From the NCBI GenBank assembly GCA_045837725.1, contig JBEWZL010000013.1, forward strand, positions 310,001 through 374,000: a DNA stretch of 64,000 nucleotides, given 5' to 3'. The position numbers were made by a program, and so were the translations under genes. The notes under the pieces are model-generated. The model worked only from the letters and a program-made list of their open reading frames with translations, ran no database searches and was not told the origin of the DNA. This document shows, one piece after another, positions 1 through 64,000 of the stretch; the stretch's first letter is position 1; every line of letters starts with the position of its first letter. Source of the DNA: Vermamoeba vermiformis (taxonomy: Eukaryota).

Positions 1-305
1 GTTGCTCAAATTGCGGATGGAGGGAAGTCAAGCAAGGCCGTCGCGGCACCGTGTTCTGGCACATGGGCATGGACAAGGCTTTCAAACAACGTCGTCTCGT
101 TAGCAAATTAGCTCTTGCTTGGCGCGGCAACAAACAACTCATCTGCGATGTACTGAGCTCGCGTGGCCTTAATGTCGAAGTACCTCTCGACAACAGCACG
201 CCGATCTTTGTACATCCTCAGCCACGCCACTACGTGCCTAATTATGAGTGCTATTCACTATCGGATGAGTACGTCAGCGATGGTGAGTGCTGCGATGACG
301 ATTAA
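1..305 (+). CDS. 3' end of an unidentified protein (truncated at window start)
   Basis: Open frame running from the window edge to TAA at 303-305 with an acidic C-terminus (DGECCDDD), followed by AT-rich sequence with AATAAA; no family motif recognised. Confidence 0.5.
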   Translation, partial: CSNCGWREVKQGRRGTVFWHMGMDKAFKQRRLVSKLALAWRGNKQLICDVLSSRGLNVEVPLDNSTPIFVHPQPRHYVPNYECYSLSDEYVSDGECCDDD

Positions 306-399
306 TAGTGCATTGTTCGTCATTGTCGCCTAGTAATTGTAAATATGTATCCGGGTATTGAATAAATTCCTCTTTGTGACACGAAATCTTTAATTGTAA

Positions 400-888
400 T
401 TAATTAAATACAGCTGACACTTGTTCAATTACTGTTAATGCGTCACTCCAATCCGTAGATGACTGAATTGGGCCTTTCTCTCCTTCGGCAGTACGAATCT
501 CTTCCTGGTTGCGAACGCACGATCAGCTTTGTCAAAGCCATTCAATAATTACTCACCATATGATCTCTAATATCATTCAGTGCTGTCTCTAATCTATTTC
601 TGCTGTCTGTGATCATTGTCAATGATTCCCCGAGAACTTCTTCCTAATTATTGTATCAATATTTAATTTAATTTCTAATATATCAAATACCTGTTTTTTA
701 ATTGTGTAGGAATCGGCACCCTCTTGTTTTAATTTTTCAATCTTTTCTTGAATTTGTTTCTCTTCTTTTTTGTAATATTCGAGATCCTTGTTCAATCTGA
801 CGTCATTAATTATTATGGCCTAATATATTTTCCCCTACCTCTTGCACGTTCCAGTCTTAATCTTTAGTTTCTTTTGCAAGTCAGCCAT
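400..888 (-). CDS. TBCA: Tubulin-specific chaperone A (multi-exon; missed by the ORF track)
   Basis: Manual splicing gives MADLQKKLKIKTGTCKR..KDLEYYKKEEKQIQEKIEKLKQEGADSYTIKKQ/EEVLGESLTMITDSRNRLETALNDI, matching the TBCA/Rbl2 pattern (LKIKTG.VKRL.KE...Y; KKQ.EVL.ES..M). Confidence 0.88.
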
Positions 889-1046
889 GTTTGGACAGTT
901 GATCCTTATTTGAAATAAAATGGCGGGTTTCTGAAGCACAGAGAATTCTTTCTTCAATGACATTGTGCTTATTGTCAAAGAGCACTAGAAGCACTTGTAA
1001 ATACTCACTTGCCATGTTTATTTGATACAGATACTCGATGTTCAGG

Positions 1047-1665
1047 TTACATCTGCACACGGCGCAAGACCGCTGCAGTGAGGTGGTCCAAAGACTGCGC
1101 GCCATCGAGCAGTGTGATGTCGTCGAGCTGTGCAAGGTGTTCTAAGTACCGTTCATAGCCTGGCCACACGCACAAGTCAAAGTAGGCTCTGTTCTCACGC
1201 AGCCAGTCATCGCGTGTCAATCGTCGTGTCAAACAGGTCTCTCTATCAATGCTGATCATATACTTGACTGCGCACAGATCCAGCACGCGTCTGTCATAGT
1301 ACAACATGTTGCCTTCAACGACAATCACTCGCTCTGGATGTTGGTGCTTTAAATCGATTATTGTTTGAACCATCCGATCAAAGTCGATAGCCGAAGGATC
1401 GTCCCAGTCGTCAAATTGTTCTACTTTCTTGAATCCAGCAGACTAAAATAGAAAAAAGAAAATATTAATTCAACGGTTACAGCCCTGCACAATTGAATAT
1501 AATTTATTATTGAAAAAATATGATTTTTTATTATACAATTGACAACTTTACCTTGTAATAATCATCCTGGGAAATTAAAACAGCATCTACACCGCTGCTC
1601 GCACTTATGCGCTTTGCAATTGTTGATTTACCACTACATGTAGCCCCACCAATTCCTATTATCAT
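1047..1665 (-). CDS. Nicotinamide riboside kinase / uridine kinase-like P-loop kinase
   Basis: Exon 1 MIIGIGGATCSGKSTIAK...ISQDDYYK; exon 2 DWDDPSAIDFDRM...IVVEGNMLY...RRLTR...YFDLCVWPGY, a NRK1-like motif order. Confidence 0.8.
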
Positions 1666-1770
1666 GCTAAGGCATTCACACGACGTATCTTGTTGGGGGG
1701 CTCGGGACTAAAATTGGTTTGAGAAAAATTCTGGATTAGTTATCACACAAACTTCACACTAACGCAACAA

Positions 1771-2969
1771 ATGGAGAAAGACGAGCCCAAAGTTTATGAA
1801 AATGAGATATTTAAAGTTTACGAGGTCGCAGGCCAGCGCTGGGACAGCTTTCTAGAGAAGTTTAGGCAGACTACCAAAACGCAAGTTGAATTAATAACTC
1901 AGGTAGGGATATTTGCCTATAAATTTATTAAATTAATAATATATAAAAGGAAATCGTGTTCCCAGAAGATAAGAAGCAAGTGTGTTTTTTGTTACGTAAC
2001 GTTTTGACTCACGAAGAGTGTCAATTTTTGATTAAAGAGTCAGAAGACCTTGGTAAGTGTTCTATGTGATTATAATGTAAGGCGTTGCTCATAGTGTGTC
2101 ATTTCAGGTTATGACAAGCTGAAAGAATACCGTCAAGAATATCGTGACAATTCGCGTGCTATTGTCCACCAAAAGGCCCTGGCAGCGGAGATATTTCAGC
2201 GAGTCAAACGGTTCTTGCCTCCATATCAACCGGGGCTCAATTCCAATCATCAGTGGGTGCTCAACGAGCTCAATGATCGGTGGCGCTTCTGCAGGTGCGT
2301 GCAGTGACAAGCTGTGCCAAGTGTTTCCATTGGTTACTTATTATCCCTCCAGATACGACCCTGGTCAACATTTTTCACCGCACTACGATGGTCGCTACGT
2401 CAAGAGCTCGAATGAGTTGAGCAAGTTTACATTTATGGCGTACTTGAACGGTGACTTTGAAGGCGGTGCCACCAACTTTTTGAACGACCGAAAAGAGGCG
2501 CAAAAGACTGGCGTTAGATTGCGTCGTTCCATCCAGCCAGAAGAAGGGTACGGCTTTCACTTGCGATTGACGTGTTGACGTGTGAGATGTCACACGCAAT
2601 CAAATCTTCGTATTATACGATCTCGCCGATACGCTTCTAATATGATTCGTTATTTGCAGTATGTTTATCGTGTTTGAACACGAGATGTTCCACGAAGGCG
2701 AGGTGTTGAAAACAAACAGAAAGTACATTATGCGCAGGTTCGTAACGGCAAATCTGTTGTGTCCGATATACGCTCTCTAACTAATGTTGTATTATAGCGA
2801 TGTCATGTATATGCGAGAATACCTCAGCGAGCCATCTGACACCGAAAAAAGAGCACGTGCCGCGCTTGCTGAAGCCGAAAGCCTTGAAGAAAATGGAGAT
2901 ATGACTAAAGCTGGAGAAAAATATGCCTTGGCCTTCAAATTGATGCCTGAGCTCCGCTACGAATATTGA
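1771..2969 (+). CDS. 2OG-Fe(II) dioxygenase, prolyl 4-hydroxylase-like, with a short C-terminal helical (TPR-like) tail
   Basis: RYDPGQHFSPHYDG (HxD), FMAYLNGDFEGGATNF, distal HEG and KYIMRSDVMY; multi-exon. Confidence 0.8.
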
Positions 2970-3184
2970 CGTGCCGATCTGATCTAGATTTAATTTGACG
3001 GATCTCGAATAAAGTTGTAAATATCGATTCGTCGTATCTGATTTCTAAACAAACTAATACGAAAAAATCAGAAACAAGCGTGTGATACGGCCGAGAGCAT
3101 ATAAAATTAATAAAAAAACGGTCAAAAAATCTTTTTGCCTGTGCGCGAATCAAACCAATTTTTTTGTTCAAAGTAACAGAAGTC

Positions 3185-4039
3185 ATGGGTAACGCCGCTT
3201 TACACAGCCGTATCTTGGTCTTAGGCATTGATGGTGCTGGCAAGACCACCTTTATTCAAAAGGTCGAGAACCCCGACAAAACTCCTGCTACCTCGCCCAC
3301 CGAAGCTTACCAAGTTCACGACATCAAAATCAAGGGCGTGAAGTTCAATGTGTGGGACGTAGCAGGCAAAGAATCTACTCGATCATTGTGGAAACATTAT
3401 TTCCAAGAGGGCGGCACTGACGCCATTATTTGGGTTGTTGATTCAGCATCAAGCGAAGAAAAGTTGGCCGAATCTAAGCAATGCTTGGCCTCAGCTATGA
3501 TGGACCCTGCTTTATCAGGTAATTATATGCTTGTCTTAATTTTGGTCACGTTTTACATTTCAATTTGGAGCTATTTCGAAAAACGCATTTAGACTTTTTT
3601 TTACGCGGTAAATATTTTTGTTAATATTATTGAGAGTCGACATCTTTTTATAATTGATATTTTGGTTTCTTTTTTTGCTTTTAATACCCATTTGGAAGCA
3701 AAATAAATTTTTTGTTGATCTTCCGTTACAATTGCAAAAGTAACCAAATTGAAGCTGTAATTATCCGCAATATTAAGCGAATAATGAAACTAACGCGGTG
3801 ATATTTAAGGTGTTATTTTGTACGTTTTGGCCAACAAGCAAGACGTGAACGGAGCTTTGAAGCCTGAAGACATCTCAAGCAAACTCAACCTTTCATCGTA
3901 CGAAGGCAAGCGCCCTTACTTCATTAAGGGTATCTCAGCCAAGGACGGTACTGATATTAAGGACGCTATGGACGAGTTGGCCACGGCTATTAAGAAGTTC
4001 TACAAAGAAAAGGCCAACAAGAAGAAAGACAACGAATAA
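3185..4039 (+). CDS. Arf/Arl-family small GTPase (atypical switch II)
   Basis: MG start (myristoylation-type), GIDGAGKTT, WDVAGKE, LWKHYF, ANKQD, SAK; one intron. Confidence 0.88.
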
Positions 4040-4484
4040 ATTGCGCGCTTTTGAACGGGTCTGACGACACGACGTAATATCAACTCTAGGGATAATTGTA
4101 ATGTAATTAATTGCTAGGAATGAAGTTAATTATTTATTCCTTCTTATAAACAAATATTTATTTTAAACAACGACTATCTGGCGCAAGATTGCCGTTTTTC
4201 CCGCCCTTACTTGTTTTTGGTTTTAAACCAACAATCAATAGTAATTTGATGATACTGACACCACTCATGATGCCACAATACAATAGTCTAGCGTTACCCA
4301 CCCAACTCTTTTCGGCCGATCCAGATCCAAAAGATTCTCCCTCAAACAATGAAAGTGCACTTTATAGTTGGATAACCTAATAATGTCGTGAGCCCTTGCA
4401 AGTTATTTTGTTGTTTGTTTTCGTCATCTGAAAACAGCACGAGAGTTGTGGATCCAACAAAAACGAGTTCTATGAATATTTAAT

Positions 4485-7400
4485 ATGGAAGTTGAGCCAG
4501 TACTATTGCCACAGAAGAGGCCGCTTGCCTTTGCCGATGATTTCCTTCCACTGAAAATTATTAAGACTGAGCATCGCGCTGATATATCTCACGCAGCTGA
4601 TCTGAATGGTATTTCACTTGATGCTACACTAATATTAATTATAGCGAATTATTGGAATTAATTTTAATACCGGGATTCTGGCTGATTACGTTTTCTTCCA
4701 GCGAACAAAGAGAATGCAGTCAATGAGAGCCACAGTAATCGGTGGGAAGAGGAAGAGGTACCAATATGAATCTAATAGGAGTCCTTCGATTAGATATCTT
4801 ACGCTTTAGTAGCTCTTGGATGTGGGCTGCGTGGACGGGACAGTGAACAAGAACAACACCACCCCCAAGTCACGCCGACGAGCGTTGATGAGCAGCATGG
4901 ACGACAAGATGAGACTCAGCATTAAGACGCGCATGCAACAGCTCGAGGACACGCACCGCGATGAGTTGCAGCACTTGATTGAACAGCAGACCTTAGCTCT
5001 TACCAATCTGGTTGTACAGCTGCAAGAGAAGGTATGTTAGCACTTATATAAGTATGTATTGACGGTGATAGGGTGAGTCTACTGAACCAGTACAAGATAT
5101 GCTCGCCGAGCATCAGAATCAGATCCGATACCTCAAACTAGTGCACGACACGCAGAAGCGACGAGTGCGTGCAGGACAGTTGTCGAGTGAAGAGTGCGCG
5201 ACTGAGAGTGAACAGAAAGGTAGCACTGATATGACTGCGAGTGAGAGTGGCGAGGAGTTGATTACACCACTGCGCTACCCTGCTGAACACGACGGGGAAC
5301 AACGCGAGTTACACAAGTGAGTGCTCTTGATGGACGTTAATTTGTATTAATGCTGTTAGCTATTATGGCTATTGGCTGACAGGCGGAGAGCTCGAACAAG
5401 TGATGCGCATGCAATTGACACCCCAGCCGTGCGGTGCTGATCAAATCAAGTGGTCTAAAGGGCACAGCAGCATCTACTCCGTCCAAGAGGTATAGATGAG
5501 CTGTAGATTGTTAACGAGCTAATGTCATTGCATCAAGTACACTGAAAAAGCCTATCAGACGAGTATCGAAGCATTTCCAAAGCTATTTAAGCCTGCTCAA
5601 ACTTTCAAGACGAACATTGTGATCAAAGCGCTGAAGAAGTTCATTACATTCAATCCTGCAGCTACTGGCATGATCAGCAGACGCGAGGCAGTGCAAGAAG
5701 AGCTGACTTATTACCGCTTGGTACGTTCAATTGGCGTGGCACTACAGCTTGATTCACACTTAACAGAGTGGTCGCGATGCAAACACATGTCTGCCGATTG
5801 AACAGTTGTTAGAAGAGCTGGAGCAAGGACATGTGCTGAACAAGTCTTGCAACTGTAAGCGAGGAGTACTGTGGCTATTAATAGCGTTAACTTTGTCTTA
5901 GTCTTCCCTAGTGCCCCGAGTCGTATTCCATTCAAATCATTCGAGTACGAATAACACATGTAAGGCGAAAACATTATTAACGTGTTATTAGATCTGCTAT
6001 ATATTGGACGAAGAAGATATTGGGACCGAAAGTCTCAAAAGAGTTCGTGTTCCCTACCTTGTCGCAATTCAAAGAAGCGTATTTGAAGGGCAAAGAGCTT
6101 GGTACGCGGCATTGTTTGTTGCAGCCACTAACACCGCTCTAGGACACGACAAGTGGTACGAGTCATTTCACAATCGCGTGCTCATTGCGTGCAACAACAA
6201 CAAGAAAGAGCTCAAGCTGTTCATGTCACTGCTTGCCACCGCTAGTCCAAACTGCAGTTTGAGCCAGGTACGACATGTCATTTAAACGGACTTAGCTTTG
6301 ACACGTGTCACTAGAACACTATCTGCGCGTTGATGAATTACCGCGCTGTCAGCCAGGGCTGCAGACCTCAGTTTGGCTCATATCCGATTCGATCATTGTT
6401 GAATTACTTAGGTAGCTAAGCTCCTTACAAATCACAACTTGCTGCTGGCTAACAGTCGTTTAACTTCAGCGGGATGCCTGGGCAGACCTAGTGGCAACAA
6501 AGTGCGGTGTTTTTTGGACAACTTAATTCATCCACTCACCACTCCAGCGCTCACGATTGACACACACATGCAACGATTTCTGTTAGGTGCAGGTCACACG
6601 TCATTCAACACCTTTGAGTACGCTGTAAGTGTCCAAGTTGATTGGTGAACGGCAATTGACACGCGTCATCAGGTCGTTGAAGATTTTTTCCGCTGGGCCG
6701 CACAGCAGTGCAGTGTTGATGTGCCGCATCGATTTCAATCTGCTATTTGGGTCACGATGGCCGGGCCGTCGAGTTTTCTTACCGAATTGAAGAAGTACGA
6801 AAAGAGACTGCGCTTCACCATTGATCTCAGTGCTGCTCCCTTGCACGAGCACAAATGTGACAAAGTCAGCGCTGCCTTAAAGCAGTTGGCTGCATCATGG
6901 CCAGCATTAGTGCGGTCCAGTGAATGTGTGGACAAGATGGTCGAACTCGTGCGCAACAGACTACTCGACATTGGCTACTTGAATATGGAGCCAGTGACGC
7001 GACTAGTCGAACAAGAAGACAGAGCTACATTGACTATCGAGCTCATGTCGTATGTGCCGGTGCGCGAACTCGATGCAGCTAATGTGAAGAGTCACATATG
7101 TAAGAGGCACATCTATCTGGATGTTAATGCTAACATTGTATTGCAGCGTTGCGCAAGAACTGGATCCGTCGTCAAAATCGTGAAGCATTGCCTTCGGAGC
7201 AGAAAGAGTTCGCAGAGGCCTCGCAGCACTTGGAACAAATTCAACAGTCAGCCACCAAGTCCATTGAACACCCCGTACGTATGAACAAAATTGCTGCATT
7301 TCCACAATTCTTATGTGCAAATTCACAGCTGGACGCGGAGTGGTTCGAGCGAGACATGCGCTTGATGTCACAGTGGCTGGGCAGTGTGCCGCGCGAAGAC

Positions 7401-7650
7401 TGCAATTACGAACAGCTGCAAGAGACAGACCACTACTTCCGCACTCATGTGCACTTTGAAGGTCAGTGCTTGCTGTTGGTGACTCAAACTTATTACTGTT
7501 CTTGTAGATGTCGGGCAAGTGCTCCGAGAGCGACTGCAGTTCGGACATTTCTTCGCTGAATTAGCGCAAAGTTTAATGACAGGTGTCAAATCAGCGGATG
7601 CCCAGCCCAGTCACTTAAGTGTGGACTGTGCGGTCATGAAACAGGAATAA
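4485..7650 (+). CDS. Large multi-exon orphan protein with an N-terminal coiled coil and a central HhH-GPD/DNA-glycosylase-fold-like domain of phage type
   Basis: A consistent chain of GT-AG introns keeps the frame from ATG 4485 to TAA 7648-7650. The spliced central segment reads KWYESFH...LATASPNCSLSQNTICA...SGNKVRCFLDNL..LTIDTHMQR...EYAVVEDFFRWAA..PHRFQSAIWV. Confidence 0.65.
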
Positions 7651-8072
7651 ATGACCCTCTCAGCCTGTTACAAGGTACGCTCACAGACTTGCTCGGTGAA
7701 GTATTTTGTTTAATTGAACGCACTCCAAATATCAATGCAATGTTGTATTGTGGGTCGTTTGCTGAAACCCCCCCCTTTGTCGAACAAACGTAACCTCAGA
7801 GCGAAAAATCCACATGGATCTATGTAGCGTGGTCTTTAGATTGTTGTATCGGCTCATCTATTATTCAATGGAACGGTCGTCATTAGGGCCAGATTTCTAG
7901 CACGTATAATAATAATTGATTATCAAAGTCGTTCAGTATTTTTCAAAAACGTACTGCAAATTTGCAGAAAAGTACCGTACTCCCGCCACCAAAAAAAGCC
8001 GTTTTAAATGATTTGTTTATTTGCGATCAATAGCGTACCACAATCAATACACAAGAGCAACAGTTGCATCAA

Positions 8073-9280
8073 ATGGAGAAGCCTGAAGAATACTTCACTA
8101 TTTCGGCTCTGATCGCCGACGCCGCTCTCACCACCACGCTGACTTTAAGGCTCCCTTCTAATAGTAGAATCACCGATAACGAGTGGCGATCCCAAGCTAA
8201 GCAGCAAATTGCGGCGAAATTCAAGATAGTCAAAGTTCGGATGTTTTGTTCAGCTGAAACATAATTTTACGTATCAAACACACAACTAAGTACGTCGGTA
8301 CGTGTATTGTACTCTACCAGAGGATTAATTTGCGCTATTTATAACTGGTCGGCAGTTTTTTGTGCTGGATTTGGAAGATTCGCCAAAACTTTTCACAATC
8401 CATTATTTAATCTAGATTACTATTATTTTGTTTAGTATCACCCCAAGGCTAAAGCTACCCGAAAAGATAGAGGCAGCAATAATGGACATGGCGGCTGGTT
8501 TTCTCTCCCGCATTGAATCTAGGAACGCAGGAATAGATAATATTCGCGCTTCTACGGGCGAAAATCTATTGGAGATTGTGCGAAAGATTCAAGAGCAGCA
8601 TAGTTCAGATATTTCTGAATTAAAAAAGAATATCGGTGAACAAGCAAAAAAGATCGAGGAACTTAAGAAGAAAGATGAAGAGAAGACTCAAATTATCGGT
8701 GAACAAGCAAAAAAGATCGAGGAACTTACGAAGAAAGATGAAGAGAAGACTCAAATTATCAATGAACAAGCAACAAAGATTGCTGGCCTTGAAACACGAA
8801 TCCAGCACTTGGAAACACAGGGCGCCAATTACCAAGTAAAATTTCACAGCCACTCTATCCGTAACTTGTGGCAGGGGTTTCTTCTTGCGGTAAGTTAGTA
8901 ATCAAAAGCTGAGAGTGAATCCGGTTTAAAACTGCAAATTTGTGTTTATAAAGGTGCTTGTACGCGCAGGAATTCGTAATGCCGCCGATGTGGAAAATTT
9001 ATCAGCAGGCAAACTCTTACGCGTGCTTGAAGAGAACCAAGACAAGTATAGTTCATTCGTGAAAGGCCTGACGAAAAGAAGCCTCCCCTCGTATGAGCGA
9101 CTTAAACAGCTTGTTGCACCTGTGATAAACAAAGCAAACAAAGACGTTCACTCTTCGACGAGAGAAGATATGCTTCTCGAAGCCAGAAAGACTGGGATTC
9201 GTGAGTACCAGCAAATATGGGAGTTTCTCGATTGGGGTAACTGGAACGATCAAGAGTCTAACAACACCAACAGCAATTAA
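8073..9280 (+). CDS. Orphan coiled-coil protein with an internal 21-aa tandem repeat
   Basis: ORF pieces 8064-8264, 8428-8898 and 8942-9280 on one strand, separated by intron-like gaps; heptad-rich middle exon. Confidence 0.55.
8632..8781 (+). repeat. 63-bp coding tandem repeat (about 2.4 copies)
   Basis: ATCGGTGAACAAGCAAAAAAGATCGAGGAACTTA(A/C)GAAGAAAGATGAAGAGAAGACTCAAATT at 8632 and 8695, with a partial diverged copy at 8758. Confidence 0.95.
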
Positions 9281-9488
9281 TGGGCATTTGTAACTATTAT
9301 GTATATACGAATACTAAAGTTTTCACTCACAAATAAGTGCCCTCTCTGTAGTCAATAACCTCCATTTCATTGGAGAACGGTTTTGAACTCGGTGAGAATA
9401 ACATCACCGCTTGATCAAAGTTGTCTAACAGATCGTTGGAGGCTCAATTTCTAAGAAACAATATTGTTCTTTATAACTATGCCGCACA

Positions 9489-10843
9489 TCACGTCTCAGA
9501 AATGAGGCGACGATATTTGATGCTCTTTGGTATTTTCTTGGCACGAGCACACAGCGCGACTAGACCACTGAGATCGAGACCAAAGCCCATGCACGCTGAG
9601 ACTGGCTGCACGACCCAACCGCGCTCATTGAACCGTTCTTGCAAGATTGGGAACTTGAGTGCGGCCATGATGCGCGCGACAAGTTGGTACGCGTCACAGT
9701 ACGTCTGGTCTTGTTTGGTGGCCCAGATAAATGTGGGCACTTTGATGCGTGCTTGCGACAAGACACTGGCCAGCACTTTGATCGATTCGGTGAACGATTC
9801 GTGCTCGAGTTGTGTCGTGTCAATGACGAGGGCGAGGGCATTGATTTTGTTCTCAAACGAGTCCCAATACTTGCGTGACTGAAAGTGGTGTTAGTCGTCA
9901 CTGACAGCATACCAAACAGCAGTGCCTTACATCTTCATTGCCTCCGACATCGATGAATTCAATGGGTGTGCCGTGCGATGTCACTGTCTCGCGATTGCAG
10001 CCAATCGAGGGCGTGAATTCATGAAAACAATTCGTCTTCAGTCGGTACAACAGACTGTTTGACACGTGTCAATACGAGATCGGCGATAATACGAATGAAA
10101 CAGCCGTACCTTGTCTTGCCTGAGCCTGCAGGGCCCAACAACAGCACGGACAAGTGCGGCACAGTCACGTGTTTGGCGGGCGCGGCTTGTTCTCGCTTGT
10201 TGATCTCGCGCAAGATACTTCTCAACTTGCGATACAGCTCCGTCAGCTCGACATTCGCGTTGTTTGCGTCTGATTGGTCCGGTTAGCGCCACGTCACGAT
10301 GTATACCTGTCACTTACCGTTCATGAATGTGGGCACGTAGTTCAAGTCGTTCAAGGGCAGTGCGCGCACTTCACACCACTGACGGAACACAGTGCGATGA
10401 TAGTGCCGACCAGTCAATGCACCGTGCGTGGTGTTGGTCAGATCTGGTTCAAAGCCCACTGGCAGCGTCAATTTGAAAATGGTCTCGCTCGTGGCACATT
10501 TGTACCAAGCTCTTCGGTACGATATGAGACACATTATTATTATTACTGAATACGAGCTTCTTACTTGCAGACCATGGATGCACTCGCTAACATGCTGGCA
10601 TCAATGAAGCTGAAGATATGCACTTGTATCTCATAGGGCAGTGAGAAGAATAGCTCCCCGAGCAGCCCTGTTGAAGCTTCGCGCCACATTCGCTCGAGAG
10701 TATCGAATTGAAACGTTCTGCGTGGCGGCAATAATGTGACCTGATCGCCAGTCTTTACTCGCGTTTTGCCTTAATTCAATATTGAATAATTGGGCAACGA
10801 TATTATTATATATTTAGTTAGTACCTAATAATGCGTCCATCAT
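9489..10843 (-). CDS. F-box protein fused to a C-terminal Arf-like GTPase domain
   Basis: Spliced sequence: FSLPYEIQVHIFSFIDASMLASASMVCK..WY (F-box), then LLLGPAGSGKTSLLYRLK..PSIG..FIDVGGN..ATKQD..SACMGFGL (G1-G5). Confidence 0.78.
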
Positions 10844-11216
10844 GCGTTCTCTAATTAAACTCTTATAATCGTCTAAGAGTTTACGATTGCCCTCACCCGG
10901 TCTGTATTTTGAGCGTTACTAAGAATGAAGGCAAATATTATTATAGTAATTATACGATTATTTTCGAGAATTATTGGCGATAAATTTGCGCCCTAGCGTC
11001 ACGAAATTTACCCGTCATCGTCTTGATCTGATTGATTTTTCTCCATCGATGTTGAATTTTGGTGGAATTGTAATAGCTGTTGCTGAGTGATATAAGTGCT
11101 ATTGTGTTGCTGTTAAAAAGCATTAGATTGAGTGGCAATCAATTTCGTTGCTTTGTCATTCATTCGAAACACAGAACAAGACAAGAGAGCACAAATTAAA
11201 TGCCGAAAAACAGGCG

Positions 11217-12999
11217 ATGGCTTTCATATCAGCATTAATATCCATATCTATTTGGTGGTTAGGTTTCTTTGTCATTATACGGCTGATCGAGGTAAGACAC
11301 GAAAATTTTTGCTTACGTGGTAGATTATTTAGTATTTTTAATTATAGTATATAACTCCGAATTCATTTTGGAAATTCTTGGAGACCAATAACTTGACGAT
11401 TAAGCTTGGATATGTCCGATGGGCGACAGTTCGTCTAAATCCAATCTTTTATTCGTTGGGCAACAGATTTCATCGAGCCTGGAACATATGGTACTTATTT
11501 GGTGCACTATTTGGCGTAATAGCAATGTTTGGCTCAATCATATTGCTGGCTCTCAATTTATTTTGGACACTCTCCGCACCCACCGCTGACAACCAAATAT
11601 TGACCCCAGTGGTACGTGTCACAATAGGAATACTTAGCTTATGCTTTTGTTTATATAATCTAACTGTCGAGTAGATCCCAGGTGTCAATGTCCCGAACAG
11701 CCAGTTGGTGTACTATTTCCTAGCGATTATGATCAGTGGTGTCATTCACGAGTTCGGTCACGCCCTTGCGGCAGTGAGCAGCAACAAAAATGTCACCATG
11801 TTCGGCATGTTCCTCATGTTCATCTATCCTGGCGCATTCGTGGACATTCCCATCGAAGATTTTCACTTTTCAAACCCTCAGCCCACACGTCGCGATTTGT
11901 TAGCCTCACTCAAAGTGTTCACAGCTGGTGGCTGGCACAACGCTGTACTGGCACTGCTGGCATTCTTCTGCCTCATTGGACAGGGTGTGATATTGGCACC
12001 GTTCTTCAGTCATGCCACGGGAGGTGTGATTGTGTCGAGTGTGCGTGCTGACAGCGCCATGGCACATGATTTCAAAGCGGGCGATCAGATCGTAGCAATC
12101 AATGGCTGTCCTGTGACACGTGGCACTGGTGAGTGGGACGACTGTTGGGTGAACATGGCTGAAGGAGGCTTCAAGCCGCTCAAGTATTGCGTAACCGAGT
12201 CTAAAATCGATGGTACGTGAACATCTGCTTCAATTTCAATTTGCTGACGTCTGTCACAGAGTCAGCACTTCACGCTGATTGTTGTGTGGAAGACACGCTG
12301 TCCTCAGAACAGTGCTGGGAGAGATTCAAAGACGACAAGTCACAACAGTTCTGTCACTCCGTCAAGACTATCATCGCCGACAACAAGTACTGCAAGACGA
12401 ACAGTGATTGCAACAGTGGTACGACAACTTGACACTGTGCTGCGAATGATACTAATGCGGTGATTAGGTGAGGATTGTGTGGGACCAGTGCTGCCCAAAG
12501 ATTACATGATTCTGCACGTCAAGTTCAGCAATGGCAAGCAGTACTATTATGCGGCCAATCCAGCTGATTTCTATTTGTCCGGTACGTGGTGCATGTCACT
12601 CATGACAATCTCATCAATCTTTGCTAACAAATCGTTGCACAGTGAAAGTGAGCGACTTCAAGAAGAGATTTGATTGGTTGTTCTTTGTGCCTATCAATTT
12701 CCCCGAGCTGTGGTCTAAATTCTTCAAGTACGGTTATTATCTTCGGACGGTGGATCAGATCTAACCTTTTGATTCGCAGTTACTTAATGTCCATCTCTGG
12801 AGCACTTGGCCTAATGAACTTGGCGCCTGTTTACTACCTCGACGGCGAGTACGTGATGCGCTGCTTTATTCAGCTTTTGTTCCCCACTTGGACTGAGCAC
12901 AGACGACAAGGCGTGGCGACATTGTTCTTCAGACTGATGACCACTTTGTTCGTGTTGAATATCATCGTCTCGCTCGGCGTGTTGTATCTGCGGCACTAG
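11217..12999 (+). CDS. MBTPS2: Site-2 protease (M50 intramembrane zinc metalloprotease) with PDZ-like and Cys-rich insert
   Basis: IHEFGHALAA zinc motif, PGAFV, AGGWHN, NLAPVYYLDG; multiple transmembrane segments. Confidence 0.92.
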
Positions 13000-13121
13000 A
13001 CTGACTGACGATAATAGCATGTACTTGGACAGTAGTGCACTTCACATGTAAATAGTATTCGAAAATAAAACGATTTAACTGTACATTAATTCACAAAAAA
13101 ATACTACATATATAACACATG

Positions 13122-15145
13122 TTACTTCCTCATGTGCGGAGGAGTGGGTGGCCGATTGATGAGGGACGGAACTGCAGCGAGGTTCTTGTACGTGAAGCCA
13201 ATGAACGGGATATCTGTCTGTCGTAGCCGTCGACCACGGAAGATGGGATATTTTGAATCAATTTCGCGCCGACTTTCAACCTCTTCTTGGACGTCTTTGT
13301 TGTCCTCGGCCTCGTCTTCTGAATCACTGAATCGATCGGGATCATCGACGGGGAAGTTCGATGTGTCCAATGGGTGCTCAATGCGTGGCACAATCGGTGC
13401 TTGCTGTGCGCGCATGTCATCCCAATCAATGTCCTTGAAGAACGGATGTCGCTTGATTTCATCTGCTCCACCCGTGCCAAGCCGTTCTTTTCTGTCAGTC
13501 AACAGCCGCCGAATCAAATCCTGTGCCTCGGGACTCAAATCAACATCATTAAACACCTCGTCTAGCGTTTGTTTCCAATTGATGATCTTGCGAATGGTGC
13601 TGTCACTGCCGCCTGATGAATCTGAAAAGAACACGGGGAAGCCAGCCATCATCTCGAACAAAATCACGCCGACAGACCACCAATCAGCTTCTTTGCCATA
13701 GCCCGTGCCATCGGGATTGAGCACTTCAGGGGCCATGTAATCAGGTGTGCCGACTTCAGAGTACGCGAGCACGCGTCTCTTTTGTTTCCACGAATTGAAT
13801 CTGTCCGAGTTGATGCTGCTGTACCAGTCCTTGTCTTTCTTATCTACCGTGTTCGTATTGTTGTTGTTGCCGCTGTTCGAGAGTGGCTTGTGTTCTGAAC
13901 TGCTCTCAGACTCCTGCTGCAAGTACTGCTGATATTTGTTTTGAAACTTTGACACGCGGTCGTCGGTGGTCAGACCCGTGCACAGACCAAAGTCAGACAG
14001 TTTGATGTGTCCGTTCTTGTCGAGCAATATGTTGTCGGGTTTGATGTCCCTGCAATAAGACTCGTGAGTTGAAGGTCTCTTATAACTGCCGCATTAATAC
14101 CACGTACCTGTGAATGTAATCAAACTTGTGAATGGATTCCACTGCCAGCACAATCTCCGCTGCGTAAAATCTCGCCTCCTCTTCAGTGAACACTTCGTAT
14201 TTCATCAGCGTGGTCATCAGATCTCCTCCGGGTGCGTACTCCATCACCAAATACAAGTATATAGCGTCCTACTAAGGTTATTTATACTGATCATGTTATT
14301 AACCATAACATTACGTGCCTGGAATGAGTAATACAGGCGCACTACCCACAAATTTTGTTTGTAAAAGTCGTTTAAATAGGCCAATGCGTCTCGTTCATTT
14401 TGAACGTGGGCAACCTATTCATTAAGAGGTATATATTAGTGACAGATATTGATGTAAATCTTGTCGAGTAAAGGATGGAAATAGTAAAGATTGCAAATTA
14501 CACGTCGATTACAAGAGAAATGATGACAGTTGCATGGATCATTAACACTCTATGTACCTGATTGCGCTCGATCATCTTAGATTTCTTCAGCTTTTTCATC
14601 GCGTACAGCTTTTTGGTGCCACGCATCCGCACGAGACGAACCTATTGAGCCAGTTTGTGACACATACTAACGGGACGGATCGTATTTCCGCATGCTTACC
14701 TCGCCAAAAGATCCTCTTCCAATAACTTTAATAGTTTGAAATGTATCTTTTGTTAGTCTTATTCGCCGTGCTCGTAAAAACTGTGTCTCGATCTGGTCTA
14801 ACTTTTTTCTTCTACCCTCGCGTTCTTCTTCACTTAAACCTAATTGGTCCATTTTTTGTTCGTACCGCACTCGCCTTGTAATATGAATTTTAAATTAATT
14901 TATCGGCATTTCAGATTTCAGAATTAATTTTCAAATCCACGCGTATCAATAGTTTACCTCAATTCTCGCTCGCCAATCGACTTAAATAAATTTTTGTAAA
15001 ATCTTTCTATGCCTGCTTTCGCTGCAGTTGCTGCTTCTTTCGTAGATGGTGAGATTTCTTTCTCTTCCTCCTCGTCATCGTCTATGTTAGCACGACTAAG
15101 GTCCAGGTTATCTGGATCATCCGAGTACTGATAATCTTCCATCAT
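13122..15145 (-). CDS. NDR/LATS-family AGC Ser/Thr kinase
   Basis: N-terminal Mob-binding region (ETQFLRARR), [24 protein letters not shown], long activation-loop insert, [14 protein letters not shown], hydrophobic motif FIGFTY. Confidence 0.93.
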
Positions 15146-15317
15146 TTTCACAAGCTGTGCTCATTGATTGCGCTCACAGTAATTGTTTCGGTAAATTCCA
15201 CTCTTGCCATTTTTATTCGCGTACACGCCAACACTTCAAAACGGCTGACAGCAACATCTACCTACAATATCTTTCAAAGTTTGCTCAATATTTACAAGTT
15301 TAGCATCGACACAAAGG

Positions 15318-16999
15318 TTACTCTTTCAATAAGCGTTCCAAGTTGTCACCGAATATTTGCACGGAGAAGTTGTCGAGCACGTGACGGCGACCATTTCGAC
15401 CCATCTCAGCGACGAGTTGTGCGCTGTCGAGCAGCGAGATCATGGCACGGGCAAAGTGCTCGGGCTCAGGGGGACACAAATAGCCTGTGTTGCTGTCTTT
15501 GACGGTCTCTAATGGTCCACCGCTGTACGACAAAAATGAGTCTTAGGCGCAATTGATATGAAGCCTACATTACCTGTTGCATGCAATGACTGGTGCACCT
15601 GAGAGGGCTGCTTCAAGCGGCACAATGCCAAAGTGTTCGTTGATGGGAGTGTAGAGCACGGCCATGCAAGTTCTACGCGTGCACTGTCAGCACTAAGATC
15701 TTTGACAGTACTGTACTTACGTTAATAAGACGTTTCGCTCGGCATCGGGCACAGAGGGTTTGAACTCGACATTGTTTTCTAACTTGAACTCAGTCACCAA
15801 CTTCTCGAGTCCTGCAAGAGTGTCGCGGTTGTCTTGCAATCTGTGGTCAAATCCACCAGCAATCACGAGCTTGACATTCGTGTAGCCCTTGTTGCGCACT
15901 ATATTCAGTGCTTTTACAGCTAGATCATGACCTTTCTTGCCTTCAAATCTGTTCAATGACAAGAAGAATGGTGCCTTGCTGCAGAAGAAGGTCAGTTTAG
16001 AAGATCAATACGCAATACGGTTCATACACTCGTAGTTTGGGGTCAGATTCAGTGAAGTTACTGTGATCTACAGCGGGATAAAGGACTGCAGGCACAATTT
16101 TAATGCGACGGAAAGTGTCTTTGAACACCGAAGCAGTGAAGCGGCTGTTGACCAGTATTTGATCGGCTTGTGCTGTGGTGATTTCTTCCAAGAAGTCTAA
16201 CGGCAATCGATACAACTTCTTGAGGAGACTCTTGCGCTGTGTCAAGAGCTGATCTGGGAAGTGACAGTAAAACAGAACCTGACATAGGCCTTCGTTAGCA
16301 AGAAATATCGCGCACAGTTGTACTTTACCTTAGCACCGCTCACTCGCAACAGCGGCACAGTCGCTGAGATTTGATCGACGAACACAACGTCTTGAGGCTC
16401 GCGCCAATTATCGTACAACCAGCGCAAGGAGAGGTACACGAAGCGAAGTAAAGCGCACGGCAAATGGAATTTACCGAATATCTGTACACGAGTTAGCTGA
16501 TGATAACACGAGGCTATTATAACCCTTACGTGACGCGGAAGAAAGTTGCCGTGAACGTGTACTTTGAGGGTACCTGTGACAGCGTACATTAACGTCAACT
16601 GGGCGATAACAGTCAGTAACGTACCATCGCGAGTGGCTTGAAAACATCTGCCCTCGCTGGGGTCGTGAAAGGCTGTGTAGATCTGCACTTGATGCCCACG
16701 ACGTTGCAGAGTGAGTGCCACTTCAACAACGAGCTTTTCAGCACCACCTGCATTAGTATTGAGCAACCAATCGACGTTGAAATTATGTGCTGCTTACCAA
16801 TACCGAGATCAGGGTGAATAAAGCTCACTTTTAAGACTTTCTTAGTCTGAAGTAATAAAATTAGTGACGTGTTCAAGTCCAGATCTGGGTGACGTGTCTT
16901 ACTTTTCAGATTGGATTTCGACGAGGCATTTCGTACTAGCAGTATATACAATACTAAAGTGGATAATAAAGCTAATACAGCTGCAACAAGGTAGTTCAT
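15318..16999 (-). CDS. ALG2: Alpha-1,3/1,6-mannosyltransferase ALG2
   Basis: N-terminal [57 protein letters not shown]. Confidence 0.93.
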
Positions 17000-17288
17000 T
17001 TTGAAGAAGCTACAAAAAAATTGTTAGAATTTTAAATAGCGTGTATCTGCTATATACTCGTGCAGCGCACATTATATTATGCTCAAGTGTACAATTGAAA
17101 TTTTAACATGAATTTTAATAATTTCCTTCCTTGATCGGGCGGCAACAAGACACACCAAAAAGCACTTACTGCAAAACAAATATCAATATCAAAATACACT
17201 TGAGAGTACCAGTGCAGAAGCTGAGGACCGTGCGCTGTGTTGTGCACGATTGACAGAAATATCGAACATTAAAAATTTAACACGAACA

Positions 17289-19608
17289 ATGGAGCCACAA
17301 CTCTCTGCTGCACCCGCCGTTGATAATGAGTGGAAAACTCTCCGCTCGGTTGAGATGGATGCCAATCCTGAGGCGTTTTGGTCGACCGTGGTAAGATCTT
17401 GTAATTTTCTCATATTTACGATCGTCGTCAGCATGCAATAATCCTAATTAATTGCCAATTACATTCGTAAATTTAATAATATGATGGTATGCATTTATTT
17501 TTATTATTAACGAATTTTGGAATTAATTTAGACGTCATTGACTTACGCTCCAGCTTACAAACAAATACATAAAGTTGATATATTATCCAAAGAGGTCGAT
17601 GGACTACTTAAACACGATGTCGATGTTATTCCAAACGATCAGGTTCGTGACAATACGTGGATCGCGATCAAGCGTTTCTGATCATTTTGTAACGAAGCTT
17701 GTCGAACACCAAAAAATAGTTTATAAGAGAAAACTATATCCCAAAGATTACACGCGAAAGAAGGTACGCGCAGGGGATTGATAGCGAATCAATGACCTGA
17801 CTCTTTGCGTAGGAAGTTGAGGACATCTGCTGTGCACTTCATCACGCGCAATCGCGCTGAATATGCCCCCATTATAACGTACCCCGAGGACGTGATTGCT
17901 GACTATCAAAAATACCTCAAAGAGCGCGAGGAGAATACTAGTGAAGTGCCGCAAGTCACCGAGAAGACCCTTGTTGACGAGAGGATTCTGCCGCATTATT
18001 ACATTCAAGTACGTAGTAGAGTATTAGTATGTTTATGTTAATAATGTCGCTAACACTTGAATAGGCCGAGAAATATGCGTTCCAAATGACCTTGTTGGAC
18101 AATCAAGAGACTGACATGTGCAACAAGAGCGCCAATGACACGCCAGCTGACGCGCCACATAGCGAGGCACAGTGCTGCGAGGGCGAAGCACAACAGCTGC
18201 AGCCGTCTAAGAAGTACCGCTTGAGCTTTGAATACGTGCCACTCAAGAACAGACCACAGTACGACAACAGCGAGGAGAAATTGGTACGTCCGATACTGAC
18301 CTGTGTTCTCTGCTTTCAATGCTAACACTTCTGTAGGGCAAAGTCGCGGAGTATATTCTGCAACGCATTGCGAAGTGGACTCGCAACTACTTGAAGGGCG
18401 GCTACAAGAAACGCGTCGTGCATCACAATATTGTGTCGCTCGATCATTACACCGCGCATTATCGCAGATTAAAAGAGAAATACGGGTATGTTGTTGATGG
18501 TGCTAAGTACATATCTATACTGGTGCTAACATATTCTCGGGCAGCTATTGGGTAGAGTCCTGGCAAGAATCAACCGATCCACAAAAGTTTGTGTTTGAAG
18601 ATGTAGGAATTGCTGCATTTTTAATCGCAATGTGGGAGCTGGAACGCGAGGAATTACACTTGGACAAGTAAGTGGTGCTACATTTAGCTGTTTATCGTTC
18701 AAGACTAATAACGAGCTTATTCCACAGAAAGCAATCGTTTGGTATGTTACTTGACAGGTGTATAATAAGATTATATTACTAACACATAGGTAGTTGATAT
18801 TGGCGCGGGTAATGGTTTCTTGACATATTTGTTAACGGCGGTAAGTTTATCGGCAAAGCCCAACAATTGGTTCACTAACAAGTCAATTTGTGTACATATA
18901 TACTTATCAATAATTATGTGATTAGGAAGGACACCCTGGTCGCGGCATTGACATTCGTAAGCGAAAGATTTGGGAGAAATACCCGCCTGAAGTGAGGCTT
19001 GAGGAAGAGCCCATCCAGACTGAGTCCGCGAGCTATGATGAGGACTGGATTATAGCCAATCATTCAGGTATAATCCACTCACAGTTAAAGTCGTTATTTT
19101 AGGAACAGATCATTTCGGTTTACGATCTATCTTTGGTTGCGTTTTCACTTACGATTTTATGAATTAGATGAACTCACTCCGTGGGTGCCTATAATCGCCT
19201 CACGCAACAATAACAAGTTCTGGGTCATGCCGTGTTGTGAGTGGGACTTCGATCGCAAATTCAACAAGAAACAGAAAGGCTTGTCGCGATATTTGTGCTA
19301 CTTGGAATACGTGAAAACAATTTCTGAGACGTCAGGATTCAAGGTAAATCTACCTTTTGTGCTTCAAAAAGAATTTACGATTCTAAATTGTTGGATGAAT
19401 GTAGCCTGAAGTTGAACACATGAAGATTCCTTCAACAAGGTGCACTGCGATTGTTGGTCGATATCGCACTATTGATGTAAATAATGAAGAGGAAGTGACC
19501 GAAATGCAGAACAATCAACGCAACATGTTGCTGAAGAGTAATTTCATTCAATTCAAGCCACGGTTCCGAGATCCGAGCAAAACGCATCAAAATCGTAAAG
19601 ATAAGTAA
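17289..19608 (+). CDS. TRMT44: tRNA (uracil-O2'-)-methyltransferase Trm44-like
   Basis: [71 protein letters not shown]. Confidence 0.88.
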
Positions 19609-20213
19609 ACTTGCAACCCTTTTAGGCACAATAAGGCATTATTGGTTTATTCCTACTTATTTTGCCGGAAGGTAACTACTTGTGGCCACAACAGTAACTC
19701 CGCAGATCCGCCTGAACTGTTGTAAAGAATACGTACTGGCTAATTTAATGTTGCGAATACCGGTATATTCATGCGATTAATTTTACGTGAGAATTACTCG
19801 TTGCACGTGCCTGTCACAAAATACTTAACAATTGCGATTAGTAATTGCGAGTAAAGTTCTTTGGTTTACGCGCCAACTCTTAACTAATTACTTATTAATG
19901 AGACTAGGAACAAGTTATTATTCATGAATAGTGTTTGACTGATTTATTAACCCACTGAGCCGTTAATTAACTGACTGATTCAAAATTCAAAAAGGTCTTA
20001 CTTGTAGGTAATCAAAGCTTCTGATACAACAATAGGGCTAAATATAGCGCGTTAATTTTCTTTTCGCGAATCTTCAACTTTGTACTAGTTTGGTATAGTG
20101 TCAATTCATGTCACTCAACCATAAAGTGATTTTTTCTGCCTCGTTGATTGTTCATCGTTTCTAAACGCAACGCAAAACCACACCTCACCGTTACTCACCG
20201 AGCAGTCGTTAAT

Positions 20214-21406
20214 ATGTCTAAGAAGAAGGAAGAAGTAAGAACTCCGGATGCAAGAAGCGCAATCCCTCGTTTTAAGATCGTAGTTATTGGCTCGGGTGGT
20301 GTTGGAAAGAGTTGTTTAACACTCAGATTTGTCCGAGACGTATACCATGACGAGTAAGTCCCTTAGCTATGCGACAACTACTCCAGATCGCAAAGTAGAA
20401 TCATTTTGATTTTCTGGTTATTTTAGAATTTAAATTTAATGCATACTAACGATTACTTTACTACAGTTACGACCCTACATTAGGTACGCCGTTTAAAACC
20501 GAAGAGTCCGTTTTTTTGATCAACCTATTGATTTTTTAATTACAGAGGACGCTTACAGAAAACAAGCCAAACTAGACGGAAACGATGTTATATTTGATAT
20601 TTTTGACACAGGTAAAATAATTTATCCTACTTGTTAATGAAGAAAACGGATCGTGTTTAAAAATGGACCATGACATCTTGACATATTTTATCCACCAATC
20701 ATTTACGTTTTAAATTTACTTATGAAGCGTTCTTCCTAGGTTCGCCCATAATATTGCCATTATATTAAATATAATTGCCCAATGACTTTAATCTCTAGAT
20801 CAATTGGACTTTACGCAGATCTAACCTTCAATTTTAGCTGGCCAAGAGGAATTTTCAGCGGTGCGTGATCAATACATGAGGTAAGTAGCGTAATGTAATT
20901 ACTCATATTTAGAGTGGAGGTTGACATAAAGTTTTCCAGAACGACGGATGGCTTTCTTTGCGTGTACGATATTACCCGTGCTTCAAGCTTGCGAGAGGCA
21001 GAGAACCTTTACAAGCTCGCTATTCAGTTGAAAGATAACGCTAAAGTACCCTTTGTACTTGTCGGCAACAAAAGGCAAGTTAAAATTTATTTGTCGGATG
21101 TGAATTGGGTGTTCGGAAACTAATCGTAGCCTTAAATACTGCAGTGATATGGCTGAGGAGCGTGAAGTCGCTACTACTGATGGTCAAAAGCTTGCCGCCA
21201 AGTACGGCTGCTCGTTCTTTGAGACGAGTGCTAAGAACAACGAACACGTGCAAGAGTCCTTTGACAAACTCGCTCAACTAATCGCCCAATTTAAGCAAGA
21301 GAACCCTAGCAAAGACGCGGGTGAGGGCGACAAGAAGAAGAAGAGCAAGACCAACGCGAACAACACTAACAAGTCAAGCGACAAGAGGCGCTGCACGCTG
21401 TTGTAA
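20214..21406 (+). CDS. Ras-family GTPase (CaaX CTLL)
   Basis: GSGGVGKS, YDPTLEDAYRKQ, DTAGQEEFSAVRDQYMR, NKSD, ETSAK, polybasic tail plus CTLL. Confidence 0.93.
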
Positions 21407-21745
21407 AGCACCTGACGACACGTCTGTGTGTTCCCTAGCGGTTCGGGTAGAACCGCTGTTGATGGTAACTGCAATTGCGATTGCACGTTATTATCTTTAA
21501 TTCGTAAATAGCCTATTTAATTGTACAGAATAAAGATCTGAGTTTTGCGTTTTTTGTAAATCTGGTTTCGGCAATGAGCGTTCTAATGATTTTATGGTGA
21601 AATTCTGTATATAGAAAGTAATCTTTAATTACCAGTTGCATAATGGATTCAATTTTACGTGACGAGCAATGACAGTTGTCACCAACAATAAAATTCTCGC
21701 AATGTTTCGTCAAATTAATTGCTCGAGCTCAAACAGCGCAAGACA

Positions 21746-22616
21746 ATGCGTTCCTCCGTGCCTGACTGGGAGAAAATACTGCGAGTGGCTATTGTAGGGC
21801 TCGGTGGGGCTGGCAAAAGTTGTCTTGCACTGCGGTATATTTCAAACACTTGGGTGGACGAGTAGGTTTTTTTTGATCAAGCTGCCAATATCTTTTATTA
21901 ATGAATTAGATATGACCCAACCCTCGAAGAAACATATAGGAAGAAATATAAAGTCGGCGATAATGAGTATTTCGTCGACATTTATGACACAAGTAAGGGC
22001 GGATCACTGCCAATATCTTTTTAATTTATTCTTATGTATTAATTTGTTAACCAGCCGGACAAGAAGAAATGCAAGACATAAGAGATCAATATATTAAAGG
22101 AGCCGATGGCTTTTTGGTTTGCTACGATGTCAGCAGTGACAGGAGTTTCAGATTTGCTGAAGACCTAATTGGCCACATTAAACAAATGAAGCGAGCAAAT
22201 CCTCCTATTATCATTATTGGCAATAAGATGTAAGCATTTGATGTTGCTATTGACAGGTCCTAATTAGTAAAACCAGAGATCTAGATCCCGCAGAACGCGA
22301 AGTAACATTGGAGCAAGGAAAAGCCCTTGCGGATAAACTCGGTGTCAGCTTTTTTGAAGCCAGTGCCAAGACAGACTCCTCTGTTAAAGAGGCATTCGTT
22401 GAAATAATAGATGCAGTACGCAAGGCGAAAGCGAAGATAGTCGCAGATATGGCCTTGCAAAATAGCGACGATTTAAAATTAAAACCTCACAGGATTTCGG
22501 ATACTCAAAATAATAATAATACCAATAATAAGACTTACCGACAAGCAGATCCATCGGTTCCAAGGAAAAAATCAACGGACAAACAAAATAAGCCGTGTAG
22601 TTGTACTATATCCTAA
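21746..22616 (+). CDS. Divergent Ras-family GTPase (tandem paralogue)
   Basis: GLGGAGKS, YDPTLEETYRK, DTTGQEE, GNK.D, EASAK, C-terminal CSCTIS. Confidence 0.88.
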
Positions 22617-23088
22617 ACCAATCACTTCATTAGTTGTTAACATAAATGTATCATATTTGTATAGTAGTAAAGCGCTTCATGTAAATTTACCCGCGGTGGT
22701 TCATGCAGTGACAAGCAAATTAATTTTCCGTGACAGAATAATATTTTAATAATTTAATCAAAGTCAGTTGTCTTACCCCGTTTGGATCACTCGTGTTGTC
22801 GAAGAGTTGGATTTCCGGATTCCGTTTAGTGTTCTGACGTTCACTCATAGTGAAGTTCATGCCATATAAATGCACGCCTCCCTTAACTTTAGAAGTTCAT
22901 GCGTTAACTCTGGTGGTGTGACAGACAACAAACTAAAATTTTTAACGGACTAATTCATTCCTAGATCACGCCTCTGAACTCAAACACACAAAAACACCCC
23001 TTTGCGATCTCATTATCTCAAAACGTAATCGAAAATTACCACGTCGTTGTTATCGTCCTTGCTTCGTCAGGTCTCATCTCTTGTGGGG

Positions 23089-26642
<3,554 letters not shown>

Positions 26643-27359
26643 TGGCATACAATTAATTGCCTAAGAGTACGTCCAGTGTCTATGTAACCCTATTTATTTC
26701 GTGTACATACCTGTTTCGCAAATCCGTCCGATTTGATTCGTTTCTGTAAATAGACCATTCACATCTCGCATCGAAACAGCTGTTTATCTAGTACCTGCCA
26801 GTGATACAGGGCGGATCCTATCGTTTTGATGCGGAATTTTGCTCCTAATCCGTTAGTTTCGATAATTTTTTTAGGTATTCATCAAATTAATGATTTTAAA
26901 TCCCAACGTACGAAATTCAAGTAGTACATCCATATTTGACGCATAATCTGGATGGCGGAGAACAAAAAGAATAGTGAAAAATGTAACTTCCATAAATAGA
27001 AGGCCCGAACTTATTGATATTTTACCGCCGCCAGCCATTTTTCCATTCAAATTACGCCTAAAAGCGTTACATGATTCTATTTGTGATGGTATGTTCTTGT
27101 TTCGGCCCCGTCCGGCGAACATTGAAGTAGATCTAAAATTAGGAACGGAATCCACAAGGAGCCGAAACAAAGCATTCCATAATCCAACAAATTGCATACT
27201 GATCATGTCATATTTGGGCTCATATCTGGCAGGTTAATCTGGCTTTTGTCTTCGGTTCACTTATTATGACGTTTTTGACACGACATAAAAAATAACAGAA
27301 ACAAAATTTGTATTTTATTTTCAGCTTGTGCAGCGGCAGCGCATCATCAATCAATATAA

Positions 27360-30296
27360 ATGCTCCCGAAGTTTGGACCTCTGCTCTTAGGAGCTTTATT
27401 GTCTATCGTTATTTGTTCAACTCAAGCAACGCTTGTGTTCAATGATCCAGCACTGGTAGCGGACAAGTTAAATGGCCAGGCTACGTACATCGGCCTCGTT
27501 CCATTCTATCCATTAGGTATGTGACCACTAGATATTTAAAATTTAATACGGCATTGATTCAATAATTTTGTAAATTCAATGGTGTAACGGTAATCGTAAA
27601 ACCCTAATTAAAAGCTTTGGCCTTTATACTTCGAGGATAATAACGATCGTTTATACCGCAGGTTTTGAGGGACCTTTCCCCGAATCGATAACAGCGGAAT
27701 TGGTGTCATCCAGCTTCGAAAACAAGACCGGCAAGATCGTCTTGATGCCGGCAGTATTACCGTACAGTACCTTTTTACCTGCCTTAGAAGAAGCGGGCGC
27801 AGTTGCATGTCTTGTGCAGAGTCTTTTGGGTGAGTAACCGCTAGTTATTTAAAAGATAGATGGTCGGAACTGCCATCCAACGGATGTCACTTGCTAAAAT
27901 GATAGAGTTGTTACGCAACATGCTTACTATGAATTTGAAACCAATTAAATCGAAGATATTGCAAATCACGATATGCAACAATAGAACAATTAATTAAGAG
28001 GATGGCCGACAATCATTGCGACAACAGTTTTACAGCTACGAGTTGATGATACAAAATTCATTATTTGAGTTTAGAATTTAAATTGAATTTAGGTGTCAGT
28101 CAAACTCGGTTTAATTTAAATTGTCAGGCGATCGACAAACAAAACCTCCTATTTTTGCTGTATTTGGCAATTGACACAACTAATACTCGCTTGCAGATGT
28201 ACCCGGCGTGGCTTCATTCCAAGGCAACAATTATGACTCGGCTGGCGTGACTCTGCCGACCTTGGAGGTTGCAGCAACAGTTTATAGCACTATCAACGGT
28301 GCTGTTGCAAGTGTTGGATCCACGAGCGTAACCATCTATTTCAATGGTAAGTACTCAATTAATTACATTCAATCATCGCGCATACACAATGCTTTACTGC
28401 CTAATCAAAGTCCTCCTTCGAAAGCGTTGCCCTCGATCGTCTGAGTTTTTTATCTTAAAGACCGCGGGAATCTAATTAACTTTGACGCAATTAATTAATT
28501 AATGTCAATCACTGCCCGGCTCAAGCGTTCCGAATTATCCTTAAAAATACAAATCTTAATTTTGTGTGGATTTAGCGCATACATTTCAATTCACAAGATT
28601 TGAGTTCGCAAATAGCGCTGAATCATGCGGTATATGTTTTGCCAACAAAAATATATTGTACTTAATCGCATGCCAATCAAAGCTAAGAAAGATTCTGCGG
28701 ATCTCGTAAATCCGTAAATTTCTTTCAAATCTTAGTACGAATTTTATTCTTCGTCTTTCACTAAATTTAGCTGTTCAATCGATTTACTTGAGGATTTAGT
28801 GAAGTGAGAATTACTCCGTCATACCAAACTGTCATACTAACCAAATCTATTTCCAACAGAAACCAACACCTGGTACGAGACCTATAATAATCCTGCCAAC
28901 ACATTCCCACCCCAATTGATCATTTTGGCCTTCTCTTTCACTATTATTGTGATCGCAGCTGTACAATTGGGCCGATTCATTTACAGAGATCGCACTCTCA
29001 GATTCAGAATTCCTCAAATCATTTTGCTCGTTGAAATTGCTGGTAATCTCGGTAAGTGTAGCAATAACGCGTATTCTTAGCGCAGAATTCTCGCGCCTGT
29101 TTGTAATGTTCCACCTTGTGTTTACCATGTTTGACACGTGTCACACAATTTAAATTATTCCTAACGTAACAATTAGCTAATGACGATTTGTATCATAGTG
29201 CGCATTGCCTACTTCATCAATTTGAGTGGAGTTCGTCATCTCTATGGTTATGTGGCCTATTTCTTCTTGTCTGCCTCGACCACTCCGTTCACCATCACTT
29301 CTGCGCTGTTGATTACGTTCTACTGGTGCGTATCTTTCATTGCCACGCCTTTAATTGACATTGTTCCGCCCTATATTGCCACCATATCGATCATTTGGCT
29401 CACTATTACGATTACACAGGCACGAGACTATGACTCGTTGTTCACTCGAACTGACAGCCACACTCGGCAAGACCAAAGTGCCCTTCATTGTGGCCATGGT
29501 GCTCAACTTTGTGTTGCTCTACGCCGTCACTGCCATTGCGCTGTTCTTCTCGACCATTCAAGTCATCATTCTCATCTACTACATTCTCTTGGCTGTCGCT
29601 GTCGCTATTTTCTATTTGGTGATCAGCTCTAAGGTCATTAAGGCTCTCAAGCGCATTCGTGAGAGCAGAAAGTTGTCAAAGCGTCAAAACAGACGATTGG
29701 ACCGCACTCAACAAGTAAGTGATGGGTTGGCACGTGTCAAACCAGGACTTCGTGCTTATCTTTTACTATTCTAGGCTACCTTCCGTATGATTGCTATTGG
29801 TGTGTTGTTGCTCGTCTTCACTGTTTTCACTGTTCTTGGTATTCTCGTTGTTGGTACTGCCGTGGCTCAAATCAGTTTCTTGCCCTCTGCGTACTGCATC
29901 ACCATGGCCATCTCACTCGTGCTCGTCTTGTCCTTTGACCCCAAGACCGTCTCTTCGTCCTCTACTGGCAGCTCTAATACTTCGTTCTCACGTGCCAACT
30001 CACAGCGCATGTCACGCACCAACTCACAAGTCAACTCGTCGTTCAAGAACGTTGAGGCTCGTGAAGTTAAGGCCGCTGAAGCTATTGATCCTAAGCAACT
30101 CGCTGAGAAGTTGGATGAAGTCAGAGAGAGCCCTGACTCATCGGCCTCGAGTTCTGAGAGCTCCGACGAACAGAGCGGATCCGGATCCGCTTCCGACAGC
30201 CCGTCATCAAAGCAGCAATTAAAGCAAGTACAGGCTGATGATGACGATGAAGAGTCCTCAGACGAAGGGTCAGACGTCGAGTCACAGTCAAATTAA
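27360..30296 (+). CDS. Signal-peptide-bearing protein with an extracellular PA-like domain and a probable 7TM (GPCR-like) region
   Basis: MLPKFGPLLLGALLSIVICSTQA signal peptide; KIVL...EEAGAVACLV...LPTLEV PA-like pattern; about seven hydrophobic helices, a basic loop before the last two, and a Ser/acidic C-tail. Confidence 0.65.
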
Positions 30297-30443
30297 GAGC
30301 CCAAAATCAAACATCCAAACCCAACCCAACCCCTTATTTAATTTGGCAGTCGCCAATTTTGTATTAAAGCCTTTTTTGAATAATCAATAAAGTGTAGTTT
30401 TAACGATAAGTGTTTATTTACAATATGTTACAGCTTCGTGCGT

Positions 30444-30798
30444 TCACTCTTTGTACAGCAAGTAAGTGTCGTAAAATTTCGGTTTGCCGTACTCTCGAAT
30501 GTCGTCATCTATGTTAACGGTTTAGTGTATTGAAGAATTAACTTAACTTGCACTTACGGTAATAGAATTTCTTTCTTTCGTCGTTTGGTCGGTGAGTCTT
30601 CTTCGTCCGCGAGTGATCTGGCTTGTTTCCCCACCAATTTAATCCTTGGTCGTTTAATGGATATGCTTTGTCATTTGCTTTCACGTCTCCTTTTGAAAAG
30701 GCCATAACATCCTTCGTTGTTCGAATCCGTTGTTTCTTGCGAAGTTCGCGCTTCAATCTGCTTTTAAGCTCGGCGACGCGTCCTGTACGGCCAGACAT
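30444..30798 (-). CDS. Small basic protein of unknown function (2 exons)
   Basis: MSGRTGRVAELKSRLKRELRKKQR...KKFYY/HDDIREYGKPKFYDTYLLYKE*, in frame across one GT-AG intron. Confidence 0.6.
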
Positions 30799-30940
30799 TG
30801 TTGTCTTTTGTGAGAGTGGTGTTGAGATAATGAGGACAAAATCTTGACGTGGTCTTTTTTAGGCTAATTCTTGTTGTTTTCTCAGACGGCGAAAAACTAT
30901 TTTTAATAAATCAAATGTGATTGTTAAATTAGGGAGATAT

Positions 30941-33224
30941 TTATAATCGTATATCAAACATTAATAGCACAATGCTGACAATATCAAACACAACAGCGAA
31001 TACAAAATATACAATTACAGCCCATCGCAAATGAAACAAAAACTTGTGCAGCGGCAGCGGAATGGTGCTGAATTGCTGTTGCTTGCGCGCACTGCCCAGC
31101 ATAATACCAATAAAGGCACCCAACGCTACAGAGTGCAAGTTAGTACCAAGCAGATCTGACACATCTAACTCGTTACGTACACAAATTGAGCGCCATTGAA
31201 GTCACTTTCTCCATAATAATCAAGAACGCGCGCGGATTGGTCACTGCAATCAACAAAATGATGCCAAAGAAGCCACAATAGAACAGCACCTGTTTCCAAA
31301 CTGTTTTGATATTACGCAGCGCAAACAACGCCTTGTCAAATCCATTGAGGTGCTGATCCGTCACTTGCTTGAAGTTCAGCGCCATGCTGCGAATAAAACC
31401 GTCGACTGTCGAGTCAGGTTAAAGAAAAAATATGGTAAAAATTAAGTCGCTAGACGTGGGTCTGATCTACAATGTTAAAAGGATACGCACATGCTTCAAA
31501 CCAGTGCCCATAGTGATGAAACTGCATCGCGTGTTAATATAGGGCATCGACACTCGAAACATCGTACCTGACAGTGATTGACACCATGACAAACACGTTC
31601 ACTATATAGGCAATCCATGTGTATTGAGGATACCCGCCGCGAATGATTTCAATCAGCGGCACCGTGGAGATTTGACCCAGCAACTCCGCTCTAAGATAGA
31701 CATTAATTTCAAGTTAAATATAACTCATGATGGTTGGTACCTGTGCAATGAAATCTCGTCGCCAGGAGCGTCTTGCGGCACACTCTTGAGGATGTAATAG
31801 CACCACAACACGTTCAACAGCCACACGAACACGAGGCCTGACACGGCTGCAATGCACAACTTGAGCATGTCACTGCGCTTCATTTGTGCCTTGGCGAACA
31901 CCACCGGCAAGACATTCGCAGCACCGCCGAGGGCGACAGTGCCGAGCAAGAACGGTCGTCCCACGTGTGCCCAGTTGTTGATGATTGGCTCGTTGATGTT
32001 GGCGGCAATCACTGCGGTCACAATCACCATCAACACGAGCAGCGAGCCCTTGGCAAATGTCATGATCGAGATGATGGGCTGAATGATCAGGCCCGCAAAG
32101 ATAATGACCACCGTGCAGATGATGCCGAAGGGTACAATCAGGTACTCGTAGTTCACGCCCATCAACTGCGCATAGGCCTGTGAGCCTGCAAGATTGTAGC
32201 TGACGAGAATGGAAATGCTAACAACAGATCAGTGAGCACGAGGGGAGTCAAGACAGTGTGGTACGTACAAGTGCAGCACGACACTGAGATCAAAAATAAT
32301 ACGCAGCGAGGTGTGCAAGAACGTCTTGCCCAAGAAGTGCAAGTCCGCGTCATTGTGCGGCAATTCTTTTTGCGCCTCTTTGACCACCACGGGCATGATG
32401 TCGTGCTCGCCAAGTGTCAACGTGTCATTCTCCGTGTCATCGCGCAACTCATCAGCGAGTGACACGACGTCGTCTTCAGTGTCCGTGAAGTCCATGTCCT
32501 TGAGTGCCTCGGTGTGCGAGTCAATGCGCTGCAACGATATTAATATTGATTGTATTGGTGGAATATTGTGTGCATCAAATGAGATCTAAAACGTCAAATG
32601 TACCTCTTGAACGTGTTGTAATTCTGTCTCGACTTTTCCTCGTTGTAACAATTCAATCATATAAATAATAATCAACGCCTATAATTCGTAATTCATTAGT
32701 CGACAGATCTGGAGATTAACGCGAGCAATTAAAATTTATTATTGCCGTACCTGCATAAAAAATCCGATGGCGTAACTGAATAAAAACGGCGTGAAACCAC
32801 TTTCAGCTGATTTGACTGGCAGACCCAAAATTCCTGTGCCCTGCAATGGAAATTAAAAATTATGTCGATCCAGGTGCAGCACTTTCGAAAGACAGGGATC
32901 TCGATCGTTCCATATTAATAAAATAAATAACATTATTCTCTATGCGTACACTAACGCGGAAATTGGAAACAATTACTATTATTCAAATAAAATTTTGCGA
33001 TCCCGCTCTAAAATTATCGAGGTCGATATTATTGAGGTATATAGATCTATATCATATATAGTATAATTATTAGTATTACGTACTAATACACTGGCAATGA
33101 CCAGAAAAAATGCGTGAAAGTAAACTACAACCGGAGTCTTCTGCTCTGACTCTATTTGCACGGTGTCCCATTCAGGATCATCTCCATCATTAAATAGCCT
33201 ATCATTTTGCGGCGAATAACTCAT
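30941..33224 (-). CDS. Amino acid transporter (APC superfamily; Aa_trans/Trp-Tyr permease-like)
   Basis: FFLVIASVLGTGILGLPVK first helix, about 11 hydrophobic segments, SISYALAGSQAY-like segment, acidic loop insert. Confidence 0.8.
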
Positions 33225-33361
33225 TTCTATTGCATGTGCTCTGTTCGTTGCCGAATCTGGAAATTAAAAAAAGAGAAAAAGCTTTGTGCATTCAGTTTGT
33301 GGCTGTTTGCATCACAAGCCTGTTCTAAGCACCACAGTCCATAAGAGCATTGATTAATATT

Positions 33362-35364
33362 ATGGATTTACTTGCACAATATGCGGACAGCGACGATGAG
33401 AAGAACGATCAGCCGCAAGCTGGTGGCGATGGTCTTCTATCGAAATTGAAGATGTCGATTAATGCTGCGCCAGTAGTTAAGGATGATATAGTGGTATGTA
33501 TTATTATTGAAGCGATTTCGCGAGGAATTATTAATAATTATCAAAAATTCAAAATAATATTTTTAAAAAATCCAATAAGCCTTAATATTACTCTAATAGT
33601 GATTAATCATTCAACTAAATATTAACACATCATAATATAGCCTCACGGTGATTATTTGAATCCAAACAAACATATGGTCTATTACAATCCCAAAGTTGAC
33701 GAAATGTATGCACCTTTGAAGGTAAGTCTACGATCAATCGAATATAAATAATATGCACACAATTTGCACGATGCTTATACAAGTAAATAGGGTCCAGAAG
33801 TTCCATATGCTAGTTTGCCGATCGGTGTAGCTTCCACGAAGAACACGTTGACTGGTTACGTGCAAGACGATCACGTGAATGACTTCGACTTCCGACTGCA
33901 GTACAACGAGTTCACTAGACGCGGTGTCGCTGCTGATCCAACTCAAGCTGCGGGCACCTATGTTGTCAGTCCATTCGCCAGTCAAGCAGGTAAGCACGCC
34001 GCGTGTCTTGCAATCATCTTTAGAGCACTCGTTAATGTCACTGATTAGCGCCTGAAAAGAAGAAGAAAAAGAAGAAAGGAGAGCGCAAACCAGAGTCAGA
34101 TCCAGGCAATGTGGACAGCTTTAGAGGCACGTGGGGCATGCCGTCAGAGATCGAACCTCCTGCCCAGGGCACACTCGAAGGCGAGGGCGATGAAGGTGAA
34201 GGTGAACCAGTCGAAGAGGGCGCTGAAGGACCTCGCCCTGAAGTTGCAGACAAAGTGGTGCAGATGGAAGAAGAAGAAGGACCAGAAGAGCAAGGTGAGG
34301 GTGAAGAGGGTGAGAGCCGACAGCGCAAGTACCCTGAAGCCTCGTCACAGCTGCACATTGAAGAGGAGATGGACTACATGGGCCGCACATGGGTCGATGC
34401 CCCGTCGCACTTGAAGCCTTGGGACGGCCGTAGCGTGTCAACAGTGAAGTGTTTCTTGCCCAAGAAGCGCATCCACACGTGGTCTGGACATGCCAAGGGT
34501 GTGTCATCAATCCGCTTCTTCCCTGGCTACGGTCACTTGTTGCTCTCGTCCTCCATGGACTCCACGGTCAAGATCTGGGAAGTGTACAACAAGCGACGAT
34601 GTGTGCAGACCTATCAAGGCCACAGCAAGGCCGTGCGTGAAGTGCAGTTCTCGAGCGATGGTCGTCAGTTCTTGTCGGCCAGTTACGATCGATTGGTGCG
34701 ACTGTGGGACACAGAGACTGGCAAAGTGTTGGGCACTTATTCCACGGGCAAAACACCGTACTGCGTCAAGTTCCATCCAACACGACCGAATTTGTTCTTG
34801 GTCGGTCAACAAGACAAGAAGATTATTGAGTGGAACACAGAGACCAACAAGATCATTCAGACTTACGACCGTCACTTGGGTGCTGTGAACACCATCACAT
34901 TTTTGGACGACGGCAGACGATTTGTGTCGACAGCTGACGACAAGTCCATTCGTATTTGGGACCACGGCATTCCCGTTGATTCCAAGTACATTGCCGAGCC
35001 ACACATGCACTCCATGCCCGCAGCCACTCTGCACCCGAACGGCAAGTGGTTCTTGGCGCAGTCACTCGACAATCAGATCGTTGTGTACAGCGCCAAAGAT
35101 CGCTTCAAAGCCAACAGAAAGAAACGCTTCACTGGCCATTTGAGCGCTGGTTACGCGTGTCAAGTGTCAGTGTCACCTGATGGCAAGTACGTCATGTCAG
35201 GTGACAGCATTGGACAGGTCTGGTTCTGGAGCTGGAAGAACGCGAAAGTATTCAAACGACTGGCCTGTCACAAGGGCGTGGCTATTGGCTGCGAATGGCA
35301 CCCGACTGAGCCCTCGAAGATTGCTACGTGTGGCTGGGACGGTACGATCAAGTACTGGGATTAA
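33362..35364 (+). CDS. CDC40: Pre-mRNA processing factor 17 (WD40)
   Basis: [47 protein letters not shown] repeats ending [13 protein letters not shown]. Confidence 0.95.
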
Positions 35365-35502
35365 AAACTCTTTTTTTGTTCAATAATTCCTTCAACGAAA
35401 TAAAAATTGTAAAATAATCCTCCGTGCTATGCAACAGTATTTACTATTTACAAGGTGACATTCGCTGAAATGACGCGCTACAATCCATTCGCGTGACAGA
35501 TC

Positions 35503-36948
35503 TTACTTGCCGAATCGTTGTTCGCACTTGGCGTACTTGCTGAGCGCGTTGTAATACGAGTGGAAGTTGAACCACTTGATGTCACCCACATACAAAATCT
35601 CAGCGTAGCGCAAGTGCCAGGGCATGAATCCGCTCATGACTTCGTGGTGGTCAAACTTCATGATGAAGTCAGGCAACGGCCAGCACATGTCATCGCGTGC
35701 TGTGCAAAGTGTCAGTGATTTAATTCAGCCCATTTGCAATGAATTTGATACGTACTCATCAGTGCACGGTGAAGGGCACCAGGAGTGAATGATTTTTGTT
35801 CGTTTTGCTGTGCCAACATCTTTGTCAACTGCACGATGCGTGCACGACCATCGGACCAATCAGCTGTTGCCACGTAGAAGTCGTGCTGGTGCGGCGTATC
35901 ACCGCGGTCCATGTCTGCGTCCACGAGTTTGACATACGGACTGTTGGGCTGTGCAGTGTTGTTGGTCACGTGCTTCACAGTGTTCTCTGCAACAATCACG
36001 TGCTCGCTGCGCAGTTCTTTGGCCTGACGACACTCGCTGATCGGCTCAGCTTCACATGCCACTTCGTTCGAGGTCTTAGTTTGACACTCTTGACAGCTGT
36101 CACAAGTAAATGTTAGTCTCAAAGAACTCTGTTCATGGATCATTATCACGTACGTGTTGCACGGGGCAGTAGTGTGACGTCCCGCATCGTCTAATTGTGC
36201 TTGTGCTTCAGAATCAAATGGATCTTGATCGGGATCCACTTCGTCATCTTTTTTGCCACGGCGTTTAATACCGTTGTTATTAATATTATGCTTCTTAGTG
36301 CTATTTGCCTCACTGTGCATATTGGCGCCGTTCATTGAATTCGAATCTTTGGCTGTTTCTTGCAATGGATTTGTGCAGTTCGGAGCCGAGTTGAGCTCAC
36401 TGGACTCGATAATAGGCGATTTTTGGAACTTAATGTTATAATAGGCATTCATCTCGTCAAAATAAAACTTGCTCTCCAGATCCACGGCAACATTCAATTT
36501 TTCTTGGTTAGCTTTCAAAATCCCTGCATAATTAGATCGTATTAGTATTAAAGAATATATTGATTATTATTTTAATAGGAAATTCGTTGGCCAGTAATCG
36601 GAGTTAATAAATTAGTGATAGTTCAATAATTTTCGTTAGAATATAATTTAAAATCTTACCTTGACCATCAAATATGGTAAGAAAATGAATGCCTAGGGCA
36701 GCTGACCAACAAATAATTCTCGCTAATTTTTTGTAATCGATCTGACTCGAATCTAAAATGAATCCCATGTGCTTCGGTATCTTTTGGAAGTGCTTCGTCT
36801 TATTCTTCAATTCTACAGGTCCAGGTTCTGTATAATACATTCCCATCGTGATTTCGACCAAGATCTTCCAACAGAGTCCAATCCGGTACCTGATCTCCAG
36901 GGCAAGGTGGATGCACCAGAATATGACTTGGATGAACCAATCGAACAT
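35503..36948 (-). CDS. NUS1: Dehydrodolichyl diphosphate synthase subunit NUS1/NgBR
   Basis: N-terminal hydrophobic segment, KIPKHMGFI, WSAALGIHFLTIFDGQG, DGRARIV, PDF...SGFMPWHLRYAEI, C-terminal EQRFGK (RxG). Confidence 0.88.
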
Positions 36949-37103
36949 GTCGGATACTTTAAAGGTCGTTGTGATGTTATTCCGACATTTGTAAATAAAA
37001 CTTAAAAAGTGCTGACGCGTCAATTTTAAACACTCGAGCGGAATGAAGTTTATTTACAATATGTAATGGTTAATAATTTCATATAGAAGGTAGGTGATTA
37101 ATG

Positions 37104-38082
37104 TTATTTGAACGCAGCAATGTTCTCGTGGATGAATTCTTTCAGGGATTTGCCTTTAGATCCAGTCAGCTTCTCCAAGTCCTCGTACTGCACGTTGTAA
37201 TAACCACTTCTGAAGTACCAAAACAAATTTGAATAGGCATCGACAGCTTCTTGATTGGGCAAAAACGTGGCCGCGATCTTGCGCAATGTCTCGTCGTCCA
37301 TGGGCTGATAAGTGACCGTCTCACCGAGCTCTGCGCTGAACAATTCTGCGACTTGGTGCATGGTCAGTGTATCGGGCCCAGTCAAATAATAGTCTTTGTT
37401 TTCATGGCCTGGTGTCGTCAAGGCAACCACAGCGGCAGCGGCGATGTCACCAGGGTAAATGAAGTTCAATTTTGCCTCGCCGACTGCTTTGTAGATCTTC
37501 TTATCGTTCTTAATGGCTTCAGTGTCTTGCAGCAAGAAATTCGAATAGAACAACGCAGGACGAAGAGAGGTGACTGCCACGCCCGCTTCTTTCAACAGCT
37601 CTTCAGCTACGACGTGTTCGTTGCCCCAAATAAATATGTCTCTATTCTCACTACCGAGTGATGCGAGCTTGACGATGTGTTTCACGCCGCTCCCTGATAA
37701 TGTCGTTAGCAAGGGTTAGAAAGTAGCGCTTCGCTTAATGTCACGTACTTTTTGCGGCGACAGCAACATTCTTTGTGGCAGCCAAAGCTTGACCTAATAT
37801 TCATTTGTTAGCGTCAATGTCATACAATAGGATGCAATGTTGCGTACCAGGTGGTAATCCTAAGAAAGCTTTCTCGATGCCTTTCAAAGCCGCATCCAAG
37901 GAGTCCTGATCGTAAAAGTCGACTAATACTGGCTCGACGAGATCTCCGTACTTCTTCTTGAGTTCCTCAGCCTTGGTAGTGTCTCGTGCCGCAGCTTTGA
38001 AGTGAATTCCTTTTTTGGCAAGCTGATCTGCAACGTGCGATCCGATTGAACCAGTTGGAACGAAGACGAAAATGTTGCTCAT
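37104..38082 (-). CDS. NmrA-like atypical SDR, NAD(P)-binding protein
   Basis: IFVFVPTGSIGSHV Rossmann loop, GVKHIVKLAS, SLRPALFYSN, FIYPGDIAAAAV..LT, YYLTGP. Confidence 0.85.
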
Positions 38083-38373
38083 TGTTAGGTATGTGTTGTT
38101 GAATTTGTAGTAATTTCGATATGATTGTCCTGCGATGGTCGCCTATTTATGTCGGACAAACGGATACCGCCGCTCGGATTGTGAATTGACCGAGCCGAAA
38201 TTTCGCTGGGTCGCTTGGACATAAATAATACATCGCCAATATTCAAGCATAAAATCAATTCCATATAGGCTCAAATTGTAATGGTGTCAGATAATAAGAA
38301 AATATTTATTATCGTGGACTGGTTACCTTTCTACAATCGTCGATGCTATATACATACCAAAAATATTGGTGCA

Positions 38374-39707
38374 TTAGAGCTTGCTCTTAAATTCAGGTGT
38401 TTTGCGCATCATAAATGCAGTGCCTGCCTCGATCAGATCGGGACTTTGCAAAAACGCAGCTAAAAAATCATATTTCATATGAGTAACCCGCATCAATGCT
38501 ACACGCAACTATAATATATAAATTTGTATCATTATGTTACTTACAATTCCACATTGCAACGTGTTCTAAGCCCTCTTCAATAGTGTGGTCCTCAGCGTAC
38601 TGCAACACTTTTTTGCTTGCTTGCACAACGAGTGGCGAATTAGCAGCAATGCGCTGTGTATGCGAGTGGTGAGTACGATAAAGTAACGCGTATTATATCT
38701 ATTTAGTCGCTATTATAGCCGTGCTTACCTTGCACAAACTACGTGCCGCAGTCAAGAGCTGTTCTTGCGTGTCATACAACTACAAAGGTCAGATTAATAA
38801 ACAACATCGCTATTGAGATATTATACGCGTCGTATTCGCTATTTGTGCTATTAAGACATGCACTTACTCGGTTCACAAGGCCCCATTTGAGTGCCTCTTC
38901 TGCATTGATAGGCTCGCCTGTAAAAGTCTAAAAATCGACATTAGAATAATACGTGATATAAGAGTGCCTAGTGTATTATATCTTTACCATCTCTCGCACG
39001 ATACCCTTCGGCACAATGCGACCAATGCGTTGCAAAGTACCCAAATCTGCAACGATCGCGATCTGAGTTTCTTTGATGGAGAATTCAACGTCTTTCGTAG
39101 CCAATCTAATATCTGCAGCAGTAATCAAATCTACACCACCACCAATGCACTCTAAACAAATCACAATTAATAAACATCAAATCTAGATTTGACACTTGCT
39201 GTTATGTATCGCTGCAACCACGGGTTTAAGCGTCTTCTCCAGTGCGGTGAATGACTCTTGCCATCTCTTAATCAGCTTGTAAAGTTTAAGGCTCGCATCT
39301 GCACGAGAAGGTGCGCTATCTGCTTGATGCATAAGTCAAGCCCGTGTCAAATATTGTTGATTGACATACCATCACTAAAAATAGTCGTAGCCCATTTCAT
39401 ATCCAAGCCTGCTGTAAACACCTTTCCTTCCGCACGAACCAAGATGACGCGAACCTCGGGATCTTGATCAAGTTTTTTTACCGCATTGTGAAATTCTGCA
39501 ATATTATTTTTAAAAATTAGTATGATAATTAAACAAAATTATGGCACGGTTAAATATGAATTCGAAGCAGTAATTCATTTTAAAAAAAAGTTTGGTAAAA
39601 ACTGCCTTACCAGTGAAAAAGGAGTCATCCATGACATTAAGCTTCGTTGGGCGGCTTAATATCAACTCGCCAACTCTATCTAAAATTTCCGTTCGTACGT
39701 AGGCCAT
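38374..39707 (-). CDS. ECH1: Peroxisomal delta(3,5)-delta(2,4)-dienoyl-CoA isomerase / enoyl-CoA hydratase family
   Basis: LSRPTKLNVM, FTAGLDM, KPVVAAIHNKCIGGGVDLITAADIR, ADLGTLQR, SPLVVQASK; ends in the PTS1 signal -SKL. Confidence 0.88.
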
Positions 39708-39950
39708 TATGTGTGTTATACTTGTACTAAGTTTACAATTAACGGATGGAAAATTTGATTGCGTTCCAAAACTGGCCGCGTGTCACGTGTCAATGATTGG
39801 AAGGCTATAAAATCTACTATAATATGATTAGTTTGGCCATAGTGCGGTATCTTTCTGATTCGCTTTCATAAACTCTAGGTGCTTCTTAGTTCAGGAACTC
39901 TCCAAAATAGTACGGAATTATCTTTTCTGTCACTTTATTAACATAAATAA

Positions 39951-40748
39951 ATGAGACGGAACGCTGCCCGTTTGGACCTATTATTTAATTACCTTGGTGT
40001 CCGTGATGAAAAGACTGGCCAGTTTGTCCTTGAAAGATCCTTCTTTTTGGGCAATTCAGGCTACTTCCTGCTTAGTACTGAGGCACACGCTATTTTTTTA
40101 AGGAATGGCAAGTCTTGCTTAGAGTAAGTGAGGTTTTTTTAACGAGGATCCAATTTATTTACTAAAAATAAATAGAAAATTGCAAAAAAGAGGCTGGTTT
40201 CGACTTGACTTGCAAGTTAAGGACCCCGATGTGGCCAGCGAGTTGCACGCCAACAAATTCCTGCTATTTTACGACAAGAATGAGCTGGTTAAGCCACATA
40301 ATGAGACAAATTTTCTCAAAGGGTGGAAAAAAGGTAATAGCTTCAACTACTTTGTTGTACAAAATTGATAGGTTATTCAACAGCGAAGAACCCACTGTCA
40401 AGAGAGGAAAATGCAAAGCTAAACATAGAACTTCAACAAAATATTGACGAAAATGTTTTGAACGAGATCCTCGACAAAATTCATCACTGGCGGGAAGAAG
40501 GAGCGCAGTACTTTGGGCTACCAGAAGACTGGAATTCAAGCCCACTCAAACCAGTCAAAGAAAAGCAGATCCTTCTGGTGCCCGAGGTTTTGAGGGCGCA
40601 CAGAAGAGCCGCCGCCAAAACAAAGGCGAAACAGCAGCCAAGCCAATTGCAGACCAATGAACAGTTTGAAGCAATAGAATTGGAGAATCTGCCTGAAGTT
40701 ATTCAAGACAAGGAATATGATTTCAATGCAGATCTACCTTGGTGCTAA
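39951..40748 (+). CDS. Hypothetical protein (3 exons)
   Basis: ATG at 39951; exons linked by GT-AG introns through ORFs 40180-40368 and 40365-40748; no family recognised. Confidence 0.55.
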
Positions 40749-40779
40749 CAAGTAAAGTTTATTTAGATTAATACAACTA

Positions 40780-43596
40780 CTACTTAAAGATGGTCGAGTC
40801 AAATGAGTCTACTGACTCACCGTAATCGGCCATACACTCGATGAATCGCTCCACAACAGAGTTTCGGTTTGTAGACTGTAGAGCCATTTCTGCAATCATA
40901 ATGAGCTTCTTGACCGGCAATGCGCCCTTGAACACCGACTTGAGGCGCGCCAACTCTTCGTCGCTGAAGCCACCCAACTCGCGCAACACTTGCACGGCTT
41001 CAGTGCCACCATTGACTGACGGCACTGACAGCACGGCATTGAACACAGCAGTCAGCTCCATGCCTCTGAGCACTTCCTTGGTGCTTGTAGTTCCAATGAC
41101 GAGCAACTTGCGGCCCTTGGGCGGTGCTTTCTTGAACAGCACCAACAGTGTTTGCAGCACCAAGTTTGAGAAGCGCGGACCAATTGGAGTGAACTCGAGC
41201 AAGCGTTCAATGTCATCTACTATGATCAAACTAAGCTGCGACTTGTAAGCGTCCTCGAACACCTTGGAAATCTTCGCAGCCTTGCCCATTTCGTTGTAGC
41301 CAACCAATGACTCGGGGCTGAGCAGCTTGACGTAAGGGAAGTCACTCTCCATTGCAAGCTTGGCTGAGAGTGCAGTCTTGCCGCTGCCAGTAGGACCTTC
41401 CAAGAGCACGGAGACGAGTGGTGTGCGGTCACTGTTCTTGACTTGTTGCACGAACAACTTGACAGCGTCGTACAACTTCTCGAATGATTCACCGTACGAG
41501 ATGACACCGTTGCTGATGCACATCTCCAAGTCATCTTCACTCACACCAAAGTTGGGCTTGACTTCAGACAAGGCGCGCATAAAGTCTTCGCGCATCACTT
41601 TGACAGTCTCGGGATTGATTGTCTTGGTCGGGTTCTCCGGGTCGATTTGACGTTGCAAAGCAAAGGACGAGGCACTGCGCACGAGACCCTAATGAAGACA
41701 TTGTGAGCATCAACAATGACGTATTAATATCGAGAATAACGTACTTCTAACTCGGCACCGCTGAAGTTCTTAGTGAGCAATGAAATCTCCATCAAATCAA
41801 CGTCAGGACCAATCATGTTGTTCGATTGCATGTGCAGGGTCTTGATCTTCAAGATTTGATGACGACCCTTCTCGTCAGGCAAACCAATCTCCATGTGCAC
41901 TTCGAGACGACCAGGACGCAACAAGGCTTCGTCGATCAACTCCTTTCTGTTGGTCATACCAATCACGAGCACGTTGTTCACCTCTTCAACACCATCGAGC
42001 TTGGCCAACAACTGATTGACGACGCTGTCACCGACACCAGTGCCTGTGTTGCGCGCACCTCGTTCTTTGCAAATAGCGTCGAGTTCGTCGAAAATAATAA
42101 TGTGAAGGTTGCTCTCGTCACCCTTCTTTTTGTATTCATCTTCAGCGTCCTTGAACAAATTACGAATGTTTTCTTCTGATTGACCGACAAACTTGTTCAA
42201 AATTTCAGGACCGTTGACTGTGCAGAGCGTTAGAACCATTGTTAAAAAGTCGATTATAAGCTTTCAAGTACATACCAATCTTGGGCTCGTGGGCGTTCAA
42301 CATTTTACCGATTTGACGAGCAATGAGTGTTTTACCAGTACCAGGAGGACCGTACAAGAGGAGACCTGTCACGAGTGTCAAACCGAATGTCATACGCGAA
42401 CACGTGCGTGTCACTTACCCTTGACGTGCTTGATGCCTAATTTAGTAACAAACTCACGAGGGAAGACACGTGAAGCGAAGGCACGACGGAAGATGTCAGC
42501 AATTTCTTTGTCGAGACCTCCGATGCCCATCTTTTCAAAGTTGAAATCTGGTCTGAAGATGGCAACTGCAGCACTGTTACAAATGCGCGGTGAGTATACA
42601 ACGCGATGTAGTACTATGCACTGTGACGTACTTGGGGTTGCCAGTGATCTTGACGGTGCCTGTGCCAGCCTGGGCGAATTCGAGTTCAGATTGTTGCACG
42701 AGAAGACCGCGCTTGGGGACACGTCTGGTGGTCTTGGCCTCTTTCTTTTCGTCTTTCTTGCCTGACAATTGTTCGAGGTCCACGACTTGCACCTCGAGCA
42801 CGGTGAACATCACATTGACGCTGTTCACATCGCAAACGAATTTTTGACCTAATTCGGGCAATATTTAGTTTCGGTCAAATTCAATACCAAATCTTTTTGA
42901 ATAATTGCGCTGATTGAATATGATCACGTACCGACAGTAAAGAATTGATTGGTAAAGTTTCTGCGAACAATTTCTTCGAGCTTCTTGGCCTCGAATACTG
43001 GAGGGCCACCATTTGTTTTGGAAAGCAAATCCACTTCGAGTTTCAGTGAACTAAGGAAGATATTGCTCTTCTTGGGCTTGAATAATTTGCATGACACGGG
43101 TTCACCAAGAGAAACCTCCAAGCAGCGACGTTGAGGGTTGCTGAATCCGATCGCTCCTTTTTCCAATCCCTTGTGATCTCTATGCAATAATAAAACCGTA
43201 AATAATCATTATTGATGTGAGATGTTATTTTTCTATCAGCTAGATTAAAAATTTTTGAAATTTAGGTAAAATATTTTCCGTTTATTGTTTTTCAAACGAT
43301 CTAGTTATTATTAATGTAGTAATCGTCAATAAACGTCCAAAATTATCCGACATAAATTATTTGCCATTTAGTTTCACTTACTGGAACGTAAATACGAAAT
43401 TTTTCACTTTGAGGTAATTTCCTTGAGTCAGCGGAGTAGCTTCAGTGCTAACACGCGCAGAAAGTGCCTTAGCGTCCTCAGTGCTGATATATGCAAAGTT
43501 GGTGTACACTAAGCTTTCGCTGGGGAGCTTAGCGACTTTGAGTTCAAGGGATGAAGATGAGCTTCGAGTGGGAGCTGGGGTAGTTGTCTTGCTCAT
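40780..43596 (-). CDS. NSF: Vesicle-fusing ATPase NSF/Sec18
   Basis: [53 protein letters not shown]2 [16 protein letters not shown]. Confidence 0.97.
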
Positions 43597-44045
43597 CTTT
43601 TAGATGTGTTGTACTACGTGAAGAAATATTTTGTTAAAACGAAAAGCTCCCGGTTGGACTTTGATGACGGAACAAAAACATTCCGCCATAAAATTGATAA
43701 AAGATCTTACTTGAAAAGCTGACGCAGTTTATTCAAAAGAGAAAATAGTTACAGTACTGTACAAGGGCTTAATGGAAATGATTAGACGATTGCCAGAAAG
43801 TTACCTGGTGTTCTTCAGATCGAGATCTAGTCAAGCCGAGAGTGCGTTCGGTTGCCGAAAAATAAGATAAATAGGTAATGGTCAATATTAACGATGGCTC
43901 TTTTATTATCTTACGCTCTCAGTGGCCATTCAACGCGAGAGCCGCGAGCAAATTCGATTCACAGATCCGAAGCCGTCTCGCTCTGTACAAAAGAAGTATA
44001 ATATAATACATTAAGGAATCGTGTGCATCACCTGATTCGATCACA

Positions 44046-46202
44046 TTAAGCCACAGGACCCTCGGCCTGTCCGTCAGTAGTCGGAGCATTGGTCGCGGGT
44101 GCAGCAGTCGGCGCTGGGGGCTTGGTGAACTCGGTGAAAAACGCGTGCTTGAGTGCCTCTTCAGGAGTGATGCGCTTGGCTGGGTCAATCGCAGTGCACT
44201 TGTCAATGAGGTCCGCTAGCAACGAGACCAACTTCTTTTCTTGATCTGAAATGTCGTCGCTGTAGCTTTGCAGCAGTTCTGTGTTAATGTTGCGTGTCTG
44301 CTTGATGCTGACTGTGTGCACCTTCTCAAAGATCTTGCTGGTCACTGGATCCACCAGACGCTCTTTGAAGTTGAGGTTGTCGTCAAAGTGCACAGGGCGC
44401 AAGCGACCTTTCTGCAACATCTTCTTGGGGAACTTGCCCTTGCACTCCATGATCACCTTCAAGTGGTGGTTGTTGTTCTTAGATTGGAACATAAACTTGC
44501 CGCGTGCAAGCTCGTACAACGTGCAGCCAAGTGAGAAAACATCGATTGGGAAACTGTAGTCGAGACCAAGAATAATCTCTGGGGCTCTGTAGTAACGACT
44601 CACCAAGTAACCATTGTAAATATCGGGCTCCAATGGATTGTACTCGTAAGCACTGCCCAAGTCAGCGAGTTTGACCGTGCTCTTGTCCTTCACGAGAATG
44701 TTGTCAGGCTTCAGATCAGCGTGAATGATGTTGTTCCTCTTGAGCAGCAGAAGAGCCTTGAACAACTTGAATGCGTAGACACGCACGGCCTTGACACCGA
44801 GACCAACGCGGTTACCGTACTTCTTGACCAGTTCACGCAAGTTCATATCCATAGGTTCGAACACCAAGCACAATCGATCGCGGTCCTCGAAGTGATCTAG
44901 CAACTTGATGGTGTTGTAGCGTCCTTCAGGATCAGCTGCGCTCAGTTGAGCCAAAATTGCCATCTCCTTTTGACCGGCACGCTTCATGTGATCGTTGTTT
45001 CGCAGCAATTTAATGGCGACAGTCTGACCAGTCGTCTCGTCAATTGCTGACAACACGTTGCTGAACACACCTTTGCCGTGATGTCCAGTCACTTGGAATC
45101 TGTTGTTCAGTCGTTCACCAATGCGGTATCTGTAGTAGCCTTGTTCATCTTCTGAAGGATCAGCTTCGCGCACGTTGAGGGTCTTGAACTTAGTTCCCTT
45201 GGGCACTCTGTCGTCCTCCACACTGTCGCCACTGTCGTCAGCAAACATGTCGAATCCATTGTCTTCTTCTTTTTTGACTTCTTTCTTCTTGAAATCGTTG
45301 TCAGGCACGTCGTTAGAGATCTCATCAAAGACGTGCTGTGTCATAATCAACTCGGGCTTGACGTAACCATTAGCTTCTTCTTTCTTCACGCCATTAGCCA
45401 CCGGCTCAGCCTCCACTTCAGGCTTCGTGTCTACCTGCATTGGCTCGGGCTTGACTTCAGCTGCCTGGTCGTCAGATGGCTGAGCATTATTTTTGGCGTA
45501 CTTAGCCAGAATAGCCATGCGCCGCTCTCGTCGTTCGCGAATGGCTCGTTCTTCGTCGGTCTCGCTCGTGGCTGATTTGAGCTGTTCTTCGACTTTCTTT
45601 TTGAACTCTTCCTCATTCTCCTTTTCTTGTTTGGGCGTAGGTGCTGCAACTGCTTCTTTTACGTCGCGAGGCGTGTCTTTCTCTCGTCGCGCACTATCAC
45701 GAAGAGTGGATGAGTCACTGGTTTTATTATCACCATATGAATATCTCGAACGTTTTTCAGGCCTCTCACGAGATTGAGACCGACTATGAGACCGAGATCT
45801 CTTCTTACTACTTCTCTCCCGCTCGCGGGATCTATCTCTTGACCGTCGATCCTTATCATCTCGATGCGATCGGCTGTGGTGCCTATCTCTGTCTGAGCGG
45901 TCTCCATGTCTGTCCTTTTCCCCGATGTCGCGGCGGTGGTCTTTGTTATCGCGCTCTCTATCGCGCTTACCTTCTTTATCGTAATGACGATCTTCCTCTC
46001 TAAATTGAAAATAATATTAGTAGCTGTAAATAAGTTATAAATATGCATTAATTATATGTGGTATATTTGAGTACCAAATAAATTTTACCGAGCCTAAATT
46101 AACCGAGATGCCAAATCTTTCTCGGCGTTTACGAAATTATTGATCTGCCACTGGTTGATACTACCTCGAGGATTTGTATGAAGAACGATCAACTTGTAAC
46201 AT
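44046..46202 (-). CDS. PRPF4B: PRP4 kinase (PRPF4B)
   Basis: Short exon 1 (MLQVDRSSYKSSR) and an RS/RD-rich N-terminus; DEQGYY, GKGVFSNV, HADLKPDN, YLVSRYYRAPE. Confidence 0.93.
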
Positions 46203-46852
46203 ATTTAGTTGAGTTGTGGTTGACGGTAAGGAGAGAATGAAAAATGATTGAGATAAGCGTTTTCTTTGCTTTTGTCTTTACGGACACGAGAGCAACCTAC
46301 CCGCAATTTGAACGACGCTAACTCATTGCACCCTTGAGCTAGCATTACACGTCAAGTATTATTGTCGGTGTGGAGGACATTACAAAAGGAAATCCGGGGG
46401 TTTGATCATCGGGATTGGACAGGCCAATAATTGGAAATAATCGCTAGAATAATTATTATTCCAACGTGCTTACACCAAGTGCAGAATAATCGAACAATTC
46501 TCACTGCTTCAGAAATAGCTAAAATTATCAGATTTGATTGGAGGGGTCAATCCGCAACGGACAGCAATGAAGAGAGTCGCCATACCACATATGACGGCAT
46601 TATATTACTATGAATATTAACAACGCGATATAAATTAATTTAAGGGCTGTTGATCCTCGAGCTCTTGGCAATGGGCAACGGTCGTCCTTACGCGGGTGAC
46701 CACTTGCTTAGCCTCTTGCGTTCCTTTTCACCCACGATTCGTTGCCTCGTGTGGCTCTATCCAAACTTTTCTTGCTTTCGCTGGCCTAATAACCAAACCA
46801 CAACAAATTTGGCGCAGATCTGGCATAAAATGAAAATTTTGGACTCGTTCAG

Positions 46853-47053
46853 ATCACCTTCTCGGCCTTTTGGCTATGATCAAGTGTAGTATCTGTTCTT
46901 ATCAGTTTAATCTCTGATAGCTGGTCTATGGACCGGCACAAGATTAAATTTATTTTTTGAGAGGGATGCAGTTTAAAAACCTGCAGCTTGCTGTGGGTTC
47001 TGTATCGCGGATCTTCTCGGCATTGCACAATATGGCCTTGCTAGGTCCACCTC
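46853..47053 (+). ncRNA. U2: U2 spliceosomal snRNA
   Basis: ATCACCTTCTCGGCCTTTTGGCTATGATCAAGTGTAGTATCTGTTCTTATCAGTTTAATCTCTGATA is nearly identical to the conserved U2 5' end, including GTAGTA branch-pairing. Sm-like site AATTTATTTTTTG and stem-loop IV loop ATTGCAC are present. The 3' end is approximate. Confidence 0.96.
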
Positions 47054-47381
47054 CACTTACAAAATATCAAAAAATAATAAAACGGGGGGCTTTGGGTAAC
47101 GGGATAAAGGGAGATCAGGGGTTGTAACGGAATATAAGGAGATCCGATTGCGATTGGTTTATGCCTTAGTGCAACGGGGCACTGGGATAAGGTTGCTTGA
47201 TGGTATCGGGTCTGTATGGGTTGGATTGCACTCTCAACCCTCGCTTACTCATTACGTTGATGTACCACGAACCGAGTTTGATCCGACAAACACAACGAAA
47301 TTTTGGAAAGGATTCTTCGCTTTTTTATCACGCAGATCACAACATATGACGAGTAATACTTGATATTAGTCATCTATTGTA

Positions 47382-48930
47382 ATGTTTTTTGATACCCAGA
47401 ACGTAGTTACGGTAAGGAACGAGCTGCCACGAAATTGAATTTGTGTCTTGGCTTTGAAAATTGTTTTTTTCCCGAATGGTAAATTTATAAATACGGAAAT
47501 AATAAGTCAAGTCGATAATCCTTTAGGATTAAATAGTAATTTTCGTTTTCAATTTATTCGCAATTTTTTGACGTGTGTTTAAGGAACGCATCCGGCGCTG
47601 CTTTGAGAATCAAGAAGAAACTCTTACGTTATCTTATACAAATGCCACTGCAGTGCCAGAACAAATATCAACCTTGACGCATCTGAAAAGGTTGGAATTT
47701 TGTTACAACTCGCTGATCACCATTCCTGACGAAGTATTTGCTTTGACTCAACTCAAAGTGCTCACGTGGGGCAATGGACTGTTAAATATTTCACCTTCAA
47801 TATCACAGCTGCAACAACTCGAACAGCTCAATCTTTCTACCAACAAACTCACGCGTCTGCCGAGTGAAATATCATCACTGACCAATTTGACACTGCTCAA
47901 TGCACGGTTAAATCCAACGGACGAGCTGCCTGATAGTCTATTCACTTTGACGAAGATGCAAGAGCTGTACATGTCTGCGAGTGTATTGACGCAGATCCCG
48001 AGTGGCATTGGGTCATTCACTAATCTGAGGGTCCTATCGCTGTCTGACAATAAGATAACGGAGTTGCCTGACACTCTTGGCGAGTTGACAGCATTGCAAA
48101 CACTCAACTTGGGCAACAACAAATTCAACACGTTGCCCGAGTCGCTCTTCTCGCTCAACAACTTGCGCGAGCTCGTGCTGGTTAACAACATCTTGCACGA
48201 TGTTAGTGGCATTGAAAGACTCGGACTGACAAAGCTAGCTATTGGAGGCTCGGGGGCCAGTCCGATACCACTCCCCTTGAAAGAATTTCCGACCCCCTTT
48301 CTGCAGCTCACTTCGCTCTATCACCTCGAACTGCGACACACTGATGTGCAAGCTATTCCCGACGAGTTTTATCAACTCTCGCACTTGACGTACCTGTCAG
48401 TCAGCTACAATGGCCTGAAGACATTGCCAGACTCATTCTCCAAGCTGACCTCGCTGCTCAAGTTCTTCGCATTGGGCAATCTGTTCACTGAAATACCACC
48501 AGCACTGATGCAATTGACCAATCTCAAGTCACTGTCACTCGGCAAGAATTCAATTCGCAAGATCGACCATCAAATCTCGAAGCTCGTGAATCTGTCACAG
48601 CTGTCACTTGGCGAGAATAATCTGCGCTACGTGTCACCAATGCTGTCGTGCTGTCAACACGTCAGTAATTTGAACCTGTCCAGCAACAACATTTGCACAC
48701 TGCCCAGTGAGATTGGTGAACTGAAGAACTTGCGCTTTTTGTCGCTACGAGGCAATCCGTTGGCATTTATCCCTCCAGAAGTTGGATTTTTGACGAGTTT
48801 GAGGCTCGTTCGATTCGATAAATCGAAGTTTCCTAAAAAGGTAATTACTCATCGCACCGACTTCGAACAGTTCGTTGTACATAGTGATTTATATGACCAC
48901 GAAGACGATGACGACTCGTTTGTCGTGTAA
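47382..48930 (+). CDS. Leucine-rich repeat protein (SHOC2/LRRC-like, about 16-17 LRRs)
   Basis: Repeated LxxLxLxxNxLxxLP units; probable short first exon MFFDTQNVVT joined in phase 0 to ORF 47575-48930. Confidence 0.88.
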
Positions 48931-49041
48931 TCGTTACGTGGTGCTTGTAGCATAATTTCTTGTAAATAAAACTTGACCGACATATCCGCAATAGTGTTTA
49001 TTAATTATGGTACAGGGTTTAATATTACGCAAAATACTACT

Positions 49042-51807
49042 CTACATGGCTTTAGGTGAATCAGTGGTGTCTCGACCGCCGATCAGCTCGGGCTCGGACA
49101 TGATCGAAGCCTTTTCGGCCTCCAACAGTTCAGCCCACTGAGTGCGGTTCTTACCGAGGATTCCTAGCGGCACTTTAACTTCAGGTAGCAGGTCTGTTAT
49201 ACTAGAGAACAGAGGGGCCACTAAAAAGTCAATAAAGTTGAGCTGCATCTGCGGCAGCGAGCTGTTGCCTCGATCCATAAAAGCGCTGACTTTAATGCAC
49301 CTAAAGGTCCAATTAGCTTCTATATTACTAGTGCACTATGTAGTCTTGATATTACCTTTCTTTTTCTTTGTCACCTTGCATGAAAAATTCTTCTTGCACC
49401 ATCCGCGCCCAATACTTGGCTACGGGGAAAGTGCGCGTAGGATTAGAGACATCAGCGCACTTCATCAAAGCAACCACTAATATGCCACGATGATCATCGT
49501 CTTCGCGTTTAAATCGATCGCCTTTGAGTACGTTCTAAATATAAAATCGGCAATTAAGGCGCAGTTCTATAATTAGCTCCATAAAGTTTGGTACTAACCT
49601 GCATCTTGGACACAAATTCAACGTGGTAAGTCAAGTCTGTAGCGAGGATAATATCCACGACAACTTTTCTGAATCGTCGGAACTCATCTGGGGTCAGACC
49701 TTTTAATAGATCGAATTTCAGCAATAACTGAAAGCCGGATGAGCAGTGATGGTTCTCAAGCACCGATCTGAGGAGAAGTAGGTTAACATGGCTTAATATC
49801 AATCATGACGCTAGTATTACCTGTCGTTGTATCTCAAAGCGAGTTCTGAAAGTGTTTGGATTTGGAATGCATTGTTCAAGCCAGGGTGATCCACGTCGTG
49901 CAGTAGTGCCGCGAAGAACAAAGCCAATATTTCAATCGAGTTCAAATACTCCGAGGCCTTGGCACGCGTTACCAGCAAGTAACACATGTGAACTGCGCAT
50001 CCATACAGTTAACCGACTGTTTTGAAATAATAATTATGAGTTACTTACTGCAGTCAAAGGCATGCCTGAAGTTGTGGTAGGGATTGCTGCAATGATAGTT
50101 CTTTTTGAGCTCCACCAAGAAATGTCTGAAAGCCGCAATGTCGATCCGATGCAAGTCGAACAGATTGAAGTCGCGGAATATCTCCACGACGAGATTCATC
50201 AGCGACTCCTCGTTGTCGAAGCTCCACACATCAAACTCCCAGCTGCGCAGTTGTTCGGTAGTTTGCGAGTCGATCGGCTTGACCCAGAACGAACTGTCGA
50301 ACACATCGGTGTCTTTGTCGCTGCTAAATAGGCTGTGTTAATATAGCGCTAGGTGGTAGATAGACGCGCAGATGAGGATGTTAGATTCGATGAGCTTACT
50401 CAGTGACCGAGAGTTCAGATGTGAGCCATGTTCGCGTCTGTGGATCAACGTCCTTGCGACTCAAGTAGTTGTCGAGTGCGGGCTTATATAAGTTATGACT
50501 GGCTTTGAGTGCTTTCAATACATTGACTAGCGCGTCTCTCACCTAATTTAGTCCAAATTAGAAAATAAGTTACTCCGATAAACATCAGATTTCCTTTTAT
50601 GGTTATTTTTGGGCCGCTAATAACCATAGCTTCAAATATCTTCAATGGATTACTTACCTCGTTAGAAACGCCGCTATTGTTAATTAATTTCCCCACGGTG
50701 TCGCTAATAATCATAATTGGTGCTTGGATCGCGGCAGTCATTTCGTCCTTCAAAGTATCAATCTCTTGACGCAGCATGGAGACAGTCTCTTGCTAAATAA
50801 GGCGATTAGATCAATATCAACGCACAAAGACTATTGCTGAGTTGAAGACTTTCGTAACAAACAAAAAATCGCCAGAAATGGAAATTGTTAATAATTAAGA
50901 AGAGATTTAGACGAGAGTTCGATCTAATGAGGCTATGACTTGCGTATAATAGTATGCCCTACCATCTCTTTCTTTTGACCTTTCTCGAGCTCGTACATCC
51001 CGACCAATTTTTGTTCTTGCCGTTTGCGCCAAACATTTTGCCATAAGTTTTGAACTTGCTGTTGACGCACTGGCTTGACAATATAGTCCGTGGCACCCTT
51101 GGATAGGCACTGATACACCAATTGTAGCTCTTCAATCGCTGACATCACTAGAACACAAAAATTAAATCCTAAGAACGGGATCTAGCCGGGCATAAAATCA
51201 TTCAAATGTTCAGATCCGTCAAAAAAGGTTAGTATATGTTTGTATCACTAGTATCGATCTACTTTAAATGTTGCGAGTGACTTACTAATGACAGGGATTT
51301 GTCTAAGTTCTGGATCCGCCATAATCTCTTGCAATAATTCTATTCCATCCATTTCGGGCATTTTAATATCCGATATTACTACGCTGTATCTAGATTTGTC
51401 TTCGTTCAACAATTTTAACGCTTCTTTGGCACTTCCAACGTTTGTCACATCTGCAACAAAAACGAATTTATTAATAATCGGGTCAATAATTATTTAAAAT
51501 TAAATATCCTGTGCTTATAATAATCATCAGCTTTGCTATATTGACATTGCTCTGCAGATTTAATTCCGAATTTACAAATAATTGAATTACTGGCGTCACA
51601 ATATTTACCTTGATAACCGCATTTCTTTAATATCTTTTGAACAACTATCCGTGATGTCTTTTCATCGTCTACTACCATAATGTGGATATCGCGAGGATCA
51701 AAGCTCATCCTTCTACTGCTGCCGCGTCCTTCCAAATACCGACGCAGCTTTTCCTCTGTTTCCTCAATATCCATCTCCATGGCGGGTTCTTCGTTGTGGT
51801 GGTCCAT
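49042..51807 (-). CDS. regA: RegA-type cAMP phosphodiesterase (response-regulator receiver plus class I PDE)
   Basis: Receiver IMVVDD...ISDIKMPEMDGIELL...MMS...GATDYIVKP; PDE YHNFRHAFDC, HDVDHPGLNNAF, LENHH, LATDL, ADVSNP, EEFFMQGD, QLNFIDF. Confidence 0.9.
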
Positions 51808-52093
51808 TGTGGAGGGTGTTCGCAATGCGCGGAACCAGAATTAATCAAAAAAGAAGTGCGGTGGAAAATTACCATAAAAGGAGAAAATTTAGTTTGCGGG
51901 ATCTTCGCCGAACCTTAGGCTGTTAAAGACTAGCTTTCATGAAGTACGCATCCTATCATTCGGGAGTATCGATTTATCGCCAAATTTTAAACGGATCTAA
52001 AATTAGTTTTCGGCGGATCTATTGTTGTTTTATAAATAGCAATTTATTTTGTTTTATTACATGACTTCCGCATTCTTGTATTATTATAGGCAC

Positions 52094-53544
52094 TCAAAAC
52101 TTGAATTCAGCAATGTACTTTTGATAATCATCAGGCAGTTGACTCTCAACAGGCACATTGTTCGGTTGACTCTCGTCGATCTTGGGATACGGCGTGAGGA
52201 ACGGTCGTTTAATGTAACGTCTGTAGTCCTCGGCCCATCGTCGCTCCTCCCAGTTGCCAGTACGCCACTGACCGTCAGTATCACGCACGACCATGGCACG
52301 GTTGTACATGTCGGATGTAGGCGAGATGTCCCACATGATCATCTTGACTGGGAACTTGTTAGGGTAGATCTTGGGCTGGTAGCCGGGCAAGTACATCTTC
52401 TCGGTGATGTATTTGACCTCGGGGATCTTCTTCTTCGGGGTCTTGGGCGATTCTCGGTAGTACTTGGCCTCGCGTCTTCGGATGAACTTCAACAACTCGC
52501 CTGATTTGACGTCACCATCGATCCAGAACCATGTAGAAGGGCTTTGGTACTATTTATAGACGAATTAGTTTAAATAAATTTCAATTAGTAAATTAACTGG
52601 TGGATCTCGATCGCCTTTTTTAGCATAATTTCTTGCCAGCGTCAAAATAAATTATATTAAACTGGGTACCACTCCATTAATATAATTTAGGTTATATATG
52701 TAAATCACTTGTAATAATTTGCCTTAAATTGTTCCAACTGCGGAACTTTTAACTTGCCTTTCGGATGGGTATTTCATCGGGGATATCAGGAATGTCTTGA
52801 GGGAATGCTGTCTCGCCGAACTTCTTGGCAAGCAATCTGTCAATGGTATCGTCGAGTATTACACCGTCAGCTTCGGCTTGTTCTTCGATTTTGCTCGACC
52901 ACAAATATAACTTCATTCGATCCACACGCATTTTAAATAAATTGGATAATCTTGCAGCGGTCCAATAGTCTAATAAATATTACATTAGTATTGTCGTCAT
53001 TCAAGACGTAAGGGCATTATTTCTGTTGTTTCGAGCGGATTGACAAAATAATTCAAAATTAAAATAAATTCAACAACAATTATGCGCGTCAAATAAACAT
53101 ACTAGGATTTTTCTTGTGTAATTCGTAGGCTTTTTTGCGTGCTTCTTCTGAAAAACAAGGGTCGTTGGCATGAGCAACACGTTGTTCCAGATCGGCCCTC
53201 ATCTTTTTGGCCCAGTATAAAAAGTTTTGATATTCAATAGCTTCTAAACGTCCACGTTCTTCCTTTTTGTGTTTAAGTGCTTCTTCTTCTTGTCTAGAGC
53301 GTGTGTCTTCGAATTCAAGGATGCGGGCTCGTTCTTCCTCAGATACATTTTCAAAATATTTTTCTAATTGCTTTTGCTTATCATCTCCTTCTTTCTTTTC
53401 GCCCTTATCACCCTTCTTTTTATTTTTGGGTAATTTGAAAAATTCTGTGGCGTATGAACGTGTTTGGATGCAAGCCACAGTGGATGCAGTCTTTGAGCCT
53501 GTGCTGCGCAATTGAAATACTGATTTTCGTAACACTGGTAGCAT
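52094..53544 (-). CDS. Hypothetical protein with a mitochondrial presequence-like N-terminus
   Basis: MLPVLRKSVFQLRSTGSKTASTVACIQTRSY|AT, an Arg/Ser-rich, acid-free leader with an R-3-like cleavage pattern; three or four exons. Confidence 0.6.
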
Positions 53545-53738
53545 GGCTCGTGTTGTTTATAAACAAAAAATAATGAATAAACTGAACAGGATCGCGCAAC
53601 AGTTTTTTGACACAAACGAATGAAATCACTGCGCGGGACACGTTGGGACGATGAACGTACTTGCACTATTAAGGGTATTGGTAATAATATACTTTAATAC
53701 AGAACTATACACGCAACGTTTCAGTTTTGGATCGGTTT

Positions 53739-55127
53739 TTAGTTGTCTTCGTCTTCATCTGCAACGTTTGGCAGCGGAAGAGGCAACTTCCACAGGCCCA
53801 ACGACTTGTCATTAAAGTAGGGCTTGGAGAGGTCTACAGTACCCCAATACTTCTCGTTGAACAGTTCAAGTGGTTGCGGGAAATTGTATGGTTCTTTGAG
53901 CAGGTTGATCTGTCGCCACTGACCGGGCTTGTCAATGTTCCACGGGTCATGGTCGGGGAACAAGGTTGTCAACAAGTACTTCGAGCCACTCTGTATATAA
54001 CATATCAATATCATTAATAAGGGAGCTCAAGACACGTAGTCCAAGGTGGATCAAACGTGACCCAGTGACACGTACCTTATTGAAGTTGTTAATAATCTTC
54101 TTCACTTGTCGATCAGGCAAGTGCACAAAGGCATCGCGTGTGACAATGAGATCGAAGGGCTTGTACGGTGGTTGCGTCACCATGTCCATCACTAAGAACT
54201 TGCGGCTCGTGTTGCCAAATCTTTCACGGTCAAATTTAATCAGGCCACGCACGATATCTGCACCGACATATTCAACTTCTATAATAATAGCACGTTAGTG
54301 TCGCTTCGTGGGACTACTACTCGTGCTACTAGATCTACATATGACACTGTCTTTTACATTCGTTGGTTGTACGTACCGTGTTCGAATTCCACTTTGCGCA
54401 TCCAATTCAAATCACCGCACGGCACATCGAGCAGTGAGCGCACGTTGTACTTTGATGCGACTGTACGCACAATGTTGCGCACTTCAACTGTTTGTTTCAA
54501 CTCCGAACCTGCATAACGTTACAGCCATTATTAAATGCTACGGTATAGTCATGATTTATGTGCATTATCGTACCTCTGCCAGACACGGATTCTTCTGATT
54601 GCCAGAACGATTTTTCAAAAATGGTATCAAATACCTCCATCCGTTCTCTGTCGGCCTTATTCTCCAATACAGCTGCATATTATTAATAAATATAATTAGT
54701 GCTATTTATAATATACCTGGCACCGAGCAGTCTTCGCCTTTGAAGCCCCAGTCACAAACGCACACGTTGTCTTTTTCGCAAAGTCCGTTGCCTGAGCAAT
54801 AATTCAAGCACTGGGAGTCTGCTAAAAATAAATTATTAATTACAAGCGTGGTAATAAGTGATTATAATCAATTTAGTGGCGATCTGAGGATCTGTAAATT
54901 AATAATAATTTTAACAATACAAAAATACAATTTAACGTCGAAAGTATCTTGTTAGCAATTAAACATTATTTTTAGACTATTTTACCATTATCAGAGTTAT
55001 TTTGGTTGCCGCTTCCAGTGCTCCTCGTTCGCGTTATAAAATACATCACCATCATTAGGGCAATGGCGACGATAGCGAATAGTCTAATAGGAGTGAGTGG
55101 TCCTTTAGTTCTTCTCCGTCGATTCAT
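53739..55127 (-). CDS. Type II membrane protein with an EGF-like domain and a class I SAM-dependent methyltransferase domain
   Basis: Basic N-tail plus TM; CLNYCSGNGLCEKDNVCVCDWGFKGEDCS (EGF-like); ESVSGRGS, LLDVPCGDLNW, YVGADIV, DLIVTRDAFVHL, WRQINL. Confidence 0.78.
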
Positions 55128-55514
55128 GGTGTCTTTTTCGGTAGAATATTCGATCTGACGTCTGATCCATTTCTGCGCACAACCGTCGCACAATTTTTCA
55201 TACCGCATACAGTAGCACCTTCTAAGGATTGCAAATCATGTCTATTGCAAGATGCCTCATCGTTAAATGGTGGGCTAGTAAGTCTTCCTCTGTACGGATG
55301 TACAACTTATTTCGTACCGTGGTTCCTCATCCTAGGAAATTATGAATATCACTCCTCTATATTCATAATATCCAGGAGAGGATACTGCCAAGTACAATGG
55401 CGGCTTGCACCGAACATTATCAGTATTAGTATTATTAAAGTACAGTCACCAAGCCCGATTTTAATTAGAAAATCTTTTACAGAGATGATAGCCAGCCAAC
55501 CGATCTGTTTCCAT

Positions 55515-58500
55515 TTAAGGCAACAGCACCGAGTGATTGATAATCATCAACTTCATGATGCGATTGACAGCAGGTGTGTCTCGCAGTGCTATTTCAGGGG
55601 TCTCGTTCAAACATCGCAGCAAGTTGGGTGCGAACACGATCGATAAGTTGACAGGTGTCATCTTCGTTACCGAGGATCCGGCAATGATTTCGAGGGTGTA
55701 CAGCAGTCTCTTGAGGGTCAGTCTATACGGTATTAAAAGATATGTTAGTAAGTGCCGGGCTGCAATAGAACATATGCTCGTTGATGGAATGTTTGACGTA
55801 CCTGTTGACTTCAGGCAACTTTGAAAGCACGTCGCGCAACAACACGAGACACTTGTCGTCATCTCCTTCAGCTGCAAATAAGCCAAAGTTAGTACTTGCA
55901 TATTGCCATGAAGCATGGCCAGTAGTATTCATATTGCTTACCGTGACAGGCAATAATATCGTTGTACAAAGCGAAGGTGAAGAGTGGATCCGGCAGCTCT
56001 CTAAAATACAACTTCAACAAGCCAGCCACAACGTGTGCCTCCATATCCTCGCCGAATTTAATGTCTTGGCCCTTGTCAATCAATTTTTTCAACTCTTGAA
56101 TCTTGTTTGAATTGCCTGACAATCTGAAAATTCCTTCGGTTTGCAAGCCTTAAAATAGCAACAGTCAATACACTAGTACTATTAGTATATGGGATATTAT
56201 TACCATTTTGTTCAACATAAAGCAGGGCCTTTTCGACGATAAAAGGGATCTTTCTGTCTTTGTTCAACGGATGCAACATCACCTCTTCAATTTTCACGCC
56301 AAAAATCTGATGTTCGTCTGCTTTGGCACCAGAGCGCTTCAAGGTACTAATATAAAAGAGTCAGATATTGATAATTATTGAAAGGATCCGGATGTGGATC
56401 TCACCTCTGCAAAACGTCATCGGGCAACATTAACTGTTGAATATTCATGTACTTTGAGAGCTGTTGTTTGATGTCGTCAATATACACCAACTTCTTCCAG
56501 AACTTGGAGCTGATAAAGGGTCTGAACAGGCCAAACACGGTCTTCACGAAGAATGTTGGCTGAATGATGAACAATTGCTTCAAATTCTTTTTGTACCTGC
56601 AAATAACTTCGTTAATAACGGTGTTAAGGTGACACGTGTCAAATCGAGACTTGGCGCCAAGATATTTTTGGGCTTTCAAAGGGTGAAAAAATTCAATTCA
56701 AGTACGTACTTCCGTGTGAACATTGAATAGACCTTGCGCAGCCAACTGAACGAGAGTTTGTTCTCGGAGGTCATGCCCGAGTGCACGTAGACAATGCTGT
56801 ATTCTTTTTCGACAATAGGGTCCATAGTGCTAAGAGTGTACAAGATAAACATGTCGAGACTGATCTTCTTGGCCGGCACTCGTGAGCCAATCAACACAAT
56901 AATAGGACGGTTGCTGAAGTCAACACCTGTGTGGCACGAGTTAGTACGACAAAAATAGCTACACGGTATTTTACTCAGGCACGAACAAAAAGTGTTCACT
57001 GTGCCGCGCATGTATTTTAGTGGGTTTCACAAAGAGACGTACCTGCTTGATAGAGCATGCGATACTGTTGGAATTCAGTGAAGTCCATGGACTTGGCCAT
57101 ATTGAGGTAGTAATCGTAGTCGCGCACTTGTTTGTTGTTGTTCTTGGGCACCGAGTTCGGGGTCTTGGCGTGTGCTTGAGGAGGAGCGGCCACTGGCTTA
57201 GTGGTGTCTTCTCCGGCCATGTTAGCTGCTTTGGGCACGGGCATCGATTGATGCAGGGCACGTTGTTCGACCATGACGGGGACCGAGCCCTTTCTGTCCA
57301 AGAATCGGGGACTAACTCTGGGCGGTTCTTTTGTTGAAAGAGGGTCAGCAGAGACACTTTCCAAGTTCACAGGCTTGAATGTGCCGCCTGAGGGTCGTGA
57401 GTTACGCCACGAAGAGCGGACTGGCTTCTCTTTGGGTTCGCTGTCTTCACTCTTCGGTGCTTCAGTTGTGACCGGCGTGGCTTGTGATGTGTTCTCAGTG
57501 CTGGGCGCAGCAGTTTGTTGCTCAGTAGTGATCGTGGGGTCACTCGGTGTGCGTGCCACAAGTGTCCCAAGAGCGGCTTTGAACTCGTTCGAGACTTGTT
57601 GGTTAGAACGTGGCGAGCGTTGAGGAGGTTGTGGCGGTTCTTTTTTAGTCTCTTCGACCTTGGTCTTCCAAAAGTCAACGCGATTTTTGACAGACTCGTC
57701 GTGCGTGTGGTCTGTCGGACCTGAACTTATCGTCGCTGAAGATACGTGTCACACATTAGTTATGCACTAATAATACATGCAAACGATAGAAGCTCACCTC
57801 GTCGTTGGTTACTAGTAGTATCTTCGTCGCCCATGTTCTGCTGCACGAGATTCCAGTAGCCCTTTGATGACATGTTCGTGGCTTTTCGTCGCATCCGAAG
57901 ACTGCCTCGACGAGCAAAATTCTCATCAACTTCGACATTTTCCTCATCTTGCGCTTCATTATTATTATCGCCAGTATTATCAGCATTTGCTTGAAGATTT
58001 GTCAAGCGGGCGTTCAAATCTGACATTGTAACTTCTGGATCTTCTTCAGCATCCGTATCTTTGAACGCTCGACTCTGCCGCCGTGATTCCCTGGAGCTTT
58101 GATATGCAGTAAATTGCTTTTCAAGCTTTTGGAGCAGATCTAAGATTTGATAGGTCAATGATTTTATTGAATAGGAAAATTGGTAAAATGGAGTATGAAA
58201 TCACAATCAAATTACGAGTAATAATTCAATAAATTAGAAATAAGCCGTATTTAACAAGTATTAAAGAGATTTTCAATTATGACGCGGAGGTAATTAAATA
58301 ATAATATTTTTGATTGATCTCACCTTCTCCAAACGTCATTGTCAAGTACTTCTTCTCATCATCGTCTTTAGTTCTAAATCCCAATAAATCTTCTTCGTCG
58401 TCATCATCATCGTCAAATAATGAAGACCTTTTCTTTGCTGGCTCAGCAGCTTTCTTTTTGAATAGATCTGAATCCTCGTCTGTATCGTCAATTAAATGGA

Positions 58501-58561
58501 ACTCATTCAATAGACTGCCCACACGAGGCTCGGGTTGAGTATTATCCGAATTATTCGACAT
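55515..58561 (-). CDS. RhoGAP with CRAL-TRIO/BCH domain (ARHGAP1/8-like)
   Basis: BCH: GVDFSNRPIIV..YSIVYVH..KYKKNLK.LFIIQPT; GAP: IFGV, EGIFRLSG, LKLYFRELPDPL, KMTPVNLSIVFAPNL. Confidence 0.9.
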
Positions 58562-59031
58562 TTGGGACCTCTGTGGCTTAGTGCATTCGAAGTTGAATAA
58601 AATCAGAATCTTTTCTCAATCTTCAATTTACGACCTCAAACACACAATTAAGGTTGTTGTACTCATGTCCGATTATGACGCTTCCCTACTTTAGCGGAGA
58701 TAAGCTTATTATTATTACAAAGTGCAATTTCGAAAGTTGGCGGTTTAGGTAAATGCGTAAAATTCATGAATAATAATGCCCAAATATGTGCGTCCATAAC
58801 CGAGTGAGTTTAAAAGAAATTAACCACTACTGCAATAGCTTCTGTGCAGGAACATTTCTCAGATTTGGTAATTTTACTCCCGAGCTCATTGCAAATTAAT
58901 ACTGCAATGTCTCAGGCACTTGCATTTGCATTCTTATACTCTTCTCATTGCACTCTTTTTGTGGTCCTTTTTGTGACAGAAATATTTCTTCGTACTCAAA
59001 TCGGTATATTGAACACCACGCAGGATCAAGC

Positions 59032-61339
59032 ATGGAACAAAATCAGACGTCAAAACTTGACAAGTGGTACGAGCGCATCGTAGACTATGATGCGCAGGAT
59101 CACTTGACTAAGATTTCCACGTTCGATCACGAAGCTTGGCTAAAGTGGTTCAACAAGTTCAGTCGAGATAGAGACACAGCATCTATTCGGGCCATGAGGT
59201 ACGTATTTTTAATTGATATTTTTGCGCTTGATCGTTCATAGTGATAGTTTCTAAATTTAATACTGATTTTTTTCTCTATTTTTCTCATTGCAGAAAATTG
59301 ATCTGGTACGGGACCGAACAATACAGCCGACGCAGAAAATACAAATTACTCGATGGCACTGAAGTATATTTATGCGATAGTAATGATGTGATCGTTGAAC
59401 AAGCAAGTCTTGATAAAATTTATTTGCGGATCTGACCTATGTTTTAAGGCCAAGAGAACTAAGTTGTTTGACTTCACTCGCAACTTCAACTTGGATTTTA
59501 CTGATGAGATTAACGGCCTCAATTATGATACCGTAGTTGAAGTCGTTGAAGGCGATTGTCTCGAGGAGGGCATCCGCTTGAAAGAGCTCGGATTCAACCC
59601 TGCAGTCTTGAACATGGCTAGTGCTAAGCGAGCAGGAGGAGGTACGACTAATATAAATAGTATATATAACTCGTATTTACTCTTAATTAGGCTATCTGAA
59701 CGGCGCTGGAGCACAAGAAGAGAATCTGTTCCGCCGATCGAACTACTTTCAATCGTTAGAAGACCCTGATCAATTAGACAAAGAACGGTCGTGGTACTAC
59801 CCCTTGCCTGAGTTCTCAGGGTACGCATAACAATACTCTTCTTATCATCCTTTTGCTGATCCACTTTACTTTAGCGTCTATTCGCCTGAAGTGTTTGTGT
59901 TCAGAGAATCAGAGCAGAAAGGTACCAGTGACGATAATAGTGCATATATAAATAGGTCTAATGTATTGTACAGGTTACGGACTGATGCCCAAGCCAGTCA
60001 CCATGGCCTTCATCGCTGTGGCTGCTTACGCGTCACCCAAACTTCAAGAGAACAGAAAACGACCTGCTTATTTAGGTACATATAACTACATATGCCTTTA
60101 GTCAGTTAGTCACGGCTAATATCGTGTGCAATAGGCAATTTGGTCCTCGCTGATAACTTTGTCGAGAAAACTAAGCGCAAAATGCGAGTCATTCTCTACC
60201 TCGCCCTCGTCAATGGTCATGATGCAGTCGTGTTGTCAGCAATGGGCTGTGGTGCTTATAAGAACCCTCCAGGGTACGTTAATATACTTGGCAAGTGCCT
60301 CCTAGTGACATCTTTGACACGTTATTTTCTTGCAGTCACATTGCTCAATTGTTCCGCGAAGTCATCAATGAACCCAAGTTCAGAAACAAATTCAAACACA
60401 TTTCATTTGCTATATTTAGTAAGTCATCACGTGCTCTGTAAATCGCTCAGTGGAAGCTAACAAGTAATAACCAGATGATCACAACGCTAACAAGGCACAC
60501 AATCCGTTGGGCAACTTTTATCCGTTTGCAGAAGTGTTCAAAGACATGTCTGCAAAGAACAAAACCAAGTCACAGACTAACGCCAAGAATGTGGCGACAA
60601 ACAAGACCAACAACGCGAATTCAAAGAACAATAACACAAATAACAACACCAACGCGAAGAATAACAACAATAATACCAACAGTAATAATACTAACTCCAA
60701 TACGAGTGTCAGCCCAGTCGAGAACAAATCAGCAGAATCAAGTCATATTAGCCCCTCGAACAACAACACTGTTAATCTTGAGACAAAAGTAGATCAAATG
60801 GAGATTGATGAGAAAGGTGAGTAGTAAACAGTGACATCAATTGATGACATTCAGAGAGTTAACTGTTTTTCTTAGTAATCAATTTCTACCGCACAAATGA
60901 AGTGCCCTACGGCGTGTTCAGCAACTTCGCCAAGTACCCCATCAAACTGAAAGACAAAGTGTGGCCCACCACCGAGCACTACTTTCAAGCACAGAAGTTT
61001 GCAGGCACACCGCACGAAGAGACCATGCGCAATGTCAAGACTGCAGCTGAAGTGGCCAAAGCTGGTCGTGATCGATCGCTGCCACTGCGTCAAGACTGGA
61101 ACGAAGTGAAAGAACAAGTGATGGAAGAGGCACTCATGGCCAAGTTCACGCAACATCCACAGCTCAAAAAAGTGTTGTTGGACACGAAGAACGCAGTGCT
61201 CGTCGAACACACGGCGAATGACAGCTATTGGGCTGACGGCGGTGATGGCTCGGGGCAGAACAGACTCGGCTACTTGTTGATGAAAGTGCGCACCACACTG
61301 CGCGATGAGGCCGAGAAGAAGAGTCAGGCCAAGAAATAA
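59032..61339 (+). CDS. Microbial-type PARG macrodomain fused via an Asn-rich linker to a NADAR (YbiA-like) domain
   Basis: VLNMASAKRAGGGYLNGAGAQEENLFRRS, YSPEVFVFR, VLSAMGCGAYKNPP (PARG); intron 60817-60875 splices in frame to FYRTNEVPYGVFSNF..TEHYFQAQKF..KFTQHPQL..LVEH..DSYWADG..GQNRLGYLLMKVR (NADAR). Confidence 0.88.
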
Positions 61340-61500
61340 TTTGAGTCCTTTGTTAATAAACTGTGTAGCTAAATTCAACTGATCCACCTGATCCAGTACA
61401 AATATTCGAAACACAATTTTTTTTCTAAACAAGTATTATAATAATAAGTAAGGTGGTTATGGGTGAGTGGGTATAACAGTTTATATGATACAATTCAAAT

Positions 61501-63263
61501 TTACATTTCGTTGTTGTCATCGTACAACTTGCGGATCTGTTCAGGTTCAGTCGGCAAGTGTGTAATAGGACAACGACGATAGCTGCGCGTGTAGTTGAGG
61601 AGGCAAGGGTAACAATACACAAAGCCGCTCATTGCCATCGCTGGATTGGTGCGCGGCTTTTGGCAGATCGGGCACAACTTTTTGTCTTTAGGAATATCAA
61701 TACCGCTTTGTGCTTTCTATAAAATAACAACAATATTAATATGGTATAATGACAACTGCTTGAATGCTTAAAATGATTAATTCTAAAAACGTGCGATCCA
61801 ATCCTCAAAGTTGGATGCCGTTACACGACACTAAATAAGGCTCTAGATGCCTAAAAATTGCACCAATAATATATGTATATGACGTATTAGTACCTTAGGA
61901 GGTTCAGGTGGAGGAGGAATGGGCTGTTGTTGCGTGACTAAGTTCTGATTCTCGCTGTACCACCACTCCAAGAACTTGAATAAAAAGATGCCAGTAGGCA
62001 AGATGTACTTGCTGTAGTCGAGCATGGTGCTTGTACCGTCCACCAGTGCACCTATAATATCACATAATGTTAACTAAGTGTAAATACAAAATAAATTCTT
62101 GAAATTTGGATCTTTCTTTAGAATGATATTGGACAGATTTGTAAAGTACAAATAGGATTATATGAGAGTATATACGATACTTACCCCATACTAAGTGCAT
62201 AATACCGCGTTCTCTATTATCGCGCATCCGTTGCATTTTGTACGAGAATTGTTTCCTCGATTGCTCGACGAGATCTTGCATTAAGAGTCGCTTGACGGTG
62301 AGTCCCTGCCAGTGCAAGAAGGGCGTATAATAGGTCGTGTAATTGTACATGTAGAGCAGTTGGTAAATGAAGAACAGACTCTCGTAGCAGGCATTGAAGA
62401 TCGGCCAAACGACTTTAAATATCGCTAGTAGCACTCTGAATATGACCTATACGTATATGCAAGTGTTACAATACATTTTGTAGCGATTTGGAAGCGTTTT
62501 GAAGCGGATGTGATCCGGCAGTACACGCGATCGAAAACTCGATTGAAAGAAGTGCACTTACATTTCTGCGCAAAGGTCTATCTTGATCGCCATCTTGTGG
62601 CATGGGTGGCAAGCGAAAGAAGTCAGAATCAACTGGTCCATTGCCGAATTTGTCTTTGTAATAGCGATCGAGCTTGTCTTTCAAATAAGGAACTCCAACC
62701 TAGTTAAATAGACCATATAAATTATTACATATTCATAATAGTGCTATTCTCGCATTTGGTTACCAAAAAGAACAAGCTCCACTTCTTGTGAGAAGATTTC
62801 AAAGGCAGGGATTTGCCATCTACACTTGTAAGGCATCTCTTAAGGCCATAGAAATTTTCTGAGAATGAACCGTCTATATAAATCAGTAGTTAGCATAAAG
62901 TAACTTCGTTTATAACGTTGTAATAATTCTAACGATTTTTTCGGATCGGGAACTGTGATCGTACCGTAATATTTTAAATAATGCTTCTCCATTATAAATA
63001 ATGCTCCATAAAATAGCTCGTCCATATATTTTAAGCACCAGTTCAATATTGGGATACGTTGTGACAAGATCTGAAAATAATTATTAATATTCAATTAGGG
63101 CTATTTTGATAATTAAATAGAAAATAAAATAATTATTAATACATACCGAGAACATATATTTAATAGCAGGCTTTAATGAGGGCATCATTTGAGTTTGAAT
63201 AAACATTTCAAAAAAAGATGGCCTGCTGGCATCCGCAGGGTTGAAATTATACAGAATATTCAT
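61501..63263 (-). CDS. PEX12: Peroxin 12
   Basis: RPSFFEM, SFSENFYGL, LGVPYLKDKLD, IFLFKFLEWWY, PPPP, degenerate RING CPICQKPRTNP...SGFVYCYPC...CPIT. Confidence 0.93.
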
Positions 63264-63636
63264 GGTGTTGTACTATATACAATAATATTATATGTGTGCT
63301 GTTCAACAGCATCAAGTTGAAATGAAAATTTCCTTTTCGGTCATTTTTGACTGTCACGAGACAGATCGAACACGCTTACGTCAGGAGTTGTTATTATATT
63401 ATACTAGTATCATTGGTACGATAACTCATCGCAATTTAAAGCTGCATTCGAGCAGCAAAGAAAAGAACTTGATCTGAATAATTGAAAACTAGCTTGATTT
63501 AACTCCAAAAGCACTCAGGTAATTTTTAAAATAATTTAACATAACCACCATTAAATAGCATATTAATTATAATTACGACAGACCCCGTCAGGATTTTTCT
63601 AATTTTTCACCTTTCAATTCCAGATCCTTCAACGCG

Positions 63637-63886
63637 ATGCTGAGTTCAAATACGATCTATTTAATCAATGGTGGAGTGACACTATTAATACTATTAGGCC
63701 TGCAATATTGGCTCAATAAGAACAGATACAAAAAACGAGCCAGAAAACGAAGTCTGTTTGCCGACACTACAGTGGTGGTAGGCGGTGCTGCAGCGCCACC
63801 AGTAGACTCGATATATACTTGTCCTATTTGTTTGCAAACATTAACTGATGCTTGTGAAGCACTGCCTTGCGGACATACTTATTGCG
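63637..63886 (+). CDS. First exon of a TM + RING E3 ligase (RNF170-like); continues beyond the window
   Basis: N-terminal TM followed by CPICLQTLTDACEALPCGHTYC and a GTAAG donor at 63887. Confidence 0.7.
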
Positions 63887-64000
63887 GTAAGATCCACCAA
63901 ATCCGTTCCAAAACCCCACATAATAATAGTGCAAATAAGATCCTATATTACACATATAATATTATAACTATATGATATTTAAAACGATGTTATAAGCCTT

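Follow-up and report, generated by a model that had tools for sequence, protein, structure and literature searches.

A single spliced amoebozoan gene fuses a bacterial-type PARG macrodomain to a NADAR domain

The locus at 59032-61339 on the + strand of the window (the whole 64,000-nt stretch of DNA analysed here) resembles two families of ADP-ribose hydrolase, and the question it raises is whether both are made as one protein and, if so, what that protein would do. Between 2023 and 2026, NADARs (a family named by de Souza and Aravind in 2012, as cited in the introduction of PMC11543638) and bacterial-type PARGs were separately shown to reverse different, non-overlapping kinds of DNA and RNA ADP-ribosylation, and what eukaryotic NADARs and most microbial PARGs do in the cell is described there as still unknown (PMC11543638, PMC11125620, PMC11833690 and PMC12945103). 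Bacterial-type, or microbial, PARG is also labelled DUF2263, PF10021 or TIGR02452. We find that the locus is a single spliced, transcribed amoebozoan gene in which a PARG macrodomain is fused to a NADAR domain. The host is amoebozoan; among named NSF relatives, the best matches come from Balamuthia, Stereomyxa, Arcella, Pelomyxa and Physarum.

The gene model has 10 exons and nine introns of 46-95 nt, and gives a product of 591 amino acids (Table 1). The reading frame is kept across all nine introns only in the spliced combination. The start in exon 1 is supported by the ortholog P0453, also 591 residues long, which begins at the same Met with an identical first 18 residues and is identical at 500 of the 584 aligned residues (85.6%). 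Every junction is read through in the intronless, transcript-like orthologs, namely P0453, P0455 (568 residues, from a 1749-nt contig) and P0004 (434 residues, from a 1495-nt contig). Compared to P0004, the model is 94.7% identical in the PARG part (187 residues) and 93.5% identical in the NADAR (155 residues), and the insertions and deletions lie in the linker.

Table 1. Parts of the PARG-NADAR gene and its 3' flank, in window positions.
Feature	Position	Strand	Content
Exon 1	59032..59198	+	Met1 to first two bases of Arg56; N-terminal helical extension of PARG begins
Exon 2	59294..59402	+	Gene model
Intron 2	59403..59448	+	46 nt, non-canonical GC-AG (GCAAGT...AAG)
Exon 3	59449..59641	+	PARG catalytic domain to G155-G156 and first base of G157; PF10021 match
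Intron 3	59642-59690	+	Interrupts the codons of the PARG signature
Exon 4	59691..59820	+	Rest of the GGG-x7-QEE signature; Q165-E166-E167 = 59714-59722; PF10021 match
Exon 5	59875..59921	+	Gene model; introns 4 and 5 joined across in X1 contig
Exon 6	59974..60075	+	Gene model
Exon 7	60135..60273	+	Loop G287-C288-G289-A290-Y291 .. N293-P294-P295 (60245-60271)
Exon 8	60336..60418	+	Gene model; introns 7 and 8 both spanned by X1 contig
Exon 9	60475..60816	+	PARG end (~60539), Asn/Thr/Ser-rich linker (~60540-60815), first base of Val438
Intron 9	60817..60875	+	59 nt, GT-AG (GTGAGT...TTAG); in-frame TAG 60822-60824
Exon 10	60876..61339	+	Complete NADAR, YbiA type by sequence, Val438/Ile439 to Lys591; TAA stop 61337-61339
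AATAAA	61355..61360	+	16 nt past the stop; possible polyadenylation signal, from sequence alone

The RNA runs came from relatives of the window's strain, a close one in the case of X18 and X20, whose reads are 90-95% alike; the X1 run is mixed. The joint at intron 9 was crossed by 41 X18 reads (29 starts) and 51 X20 reads (32 starts), mapped as 60814->60874 with 59 nt skipped between GT..AG ends (cut +2). In a third run a single X1 contig of 672 nt crosses it, the shorter flank measuring 171 nt. Removal of this intron brings G(60816) together with TA(60876-77) as the codon of Val438 and keeps the NADAR exon in frame; in an unspliced message, the reading frame would stop at the TAG inside the intron. 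The other eight introns also have RNA-seq support in the relatives' runs. An X1 contig joins exon 1 to exon 2 (59198/59294), and both this junction and that between exons 2 and 3 are uninterrupted in P0453 and P0455. At intron 2, six X18 reads skip 47 nt with one letter between, a net 46; only this splice preserves the frame, and the P0453 protein is continuous across the site. Intron 3 is spliced in an X1 contig, in five X18 reads and in four X20 reads, and intron 6 is skipped in 18 X18 and 23 X20 reads. The depth of X18 and X20 is zero at 60458-60700, where the source of the reads is too divergent. Within exon 9, the sole differences of X1 and X16 from the window are indels of 3 nt and 6 nt, which preserve the frame.

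The sequence-only reading had proposed a single eukaryotic gene, with a 59-nt GT-AG intron at 60817-60875 joining the NADAR in frame, and had suggested RNA-seq across 60816/60876 as a check. That check yielded, in relatives, the reads and the contig just described, and the single gene is now supported by Pfam, junction reads, transcript-like orthologs and the fold model of an ortholog. Beyond 61365 the X1 contig no longer fits the window. An antisense ORF at 60872-61435 (187 residues) overlaps the NADAR exon; nothing was found in its favour and it was treated as a shadow ORF.

In the first half of the product, PF10021 was matched at profile positions 41-90 on exon 3 (E 2.2e-7, 31.8 bits) and 92-118 on exon 4 (E 7.1e-7, 30.1 bits), the cutoff being 23.5 bits in each case. 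The two matches adjoin across the intron, which takes the PARG identity beyond chance. Fused relatives reach 78-103 bits on the same profile. The PARG signature, defined as GGG-X6-8-QEE with catalytic glutamates (PMC8120803), takes the form GGG-x7-QEE, in which G155-G157 are followed by Q165-E166-E167 (coded by 59635-59641 and 59691-59722), and it is continuous only once intron 3 has been removed. In relatives, the signature aligns with the QEE of the PARGs of T. curvata and D. radiodurans (3SIG and the 5ZD entries), and the loop G287-P295 stands opposite GCGVFGNDP or GCGVFRNDP of solved bacterial PARGs. The structure 3SIJ is, according to its title, an E115A mutant of the QEE motif.

With the ortholog as query, searches of the PDB by sequence gave D. 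radiodurans PARG at about 1e-22 and T. curvata PARG at 1.2e-20. Foldseek with the ortholog model gave T. curvata PARG 3SIH (E 8.5e-18, TM 0.78) and D. radiodurans PARG (TM 0.76). The AlphaFold model of P0453 has a pLDDT mostly above 90 over residues 11-340, and the PARG half is predicted from such modelling to fold as a macrodomain preceded by a helical extension, as in the T. curvata type. With the enzymes of T. curvata (3SIG/3SIH) and D. radiodurans (DRB0099, 5ZDA-5ZDG) it has in common the GGG-x6-8-QEE signature, the GCG-aromatic-x-N-x-P loop and, as judged from the ortholog, this fold (TM 0.76-0.79). Unlike them, the window protein is eukaryotic and intron-rich, is only about 27-30% identical, and carries a conserved C-terminal domain extension as well as the NADAR. 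The branch on which the window PARG falls is rich in eukaryotes and giant viruses (Balamuthia, Capsaspora, rotifers, Pandoravirus).

Residues ~346-437 form the linker (60540-60815), rich in Asn, Thr and Ser. The P0453 model has a mean pLDDT of 87.1, with both domains mostly above 90, and linker residues 370-426 below 50; the linker is predicted to be disordered in this ortholog. Four further features named in the sequence-only reading can be recognised in the spliced product: the PARG signature (G155-E167), GCGAY.NPP (G287-P295), an Asn-rich linker of about 90 residues, and a complete NADAR domain whose ORF has no nearby ATG of its own.

The NADAR domain is covered over profile positions 2-163 of 163 by PF08719 on exon 10 (E 2.6e-39, 135.6 bits, cutoff 35.1), and the match, with just two residues of the exon-10 query before it, follows straight on from the linker. 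Its frame has no ATG ahead of a Met inside the domain. An ORF called by bacterial rules would start at GTG 60902, cutting off the first strand of the domain. Against the PDB, the sequence matched E. coli YbiA (2B3W) with an E of 5.9e-51, compared to 3.2e-4 for the Phytophthora NADAR (8BAU), and the ortholog sequence matched YbiA at 6.8e-50. With the ortholog model, Foldseek gave YbiA at a TM of 0.81 (rmsd 1.5 Å, 56% identity) and the Phytophthora NADAR at 0.67. Identity to E. coli YbiA was about 58% over 143 residues, by hand count on the alignment. Residues E471 (60974-76), K478 (60995-97) and E548 (61205-07) lie opposite E43, K50 and E125 of 8BAU. The active-site residues are E43 and K50 in the Phytophthora NADAR and E88 and K95 in the E. 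coli C7 NADAR, and the conserved C-terminal Glu is E125 in the former and E173 in the latter (PMC11543638).

By sequence, the NADAR half belongs to the YbiA type and not to the DarT1-antitoxin type; the sequence-only reading had named both classes, and the comparison of 2B3W with 8BAU leaves only the first. As in YbiA of E. coli K-12 (2B3W), the catalytic Glu/Lys/Glu positions are present, but YbiA is a free-standing bacterial protein encoded in a LexA-controlled operon (PMC11125620), whereas the window domain is encoded by the last exon of a spliced eukaryotic fusion gene. DarG1, the antitoxin of the DarT1-NADAR pair (DarTG1), is a member of the same superfamily, with hydrolysis of guanine-N2-ADP-ribose as the proposed common chemistry. 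DarG1 is of the BC4488-type subfamily, binds DNA through an N-terminal extension, uses a catalytic Asp that lies two positions ahead of the conserved Glu (PMC11543638), and is encoded beside DarT1; none of these distinguishing features was found in the window protein. In DarT1-associated NADARs a beta1-beta2-alpha1 extension, which bears a basic DNA-binding surface, precedes the YbiA-like core (PMC11543638). This N-terminal extension is absent from the window NADAR, as seen in the Pfam match and the AlphaFold model of the ortholog, and the core follows the disordered linker directly. No ADP-ribosyltransferase gene, and no adjoining DarT1, was present among the 10 window ORFs scanned. Of the flanking ORFs in that scan, the one downstream encodes a Pex2/Pex12 RING peroxin, and the two upstream match no Pfam family.

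Among named NADARs, those nearest to the window domain come from bacteria (Paenibacillus sp. in the P0152 cluster, 63% identical), and a transfer of the NADAR from bacteria is plausible. The NADAR tree was built from 64 rows, consisting of P0004, P0121, P0122, P0124, every third of the other segments (181 in total) and the window domain. Its branching was largely without resolution, and P0122 and P0124 had end branches of 10.

The combination of PF10021 and PF08719 was also found in P0121, P0122 (Ceratiomyxa), P0124, P0331 (Copromyxa), P0333 (Simkania sp.), P0397 and P0422, ie the architecture is rare but other organisms have it too. Carriers also include environmental transcripts. No description or enzymology of a PARG-NADAR fusion was found in print, although such proteins may figure in supplements, Table S2 and Figure S4 of PMC11543638 for instance. 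The term 'PARG' is absent from the text of PMC11543638 and PMC11125620; the available part of PMC11833690, which covers both families, yielded no mention of a fusion, and among the literature matches listed no mention was found of NADAR in amoebae or chlamydiae.

These proteins vary in composition. In P0121 the C-terminal half of Tpt1/KptA sits between the PARG and the NADAR, and P0333 (MBS3904512.1, 'TIGR02452 family protein', from the MAG of the chlamydial Simkania sp.) consists of a PARG with three NADARs. In P0122, P0124 and P0331 the position opposite E548 is non-Glu or falls in a deleted stretch, as read by eye and not from a computed alignment, and the NADAR branches are extremely long; the loss of this Glu indicates that the NADAR half is not always kept catalytically intact. 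The Simkania-type proteins P0333, P0397 and P0422 have, like the window protein, PARG_cat_microb followed by NADAR in one polypeptide. Unlike it, they are bacterial (chlamydial), extend far at the N-terminus, carry either a single NADAR or three, and group apart in the PARG tree as a starred clade; in the position of E548 of the window protein, Met stands in P0397, in P0422 and in two P0333 copies out of the three (by eye). Bacterial NADAR-Macro (PF08719+PF01661) and ARH-NADAR (PF03747+PF08719) proteins follow the same logic, in that a NADAR is joined with another ADP-ribose hydrolase of unrelated fold. Their partner domain, however, is ARH or a macrodomain of the MacroD type, not of the PARG type, and the order of the domains is often reversed.

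In a quick ML tree of 91 PARG domains the nine fused rows were scattered, with six changes, at least four of them forced by starred branches. Placing all nine in one clade was not rejected by the AU test (p 0.226, lnL difference 45.1), and since the test allows such a clade, a claim of repeated independent fusion was dropped.

On RNA, NADARs are the sole family that reverses guanosine-ADPr, and they do not act on ADPr at phosphate ends or at 2'-OH; the bacterial-type PARGs are the only bacterial enzymes that reverse 2'-OH RNA ADPr, and are most active on 5'-phosphate ADPr (PMC11833690). G-ADPr is taken off ssDNA in vitro by E. coli YbiA (PMC11125620), less efficiently than by other NADARs (PMC11125620, PMC11833690, PMC12945103), and C-ADPr on DNA and RNA is also removed by YbiA-type NADARs (PMC12945103). 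YbiA is in addition a metabolic N-glycosidase acting on intermediates of the riboflavin pathway (PMC11543638). Since PARG-type enzymes and NADARs act on complementary nucleic-acid linkages (PMC11833690), a broad-spectrum eraser is the best reading, and we consider it moderately probable that the locus gives one mRNA for a 591-residue bifunctional ADP-ribose hydrolase which clears nucleic-acid ADP-ribose marks and PAR. E. coli YbiA hydrolysed guanosine-ADPr in vitro yet did not rescue cells from DarT1 toxicity (PMC11125620), so that an absence of DarT1 rescue by the protein described here need not contradict the eraser.

In such an enzyme, residues 1 to ~345 would constitute the microbial-type PARG, made up of the N-terminal helical extension and the macrodomain. 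The G287-Y291 loop would hold the diphosphate of ADP-ribose, and E166/E167 would cleave O-glycosidic ADP-ribose, that is the ribose-ribose bonds of poly(ADP-ribose); by analogy with tested bacterial PARGs, they may also act on 2'-O-ADP-ribose RNA and on ADP-ribose at 5'-phosphate ends. A flexible, fast-evolving Asn-rich tether of ~60-90 residues would connect this half to the NADAR (439-591), where E471, K478 and E548 would cleave N-glycosidic bonds between ADP-ribose and bases on DNA and RNA, the targets being guanine N2 and probably cytosine. Tethered together, the halves would let one enzyme deal with PAR and with most of the classes of nucleic-acid ADP-ribosylation known so far. We infer both activities, what they act on and what the protein does in the cell, and the most plausible use would be the clearing of marks from foreign ADP-ribosyltransferase toxins or from the cell's own transferases.

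Two genes, or an artefact of annotation or assembly, in which the PARG frame would stop at the TAG of intron 9 and the NADAR would be expressed on its own, would account for the public gene calls, in which the NADAR exon appears alone as a 154-aa protein (six cluster members, including P0457, which equals exon 10 of the window except for the first residue), and for the stop met by the unspliced frame. The calls themselves are the product of prokaryote-style ORF calling on a eukaryotic exon. The intron 9 junction is crossed by 92 reads from two runs, by the contig from a third and by three intronless orthologs, and no ATG occurs before the middle of the NADAR domain. Only one molecule-start cluster was listed, at 61041 in one run, and none was reported at the 5' end of the NADAR exon in the RNA runs of relatives. 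This explanation is already contradicted, and we regard it as extremely improbable. It is also improbable, if less so, that one half is a non-catalytic reader, the binding of ADP-ribose by that domain recruiting a hydrolase of single activity. Macrodomains often serve as readers, and the NADARs of P0122, P0124 and P0331 lack the Glu opposite E548 and sit on very long branches, but in the window protein both sets of catalytic residues are intact, and compared to P0004 both domains are ~94% conserved while the linker drifts.

A role in metabolite housekeeping appears unlikely rather than improbable. Here the NADAR would be an N-glycosidase on reactive small molecules (riboflavin intermediates, ADP-ribose-derived adducts), the PARG would degrade free or protein-bound PAR to ADP-ribose, and the fusion would serve NAD/ADP-ribose metabolism. 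This would fit a NADAR far nearer to YbiA (5.9e-51) than to the DNA-acting Phytophthora NADAR (3.2e-4) and lacking the DNA-binding extension of DarT1-associated NADARs; YbiA-type enzymes are known to cleave riboflavin intermediates (PMC11543638), and relatives carry the JGI labels 'N-glycosidase YbiA' or 'ribA/ribD-fused'. The partners of NADAR are, however, overwhelmingly ADP-ribose enzymes (Macro, ARH, Tpt1 and PARG). Among the 120 long NADAR proteins listed, Macro occurred in 25 and ARH in one, and the riboflavin enzyme PF00925 in just two. YbiA itself can also hydrolyse G-ADPr and C-ADPr in vitro, whether on DNA or on RNA (PMC11125620, PMC12945103).

The natural tether between PARG and NADAR is a 'Rosetta-stone' hint that both families share substrates in vivo, and an anti-toxin or anti-virus role, as suggested in the sequence-only reading, may be envisaged. 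The stand-alone 154-aa annotation of the NADAR in public calls hides the fused architecture. The fusion is expressed in free-living amoebae and is found in chlamydiae too, a group with amoeba-associated members. It is conceivable, if doubtful, that PARG-NADAR fusions reflect a contest over nucleic-acid ADP-ribosylation in which amoebae and the guests within their cells are opposed, fought with a broad-spectrum amoebal immunity enzyme and secreted chlamydial counter-measures. The amoebal protein would then strip base-, 2'-OH- and phosphate-linked ADP-ribose set on host DNA and RNA by toxins of ingested or resident bacteria or giant viruses. The Simkania-type proteins, with their long N-terminal extensions, would erase marks placed by the host or by competing microbes, and P0121, with its PARG, half Tpt1/KptA and NADAR, would link the module with RNA and DNA whose ends carry ADP-ribose. 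Being tangible and easy to express, the fusion is a suitable object for asking whether a single enzyme can clear all the major nucleic-acid ADP-ribose linkages, and whether this shields a phagotroph from ADP-ribosylating toxins.

The region acquires coding sense only after splicing. A ten-exon model on the forward strand, beginning at the ATG at 59032, gave a frame open for 591 codons and closed by the TAA at 61337-61339. Its nine introns are 46-95 nt long, with a G+C content of 22-43% that is lower than the approximately 43% of the window, and eight of them are GT-AG. The sole non-GT donor is that of intron 2 (59403-59448, 46 nt), which is GC-AG with the donor GCAAGT; its removal was backed by transcript-like orthologs and by six reads of one RNA run. 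Intron 3 (59642-59690) interrupts the catalytic PARG signature inside the third glycine codon of GGG, so no single genomic ORF contains the whole motif. In the spliced product the GGG...QEE signature, picked out in the sequence-only reading, is present as G155-G157, seven residues, and Q165-E166-E167, and the GCGAY.NPP loop was located at G287-P295. The last intron (60817-60875, 59 nt) likewise behaved as had been proposed, ie its removal joins G and TA in frame into Val438, its retention terminates the frame at TAG 60822-60824, and the NADAR exon has no ATG upstream of mid-domain. Under bacterial ORF rules the NADAR ORF begins at GTG 60902 and the first strand of the domain is lost. A 187-aa stop-to-stop ORF antisense to the NADAR exon has nothing in its favour and probably only shadows the coding strand.

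Coordinates of the spliced gene model and of other features of the window
Feature	Position	Strand	Remark
Exon 1	59032-59198	+	spliced gene model
Exon 2	59294-59402	+	spliced gene model
Exon 3	59449-59641	+	spliced gene model; PF10021 match
Exon 4	59691-59820	+	spliced gene model; PF10021 match
Exon 5	59875-59921	+	spliced gene model
Exon 6	59974-60075	+	spliced gene model
Exon 7	60135-60273	+	spliced gene model
Exon 8	60336-60418	+	spliced gene model
Exon 9	60475-60816	+	spliced gene model
Exon 10	60876-61339	+	spliced gene model; PF08719 match
Antisense ORF	60872-61435	-	
Pex2/Pex12-type peroxin	61501-62446	-	convergent, downstream
Protein kinase fragment	13122-14093	-	neighbour
UCH ubiquitin hydrolase	25305-26642	+	neighbour; long Lys/Ala/Ser-rich tail
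WD40 protein	34045-35364	+	neighbour
NmrA-like protein	37104-37715	-	neighbour
NSF (vesicle-fusing ATPase)	40780-42263	-	neighbour
Protein kinase	44046-46016	-	neighbour; Arg/Ser/Asp-rich N-terminus
LRR protein	47572-48930	+	neighbour

The RNA runs used to examine the model derive from relatives, none of them demonstrably the window's own strain, and their contigs are uninformative on transcript ends. In two raw RNA-seq runs from a closely related organism (reads 90-95% alike), the joint 60816/60876, at which the sequence-only reading had asked for RNA evidence, was crossed by 41 reads with 29 starts and by 51 reads with 32 starts. A third run contributed a contig of 672 nt that extends at least 171 nt to either side of the joint. 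Joints were seen in RNA for all eight other introns, some exact in contigs of the mixed run X1 and others altered by a few letters, owing to divergence of the relative from the window near those junctions. Searched against proteins, the NADAR exon led to P0004, a 434-aa protein from a 1495-nt contig which carries both PF10021 and PF08719 and is 93% identical. Its cluster also contains P0453 (591 aa, the same Met start, identical to the model at 500 of 584 aligned residues) and P0455 (568 aa, from a 1749-nt contig). The contigs of all three leave no room for introns, and the proteins are continuous across every junction of the model, the GC-AG one included. Identity to P0004 is 94.7% over the PARG part and 93.5% over the NADAR part, the substitutions and gaps being found in the linker. 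Relative to the window, other runs lacked 3 nt of the linker at 60695 and had 6 extra nt after 60733, and the Asn-rich stretch 60458-60700 had zero depth in the two runs of the relative, with both flanks covered. The linker is a fast-evolving tether that stays in frame, and indels of this size would be expected of one that is coding but unconstrained. On the RNA reads, the intronless orthologs and the pattern of conservation, the PARG-NADAR fusion is real.

Six further records in the cluster of P0004 (P0452, P0454 and P0456-P0459), from contigs of up to 590 kb, are 154 aa long and consist of the NADAR exon alone; P0457 is the window's exon 10 except for its first residue. In these records a eukaryotic exon has been systematically mis-annotated through ORF calling in the prokaryotic style, which masks the architecture.

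Pfam placed PF10021, the microbial-type PARG catalytic domain, on exon 3 (profile positions 41-90, E 2.2e-7) and exon 4 (92-118, E 7.1e-7), ie as adjoining profile parts flanking intron 3, and PF08719 (NADAR) on exon 10 (2-163 of 163, E 2.6e-39, 135.6 bits). The NADAR exon matched E. coli YbiA (2B3W) with E 5.9e-51 and, by hand count, identical residues at 83 of 143 aligned positions (about 58%), but a Phytophthora NADAR (8BAU) with E 3.2e-4 only, which makes it a YbiA-family NADAR and not one of the DarT1-associated kind. In alignment, E471, K478 and E548 stand opposite E43, K50 and E125 of 8BAU, residues described as mechanistically relevant and in contact with the distal ribose and the phosphates (Schuller et al., PMC11543638). 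A fold model was made from a 108-sequence alignment for the ortholog P0453, in place of the window's spliced product. It had a mean pLDDT of 87.1 and a pTM of 0.65, both domains being mostly above 90 and residues 370-426 below 50. Foldseek matched this model to the PARGs of T. curvata (E 8.5e-18, TM (target) 0.78) and D. radiodurans (E 1e-14, 0.76), to E. coli YbiA (E 8.6e-14, 0.81, rmsd 1.5 Å) and to the Phytophthora NADAR (E 1.2e-7, 0.67), with ordinary MacroD-type macrodomains ranking far below. The structural reading, a spliced PARG macrodomain and a NADAR in one gene, is supported.

The best named relatives of the window's NSF fragment are from Balamuthia (60%), Stereomyxa, Arcella, Pelomyxa and Physarum, and therefore the window is amoebozoan, as had been assumed. 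The neighbours scanned are ordinary eukaryotic genes, with no ADP-ribosyltransferase among them. The convergent downstream gene, split by at least one intron, encodes a peroxin (PF04757, E 9.3e-7) that carries a RING finger at its C-terminus (PF13445, E 1.6e-5).

The PARG-NADAR pairing is rare and scattered over Amoebozoa, environmental transcripts and chlamydiae. Of the 120 top-ranking long NADAR proteins, the partner was PF10021 in one (P0004), Macro in 25, ARH in one and Tpt1 in one, and in the 120 top-ranking relatives of P0004 the pair PF10021+PF08719 was found in four (P0004, P0121, P0122 and P0124). Scanning 1.84 billion cluster representatives in a profile-free way yielded 20,086 matches, and Pfam analysis of 33 of the best 150 (long or multi-stretch) added P0331, P0333, P0397 and P0422, which is a lower bound. 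P0122 (Ceratiomyxa fruticulosa) and P0331 (Copromyxa protea) come from amoebozoan transcriptomes. P0333, a 'TIGR02452 family protein' of 1001 aa from a Simkania sp. MAG, has one PARG and three NADAR domains; P0397 and P0422 resemble it at the N-terminus and cluster with it. All three are chlamydial, with a long N-terminal extension, one PARG and one or three NADARs, and on the PARG tree they make up a separate starred clade. P0121 (621 aa, a JGI record) has a triple architecture of PARG (70-200), the C-terminal half of Tpt1/KptA (355-434; profile 89-177 of 177) and NADAR (470-609). Tpt1/KptA enzymes ADP-ribosylate 5'-phosphate ends, and 5'-phosphate ADP-ribose is a bacterial PARG substrate (PMC11833690). 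The fusion may have arisen once or several times: a quick PARG tree requires six changes of the label 'fused', but one clade of all fused proteins was not rejected in an AU test (p 0.226). In P0122, P0124 and P0331 the residue opposite E548, read by eye, is not Glu or is deleted, and the NADAR halves are very divergent (end branches of 10 for P0122 and P0124, the two in the tree); these halves may be inactive or re-purposed. In the window's lineage a canonical active site is retained.

The substrate logic was drawn from papers of 2023-2026. NADARs hydrolyse ADP-ribose off N2 of guanine in DNA (PMC11543638), and all four E. coli/phage subtypes, YbiA included, do so in vitro, although YbiA is reported to fail to rescue DarT1 toxicity in cells (PMC11125620). 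Cytidine ADP-ribose in DNA and RNA is also removed by YbiA-type and general NADARs (PMC12945103). On RNA, NADARs were the sole family in the panel to reverse guanosine-ADPr and were inactive on phosphate-end and 2'-OH marks; among bacterial enzymes 2'-OH marks were reversed by bacterial-type PARGs only, which were also the most active on 5'-phosphate ADP-ribose, and a bacterial PARG shielded cells from an RNA-targeting toxin (PMC11833690). From these activities, the two halves of the protein come from families with complementary, non-overlapping substrates. It is best read as a bifunctional ADP-ribose eraser, and probably is one. O-linked ADP-ribose (PAR, 2'-O-ribose, phosphate ends) would be the target of the PARG half and base-linked ADP-ribose that of the NADAR half, and with the flexible tether the two could work on one and the same damaged nucleic acid or chromatin. 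The source of the marks may be foreign toxins, which would point to defence, or transferases of the amoeba itself, which would point to signalling or repair; an endogenous writer is possible because pierisin/MTX homologues are noted in Amoebozoa (PMC12945103).

The YbiA-type half could instead be metabolic, acting on riboflavin intermediates or small ADP-ribose adducts, which we consider unlikely, if credible. That one half serves only as a reader is more doubtful still. Two separate genes, which the 154-aa records taken at face value would suggest, are very improbable, being contradicted by the junction reads and the intronless orthologs. Between these, the bifunctional eraser is a function that we infer on well-motivated grounds.

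Both domains are clear members of known families. A DarTG1 system was ruled out as the identity of the gene: there DarT1 is adjacent and the NADAR, of a different subfamily, has an N-terminal DNA-binding extension, whereas the window's gene has neither. Fusions of NADAR to MacroD-type macrodomains are already common, so placing two erasers in one chain is not a new principle. No description of the PARG-NADAR pairing was found in the NADAR and PARG literature searched, and passing mention elsewhere is possible. What is new is the PARG-type partner, its eukaryotic, spliced and expressed context, and its recurrence in amoebae and chlamydiae.
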